Shown here piece by piece: positions 1-26,024 of a DNA stretch of 26,024 bases. Every line of letters begins with the position of its first letter. Positions within the stretch are counted from its first letter, which is position 1. This stretch comes from Methanocella sp. GTDB taxonomy: Archaea > Thermoproteota > Bathyarchaeia > Bathyarchaeales > Bathycorpusculaceae. Below the pieces are notes generated by a model, which did no database searches, had not been told where the DNA came from, and worked only from the letters and a program-made list of their open reading frames with translations. The translations under genes were made by a program, and so were the position numbers. The stretch lies in NCBI GenBank assembly GCA_050261115.1, contig JBLNCY010000013.1:1-26024 (forward strand). Direction: 5' to 3'.

Positions 1-85
1 CAAAGCCAAATTAGCCGCATAAAACTTAACAGCAACACACCCCACTAATTCTCCAAAGAAAGCTTACATCAGAAGGTAATGCAAA

Positions 86-1714
86 TTGAGAAGCGATAAC
101 ATAAAAACCGGAACTGAAAAAGCGCCTCACCGCGCACTCCTCAGATCATTAGGTTTAAACAGCGACGACTTTAACAAGCCATTCATCGGCGTAGCCAACA
201 GCTACACCAACATAGTCCCCGGACATGTACACCTCCGAAACATCGGAGAAGCCGTAAAAGAAGGCATCCTAGCCGCTGGCGGCATACCATTCGAATTCAG
301 CACCATAGCCGTATGCGACGGAGTCGCCATGGGCCATATGGGTATGCGCTACTCGCTGCCATCGCGCGAAATCATCGCGGACAGCGTAGAAATCATGATA
401 CAATCCCACAGCCTAGACGGCTTAGTTATGATATCAAACTGTGACAAAATCACCCCCGGCATGCTCATGGCAGCGGCACGCCTTGACATCCCAAGCATCA
501 TGGTCACAGGCGGACCCATGGTGGCAGGACGCCACCACGGCAAAAAAGTCAGCTACTCTAGTATGCCCGAAGCAGTCGGCCAATTCACCTCAGGCAAACT
601 CTCCGAAGCCGAACTCCTCGAACTGGAAGCAAACGCCTGCCCCGGATGCGGAAGCTGCAGCGGCATGTTCACCGCCAACACCATGGCATGCATGACTGAA
701 GCACTCGGCATGTCCTTGCCTAACTGCGCAACTTCACTAGCTACAAGTGCATTCAAGATGCGTCTCGCAAGAGCCACAGGCAAACAAGCAGTAAAACTCG
801 TGCAAGACAACTTGACGCCTTCAAAGATTTTAACCGAACAAGCCTTTGAAAACGCCGTCGCAGTCGATATGGCTCTTGGCGGCTCAACCAACACCACCCT
901 GCACCTGCCAGCCATAGCTAAAGAAGTAGGTCTAACCCTGCCGCTCTCAACCTTTGATGCTATCGGTCGAAAAGTACCACACATCGCCAGCATGATTCCA
1001 AGCGGAATCCATGCCATGGAAGACCTAGACGCCGCAGGTGGAGTTCCAGCAGTCATGAATGTACTCAAAGACTTCCTGCACCTAAACCAGCCTACAGTCA
1101 ACGGCAGGACGGTCGGAGAAAACATCCAAGACGCAAAAGTCCAAGACACCACCGTCATACGTCCACTCAGCGACCCAGTGCACAAAGAGGGCGGTATAGC
1201 CATACTTACCGGTAACCTAGCACCAAAAGGCGCAGTCATTAAATCTGCAGGTGTCTCAGAGAAAATGATGCGGCATAGTGGCCCAGCAAAAGTCTATGAT
1301 TCAGAAATAGACGCCCTGAGCGCGATTCGTGGTGGCAAAATAAGCCCTGGCGACGTAGTTGTCATCCGCTATGAGGGCCCGCGAGGTGGACCTGGTATGC
1401 CAGAAATGCTCTTTCCAACTGCCAGCATCGCAGGCATGGGCTTAGCAGAATCAGTCGCCCTAGTCACGGATGGACGCTTCAGCGGTGCAACAAGAGGCGG
1501 CAGCATCGGGCATGTGGCGCCTGAAGCCTTCGAGGGAGGACCCATCGCAGTTATCCAAAACGGCGACATAATAACAATCGACATCCCCAACAGAGTCCTC
1601 AAAGTAGAATTATCCGACGAAGAACTCAAAGCGCGCCTAGCCGAATGGAAGCCAAGACCGCCAAAAATAAGCAAAGGCATCTTATCCCGCTACAAGCCCA
1701 CACCAATCGAGTAA
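86..1714 (+). CDS. ilvD: Dihydroxy-acid dehydratase (IlvD/Edd family)
   Basis: 542 aa, TTG start. Motifs [72 protein letters not shown] and [11 protein letters not shown]. Confidence 0.96.
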
Positions 1715-1715
1715 A

Positions 1716-1740
1716 CAAAAAAATGGACTGGTGACTACCA
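1716..1740 (-). terminator. Probable terminator of the 1742-2116 gene
   Basis: Minus strand reads TGGT-agtc-ACCA followed by a T7 tract, directly after the stop codon. Confidence 0.45.
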
Positions 1741-1741
1741 C

Positions 1742-2116
1742 TTAGCGGTGGCAGCCCCATCCATTACCGCTATTTCTATCCATCATACCGTGATGGTTGC
1801 TCCAGTTGTTTTGGTTCTGTCCTGCACAGCCATATCCATAGCCGTTGCAGTTGGTGTTTTGGTTTTGGCAGAAGCCCGTCTGGGTGTTATTCCCGCAGTA
1901 GCCTGGGTAGCTTCCGTCGGAGCAGGGTTGGCCGTTTGTCTGATTAAGGCACTGCTGTGGAACTGCGCCAGTGTTTGTTGCATAGGGTGGAGCAGCTTGA
2001 TTTTCATTGGGGGGTGCTGTGGTTTGGTTGTTGATGAATTGTGCTGTTGCGACGCTGGCAAGTGCTGCGGCGACTAGGGTGATTGTGGCTATTGCGAGGA
2101 TGAGTTTGTTGTTCAT
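1742..2116 (-). CDS. Small secreted Asn/Gln/Gly/Cys-rich protein of unknown function
   Basis: 124 aa. Signal-peptide-like N-terminus (MNNKLILAIATITLVAAALASVATA), 7 Cys, C-terminal HHGMM...GWGCHR. SD-like GAGGTGA lies 5 nt before the ATG. Confidence 0.8.
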   Translation of the reverse strand: MNNKLILAIATITLVAAALASVATAQFINNQTTAPPNENQAAPPYATNTGAVPQQCLNQTNGQPCSDGSYPGYCGNNTQTGFCQNQNTNCNGYGYGCAGQNQNNWSNHHGMMDRNSGNGWGCHR

Positions 2117-2164
2117 TTTTTCACCTCAAATATTATTTGGGTTTGGAGTGGTTTGGATGTTGGG

Positions 2165-2192
2165 TGAAACAGTCCTGAAACAATCTGAAACA
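2165..2192. promoter_or_regulatory. Three direct repeats of TGAAACA, a candidate winged-helix operator
   Basis: Exact TGAAACA at 2165-2171, 2176-2182 and 2186-2192 (11 and 10 bp period), between divergent genes. Confidence 0.7.
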
Positions 2193-2264
2193 TACACGTG
2201 GGTTGTTGTGTTTTGTTTGGGGAAGGTTTAATTCTCCCGCGGATAAGTCTATTTTAGATATAGT

Positions 2265-2867
2265 ATGAAAAGAGTCAACCTCTTCCTCATCCTACTAATC
2301 ACCGCAGTAACCGCCCTAATCGCCGCAACCATAATCGGCTTCACACTCTTCTCCTCAAACAACCAAACCGACCCCTATGGCTGGATGAGCCAAATGTGGG
2401 GCAACCATGACAACCCAAACGGGCATAGAGGCATGATGAGTCAAACCTCAACCCCCACACCAACCACCAGCTCAATATTACCATACTACGGCATATTATT
2501 CGCAGTACTAATCGCCACTGTCATTATCAGTATCATCGGTATCTCCTACTACCTAGTTTACCCTCAAATCCGCACCAGTCCCGCATTACCACCAACCACC
2601 CTAAACGTACCCCACACGCCTCAGACAGCACAAACATCAAACGCATACGAAACCCTCGCTAAAACCCTAACAGAAGACGAACGCAAAGTCATAGCCGTAC
2701 TCCAAGCACACAACGGCAAGTACCTGCAGAAATACATCAAAGCCGAGACGGGACTAAGCCGCCTACAAACCCACCGGATTCTTGCAAGATTAGCCGAGCG
2801 TGGAATTGTCTCTTTGGAGAAAACCGGGAATACAAATCAGGTAGCGTTAGCTGATTGGCTAAATTAG
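2265..2867 (+). CDS. Membrane-anchored winged helix-turn-helix transcriptional regulator (2 TM plus C-terminal wHTH; COG2512-like)
   Basis: Hydrophobic segments at about aa 5-29 and 72-98 flank a Met/His/Gly loop. C-terminus LTEDERKVIAVL...LQKYIKAETGLSRLQTHRILARLAERGIVSLEKTGNTNQV is a typical wHTH. TATA-like TTTAAT at 2227-2232. Confidence 0.85.
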   Translation: MKRVNLFLILLITAVTALIAATIIGFTLFSSNNQTDPYGWMSQMWGNHDNPNGHRGMMSQTSTPTPTTSSILPYYGILFAVLIATVIISIIGISYYLVYPQIRTSPALPPTTLNVPHTPQTAQTSNAYETLAKTLTEDERKVIAVLQAHNGKYLQKYIKAETGLSRLQTHRILARLAERGIVSLEKTGNTNQVALADWLN

Positions 2868-3022
2868 CAGCTTAGGCGCTACGCTTGCTATGGGCCGCCA
2901 AGGTGTTTTGTTGTTTTGCCATAGACCCCCTTCTTATTTGCAAGTCTGGTTTGATGTTTTTGTTTATGGCACGGTTACTCTTTATCAACTCGACCACTCA
3001 ATAATATCCTGAAGGTTAAACG

Positions 3023-3847
3023 ATGACAACGCCCCTTGATTGGCAACTAATCTTACTCGAATGCAAAAACAGCGTCCAAAACGCCATCGAACCCTACCTA
3101 TCAACGGTACAGCTACCGCAAAAGGATTTGGGCAGAGGCGCAGGCGGTGACGTCATGAAACCCGTTGATTTAGCTGCGGAAAACGCTATTGTGCAAACTC
3201 TGCAAGCCTACGATGTCGCCTTTACTTTGATTAGTGAGGAATCAGGTACCAAAGAGTTTGGTGCTACCCCAAAAGACTGCTACATCTGCGTGGACCCAAT
3301 CGATGGAACCACCAACCTCGTGCATGGGTTACCGTTTTATGCATCCTCCATAGCGGTTGCAAGCAAACCCGAGTTAGACGGCGTCTTTGCGGGTATTGTG
3401 GCGGATTTGGTGCATAACGATGTCTTCTATGCCCACCAGGGCAAAGGGGCATACCGCAACGGCAAACAAATCCACACTTCAAACACACAATCCATCGACG
3501 ACGCCACCGTCGGGCTAGACCTAAACGCTTACAAAGCTAAATTCAGCATGACCATAGCAGCCAAACTGATTGAAAACATAAGGCACACCCGTCACTTCGG
3601 CGCTAACGCACTTGAAGTCAGCCATGTCGCCGCGGGATTAACAGACGCCTTTGTTGATTTGCGTGGTAAAATCCGAACCACCGACATAGCCGCGGGGTTC
3701 CTTATTGCCAAAGAGGCAGGCGCAGTCATCACAGATGCTGACAGCAACCCAATTAGTGCAACGCTTGATCCGCGTCAGACCCTGAATTTTATTGCTTCGG
3801 CCAACGTGAAGATTCATAAACAGATTTTGAGTCTGATAAAATCGTAA
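3023..3847 (+). CDS. Inositol monophosphatase / FBPase family (archaeal SuhB-like)
   Basis: Motifs ISEESG, VDPIDGTTN, RHFGANALE and DIAAGFLIAKEAGAVITD. Confidence 0.92.
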   Translation: MTTPLDWQLILLECKNSVQNAIEPYLSTVQLPQKDLGRGAGGDVMKPVDLAAENAIVQTLQAYDVAFTLISEESGTKEFGATPKDCYICVDPIDGTTNLVHGLPFYASSIAVASKPELDGVFAGIVADLVHNDVFYAHQGKGAYRNGKQIHTSNTQSIDDATVGLDLNAYKAKFSMTIAAKLIENIRHTRHFGANALEVSHVAAGLTDAFVDLRGKIRTTDIAAGFLIAKEAGAVITDADSNPISATLDPRQTLNFIASANVKIHKQILSLIKS

Positions 3848-4686
3848 TGTTTAGTTTACTTATGCCCCAGCCAGCAGCAATAGTAAAAACTCGGAAAACC
3901 AGAACCCTCCTTATCTCCGACCCCCATATCGGCTGGGAATTAGAGCTACAACAAAAAGGCATCCATGTACCAAGCCAAACAGGAAAAATTCTCGACAAAC
4001 TCATCGCCGTTCTAGTCGAAGTCAAGCCTGATGCGTTGGTTGTGTTAGGCGACGTCAAGTATTCTGTAATGACCAGCGAGTTCAGCGAATGGCGGGATAT
4101 ACCTGAATTCTTTAAACAACTCCAACCTTACGTAGGCAAGATATCTATAGTCAGGGGTAACCATGACGCCAATTTGGAGCCGCTGCTGCCTGAAAACGTA
4201 AATATGCTGCCAGCAACCGGCGCAGTGATTGGTGATGTTGCGGTTTTTCATGGGCATAAATGGCCCAGCCCTGAACTGTTAGGCTGCAAGACGATAGTGA
4301 TGGGGCATTTACACCCAGTCGTAGTTTTCCGTGATCCTGTTGGCTGCAGATTGACTAGGCAGGTGTGGATGCGTGCGGACATTGATAGCGAGGCGTTGGC
4401 TAGGGTACTGCTGCGGAAAGCTAACATAAAAATCAGGGACACAGTCGAGGAGACCCTAAAAAACCAATTTAACCTCACACTCCAGACCTCCGAACTCTAC
4501 ATTATGCCCAGCTTCAACGACTTTTTAGGCGGCAGACCCATAAACGAATGTAGGTCTAAGGAAATGGGTGCTGAAGCATTGATTGGGCCTGTGTTGCGTT
4601 CAAAAGCGGTCAATGTGGGTGATTCGGAGTTGTATCTTTTGGATGGGACTTATCTTGGAACGTTAAACCAACTCAGAAACCTCTGA
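3847..4686 (+). CDS. Calcineurin-like metallophosphoesterase (COG1407/ICC-like)
   Basis: Motifs SDPHIG, LGD, RGNHD, FHGH, GHLHP and MPSFN. Start overlaps the upstream stop (TAATG). Confidence 0.9.
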   Translation: MFSLLMPQPAAIVKTRKTRTLLISDPHIGWELELQQKGIHVPSQTGKILDKLIAVLVEVKPDALVVLGDVKYSVMTSEFSEWRDIPEFFKQLQPYVGKISIVRGNHDANLEPLLPENVNMLPATGAVIGDVAVFHGHKWPSPELLGCKTIVMGHLHPVVVFRDPVGCRLTRQVWMRADIDSEALARVLLRKANIKIRDTVEETLKNQFNLTLQTSELYIMPSFNDFLGGRPINECRSKEMGAEALIGPVLRSKAVNVGDSELYLLDGTYLGTLNQLRNL

Positions 4687-4902
4687 GAGGAGCCTCTGAC
4701 AGACAGTTTCAACAGCGAGTGCTTTGCTTTTGGCAGCTCGGTTTTTCAGTTGTTTAGCAAGCAAACGGGTTTTCGCCGCAGTGGGTGAAACTATCAGATA
4801 AAGTCAGGGAAAAACCATAAAAATGCAATTGAAAATGTTAGGGACGCCATAGATGGCCGCCATGAGGCATTCCCTTGCGCGTTAAGGTAAGCAGCGGATA
4901 AC

Positions 4903-4935
4903 TCTTATATTTGCCACATGTTATATGGCTAACAT
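4903..4935 (+). promoter_or_regulatory. TATA-like element plus ATGTTA-N6-TAACAT palindrome upstream of the RHH gene
   Basis: TTATAT at 4905-4910. Perfect inverted repeat ATGTTA (4918-4923) / TAACAT (4930-4935). SD-like GAGGGAG follows. Confidence 0.55.
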
Positions 4936-4958
4936 AGTTTAGAGGGAGAATAACTAAA

Positions 4959-5114
4959 ATGAAATTAGTAACTGTACTTTTACCAGAAGCCTACCTAGAA
5001 GGCCTCGACGAACTCGTCAGAATGAACATGTACCCCAGCAGAAGTAGCGTCATTCGCTCATCTGTGCGTGACCTACTCAAGAAAGAACTCTGGGATAACA
5101 AACGCGGGAAATAA
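4959..5114 (+). CDS. Ribbon-helix-helix (CopG/Arc/MetJ) regulator, CdrS-like; not in the ORF track
   Basis: Translated by hand, 51 aa: MKLVTVLLPEAYLEGLDELVRMNMYPSRSSVIRSSVRDLLKKELWDNKRGK. Shows beta-strand, LP, helix A, YPSRS turn and helix B. SD-like GAGGGAG upstream. Confidence 0.9.
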   Translation: MKLVTVLLPEAYLEGLDELVRMNMYPSRSSVIRSSVRDLLKKELWDNKRGK

Positions 5115-5118
5115 CCGC

Positions 5119-5886
5119 CTACAACCCTTTTATCTGGTCAAGCAGCCTCTGAGCAGCATCCGCTGGATCAACTGCATTTGTTATTTCTCTGCCGACAATC
5201 AAGTAATCTGCGCCAGCTCTAACCGCTGCATCTGCACCGCCACCTTGAATGCCAACACCAGGCGAGTAGATTTCCGCTCTACCACCAAGAATGCCCTTTA
5301 CCTCAGCGATTTTTTCGGGTCGGGTTGCGCCCACCACTACACCATCTGCACCCCATGCGACCGCTTTTCTGGCAAAGGAAACATACTGGGGCATCTGCAT
5401 CCCGGTTTCGGCGTCCACGATGGTTTGACCATAGCCTTCAGTTGCGCCTTTGTGGCTCATGTATGTTAGGAGAATTACTCCGCGGTTTTGGCGTTTAGCC
5501 ACCTCAAACAGTGGTTTTAGGCCTTCTTCCCAACCCACAAACGGGTTAGCAATAATGGCGTCAAATCCAGCGGCGAAATAGTATTCAGCTATGACTTGGT
5601 TCGTGTTGCCTATGTCGTTAACTTTTGCATCCATAATGGCCAGCATGCCCTGCCCCCGGATTTGCTCAACTAAAGCAGCAACGCCATCAAAGGTTCCCAA
5701 TGGCAAAGTGAGATGGTGGTTGATTTTTACGGCGGCTATGTAGGGGTGAACGGCTTGGAGCACCTTCTGGGCCTTAGCCAGCAGGTTGCTGTGGTTGTCT
5801 GATGGCGTGAATGGGAAGTCTAATGCTAAGATAAGTCGAGACTGCTTGCTTTTGGCTGAGTCCTGCATTTTCTGTTTAAACGACAA
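5119..5886 (-). CDS. pyrF: Orotidine-5'-phosphate decarboxylase
   Basis: Motifs LILALD, DAKVNDIGNT, VVGAT, SPGVGIQGG and IVGREI. TTG start. Confidence 0.95.
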   Translation of the reverse strand: MSFKQKMQDSAKSKQSRLILALDFPFTPSDNHSNLLAKAQKVLQAVHPYIAAVKINHHLTLPLGTFDGVAALVEQIRGQGMLAIMDAKVNDIGNTNQVIAEYYFAAGFDAIIANPFVGWEEGLKPLFEVAKRQNRGVILLTYMSHKGATEGYGQTIVDAETGMQMPQYVSFARKAVAWGADGVVVGATRPEKIAEVKGILGGRAEIYSPGVGIQGGGADAAVRAGADYLIVGREITNAVDPADAAQRLLDQIKGL

Positions 5887-6024
5887 CGGCTTTTCCTCAC
5901 GGTAGTGTTTACTCTTTTTATCGGCAAATGGGCTATTAAACCTTCAACTCTGATAAGAAGCTTAAAATTTGCCTCCTTCTATTGGCGTAATAACAGTATC
6001 CAACTCACCAGAGGAAAAAAATGC

Positions 6025-7941
6025 ATGGTTAAGCAGACGTTGGCCCAAAAAATAATCGCTAAGCACCTAGTTGAAGGTAAGATGGTTGCAGGCGCAGAAA
6101 TCGCCCTGCGAATCGACCACACACTCACCCAGGACTCCACCGGCACTATGGCGTATCTAGAATTCGAAGCTATGGGTATCCCCAAAGTCAAGACGCAGCT
6201 AAGCGTCAGTTTTGTTGACCACAACATGCTCCAAAATGATTTTCGCAACGCTGACGATCACCGTTATCTCCAAGGGGTGGCGTCTAAATACGGCGTCATC
6301 TTTAGTCGACCGGGCAACGGTATCTGCCACCAGCTTTTCCTTGAACGCTTTGCAAGACCCGGATACACCCTTTTGGGAAGCGACAGCCATACCCCAACCG
6401 CAGGTGGCGCAGGCGCCTTAGCCATAGGCGCAGGAGGCCTTGACGTCGCAGCAGCCATGGCAGGAGAACCCTTCTACCTAGAAATGCCAAAAATCATCGG
6501 CGTAAAATTAACCGGCAAACTCCAGCCCTTTGTATCCGCCAAAGACGTAATCCTACAAGTCCTCAAAATCTTGACAGTCAAAGGCGGCGTTAACAAAATC
6601 ATAGAATACTATGGACCCGGCGTAGAAACACTCAGTGTCCCCGAAAGAGGCACCATCACCAACATGGGCGCAGAAACAGGTGCAACCACATCCATCTTCC
6701 CCTCTGATCATGTAACCAAAGCGTTCCTTGAAGCGCAGGGTCGCGGGGAGCAATGGGTTGAACTCAAAGCTGACGACGGCGCAACATACGACGAGAACAT
6801 AGAAATCAACCTCTCAGAACTCGAACCACTAATCGCCCTACCCCACAGTCCAGATGCAGTTAAAAAAGTCAGTGAAGTCGAAGGCATCCCAGTTGACCAA
6901 GTCTGCATCGGTAGCTGCACCAACTCCTCACTGCGAGACCTCAAAATCGTCTCCGCACTTCTTAGGGGCAGAAAAGTTCATGAAAACACCAGCCTCACTA
7001 TTTCAGCAGGCTCCCGTCAAGTCATGGAGAACCTAGCGGCGGCAGGCGAATTAGAGCCCTTTATCCTTTCTGGCGCTAGAATCCTTGAAAACTCCTGTGG
7101 CCCCTGCATCGGCATCGGTCAAGCACCCTCAACAGGCGCCGTTTCTCTACGCACCTTTAATCGCAACTTTAAAGGTCGCAGCGGCACACAGGATGCAAAA
7201 GTTTACCTTGTCAGCCCCGAAACAGCCGTCGCCGCAGCCTTAAACGGAAAAGTCACTGACCCCCGCAAACTAGGCGAGTTCCCCGACATCAAAATGCCCG
7301 AAAAGTTCCTAATAGCTGACGCGATGTTTATCCAGCCAGGTTCCTGCGCAGACATCAAAGTCGTTATGGGCCCAAACATAAAACCCCTCCCAACCTTTAC
7401 ACCTCTACCGAAAACACTCACAGGTGAAGTGCTGCTTAAAACAGGCGACAACATCACCACCGACGATATCATACCCGGCGGCTCAGAAATAATGTCGCTA
7501 CGGAGCAACATTCCCGAAATCAGCAAATACCTGTTCTGCCATGTTGACAAATCCTTCGCTGGTCGTGCCCTTGAGAAGGCTGGGGGATTCATTGTTGGCG
7601 GAGAAAACTATGGCCAGGGCAGTAGTAGAGAACATGCGGCGTTAGCCCCTAGATTTCTTGGGGTAAAAGCCATAATCGCCAAATCCTTCGCGCGTATACA
7701 CATGGCTAATCTCATCAACTTCGGCATTCTCCCATTGACCTTTGCAGACAAAAAAGACTATGACGCCATCGACACGGGTGACGAACTAGAACTTGCCGTA
7801 GACGATCTAAAAGAACAACTGAGCTTGGTAAACAAGACTAAAGGTACAACGATAAAAGTAAACCTCAACTTGAGTGCTGTTGAAAAAGAGCAGATACTTG
7901 CAGGCGGAAAATTAGCCCTCATCAAAGCTAAATATCAATGA
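6025..7941 (+). CDS. Single-chain aconitate hydratase family protein (Aquifex-type putative aconitase)
   Basis: Start reassigned to ATG 6025 (MVKQTLAQKII), 638 aa. Motifs QDSTG, DHN, GICHQ, GSDSHT, [4Fe-4S] ligands GSCTN and CGPCIG, RTFNRNF. Fused swivel domain with NITTDDI and NYGQGSSREHA. Confidence 0.92.
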   Translation: MVKQTLAQKIIAKHLVEGKMVAGAEIALRIDHTLTQDSTGTMAYLEFEAMGIPKVKTQLSVSFVDHNMLQNDFRNADDHRYLQGVASKYGVIFSRPGNGICHQLFLERFARPGYTLLGSDSHTPTAGGAGALAIGAGGLDVAAAMAGEPFYLEMPKIIGVKLTGKLQPFVSAKDVILQVLKILTVKGGVNKIIEYYGPGVETLSVPERGTITNMGAETGATTSIFPSDHVTKAFLEAQGRGEQWVELKADDGATYDENIEINLSELEPLIALPHSPDAVKKVSEVEGIPVDQVCIGSCTNSSLRDLKIVSALLRGRKVHENTSLTISAGSRQVMENLAAAGELEPFILSGARILENSCGPCIGIGQAPSTGAVSLRTFNRNFKGRSGTQDAKVYLVSPETAVAAALNGKVTDPRKLGEFPDIKMPEKFLIADAMFIQPGSCADIKVVMGPNIKPLPTFTPLPKTLTGEVLLKTGDNITTDDIIPGGSEIMSLRSNIPEISKYLFCHVDKSFAGRALEKAGGFIVGGENYGQGSSREHAALAPRFLGVKAIIAKSFARIHMANLINFGILPLTFADKKDYDAIDTGDELELAVDDLKEQLSLVNKTKGTTIKVNLNLSAVEKEQILAGGKLALIKAKYQ

Positions 7942-7972
7942 AAATAAAAAGGGGCGCCAAGGCTCTGCCTTG
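7941..7972 (-). terminator. Hairpin plus U-tract terminator between convergent genes
   Basis: CAAGGC-tct-GCCTTG (7958-7972) next to an A-rich run at 7941-7950, which is a U-tract on the minus strand. Confidence 0.5.
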
Positions 7973-7977
7973 TGCTC

Positions 7978-8397
7978 TCAAATCCCCAACTCTGCCAATT
8001 TTAGCGGACTGTTTATTTCGATACCCTTAGTTCCAGTGACAACTCTGGTTAGTTTACTGTCAGCTTCAGAACCCACAGTCACAACCCGGTCGCCCTTATA
8101 GGACAAGGTAATAGTGACGCCTTCACTGCAAAGGTCCTCCACGAGTTCTTTTACAAGGGGACGGGCTTTTCTTGCTTCCCTTATCGTGTCAACGCCGCTC
8201 TGTATCGATTTCCGGATGCCTTTGCTTGTGGAGGCTTTTCTTGCGCTGCCCATGACTTCTTTTATGAATTCCTTATCCTGTACGTTAGCATCGATTTTCT
8301 TTTCAGATATGTTAACTTCGACGGCTGGTTTGTTGTTTTGGCTTATGGTTATTTTTCCGGACTTGAGGGTTTCAACTAGCAATGTTGTTAATTGCAT
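7978..8397 (-). CDS. Hypothetical protein (139 aa)
   Basis: Soluble-looking ORF in tandem with 8418-8657. No recognisable motif. Confidence 0.75.
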   Translation of the reverse strand: MQLTTLLVETLKSGKITISQNNKPAVEVNISEKKIDANVQDKEFIKEVMGSARKASTSKGIRKSIQSGVDTIREARKARPLVKELVEDLCSEGVTITLSYKGDRVVTVGSEADSKLTRVVTGTKGIEINSPLKLAELGI

Positions 8398-8417
8398 GCT
8401 AGTTCGCCTTAAAGGGG

Positions 8418-8657
8418 TTAGGCGCTTGTTGCTTCTTTGGCCATGACTATGTCTAGGACTATGGCGCCGTTAACGGTTGCTTTCATAACGCCTGTGTCGA
8501 GAGTTAACTGTTCAAAACTTAGTTTGAGGTCCGATTCTTTGCCTGCTAAGCGATCAAGCACTGCTATGATGGTGTCGCCGACGGTTTCAGCGGTTCGCTG
8601 CATGGATTCTGAGGTTTTGTTCATGCCCTGTTGGATATTCTCATTTCGATTTTCCAT
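8418..8657 (-). CDS. Hypothetical protein (79 aa)
   Basis: TATA-like TATTTATA on the minus strand at 8692-8699 and SD-like GGTG upstream. 20-bp gap to the next gene. Confidence 0.72.
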   Translation of the reverse strand: MENRNENIQQGMNKTSESMQRTAETVGDTIIAVLDRLAGKESDLKLSFEQLTLDTGVMKATVNGAIVLDIVMAKEATSA

Positions 8658-8825
8658 TTCAAAACACCATTTTTAATCAATTTAAAAACTCTATAAATAC
8701 TTGGTCTAAGCAAAAGGATAAAAAATCAAAAACAAATCTGTACATTAGCCCTGAATTATTTTAATAAAATAATCAATTTGGTAGCTTTTCTGCCTGATTA
8801 AATTAAGAGAAAGGGGTGGAGTATG

Positions 8826-9521
8826 CTATACTTCCCAGACGTTGGTCTCTATCAGATTCCAATAGATTACCTGTGTCTTTGCCGGATTGTTGAATACTTG
8901 GAAATTAGCTAAGGAGGTTAGCATACCGGTTTCTCTGTCAAAAAAGATGTTCATATACTCGTATCTTGCTGTTGAGTATGTTGGGTCGTTTATTATGTCG
9001 TAGAATGGATTGTTGATGAACCAGTAGCATCTGGATCTTTGACCGCTGGTGTAGCGTGCTGTGTCTGTGTTGTTGACCGTTTGTCCGTCATAGCCGGTTG
9101 GTCTAAGTAAGCTGCCTATTCGGAGGTTAGCTGGATAGATAGCCCAAAAACCATCTTTGTCAGTTTTTAGGCCGTTGGCTACGTCAATGGTTTGTGTGTA
9201 GTCAACTATGGTGCCGTTTTGGAATGCCCATTGGTTAAACATGGAAACTTGGGTTCCGTTAACATCGGTGATGGTTATTTTGTAATAGTCGGTTTGGTTG
9301 TATTGCTCAAAACCCGGTTCCATGGTGGCGTTTGCACCAGTTAAGGTTACGCTGCCTTTTATGCTATAAGTGAAAGTGTCGCCGACTTTAACGCCTACAT
9401 CTACCACAACGGGAGGCAACGTCACGTAGAGTGTTGCTAGAGTGGCGATAGATATAACGGCTATTAGTATGATAGCAATGGTTAATTTTCTGCTTTTTTT
9501 CTTTTGATAGGAGTAGGTCAT
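8826..9521 (-). CDS. Membrane-anchored extracellular protein of unknown function
   Basis: Likely start ATG 9521 (MTYSYQKKKSRK). Basic N-terminus, one TM segment, then VGVKVGDTFTY and a Thr/Tyr/Asn-rich beta domain with N-x-S/T sequons. Confidence 0.8.
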   Translation of the reverse strand: MTYSYQKKKSRKLTIAIILIAVISIATLATLYVTLPPVVVDVGVKVGDTFTYSIKGSVTLTGANATMEPGFEQYNQTDYYKITITDVNGTQVSMFNQWAFQNGTIVDYTQTIDVANGLKTDKDGFWAIYPANLRIGSLLRPTGYDGQTVNNTDTARYTSGQRSRCYWFINNPFYDIINDPTYSTARYEYMNIFFDRETGMLTSLANFQVFNNPAKTQVIYWNLIETNVWEV

Positions 9522-9669
9522 GCCTCTAAATTGAACTCTTCGCCTATTTAGTTGTTTTCCCAAAATCGAGGGTGTACTGCCTGTGGTGTTGTTAGCAGAT
9601 AATGATTGGATAGCTGGCCGGAAGAGGGGAACTGTTGGATTATTGGAGCTTTTAAGGGCATGATTATTT

Positions 9670-9714
9670 GGATAAATTTATCAAGCGTTTACTTGTAATA
9701 TTAACAATTTATCC
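9670..9714. promoter_or_regulatory. Palindrome and inverted-repeat cluster in a divergent promoter region
   Basis: Perfect 12-bp palindrome GATAAATTTATC (9671-9682). GGATAAATT (9670-9678) is inverted to AATTTATCC (9706-9714). Confidence 0.4.
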
Positions 9715-9892
9715 TCAACTTTATTGCATTGGTGATGTATTTTACTGAAAATTCGCAAGTATTATTAGGCGGGGTGCCATTAGCTATTATTATTGGGCAA
9801 GCAAGCCCAGCAATTTCTATCCTTGCTTCTAACAAACACAACAAAATAGCTACGGCTTTCTTGCTCAAACAACAAAAGGAAGGAAAAATTAA

Positions 9893-12481
9893 ATGTCAAA
9901 CCTAAAAACTAGAACAAAACTTTTTACCGCAATGCTAATGTTTGCTTTTGCAGCCGCGTCGATCCTAATGGCAATTCCGATAACCCACGCGCAGACCACC
10001 ATGAGAACTTATGCCCTAGTCGATGCAATCCCTAACCCGATCGGTGTTGGCGATGTCACATTACTCAAAACAGGTATCTCGCAAGCAGCTTCATCCGCGT
10101 CATTTGGCTGGACAGGACTAACAATCCAAATAGTCAAACCAGACAATACAACACAAACCTTAGGTCCCTTTACAACAGACTCAACTGGATCAACATTCAC
10201 CACCTACACACCTGACCAAATAGGCAACTATACCCTAACAACCTTCTTCCCCCAGCAGACCGTTCCCATAAATTTCACTGATGCTGAAAGAGGACAATTT
10301 ATCGAAGCTGGAACCATCCTATTAGCAAGTAACGCAACGACCACACTGGTTGTAACTGAAACATCACCGCGGCAGACCTATCCTGGTCACGCCTTACCCA
10401 CGGAGTACTGGACTAGACCTATTGATCCACAATTAAGAGAATGGTATGCTATCTCGGGTAACTGGGTAGCCAGACCAGACAACTCTTTAGCGTTATATCA
10501 AGACGATGCACCTGAAACCCCCCACATCCTATGGGCACATCCCTACAGTCAAGGTGGCTTAGCTGGCGGATTATATGGGCAAGAGGATATTCCAGCAGCT
10601 ATGTTTGCGGGCGATGCATATGAAGGTAAGTTCTCGAATTCGGTTGTACTAAACGGTGTCTTGTACTACAATACTGGACCTTCTGGCACTTACGCTACCG
10701 TCTCAGTTCCAGGTATCCAGGCAATAGACCTGCATACTGGAGAAAAACTTTGGTTCCGTAACAATACCGTGCTCTCATTTGGCCAAAGCATGTTCTACCC
10801 CAGCTATAACGTAAACGGCGTTTGGAATTATTTGTGGTCGGTTTCTGGCTCTAACTATACTGCGATTAGTCCCGATGATGGCTCATTCCAGTTCATGTTC
10901 TACAATGTCCCCTCTGGCGTCAGAACGTATGGTCCAAACGGCGAAATCCTAATCTACCAAATCGACTACCAACGAGGCTGGATGGCACTTTGGAACTCGA
11001 CCCTTGCAGGTCTACAGAACGCTGAAATCGGTACCCCCCAGTATGGCAGCTGGTCTTTTAGCGTAATCGGCATGGGTTCGACCCCAAGATTCCTAAACGG
11101 TTCACTACCAAAATGCTATTCATGGAACGTCACAATACCCACTGGCCTACAGGTATCAGCTTCGTTGGGTTCATCTGCAATTAAAGTCTACAACCAAGAC
11201 AGAATCGTCGGTATGTTCTATAACCAAACGATGGTGCGGGTTTGGGCGTTGCCACTCAACGAGATAACCGCTACACGTACGGCAGCCAACAATTCGCAGA
11301 CATTGACTCCAATTTACGATGAAATCTATGACCCACCGGATGAATGGCTTGAAGGCTCCAATACACTACACTATACAGGCGCAACCAATTATGTCACAGA
11401 TCCAACTTACGGTGACGGCATCATTGCTATGTGGAGTAAAGAACTAAGAACCCACTATGGCTTTAGCGTTGTTGATGGAACATTCCAATGGAGCACAGAA
11501 CCCGAAAATTATCTTGACATGTATGGCTTTGGTAACGCTGAGCACACTTGGTACTTTGCATATGGCAAACTATACTCCGTTGGCGTAGCAGGCATACTGT
11601 ATGCGTATAACCTAGAGAACGGAGCCACAGAATGGACCTATGTCCTCGACGACCCATACGGCGAGCCAATAACTGGCCAGAACTGGTGGGGCTGGATTGC
11701 ACTGATTGCTGATGGCAAAATTTACATCGGCACGTTAGAGCACTCAGCTAACAACCCGATTCCGCGAGGTGGACCATTCGCAGCAGTTAACGCGACTAAT
11801 GGCGAAGAAATTTTCCGCATTAACGGCTTGATGCGTCTAACACGTTGGGGCGGTAACCCAGTTATCGGTGACAGTATCATCGTAGGCATGGACACATACG
11901 ATCTGCAGATCTACGCAATGGGTAAAGGACCAACAAAAGTAACCGCAACCGCATCGCCGACCATAGCGACAGGCGCCGGTGTGCTAATATCTGGACAGGT
12001 AACTGATATCTCTCCTGGTACTAGCGACACAGGAATCCAATTACGCTTCCCCAACGGTGTCCCCGCGGTCTCTGACGAGAGCCAAAGCGCATGGATGATG
12101 CATGTCTGGAAACAATTCGAGCGGCCAACCAACATAACTGGTGTTCCATTAACAATCGATGTAATGGATGCAAACGGCAACTACCGAACAATTGGCACAA
12201 CAACCACAGACAGCAATGGATTCTATAGCTTTGCATGGACACCTGATATCGATGGTCCATACACCGTTTACGTCACTTTCCCTGGCTCTAAAGCATACTA
12301 CGCTTCCTTTGCACAAACTGCCTTTGCACAAGCCGCCGGTGGCGCTGCTTCCCCGACCCCCACAGACGGTGCAGGTCCAGGTTCAACCGCTGACCAACTA
12401 ATTCTACCCGGCATAATCGCTATCATAGTCGTCATAATCATAGTCGGCGCAGTACTGGCGTTGATGATGCGAAGAAGATAA
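9893..12481 (+). CDS. PQQ-binding-like beta-propeller cell-surface protein (family expanded in Bathyarchaeia)
   Basis: 862 aa. Signal peptide, Ig-like N-domain (PNPIGVG...LGPFTTDSTG), LPTEYWTRPI, propeller repeats (AIDLHTGEKLW, YAYNLENGATEW, IADGKIY), GVPAVSDES, PTPT linker, C-terminal TM plus RRR. Confidence 0.88.
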   Translation: MSNLKTRTKLFTAMLMFAFAAASILMAIPITHAQTTMRTYALVDAIPNPIGVGDVTLLKTGISQAASSASFGWTGLTIQIVKPDNTTQTLGPFTTDSTGSTFTTYTPDQIGNYTLTTFFPQQTVPINFTDAERGQFIEAGTILLASNATTTLVVTETSPRQTYPGHALPTEYWTRPIDPQLREWYAISGNWVARPDNSLALYQDDAPETPHILWAHPYSQGGLAGGLYGQEDIPAAMFAGDAYEGKFSNSVVLNGVLYYNTGPSGTYATVSVPGIQAIDLHTGEKLWFRNNTVLSFGQSMFYPSYNVNGVWNYLWSVSGSNYTAISPDDGSFQFMFYNVPSGVRTYGPNGEILIYQIDYQRGWMALWNSTLAGLQNAEIGTPQYGSWSFSVIGMGSTPRFLNGSLPKCYSWNVTIPTGLQVSASLGSSAIKVYNQDRIVGMFYNQTMVRVWALPLNEITATRTAANNSQTLTPIYDEIYDPPDEWLEGSNTLHYTGATNYVTDPTYGDGIIAMWSKELRTHYGFSVVDGTFQWSTEPENYLDMYGFGNAEHTWYFAYGKLYSVGVAGILYAYNLENGATEWTYVLDDPYGEPITGQNWWGWIALIADGKIYIGTLEHSANNPIPRGGPFAAVNATNGEEIFRINGLMRLTRWGGNPVIGDSIIVGMDTYDLQIYAMGKGPTKVTATASPTIATGAGVLISGQVTDISPGTSDTGIQLRFPNGVPAVSDESQSAWMMHVWKQFERPTNITGVPLTIDVMDANGNYRTIGTTTTDSNGFYSFAWTPDIDGPYTVYVTFPGSKAYYASFAQTAFAQAAGGAASPTPTDGAGPGSTADQLILPGIIAIIVVIIIVGAVLALMMRRR

Positions 12482-12485
12482 ACCA

Positions 12486-12513
12486 AGATAAGCCAACCTT
12501 ATCTCCCTTTTTT
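12486..12513 (+). terminator. Hairpin plus U-tract terminator
   Basis: AGATAAG-ccaac-CTTATCT followed by cccTTTTTT, just after the stop codon. Confidence 0.7.
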
Positions 12514-12694
12514 CTGTTTTATCTTTGATTTTCCACAAGCAAAACCCAGAAAGCTTTCTTAATTTTTGTTGATGTGGTGTACCTTTGTATTTAGCCCTTT
12601 ATCTATCAGGTTTGCTGGAGATATTTAATTTGGCGCCTACGTGCTGTTGAATTGCTACTGGTCGCATATCAATTCTCTAATCAGTTGGATTGGT

Positions 12695-12732
12695 AATAAA
12701 AGGAGACACAGCGTTTTTTGCTGTTGCTCCTT
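12695..12732 (-). terminator. Hairpin terminator after the Lon-like gene
   Basis: AAGGAG..ACAGC-N7-GCTGT..CTCCTT stem, followed on the minus strand by TTATT. Confidence 0.55.
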
Positions 12733-12757
12733 ATTTTGAGGAAAAACGGTCGACTGG

Positions 12758-15181
12758 TTAGTCTTCGACTTTTCTGGCTTTTATCTCTAAGCCTGGGTAC
12801 TCCTTGAGTTTCTCCGCCATTTCCTGCAGCGCCTTATCCACACGGTAATTCACTGTGCCTTCCTCGTAGGTTCCGTCTGGTCGTCGCTGGCCCGCGGGGA
12901 CTCCAGTTAGAACCTCAATTCCCTCGTCGATGGTCTTAACCGAGTAAATGTTGAATTGCCCCGCTTTCACTGAGTCGAGTACTTCCTCTTTAAGCATCAG
13001 GTTCTGGACATTGCTTTCAGGAATCATCACAGCCTGCTCTCCAGTTAGACCTTTGGCTTTGCATACTTCAAAAAAGCCCTCGATTTTCTCGTTTACGCCA
13101 CCAATGGCTTGCACTTCCCCCTTCTGGTTAACTGAGCCGGTGACGGCTATGTTTTGCTTTATAGACAGGCCACTTAAGGCGGATAGGATGCAGTAAAGTT
13201 CAGTGCTGGATGCGCTGTCGCCTTCCACGCCAGAGTAGTTCTGCTCAAACACCAGCCGCGCACTTAGGCTTAGAGGCTTATCGCGGGCATATTTGTCGTT
13301 AATGTAGCCGCTTAGGATAAGGACGCCTTTGGTGTGGATTGGTCCACCCAACTTTGCTTCTCGCTCTATGTCGATGACGCCTTCGCGGCCAAGTCCGATG
13401 CTGGCGGTAACACGTGAGGGGATGCCAAACGCGAAGTCACCCATGCCCATGACTGAGAGGCCGTTAACTTGACCCACCTTTTGTTCGCGGGTGTCAATCA
13501 GGAAGAAGCCTCTTGTGATCATTTCCTGGATTTTCTCTTGAACAAGTTTGCTGCGGTAGATTTTTTCTTCGATTGCCCTCTTAATGTGGTCTGCGGTTAT
13601 GAATTGCGCGTTGTCCTGCACCGCATAGTAATTGGCTTCACGGACAATGTCCGCCACCATCGAAAACTGTGTTGAAAGCTTAAACTGATCCTCCACTAGC
13701 CGTGAACTATATTCCACCAGCTTAGCCAATGCGCCGCCATCAAGATGCTTGAGGTTTTCTTTCTCGCATAAACCACAAACAAACGAGGCGTACTGGCGTA
13801 TTTTCTCGTCAGTTCGGGGCATGGTGGTGTCAAATTCAGCTTTTATTTTGAAAAGTTCCCGGAAGTCGGGGTCTAGACTGAACAAAAGCTGGTAGATATA
13901 GGGGTCGCCGATGAGGATAACTTTTGCTGAGAGGGGAATGGGTTGGGGCTTGAGGGTTTTGACGCTTAAAAAGCCGTAGCGTTCCTCGGGTTCTTCTATG
14001 AACATTTTGCCGTCGCGAAGGTCCCGTTTAAGTCCATCGTAGGAGAATGGGTTTCGCAGTAGGTCCTCGACTGGGATTATGAGGTATCCGCCGTTGGCTT
14101 TCTGGATTGATCCTGCTCTTATCATGCTAAAGTCGGTGGTGAGGGCGCCGAATTGCGCTTCTTTTTCAGTTCGACCCAGCAGATTATGATAGGTTGGGTT
14201 GGTCTCCATAACTACGGGGGCGCCTTTGGTTTGAGAGTTATCGATTATGACGTTAACCTCATACTTCTTGTAGGGTTCCTCTCTCATCCATGGCATCGCA
14301 AATGGCAGTTGGGGCTGTTCGGCTCCACCGGCGCCTCTGCGGATAAACTGGTTTAGGTTATCGAGGATGTCGTTTTCTACTGCGTTTAGGTAAGAGACAA
14401 TGCCGGAGTTTGATTGGTATTTTTCCAGCAGACTCTGCATCTGGCCCCCGATGGCATAGAGCGCGACTTCCTTGTTGAGCTTCTTAATAGACTCACGGAT
14501 TTCGCGTTCCATATCGATGAGTTGCCGCATAACCGCCGAGAACTCCTTCTCGAGCTTTTCTCGTTTCTCAACTAAATGTTCCTTTACCTTCTGCGGTAGA
14601 GCCAGCGTTTCTTCATCAGTTAGCGGTCTACCGTTTACGACTGGGACCAAAAGAATTCCAACGGGGGTGGTTTGGATAATGAATCCTTCACTTTGTGCTT
14701 TAGCATTCAACCCCTCAATTAACTCTTTACGTCGATTCTCGAGTCCCCGCAGAGTAGCCTCTCTTTTTGCGGCATAATCCTCGCTTTCAAACGCTTTTGG
14801 CAACGCCGTTTTGATGTTCTCAATAAAGCTCTTCATGTCCTCGCGGAACTCTTTGCCCTTCCCTGGCCGCAACTCGATGGCTTGGGGTTCATAGGGGTTG
14901 CTGAAGTTGTTTACATAGCACCAGTCTGAAGGGACAGGCTGAATTTTTGCTTGGGCCTCCACGAAGGATTTGACGGCGGTTTTTCTGCCAGTGCCAGGGT
15001 AACCAGCGACATATACGTTAAAGCCGTGGTCTTTGATGCCTAACCCGAATTTTAGGGCTCTCACTGCCCGGTCTTGCCCAATAATCTCGGCCAGAGGCAC
15101 AAGTTCCATGGTTGATTCACATTGCAAAAAATTAGTGTCACAGACGTTTCTGAGTTTCTCTACGGGCAACTTGTTAATCAA
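12758..15181 (-). CDS. Lon-family (S16) protease, LonC-like, with AAA-like module and helical insertion
   Basis: 807 aa. IIGQDRA, P-loop GYPGTGRKT, DWCYVNNF, ANGGYL, Ser-Lys dyad (EGDSASS, GGVNEKIEGF), AVTGSVNQ. No TM segment. TTG start with GGAGG upstream. Confidence 0.92.
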   Translation of the reverse strand: MINKLPVEKLRNVCDTNFLQCESTMELVPLAEIIGQDRAVRALKFGLGIKDHGFNVYVAGYPGTGRKTAVKSFVEAQAKIQPVPSDWCYVNNFSNPYEPQAIELRPGKGKEFREDMKSFIENIKTALPKAFESEDYAAKREATLRGLENRRKELIEGLNAKAQSEGFIIQTTPVGILLVPVVNGRPLTDEETLALPQKVKEHLVEKREKLEKEFSAVMRQLIDMEREIRESIKKLNKEVALYAIGGQMQSLLEKYQSNSGIVSYLNAVENDILDNLNQFIRRGAGGAEQPQLPFAMPWMREEPYKKYEVNVIIDNSQTKGAPVVMETNPTYHNLLGRTEKEAQFGALTTDFSMIRAGSIQKANGGYLIIPVEDLLRNPFSYDGLKRDLRDGKMFIEEPEERYGFLSVKTLKPQPIPLSAKVILIGDPYIYQLLFSLDPDFRELFKIKAEFDTTMPRTDEKIRQYASFVCGLCEKENLKHLDGGALAKLVEYSSRLVEDQFKLSTQFSMVADIVREANYYAVQDNAQFITADHIKRAIEEKIYRSKLVQEKIQEMITRGFFLIDTREQKVGQVNGLSVMGMGDFAFGIPSRVTASIGLGREGVIDIEREAKLGGPIHTKGVLILSGYINDKYARDKPLSLSARLVFEQNYSGVEGDSASSTELYCILSALSGLSIKQNIAVTGSVNQKGEVQAIGGVNEKIEGFFEVCKAKGLTGEQAVMIPESNVQNLMLKEEVLDSVKAGQFNIYSVKTIDEGIEVLTGVPAGQRRPDGTYEEGTVNYRVDKALQEMAEKLKEYPGLEIKARKVED

Positions 15182-15253
15182 AACAAAACCTCCAAACTAC
15201 AGGCTAAAAGTAGTTAGTTTAGGCTTTTAACTTTTATTGGCAACCAACCCAAA

Positions 15254-15802
15254 CTAACATAGCTGCATAAAGTTTCTTAGGATTTCGGGGTTGCGGACTT
15301 CGGGATGGAATAGTAAGCCATAGATGAGTTTTTGTTTGTGTTTTATGGCTTGGATACAGTCTTTTGATTTGGCTATGACTGTAAATGTTTCGTTGTCGGC
15401 GGCTGTGTAGCTGTGTAGTGAGTAGGCTTGGAAGTCGCTGCTGAAAAGAGGGTTGGCTTTGGTGGTTTGGATCTGCGTCATGCCCACCTGTAGGCAGGGG
15501 GTGAGTGGGACGCCGTAGGCTTTAAGGATGGTTTGCATACCAGCGCAGATGCCCAAGACTGGTTTCATAGAGGTTGGAATCCAACTGAATTTTTCTGGGT
15601 GCGATAGGTAATGGAAGTCTTTGAGGGCAGTGCCAGAGAGAATAATCCTGCTAAACCTATCAGTCTTGGCTGTTTCAAGATCCAAATAGTGCACTACCAC
15701 GCAGGGCTCTATTGGCTCCACTACGGAGAGGATTGGTTTAACAAACTCTAAATAGCCAAGCGAATCCCGCCTATAATTCATATCCACCAGAAGTGTAGTC
15801 AT
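15254..15802 (-). CDS. Stand-alone class I glutamine amidotransferase (GuaA-N-like)
   Basis: IILSG, nucleophile elbow LGICAGMQ and FHPE give a complete Cys-His-Glu triad. Start overlaps the upstream stop (ATGA). Confidence 0.88.
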   Translation of the reverse strand: MTTLLVDMNYRRDSLGYLEFVKPILSVVEPIEPCVVVHYLDLETAKTDRFSRIILSGTALKDFHYLSHPEKFSWIPTSMKPVLGICAGMQTILKAYGVPLTPCLQVGMTQIQTTKANPLFSSDFQAYSLHSYTAADNETFTVIAKSKDCIQAIKHKQKLIYGLLFHPEVRNPEILRNFMQLC

Positions 15803-16479
15803 TTAGACACCAGCCGAGCCTGCTTCACCAAAAAAACCCCCGAATCGCTCCGCCACTCAACCCTGCCCTCAGTAACCTCGATTCTCTGCTTGAACAGTGG
15901 CGCATCAAGCACGGCGGTTTCGATTTCGCCGCCCTCCCCTGATGGGCTGATGCCATATTTGCTCTGGAGCTCTAAGAGGCGCTCTATCATCTGCTGGTTG
16001 AGTTGTTGGCCGAGCCATTTGTCATCCAGCGGATAAGCAAAAACACCCGAAATCAGGACTTGGAATTGCTTTTCGAGCAGGGTTTGGAGGAGCGCTTTTT
16101 GATCATGTTTCCAGAGTGGGTTGAAGCTCCAGAGATCTAAATTGTGGCATATGCGTTGAACCCGCGAGGCCTGATAAACCGACTCCACCGCCCCCGTAAC
16201 AACACCCTCTATGCCAAACCGGGTCTTGGCTTCCACGATGGCGTGTTCCAAGTCGGCGAGTTCAGCCTCTTTTTTGCCCTCTGTGGTCACTGAAATCAGC
16301 GGCAGCTCCAACGCCTCAGCCTGCAATGCGGTCATGTTGATGTTGGGGGTGTGGAACATGTAACTCTCTTTGTTCTTTGAGATGAGGGTGATTAAGCAAG
16401 CTACCGTTTCCCTCTCAGCCGCTAGGTGCAAGGCGAGGGTTGAGTCTTTGCCGCCTGAAAACAACACGCCAAGTTTCAT
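15799..16479 (-). CDS. dph6: Diphthine--ammonia ligase (Dph6/MJ0570 family PP-loop ATPase)
   Basis: Motifs LFSGGKDS, SYMFH, GAVESVYQ, PLW and GEGGEIETAVLDAPLF. TTATATAA at 16506-16513 suggests a leaderless mRNA. Confidence 0.9.
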   Translation of the reverse strand: MKLGVLFSGGKDSTLALHLAAERETVACLITLISKNKESYMFHTPNINMTALQAEALELPLISVTTEGKKEAELADLEHAIVEAKTRFGIEGVVTGAVESVYQASRVQRICHNLDLWSFNPLWKHDQKALLQTLLEKQFQVLISGVFAYPLDDKWLGQQLNQQMIERLLELQSKYGISPSGEGGEIETAVLDAPLFKQRIEVTEGRVEWRSDSGVFLVKQARLVSK

Positions 16480-16598
16480 TGCGCTCTATCTAGCCTAAGC
16501 CTCGCTTATATAACAAATGGTGATCTAACGCAGTGGATGCAGCTGAGCTTGAAAACAACAGAACGCCGTAGTGTTCCTCTCTGTCAGGGCTGTGGTTG

Positions 16599-16624
16599 AA
16601 AAAATAGAGTGGGGTAAAAACCCC
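16599..16624 (-). terminator. Hairpin plus U-tract terminator of serA
   Basis: Minus strand GGGGT-tttt-ACCCC then actctaTTTTTT. Confidence 0.6.
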
Positions 16625-16628
16625 TAGT

Positions 16629-17813
16629 TTAGAATTTCACGCTGCAGACGTTTGGGATTGCTTGGAGCTTGGCGACGATTTCTTGGGATACCTTTTGGTG
16701 GAGTACATAGACGCTGATGGCATAGTCTTTGTTGATTTGTCGGCTGTAGTTGGCGCGTATGTTTATGTTGCTGTCAGCAAGGACTTTGTCGATATTTGCG
16801 AATACTCCTGGAACGTCCTTGTGGTGTATGAATAGGGTAAAGATTTCTTTCTCTTCGACCTCGATGGATTCGCCTGCGTTAACTGCGTTTGTAAAGTCCC
16901 CTCCTAATAGGTAGCTGGATAGGACGCGGGCCATCTCTGTACTGGTTTCGCGTTGGGCCTCAACAGTGGATGCGCCGAGGTGGCTGCTCATGACGACGTT
17001 GTCGAGCTCCCTAAGTTTGTCGTTGAAGGGCGCGTTTTCTGCTTTGGGTTCTTCTTTGTAGACGTCGGTTGCGTAGCCGGCGAGTTTGCCCTCTTTTAGT
17101 GCGGTGTAGAGTGCTTCTTGGTCGATGTTGTTACCGCGGCTGGTGTTTATGATGTATGCGGTTGGTTTCATGATGGCGAGTTCTTTGGCGCCTATGATTA
17201 TGTCTTTTCCGCCTGTGTGGACACTGATGTAGTCGGCTTGTTTGAGCACGTCTTCTTTTGTGGGAAGGAACTTTATGCCGCTCTCAGGACAGGGTTTAAT
17301 GTCATAGCCGATGACCTCCATGTTAAAGCCGTGGTCGGCGATGTGGGCGACTTTCTGGCCGATTCTGCCACAACCGATTAAGCCCAAGGTTTTGCCGTAA
17401 AGTTCTCGGCCTTCGAGCTTCTTTTTAATCCATACCCCGTTCTTGAGTGAGTGATGGGCTTGGGGGGTGTTGCGTGAAACGGCAAGCATGAGGCATAGGG
17501 TTAATTCTGCTACGGCGTTGGTGCTTCCAAACGGGGCGATTTTAACGACTATGCCTTTTTCAGAGGCTGCTGCCACATCGATGTTATCAAATCCTACGCC
17601 TGCGCGTCCGATGATTTTGAGTTTTCCTTTTGCGCCTGCTTCTATGACTTCGCGGGTTACTTTGGTGGCGCTTCTAACTACGAGTGCATCAAACTGGCCG
17701 ATTTCTGCGACGAGTTGGGCTGCATCTCGCTTTTTCATGTCTGTTTCTATGCCGGCTTCCTGAAAGATTGCTAAGCCCTCTTTCTCTAAGCCGTCGTTTA
17801 AGAGTACTTTCAT
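16629..17813 (-). CDS. serA: D-3-phosphoglycerate dehydrogenase with C-terminal ACT domain
   Basis: Likely start ATG 17813 behind SD AGGTGA. Motifs VRSATKVT, RAGVGFDNID, AVAE, GCGRIG, NTSRG, EEP, HLGASTVEAQ. ACT domain HKDVPGV...NINI. Confidence 0.88.
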   Translation of the reverse strand: MKVLLNDGLEKEGLAIFQEAGIETDMKKRDAAQLVAEIGQFDALVVRSATKVTREVIEAGAKGKLKIIGRAGVGFDNIDVAAASEKGIVVKIAPFGSTNAVAELTLCLMLAVSRNTPQAHHSLKNGVWIKKKLEGRELYGKTLGLIGCGRIGQKVAHIADHGFNMEVIGYDIKPCPESGIKFLPTKEDVLKQADYISVHTGGKDIIIGAKELAIMKPTAYIINTSRGNNIDQEALYTALKEGKLAGYATDVYKEEPKAENAPFNDKLRELDNVVMSSHLGASTVEAQRETSTEMARVLSSYLLGGDFTNAVNAGESIEVEEKEIFTLFIHHKDVPGVFANIDKVLADSNINIRANYSRQINKDYAISVYVLHQKVSQEIVAKLQAIPNVCSVKF

Positions 17814-17902
17814 GCCGAGATTCACCTAAATACAAGTGAAAAGTGATTGCTGACGTTGATTATAAAGTAATCTACCCCAAGAAATCGGCCCATACAATTT
17901 GC

Positions 17903-18205
17903 CTATGCTCTAGGCTTAGCGGTGGTTTTCTGTTCTTTGGGTTTTCTGGGGGTTGCAACTCGGGTTGCGCCTATGTCGTAGGTGGCTTTGGTGTGGCAGT
18001 AGGGGCATTTTAGTACGCGATAGTTGCGGCGTATAAGTGAGGTTATGGTTGCGCCCGGTACCCAGTGGAAATTGAAGCTTTTATGGCACCTAGGGCAGGT
18101 GAGTTTTGAGGTGTAGTGTGGTCCATAGCGTGGAAGTAGAAACATTAAGATAACAAAGCCTATGGCAGTGATGAGAAACAGCAGCATTATGAAATCCATT
18201 GACAT
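17903..18205 (-). CDS. Small membrane-anchored zinc-ribbon protein
   Basis: N-terminal TM segment, CPRC and CPYC pairs, basic tail. Confidence 0.75.
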   Translation of the reverse strand: MSMDFIMLLFLITAIGFVILMFLLPRYGPHYTSKLTCPRCHKSFNFHWVPGATITSLIRRNYRVLKCPYCHTKATYDIGATRVATPRKPKEQKTTAKPRA

Positions 18206-18286
18206 GGCTTTTCAAAGGTCAATTGATGACCTAAATTAATTAATCTTTAGGAAACCCGACGAAGTTTAGCCCGTCTATCATGCGAG

Positions 18287-18781
18287 CTATTCTTCTTCGG
18301 CAACCCCATGCCATCTCCGCTCCAAGTAGAGAATCAAGCTAAAGAGGCCTCGGCTGAAAATGACCAGGATCAGCAGCGTAAATTCCTCGTAGGTGCGTAC
18401 AGCAACAGTGCGGATGATTTCTGCGCCTATGAAAAAATTTAGGCTCAACGTTAGGTAGTTGCTTAGGTAGTGGGTGGAGTGGGTTGGTTTGTAGGGGTCG
18501 CTTACTTTGTATTGGATGAAGCGGTGGGTGACGAGTCCTGCGCCGTATACTAGCACTGCGCCTCCGATGAGGTAGAGTGCATATGTTGCCAAAGTGAGCA
18601 TAACATAGATGACATCATAGAGGGTGCCGCCTGATTCGTAACCGGGTCCCGAAATTATTATGATAAAGTCCGGGTATACCAGGGTTATGACTGCACTTGA
18701 AGCAGCCAATACGGTTATAATCATGATGATTGCTATGGATAGCTTGCTGAAGTGTGGCTGGTTAGCGGTTTGTTTTTCCAT
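18287..18781 (-). CDS. DUF1622-like membrane protein
   Basis: Several TM segments. LSLNFFIGAEIIRTV...FSRGLFSLILYLE resembles the DUF1622 pattern. Confidence 0.7.
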   Translation of the reverse strand: MEKQTANQPHFSKLSIAIIMIITVLAASSAVITLVYPDFIIIISGPGYESGGTLYDVIYVMLTLATYALYLIGGAVLVYGAGLVTHRFIQYKVSDPYKPTHSTHYLSNYLTLSLNFFIGAEIIRTVAVRTYEEFTLLILVIFSRGLFSLILYLERRWHGVAEEE

Positions 18782-18878
18782 AATTAGGCACTCTGCGGTT
18801 GCTAAACTTTAGGCTGATTAGGCATATAAATGCTGATAATATAAAAATTGAGGGTTAAAACAGAGAGGAAAGGGGCGG

Positions 18879-20216
18879 TTAATTTTTCTTTGCGTACTCT
18901 AGTGCTTCCTCAACGCTTTGGAAGCCATACTTGACGCCGCAGAATTCTTTCTTAAGCGCCAAAACATCCACCTTAACCTCTGAAGGTTTACGCTTACCCT
19001 TAATGATATCAAGCATCAAGTCACAAAGATGCTTTATGTCGCCCTCCTTCATACCACGGCGGGTAACGTCTTGGAAACCAATACGGAGCCCCGAGGGGTT
19101 TTCTTTACCTCCTTGGTCATCATAAGGCAGCAGATTCTTGTTTATAATGATGTTTGCGTCTTCGAGGTCCTGTGCGACGCGGTTGCCGCCACCGAATGCT
19201 CGGATGTCAAGGGCGATTTGATGGCTGCGAGTGAAGCCTTTGTGCTCTGCTAGGACTTTGACGCCGTTTTCGTAGAGGTACTGGCCTGCGGTTTGGGCGT
19301 TCTTTATGATTTGAGTTGCCAAATCTTTGCCAAACACTTTCATTTCTAGGCAGGCTACACCCAAGGCAGGCAATCGGCCTAGGTGTGTGCTGGATGCTGT
19401 TAATGGGAATACGGCATGCTGTATTCTTTTGACTGCTTTTTCTTTTGCGGGTGTATCGGGGTTGCCCATGATGACGCCGCCTTGTGGGCCTGGGAAGGTT
19501 TTGTGTGTGGATGCGGTGATAAAGTCGGCGCCTTCCCGAAGGGGATCTTGGAATTGGCCGCCGGCGATTAAGCCGAGTACGTGGGCTGCGTCGTAGGCTA
19601 TGTATGCGCCTACTTCTTGGCAGACCTCTTTTAGTTCTTTAACTGGGTGCGGGAAGAGAAATAGGCTTCCGCCGAACGTTACGATGCCTGGTTTAGCGGC
19701 GCGTATGACGTAGGCCGATTTTTCTGGGTCAATGTTGTATTCGTTGATGTCATAGACGTGATTGATGTTGTCTATGCCAAGGATGCTGCCGGCTAGGCCC
19801 GTGTAGTCATGGCTTATGTGGGCGCCGCAGCTTAGAGGGGTGACAACCATTTTGTTATTTTTAGATGCTAAAGATAGGCCTTTAAACGTGGCTGTGTTCG
19901 CATGGGTGCCTGAGATCAAGCGGATATCTGCCCAAGTTGTGCCAAAAAGGTTCTTTACGGCGTCGCATGCGAGGTCCTCGATTTGGCTCATGTACTTTTG
20001 ACCTTGATAATACCTCTTCTTAACATGGCCCACCGCGTCGTTTTCGCCCTCTGCGTAGCGTGTGGCGAGGTCATGACTCATGTCAAGCATTTGGGAGACA
20101 GCAGGCGATTTTAGGCCTTCGCTGGCAATCATGTTTATGCATTCTTTCTCGCGGTACTGTTCATGTTTTTTGGAAGCTTCAATCAATTCTCTGACTATTT
20201 GGGGCATATCCGTCAT
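18879..20216 (-). CDS. glyA: Serine hydroxymethyltransferase (archaeal type)
   Basis: Likely start ATG 20216. Motifs INMIASE, RYAEG, YYQG, GAHISH, YDAAHVLGLIAGG, PLP lysine in STHKTFPGPQGG, NKNLLP, SGLRIG. Confidence 0.95.
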   Translation of the reverse strand: MTDMPQIVRELIEASKKHEQYREKECINMIASEGLKSPAVSQMLDMSHDLATRYAEGENDAVGHVKKRYYQGQKYMSQIEDLACDAVKNLFGTTWADIRLISGTHANTATFKGLSLASKNNKMVVTPLSCGAHISHDYTGLAGSILGIDNINHVYDINEYNIDPEKSAYVIRAAKPGIVTFGGSLFLFPHPVKELKEVCQEVGAYIAYDAAHVLGLIAGGQFQDPLREGADFITASTHKTFPGPQGGVIMGNPDTPAKEKAVKRIQHAVFPLTASSTHLGRLPALGVACLEMKVFGKDLATQIIKNAQTAGQYLYENGVKVLAEHKGFTRSHQIALDIRAFGGGNRVAQDLEDANIIINKNLLPYDDQGGKENPSGLRIGFQDVTRRGMKEGDIKHLCDLMLDIIKGKRKPSEVKVDVLALKKEFCGVKYGFQSVEEALEYAKKN

Positions 20217-20402
20217 TTGAGGGTCTTCCCACGCTCTAATTATCAACGTCATTAGGTCACGTGGTATTTAGCCATTACTAACCCAGAAAGAGGTTTCAGG
20301 GCATAAGAAAAACAGCACGCACCCATCAGAGAGAAGGCACTTTGTGGCACCCAACAGATGAAGGCGCTCTCTAGCTGATGATACAGCGCCTAGTTTGCTG
20401 CT

Positions 20403-21059
20403 TTAAGCCTCATACATAGTCGGGTCAGTTATGCCTGCTTCTTGGAAGGCTTTCTTTCGGTTCACGCATGATTCGCACCTGCCACAATGCTTTTTTGCAT
20501 CTCGATAGCACGACCAAGTGAGCTCAAGGGGCACGCCAAGTTTTTCTGCCTCTCTTAGCAGTTCAGATTTCCTGTAGCCGTTGAATGGAGCCCTAATCGT
20601 AATGTCCTGATCTGTGCCTAGTCGAGCTGCTTTCTCAAAAGCCTCATAGAATTCTCTTCGGCAATCCGGATAGTTGGGCTCATCAGAACCATGCGCACCA
20701 TAAAAGATCTCTCTTGCGCCAACTGCAGAGGCATAGGCGACGGCAACGGAGAGGAAGATGGCGTTTCGGAAGGGTACAATTATTGGGTTGCTAAATTCAG
20801 AGGTTAGGGGTATGTCGGTGTTGCATAGAGCGGTGACACTGCCGAATACTGCTTTGAGTTCCGAGAGGTCAACGATTTTGGTGGTGGTGCCGAGTTTTGC
20901 TGCGATTTGTTGTCCTATCTCGGTTTCTTTAACGGCGATTTGGCCATAGTTGAAGGTTATGGGGTAGATTTGGTAGCCTTGTTGCTTGGCCCAGTAGGCA
21001 ACCGTTGCAGAGTCAGGGCCGCCACTTAGGACAACGACGCATTTTTTGTTTTTGTTCAT
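20403..21059 (-). CDS. queC: 7-cyano-7-deazaguanine (preQ0) synthase
   Basis: Start reassigned to ATG 21059 (MNKNKKCVVVLSGGPDS), overlapping the queT stop (ATGA). Motifs FNYGQ, VPFRNAIFL, YPDCR and Zn site TWSCY...HCGRCESC. Confidence 0.95.
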   Translation of the reverse strand: MNKNKKCVVVLSGGPDSATVAYWAKQQGYQIYPITFNYGQIAVKETEIGQQIAAKLGTTTKIVDLSELKAVFGSVTALCNTDIPLTSEFSNPIIVPFRNAIFLSVAVAYASAVGAREIFYGAHGSDEPNYPDCRREFYEAFEKAARLGTDQDITIRAPFNGYRKSELLREAEKLGVPLELTWSCYRDAKKHCGRCESCVNRKKAFQEAGITDPTMYEA

Positions 21060-21565
21060 CTTTTTTCTACCTCTGTGCCGAGCCATCTTTGGACGCCTGT
21101 TTTCTTGAGTAACTTGAATAGTGGCCACCCGATTAGCACGCTTGCAATAAAGTTGCCGATGAATACATAGACTATGGTTGCCAGAAGCGGCAGTGATAGT
21201 ATGAATGATAGCATGTACCCGACGGTTATGCCTAAGATGGCTGAGTAGGCAGTGCAGGTTCCGATTACTGTGTAATCGTTTCGGGTCTTCCTATAAACGT
21301 AGAAGACTACCAGTGCCATGGCAAACGAGGGCACGGTATTTAGTAAATCAATGGGGCCTAGTGGTGATGGGATGTTGCCAATAAATACGCCTAAGGTATG
21401 TCCCAGCACTCCTGCTATGCCAAGCAATGGTATAGCTGCAACCATGCAATCTGCTATTCGCAGTTGGATGGCTCCAAAACTTAATCCTGGAATTACATTA
21501 ACAAGTACCGCATATAAGGCGGCGTATGCTGCTATTAGGGCTACTTCTTTGGTTTGTAGTTTCAA
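21056..21565 (-). CDS. queT: QueT-family (COG4708) queuosine/archaeosine precursor transporter
   Basis: 169 aa, about 5 TM. AALYAVL...SFGAIQLRIAD, GVFIGN..SPLGPID. TTG start with GGGAGG SD. Directly upstream of queC. Confidence 0.88.
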   Translation of the reverse strand: MKLQTKEVALIAAYAALYAVLVNVIPGLSFGAIQLRIADCMVAAIPLLGIAGVLGHTLGVFIGNIPSPLGPIDLLNTVPSFAMALVVFYVYRKTRNDYTVIGTCTAYSAILGITVGYMLSFILSLPLLATIVYVFIGNFIASVLIGWPLFKLLKKTGVQRWLGTEVEKR

Positions 21566-21641
21566 GTGTACTTTGCCTCCCTACTCCCGGGGTTTATAGT
21601 GTGGCGGAACGGGTGGGAAGCACCTCTCACCCGCCAACAAC
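21566..21641 (-). ncRNA. Candidate cis-regulatory leader RNA (putative preQ0/preQ1-type riboswitch)
   Basis: Leader GUUGUUGGCGGGUGAGAGGUGCUUCCCACCCGUUCCGCCACACUAUAAACCCCGGGAGUAGGGAGGCAAAGUACAC-UUG. Contains competing helices, an A-rich linker and an 8-bp anti-SD/SD pairing. Confidence 0.55.
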
Positions 21642-21663
21642 GGAGAGAAATATCTGACTTGCC

Positions 21664-21676
21664 TAAAAAGTTTTAG
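21664..21676 (-). promoter_or_regulatory. BRE/TATA-like promoter of queT-queC
   Basis: Minus strand CTAAAAC-TTTTTA (TATA at 21669-21664) predicts a TSS near 21640, at the 5' edge of the structured leader. Confidence 0.6.
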
Positions 21677-21704
21677 CAGCAACAATAAGAATCTCTGGGG
21701 TTCC

Positions 21705-22502
21705 CTAGTGGGCGGCGGGTTTTTGTGCCTGCTTCCATAGTGTCTCGTAATAGGCCATGATTACCCTAACAAACGCTGGATTATCTGACCAAAGCGACGG
21801 CGTCAGGTCATTATCCTGCTGTGTTCGCACACGCAAGTTAGCTACCTTACCATCGTATACTGCTGCCCCCATCGGGACAGTTTTATCGAGGTATCGGATC
21901 TCAAATAGATCACCGCTCTGTTTGCTGAGTTCCTTGTGTTTTTTATCTACTGCGGTGGGTTTTTCGGTTATAATCCGAACCTTTACGCCTCTTGCCCTCA
22001 ACTTGTCGTATGACTCTAAGGTAAAAAGAAGGAACCTTACAGTGCTCCAGTCACTGATGATGTCAAGGCTTTTAGTTGTGCTTGCGTCTGCGGCGGAGAA
22101 TCTCTCTAAGAGGAGTTCTTTTGAGTTTATTATTGAGAAGCCCTCAGTTTCTATTTGACTTGCCTGCTTGGGAGTTTTCTTCTGGAATTCCTCAACTAAC
22201 TCTTTAGCTTTCAATTTGGCTTCTGTGTATTCCTCTTTTTTCCGTTGAAGCAGCAGTGCACATCCGTCTTTTAGTGCGGTGGCTTCATACATGGTGGGTG
22301 TGCTGATAATCTTCTTTAGGAGACCCAATTTTTCTAGCGCTGGCACGATACGGTAGACGTCGGTTCGGGCTACCTCAGACTTTTCAGCAATTCTTCCAAC
22401 AGACGCCTTTTGCAGTGTAACTGCTGTCAGGTAAATCTTTGCTTGGAGAGGGGTTAATCCAAGTTTTTCTAGTGTTTTGACCTGTAACTCAACGTCTTCC
22501 AT
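21705..22502 (-). CDS. TrmB-family transcriptional regulator
   Basis: N-terminal wHTH (LEKLGLTPLQAKIY...VARTDVYRIVPALEKLGL), a coiled segment, and a PLD-like effector domain (RGVKVRIIT, AVYDGK, SLWSDNP, YYETLW). Confidence 0.88.
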   Translation of the reverse strand: MEDVELQVKTLEKLGLTPLQAKIYLTAVTLQKASVGRIAEKSEVARTDVYRIVPALEKLGLLKKIISTPTMYEATALKDGCALLLQRKKEEYTEAKLKAKELVEEFQKKTPKQASQIETEGFSIINSKELLLERFSAADASTTKSLDIISDWSTVRFLLFTLESYDKLRARGVKVRIITEKPTAVDKKHKELSKQSGDLFEIRYLDKTVPMGAAVYDGKVANLRVRTQQDNDLTPSLWSDNPAFVRVIMAYYETLWKQAQKPAAH

Positions 22503-22793
22503 GTGGTTCCCTCAAGGTTTGTCAGCGACGGGTGGCTCTTTATTGACTTATTTGGTGTTTATGGTATTTACTGTTTCCCTGAATAAGCCTCGGCACTGCG
22601 GGTCTTGGCTGTCTCGTCAATAACATGGCACACCTCGAAGATCGAATCTGGTGCCTCAAAAAGATACTTTGACTCCCGTTTGAGACAAAGCGGGTAGTGC
22701 GAAATCTTTAATTATTCCTTAGAAAGATTAAATCATGCTACTTCCTAGTGGATGGGCATCCGCAACAACGGAGTTTTAGGGAGCATCAAAAAC

Positions 22794-23438
22794 ATGTCAC
22801 AAAATAATCCAGCTAGCCAACTAGTCCTCAAAGGAACCACAACTATCGGCGTCGTCTGCAAGGATGGCGTAATCTTAGCTTCAGATACTCGTGTAACCAT
22901 GGGTTACTATGTTGCTCATAAAGCCGGCAAGAAAGTCTATAAAATCGATGAGCACATAGGCATGACCATAGCCGGCACCGTCGCCGACGCCCAACGCGTC
23001 GTGGACATCCTTATCGCCAATGCTCATTTGTACCGGATTAACATGAATCGGCCCATGCCCATCGCGTCAGCGGCACGGCTAGTGGGTAATTTGCTTTTCC
23101 AGAACCGCTACATTCCTCTGGCTACTCAGGTGCTAGTTGGAGGAGTAGATGACTCGGGTCCCCACGTCTATAACCTCGATCCCTATGGCAGCTTAACCGA
23201 GGAAAAGATGACCTCCACCGGTTCCGGTTCACCTATCGCGCTTGGTATACTTGAGGACAAATTCACGGAAGGCAACACCATAGCAGAGACCCTGCCAATC
23301 ATCGCCAAGGCTGTTAATGCAGCTATGAAGCGCGATGTTGCGTCAGGCAACAACTACAATATCATAGTTATTGATGAACACGGTTACAAGGAATTAACCG
23401 ACGAAGAAAAAGCTAAACTGCTAAGCGCAGGAAGTTAA
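22794..23438 (+). CDS. psmB: Proteasome beta subunit
   Basis: Likely start ATG 22794 behind GGGAG. Propeptide then KG|TTTIG, ASDTR, AGTVADAQ, TGSGSP, RDVASG. Confidence 0.96.
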   Translation: MSQNNPASQLVLKGTTTIGVVCKDGVILASDTRVTMGYYVAHKAGKKVYKIDEHIGMTIAGTVADAQRVVDILIANAHLYRINMNRPMPIASAARLVGNLLFQNRYIPLATQVLVGGVDDSGPHVYNLDPYGSLTEEKMTSTGSGSPIALGILEDKFTEGNTIAETLPIIAKAVNAAMKRDVASGNNYNIIVIDEHGYKELTDEEKAKLLSAGS

Positions 23439-23443
23439 CTACA

Positions 23444-25369
23444 GTGGCACGAACCCAAGAAAAAGATAGAGAAAAACTAGAAATCAGTCAATATATTCTT
23501 CAAAAAGTCCCCCGCGAAGCCGAAGTCACCCGTATCGAATACGAGGGCCCCATGCTAGCGGTTTACACTAAAAAACCCGAAATTCTAGTAGACCAAAGCA
23601 GCATCGTAGCAGAAATCGTGGGTGTAATACGCAAACGCATTGTCATTCGCCCAGACCCCTCCGTCCGACTCTCGGAAAATGAGGCGGAAAAAATTACACG
23701 CGATCTTATCGCACCCGAAGCCGAAATCACAGACATAAACTTTGACCCCAGCCTAGGCGAAATCATAATCGAGACCAAAAAACCTGGTCTAGTCATCGGC
23801 CGCAACGGTGCCGTACTGCAGGAAATCATCAAAAAAACAAAGTGGCGCCCCCAAGTCCTACGCAGCCCCCCCATCAAGTCAAAGATCGTCACTCACATGC
23901 GCCACTATCTTCACTCCGAGAGCAAAGAACGTGAACGCATTCTACGAACTGTCGGTGAACGTATCTTCCGACCCAAAGCTTACGACGTCGGCGACATCCG
24001 CTTAACAGTTCTTGGAGGCGCTCAGGAAGTCGGACGCTCATGCTTCCTGCTTAAGACCCGCGAAAGCAGCGTTATGCTTGACTGCGGCATCCACCCTGGC
24101 ACCAACCGGGGCTTTGAGGCGTTTCCACGGTTTGATTCACCAGAATTCCAAATAGACCAGCTTGATGCGGTCGTCATCAGCCATGCCCACCTTGACCACT
24201 GTGGTCTAGTGCCGTTCCTCTACAAATACGGCTATGATGGGCCTGTCTATTGCTCGGCGCCTACCTCTAACTTGATGACTATGCTTCAGATGGACTACCT
24301 TGACGTAGCCAACAAACAGGGCGTAGTACCCTTCTATGACCAAAAAGATGTTCGCGAATGCGTCCTACACACCATCCCACTTCGGTTTGGTGTAGTCACC
24401 GACATCGCCCCCGACATCAGATTAACCTTGCACAATAGCGGTCACATTTTAGGCGCAGCCATGTGCCACTTGCACATCGGCGAAGGACTCCACAACATCG
24501 TCTACACTGGCGACTACAAATTCGGTCGAACCATGCTGCTTGAAGCCGCAGCAACAGAGTTCCCACGCATTGAAACAGTCATCACAGAATCCACGTACAG
24601 CGGCCCCGATGACGTTACACCTAGCCGTATGGAGTCAGAAGAAGCAATCACAAGAATAATCAACGCCACCCTTGAACGCAGAGGAAAAGTTCTCATCCCG
24701 GTTCCAGCGGTCGGCAGAGCACAGGAAATCATGCTTGTGCTTGACGGCTACATGAAACGCGGCGCCATGAAGGAAGCACCCATATTCATCGAAGGCATGA
24801 TTAGCGAAGCAACAGCCATCCACACCGCATACCCCGAGTACCTCGGCAGAGAAGTACGCCATAGCATCCTCCACGAAGAAATCAACCCCTTCCAAAGCGA
24901 CTACTTCACAATCGTGGATCACCCAAGCCAACGCAGCAGCATCATAGAAGGCGAACCCTGTATAGTCCTAGCAACAAGCGGCATGCTCGAGGGCGGCCCA
25001 GTTATTGAGTACTTTAAGAATTGGGCACCAGACGAACGCAACCAAATCATATTTGTCAGCTACCAAGTTGAAGGCACCATGGGCAGACGCGTCCAGAAAG
25101 GTGTCAACGAAGTCACCATGATGGATAACGAGGGCAAGATGGTTGCCATAAGCGTAAAAATGGGAATAAACACCATCGAAGGCTTCAGTGGACACAGCGA
25201 CAGACGACAACTAGTCAACTACCTAACGCATCTCTCACCCAAACCTGAACGTATCTTTGTAGTTCACGGCGAGAAGCAGAAGAGCATAAACTTTGGTCAC
25301 TTTTTAGACAACAAAGCAAGCATAAATACAGTGGTTCCAGCTACTCTGGAAACCTTTAGGCTGCTGTAG
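23444..25369 (+). CDS. fttA: Beta-CASP ribonuclease aCPSF1 / transcription termination factor FttA
   Basis: 641 aa. Two N-terminal KH domains (KPGLVIGRNG), GGAQEVGRS, SHAHLDH, SGHILG, YTGD, VGRAQE, FSGHSD, VHGE. Conserved position after psmB. Confidence 0.96.
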   Translation: MARTQEKDREKLEISQYILQKVPREAEVTRIEYEGPMLAVYTKKPEILVDQSSIVAEIVGVIRKRIVIRPDPSVRLSENEAEKITRDLIAPEAEITDINFDPSLGEIIIETKKPGLVIGRNGAVLQEIIKKTKWRPQVLRSPPIKSKIVTHMRHYLHSESKERERILRTVGERIFRPKAYDVGDIRLTVLGGAQEVGRSCFLLKTRESSVMLDCGIHPGTNRGFEAFPRFDSPEFQIDQLDAVVISHAHLDHCGLVPFLYKYGYDGPVYCSAPTSNLMTMLQMDYLDVANKQGVVPFYDQKDVRECVLHTIPLRFGVVTDIAPDIRLTLHNSGHILGAAMCHLHIGEGLHNIVYTGDYKFGRTMLLEAAATEFPRIETVITESTYSGPDDVTPSRMESEEAITRIINATLERRGKVLIPVPAVGRAQEIMLVLDGYMKRGAMKEAPIFIEGMISEATAIHTAYPEYLGREVRHSILHEEINPFQSDYFTIVDHPSQRSSIIEGEPCIVLATSGMLEGGPVIEYFKNWAPDERNQIIFVSYQVEGTMGRRVQKGVNEVTMMDNEGKMVAISVKMGINTIEGFSGHSDRRQLVNYLTHLSPKPERIFVVHGEKQKSINFGHFLDNKASINTVVPATLETFRLL

Positions 25370-26024
25370 GAAGCGGCCCTTTATTTGCCACTGGCGCTGG
25401 AGTTTTCTCCCGCCAGATCCTCACTGGTTTTGGACAAATAACCACACGTTCCTCACCTAAACGTGCAATGTCGCCTTGAATAGACTCTGCAAAAGTAAAC
25501 AACTCATTTACAGCAGTCTTTACATCCTCTATGCTTTTACCCGCAAGGGGAGTTATACGCAGAATTATGATGTTACCGTTTAACACTTCATTCTTAACCG
25601 TTTCAACATCGGCTAAGTCCTTGAGAGGCATCGCCTTTAGGTACATTTTGCTGGCTGGCTCTTCTTTGGCGAGTAGTGGCTGTTCTTCTTGTGGGGGCGC
25701 CTGCTCGGCTGGTTTGGTTTCTTCCTGTGGGGCTGGTGCAGGGGTTTCTGTTGTTGGTTCTGGTTCGGTTTGTTCTTGGGGTATAGGTGAAGGTGCTTCT
25801 TGGGGTTGCTCCTGCATAGATGCCGTCTGCTCTGATTCTGTGGGGGGTTGTTCTTCTTTGGTTACTTCATTAGCCAGTTCTGGTGCTGGTGCGGCTGGTT
25901 CAGGTGCGGCGTCTTGTGCGGGTTGTGGTTCCTCAACGGGAGTTTCCTCTGGAACGGTTGTTTGTGGCGGCTGCTCTGGTTGTTTTATTAGTGTTTGCTG
26001 TTCTGGCTGTTTCTTTTTGTGGAA
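25356..26024 (-). CDS. sepF: Cell division protein SepF with long Pro/Glu/Gln-rich linker (5'-partial)
   Basis: C-domain YLKAMPLKDLADVETVKNEVLNGNIIILRITPL...GDIARLGEERVVICP. The frame stays open for 69 more codons upstream of ATG 25817 to the window edge (FHKKKQPEQ...). Confidence 0.85.
   Translation of the reverse strand, partial: FHKKKQPEQQTLIKQPEQPPQTTVPEETPVEEPQPAQDAAPEPAAPAPELANEVTKEEQPPTESEQTASMQEQPQEAPSPIPQEQTEPEPTTETPAPAPQEETKPAEQAPPQEEQPLLAKEEPASKMYLKAMPLKDLADVETVKNEVLNGNIIILRITPLAGKSIEDVKTAVNELFTFAESIQGDIARLGEERVVICPKPVRIWREKTPAPVANKGPLPTAA

Follow-up and report, generated by a model that had tools for sequence, protein, structure and literature searches.

Upstream of the queT-queC gene pair on the minus strand of the window (the whole stretch of 26,024 nucleotides analysed here) lies a leader of about 75 nt. 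The question that this locus raises is whether the leader is a regulatory RNA and, if so, which signal it would sense. A first inspection of the letters, here called the sequence-only reading, had proposed a translational OFF switch possibly tuned to preQ0. The locus is organised as follows.

22502-21705, minus strand: TrmB-like gene, the upstream neighbour of the leader
139 nt, minus strand: spacer between the TrmB-like gene and queT
21664-21669, minus strand: TATA-like TTTTTA, preceded by an A-rich, BRE-like CTAAAA
21640-21566, minus strand: leader ahead of queT-queC, about 75 nt from the predicted start
21563-21565, minus strand: TTG start codon of queT, 10 nt past the Shine-Dalgarno (SD) sequence; the orthologue tblastn alignment begins here
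21056-21565, minus strand: queT, 169 aa, TTG start (PF06177, 78.8 bits)
20403-21059, minus strand: queC (PF06508, 214 bits; TIGR00364, 192 bits, which exceeds the cut-off)
After queC, last in minus-strand order: SHMT gene

The probable ATG of queC (21059-21057) overlaps the TGA stop codon of queT (21058-21056) in the tetranucleotide ATGA (21059-21056); the Pfam match of QueC begins at residue 29 of a longer, GTG-initiated ORF. Translational coupling at this overlap could carry control of queT on to queC.

Two helices, P1 and P2, make up the fold proposed for the window leader. The helices, the segments joining them and the SD sequence are located as follows.

21631-21636, minus strand: 5′ strand of P1, UGGCGG, pairing with 21602-21607
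21623-21630, minus strand: L1, composed of a near-invariant GUGAG (21630-21626) and a variable AGG
21610-21622, minus strand: 5′ strand of P2 (anti-SD strand), UGCUUCCCACCCG, pairing with 21574-21589
21608-21609, minus strand: L2, UU (U21609, U21608), joining P2 to the 3′ strand of P1
21602-21607, minus strand: 3′ strand of P1, CCGCCA, with covariation in the MAFFT and R1-aligned sets; U21636-G21631 pairs with C21607-A21602
21590-21601, minus strand: L3, the A-rich linker CACUAUAAACCC, with conserved unpaired C residues at its end
21574-21589, minus strand: 3′ strand of P2, CGGG-AG-U-A-GGGAGGCA, with A21585, G21584 and A21582 bulged
G21610-C21589 through C21613-G21586: P2a
A21614-U21583: single pair between the bulge A21585/G21584 and the bulge A21582
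C21615-G21581 through U21622-A21574: P2b
21581-21576, minus strand: SD sequence GGGAGG, wholly within P2

As P1 and P2 cross, the fold would be an H-type pseudoknot, in which we infer that both helices coexist. Folding of the single sequence gives no signal. The minimum free energy of the leader is -25.9 kcal/mol, as against -26 ± 3.4 kcal/mol in dinucleotide shuffles (z 0.03); of 200 shuffles, 92 were as stable or more so. Because the stability of the single sequence is ordinary, the evidence that goes beyond chance is comparative, and it consists of conservation and covariation across about 100 genomes. On these comparative grounds, the leader is confirmed as a functional, conserved RNA structure beyond chance.

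Homologues of QueT are present in 52 of 61 related genomes. A common 5′ core precedes the gene at 24 same-genus loci, the QueT of which is 55-71% identical to that of the window, and at two same-order loci (about 40%). The shared core reads UUGGCGG-GUGAG-N(3-9)-YUCCYACCCG-UU-CCGCC-AA..AUAAAAC-CCGGG-(AG)-UAGGGAGG-start. It is nearly invariant over 27 orthologous loci whose QueT proteins are just 39-71% identical to the window's, and in a MAFFT alignment of the 27 leaders 22 columns are invariant and 20 nearly so. Conservation extends to the unpaired segments. Over 99 sequences, G10, U11 and G12 of L1 never vary, with conservation of at least 90% at A13 and G14; of 89 sequences, 88 have UU as L2 and one has AU; the L3 core AUAAA(A/C)C is invariant or nearly so, its P1-proximal part being of variable length. 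The linker from P1 to the SD strand is unpaired and A-rich and measures 10-19 nt, while L1 spans 8-12 nt and P2, with its bulges, 11-13 bp across relatives. In the fold, the invariant unpaired GUG, UU and AAAAC-CC are placed at the P1/P2 junction.

Covariation was evaluated in three alignments: the MAFFT alignment of 27 sequences (A1), an unfitted MAFFT alignment of 99 sequences (A2) and 89 diverse sequences aligned to the covariance model R1 (A4). Since R1 encodes P2 alone, A4 is not fitted to P1. Pairing is possible in 94.6% of the cells in A1 and in 91.5% in both A2 and A4; slid controls reach 40-66, 41-63 and 40-61%, respectively. Pairs changed on both sides number 6 of 18 in A1 (14 cells), 13 of 20 in A2 (110 cells) and 14 of 20 in A4 (126 cells), cell counts that overstate the independent events because the sequences are related. 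None of 500 shuffles reached the observed values on four of five measures in A1, for the covariation score in A2, or on all five measures in A4. Four of the seven P1 pairs and all nine P2b pairs change on both sides in A4. The closing pair of P1 alternates between G-C and C-G, its outer core pair takes the forms G-C, A-U and C-G, and its two flanking pairs are U-A or A-U. In P2a, 10 sequences have U-A in place of C-G at the pair adjoining the bulge.

The SD-side strand differs by lineage (GGGAG, GGAGG, GGGGGG, GUGG, CGGAA) and the loops change to match; despite its lineage-specific sequence, the 3′ strand of P2 always covers the SD or the start region. An alignment-free duplex test points in the same direction: loops and their own tails gave a mean of -11.8 kcal/mol, as against -9.9 ± 0.2 kcal/mol with permuted partners, and 0 of 2000 permutations were as low. 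This test separates own from permuted partners by mean energy only: sequence by sequence, a median of 9 foreign tails bind the loop better than its own tail does, which ranks first or ties for first in just 1 of 89. G-U pairs occupy 86 of the 1712 paired cells. Neither an inverted repeat in DNA nor the opposite strand would pair at these cells, which argues for a constraint on the RNA of the minus strand. The sequence-only reading had pointed to orthologous leaders as the place to look for its structure, and it is borne out there by strong conservation and by covariation for P1 and P2b.

Several pairings compete for the same bases. The sequence-only reading had set a helix A, GGCGGGUG (21635-21628) with CACCCGUU (21615-21608), against a mutually exclusive helix B, UGGCGG (21636-21631) with CCGCCA (21607-21602). 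Helix B exists and is the P1 that covaries. The 8 bp of helix A are also present, two of them G-U, but they lack compensatory change: 97.7% of the cells pair, the only changes are one-sided and wobble-compatible, and the helix is broken in six sequences in which P1 survives through a swap from G-C to C-G. We therefore dropped helix A as a core helix for want of compensatory change and retained it only as a possible ligand-free fold; its mean stability (-9.2 kcal/mol) equals that of P1 (-9.1 kcal/mol). The pairing of the loop segment UGCUUCCC (21622-21615) with GGGAGGCA (21581-21574), also claimed at the outset, corresponds to P2b and covaries. UUCCG and CGGGA are complementary, as had been noticed, but covariation instead backs CCCG (21613-21610) with CGGG (21589-21586). 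The UUCCG/CGGGA pairing was left out, with 93.6% of its cells paired, no compensatory change and one pair broken in eight sequences.

CCAC(CC) in the 5′ strand of P2 is a possible partner of L1, either in helix A or in an inner hairpin, GUGG/CCAC, that is compatible with P1. The inner hairpin pairs in 90.5% of the cells, slid controls do so in 86-93%, and it displays no clear covariation; covariation is thus absent from both candidate ligand-free folds. P1 is the fold taken by the 5′ part in 86 of 89 sequences. From these comparisons P1 looks constant, and it is plausible that the anti-SD strand changes partners, pairing in turn with the GUGAG(UGG) segment and with the SD strand.

Prokaryote genomes, one for each species, were scanned for the exact pattern, which gave at least 120 matches, and among those listed at least 99 carry the GUGAG and SD features. 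The records of the latter are nearly all titled as Bathyarchaeota/Bathyarchaeia, Bathycorpusculum, Methanomethylicus, Methanosuratincola, unclassified Thermoproteota, "Nitrososphaerota" or archaeon MAGs. Another 21 of the matches listed, in GC-rich bacterial records and without GUGAG and SD, were discarded as chance. At least one motif match (L081) lies in a MAG titled as a bacterium. With R1, the genome to which the window belongs contains a single copy (82.6 bits); a second match in that genome (C17, 15.9 bits, E 0.73) was considered noise. Searching the phylum with R1 turned up the motif in 28 of the 151 genomes sampled. Within the class of the window it occurs in six families (12 of 19 sampled genomes), and outside the class in four (f21, 9 of 15 genomes; f33, 3 of 3; f37, 2 of 2; f41, 1). 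It was not found in families f15 (0 of 19), f19 (0 of 13) and f24 (0 of 13).

All 26 R1 matches in other genomes of the phylum precede queT. Of the distinct instances listed, 122 of 124 stand upstream of queT, queC or queE. The PF06177 and the PF06508/TIGR00364 matches agree with the queT-queC assignment made from the letters. The gene directly 3′ of the motif is queT in 118 of these 124 instances, 91 of them as queT-queC. At three of the 124 (L075, L076, L129) a short ORF is followed by queC and then by queT or a QueE-like gene, and at one (L032) the motif is followed by a QueE-like radical-SAM gene for which NCBIfam ranks four QueE models highest, at about 90 bits and short of their cut-offs. 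Of the remaining two listed, one sits at the end of its contig and the other, from Nocardia, is a chance match. Upstream neighbours differ from locus to locus, and the TrmB-like gene is not syntenic.

Among the 116 motif instances listed, 79 have a TATA-like hexamer that ends 25-32 nt from the first base of the P1 core. The most frequent spacing, 28 nt (47 instances), is also that of the window. The stretch between TATA box and P1 is unconserved across orthologous loci, where only the TATA box is kept, at a fixed spacing. This spacing, read with the geometry of archaeal promoters, leads us to expect the start a few nucleotides ahead of P1, and it fits a predicted start near 21640. The TTTTTA at 21669-21664 on which the sequence-only reading had based its own start is where that reading had placed it, as are the linker CUAUAAA and the TTG start at 21565. 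Four metatranscriptome runs yielded contigs that overlap queC, queT and the leader in part and at low depth; they give no strand or start information, and stretches of the RNA libraries without cover carry no meaning. One contig (run X14, 21423-21756, depth 5.6) crosses the predicted promoter, a sign either that transcripts run in from the gene upstream or that the library contains DNA, and the start near 21640 is kept as a prediction.

As to the signal, we looked for the 7-deazaguanine pathway in the host. Its own genome (94.85% complete) encodes an archaeosine-type TGT (281.6 bits), QueC and QueT, and QueD, QueE and QueF were not found in it. Candidates for QueE in this genome were rejected as generic radical-SAM cores of at most 29 bits, the best of them being NrdG adjoining NrdD. 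QueD was detected in only 15 of the genus's 61 genomes; among the 38 of high quality, 12 have it and no QueD was found in the other 26. Substrates of QueT are described as unassayed even in bacteria (excerpt of PMC5372724). TGT, QueC and QueT without QueD, QueE or QueF suggest precursor salvage. The likeliest reading of this gene set is that a QueC substrate, such as CDG, would be salvaged through QueT and the product, preQ0, would then pass to tRNA.

Archaea insert preQ0 as the end product into tRNA for archaeosine. We propose that the leader is probably a translational OFF riboswitch of a new structural class with a 7-deazaguanine ligand; from the gene context alone, the ligand is most likely preQ0. 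P1 (GGCGG/CCGCC, lengthened by U-A pairs) would close a loop, the 3′ half of which (YUCCYACCCG) would pair with CGGG and the SD region into the long P2, with the A-rich L3 lying along P1. The P1/P2 junction would gather the 5′ end of L1 (GUG), L2 (UU) and the 3′ end of L3 (CC), and a 7-deazaguanine may occupy it, preQ0 being the likeliest and CDG or preQ1 possible. The junction is suggested as the pocket by analogy with preQ1-I, whose ligand stacks between P1 and P2 (excerpt of PMC11625349). Binding would lock P2, hide the ribosome-binding site and turn queT off, queC being shut off too via the ATGA stop/start overlap. In the ligand-free state, the GUGAG(UGG) segment would hold the anti-SD strand, in helix A or in the inner hairpin, and the SD would be free.

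Some observations count against this OFF riboswitch. The window's own fold is no stabler than its shuffles (z 0.03), the cytosine that in preQ1-I pairs with the guanine-like ligand just before the P1 3′ strand is replaced by UU, and a P2 of 11-13 bp might form without any ligand. Moreover, neither ligand-free fold covaries, and covariation cannot tell whether P1 and P2 coexist. One rival is an ON switch, in which P1, an internal loop (GUGA/CCGUU) and the inner stem (GUGG/CCAC) form the aptamer and P2 is the default OFF fold. A salvaged precursor such as CDG would then keep the anti-SD strand off the SD, and importer and QueC would be induced by their substrate. For 86 of the 89 sequences, the nested minimum free energy fold of the 5′ part is P1 plus the inner hairpin; 90.5% of the cells of the inner stem pair, and the genome is apparently salvage-dependent, QueD and QueE not having been found. 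We nevertheless regard an ON switch as rather improbable: the inner stem lacks clear covariation and its slid controls score 86-93%, the near-invariant A-rich L3, the CC before P2 and the junction-side covariation of P2a are left unexplained, and the queT-linked riboswitches of bacteria sequester the SD sequence upon ligand binding (excerpt of PMC11625349). A constitutive translation damper, an mRNA stabiliser or an SD-melting RNA thermometer would need no ligand at all, and the long P2, which is the minimum free energy fold of the window's own leader, and the range of hosts, from digesters to hot springs by record titles, would suit such a leader. A damper or thermometer requires only that the SD be paired, however, so that P1 and the invariant unpaired GUG, UU and AAAAC-CC would have no role, and the exclusive link to 7-deazaguanine genes from Bathyarchaeia to Methanomethylicia would go unexplained; we hold this to be very improbable.

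Covariation and gene association prove a functional RNA and are silent on its binder, which, instead of a small molecule, could be another RNA such as a tRNA, or a protein such as an RNA-binding autoregulator. The documented riboswitch classes of archaea are also few (TPP, fluoride, rare FMN, Mg-I and guanidine-II; excerpt of PMC5473149). Such a binder is unlikely in our judgement, given that the motif has no conserved partner gene, upstream neighbours varying and the TrmB-like gene not being syntenic. The small size and the invariant junction nucleotides resemble small-molecule pseudoknot aptamers, and K-turn-like tandem G-A pairs were not seen by eye. That the inverted repeats are an operator in the DNA, at which a transcription factor binds immediately past the promoter, has next to no probability: GGCGG/CCGCC and CCCGGG are palindromic in DNA and come right after the TATA box, but the 86 G-U cells and the asymmetric, bulged helices with compensatory change fit RNA and not DNA symmetry, and P2 spans 25-60 nt and extends to the SD. 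The leader could finally be a strongly derived member of preQ1-I, with the same H-type knot and A-rich L3, in which L1 and P2 have expanded over the whole SD. The two have in common the topology, a P1 of about 5 bp, the A-rich L3 and the pairing of the 3′ tail with the loop. In addition, a shorter leader of a queT paralogue in some same-genus genomes looks preQ1-I-like by eye: UUU follows the 5′ strand of P1, AAC precedes its 3′ strand, and the tail reads AAAAAACC-CGG. Against such a descent, Rfam returned no match at E≤10, even on 96 bases, and does not recognise the shorter leader either. The specificity cytosine has become UU in 88 of 89 sequences, and an L1 of 8-12 nt and a P2 of 11-13 bp stand against the few nucleotides and base pairs of preQ1-I. 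We give a derived preQ1-I no more than an outside chance, and the OFF riboswitch of a new structural class is the reading that we retain.

We then compared the leader with known riboswitches. Rfam 15 yielded no match at gathering score on the window and none at E≤10 on 351 bases and on 96 bases. Matches to Rfam 15 across the window, eight related loci and the shorter (L028-type) leader were snoRNA-like, CRISPR-DR or a viral pseudoknot (13 bits); we treated them as noise, with no preQ1 or other riboswitch family among them. By these searches the leader is shown to belong to none of the preQ1-I, -II and -III families, in keeping with the impression of the sequence-only reading that it matches no known class exactly. 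Its behaviour would nonetheless be best explained as that of a preQ1-type translational pseudoknot switch. In form the leader resembles preQ1-I (RF00522; types I-III), which is also an H-type pseudoknot: its P1 measures about 5 bp and has a G-C closing pair, the 3′ strand of P1 leads into an A-rich L3, and a 3′ tail pairs back to the loop and includes SD bases. preQ1-I likewise serves queuosine-precursor genes, transporters included (excerpts of PMC11625349 and PMC5372724). A specificity cytosine, as UC or AC, is strictly conserved in preQ1-I immediately 5′ of the P1 3′ strand (excerpt of PMC11625349). In the archaeal leader, L2 is UU instead, and the base that follows belongs to a covarying P1 pair, G-C or C-G. 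The archaeal leader further differs in its L1 of 8-12 nt with the invariant GUGAG, in its bulged P2 of 11-13 bp burying the whole SD, and in its hosts, the phyla given for class I types I and III in the same excerpt being all bacterial.

With preQ1-II (the COG4708/queT motif, RF01054) the leader shares its position upstream of queT and a complete SD paired inside the knot; that class controls translation with the full SD in the pseudoknot beside the presumed pocket. In the excerpt of PMC11625349, however, preQ1-II is an HLout knot of P1-P4 with an inserted P4 hairpin, confined to Bacillota, whereas the archaeal leader has no hairpin between linker and SD strand. Like the leader, preQ1-III (RF02680) is a pseudoknotted preQ1 sensor controlling translation, but its SD helix lies more than 40 Å from the pocket of a larger HLout fold (excerpt of PMC11625349), and the SD strand of the archaeal leader is within the core knot.

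Full-text literature and preprint searches found no riboswitch report for Bathyarchaeia or Methanomethylicia, nor any report of an archaeal preQ1, preQ0 or queT riboswitch; census supplements, which lie outside such a search, might list stray archaeal matches. A 2017 census gives only TPP and fluoride riboswitches as common in archaea, with few FMN, Mg-I and guanidine-II ones (excerpt of PMC5473149), and for class I types I and III and class II the 2024 preQ1 riboswitch review names bacterial phyla alone in the part cited here (PMC11625349). The chances are about even that the leader adds a fourth structural class to the 7-deazaguanine riboswitches and is the first of them in Archaea. Its ligand would be preQ0 or salvaged CDG rather than preQ1, a GUG/UU/CC pocket at the P1/P2 junction would replace the preQ1-I cytosine, and the switch would control a precursor-salvage operon of the QueT importer and QueC across Bathyarchaeia and Methanomethylicia. 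If this holds true, metabolite-sensing RNA would extend to uncultured, globally abundant archaea, a new small pseudoknot fold recognising a purine-like ligand would be at hand, and there would be a first handle on the archaeal regulation of 7-deazaguanine supply, pointing to salvage of CDG or preQ0 by QueT-QueC.

A comparison within the archaea is offered by the L028-type leader itself. It precedes a QueT paralogue in 14 Bathyarchaeia species and is nearly invariant (36 invariant columns); neither the literature searches nor Rfam yielded a description or a match. It measures about 45 nt, with a P1 of 5 bp, a P2 of 3 bp and an L2 of 8 nt ending in AAC; its P1 displays one compensatory change by eye, so that the structure is a putative one. 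It shares with the main motif the genus, the gene family, the 5-bp P1, the A-rich linker and an ...AAAACC-CGG tail that overlaps the SD, but lacks GUGAG and the anti-SD extension. Orthologues of one QueT paralogue carry either the main motif (L201-L203) or this second leader (L187-L200), the main-motif carriers being the more distant ones. This distribution fits two interchangeable RNA solutions to one signal, and the pair recalls the preQ1 classes of bacteria, several of which serve the same genes.

At the queT-queC junction of the window, the end of the first gene and the probable start of the second overlap within a stretch of four nucleotides:

Window 21056-21059, minus strand: ATGA, overlap of the queT stop codon (TGA) with the probable queC start codon (ATG).

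GAGGU sits nine nucleotides upstream of this overlap, and the arrangement suggests that queC is translationally coupled to queT; the longer version of the queC ORF, which begins with GTG at 21128, is probably unused. One RNA-library contig runs across the predicted promoter:

Window 21423-21756: metatranscriptome contig (run X14, depth 5.6), from the queT 5′ end to the TrmB-like gene.

It takes in the leader and the predicted promoter, together with the beginning of queT on one side and the final 50 nt of the TrmB-like gene on the other. Such continuity means either that transcription reads through or that the RNA library contained DNA.

QueC, QueT and an archaeosine-type TGT are all encoded in the window's own genome, whereas QueD, QueE and QueF were not found in it (genome 94.85% complete), and QueD was detected in only 15 of the 61 genomes of the genus. 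Taken together, this gene content points to salvage of a QueC substrate (CDG) rather than de novo synthesis. The best QueE candidate of this genome was rejected, being the activase that follows an NrdD-like ORF:

Locus L153, 69-2115 (contig C19 of the window's genome): NrdD-like ORF, then the radical-SAM activase NrdG.

The queT-queC leader motif precedes a different gene order at three loci, in which a short ORF is followed by queC and then by queT or a QueE-like gene:

L075, 5454-5573 (also L076 and L129): hydrophobic ORF of ~40 codons after the motif.

This ORF may encode a leader peptide or be what is left of the 5′ end of a queT gene. Further upstream, beyond the promoter, another sequence recurs in several orthologous loci:

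~100-150 nt upstream of the motif in L006, L008, L010, L011, L017, L023 and L025: conserved ~45-nt block, GGAAGWWGCAT..ATGTAATC...TTAATATTTCGCC.

The block is absent from the window, and may correspond to the end of a gene or RNA that neighbours the locus on the opposite strand.

A QueT paralogue is preceded, in 14 Bathyarchaeia species, by a second and shorter leader:

L028-L030, ~1455-1503, and L187-L200, ~553-603: second conserved leader, ~45 nt, upstream of the QueT paralogue.

In more distant orthologues of the paralogue (L201-L203) the main motif takes its place. Two contigs assigned to bacteria by the titles of their MAGs carry such leaders, L081 (archaeal main motif with queT-queC, titled Acidoferrum) and L189 (second leader, titled Chloroflexia); both are likely archaeal and mis-binned.

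The second leader is laid out as GGUAG-UUUCCGUAUAUAAC-CUACC-UUAAAAAACC-CGG and overlaps the SD. Its alignment contains 36 invariant columns; visual inspection showed no more than a single compensatory change (L197). Rfam did not recognize it; visual comparison shows preQ1-I-like features, namely UUU after the 5′ strand of the first helix, P1, and AAC before the P1 3′ strand.
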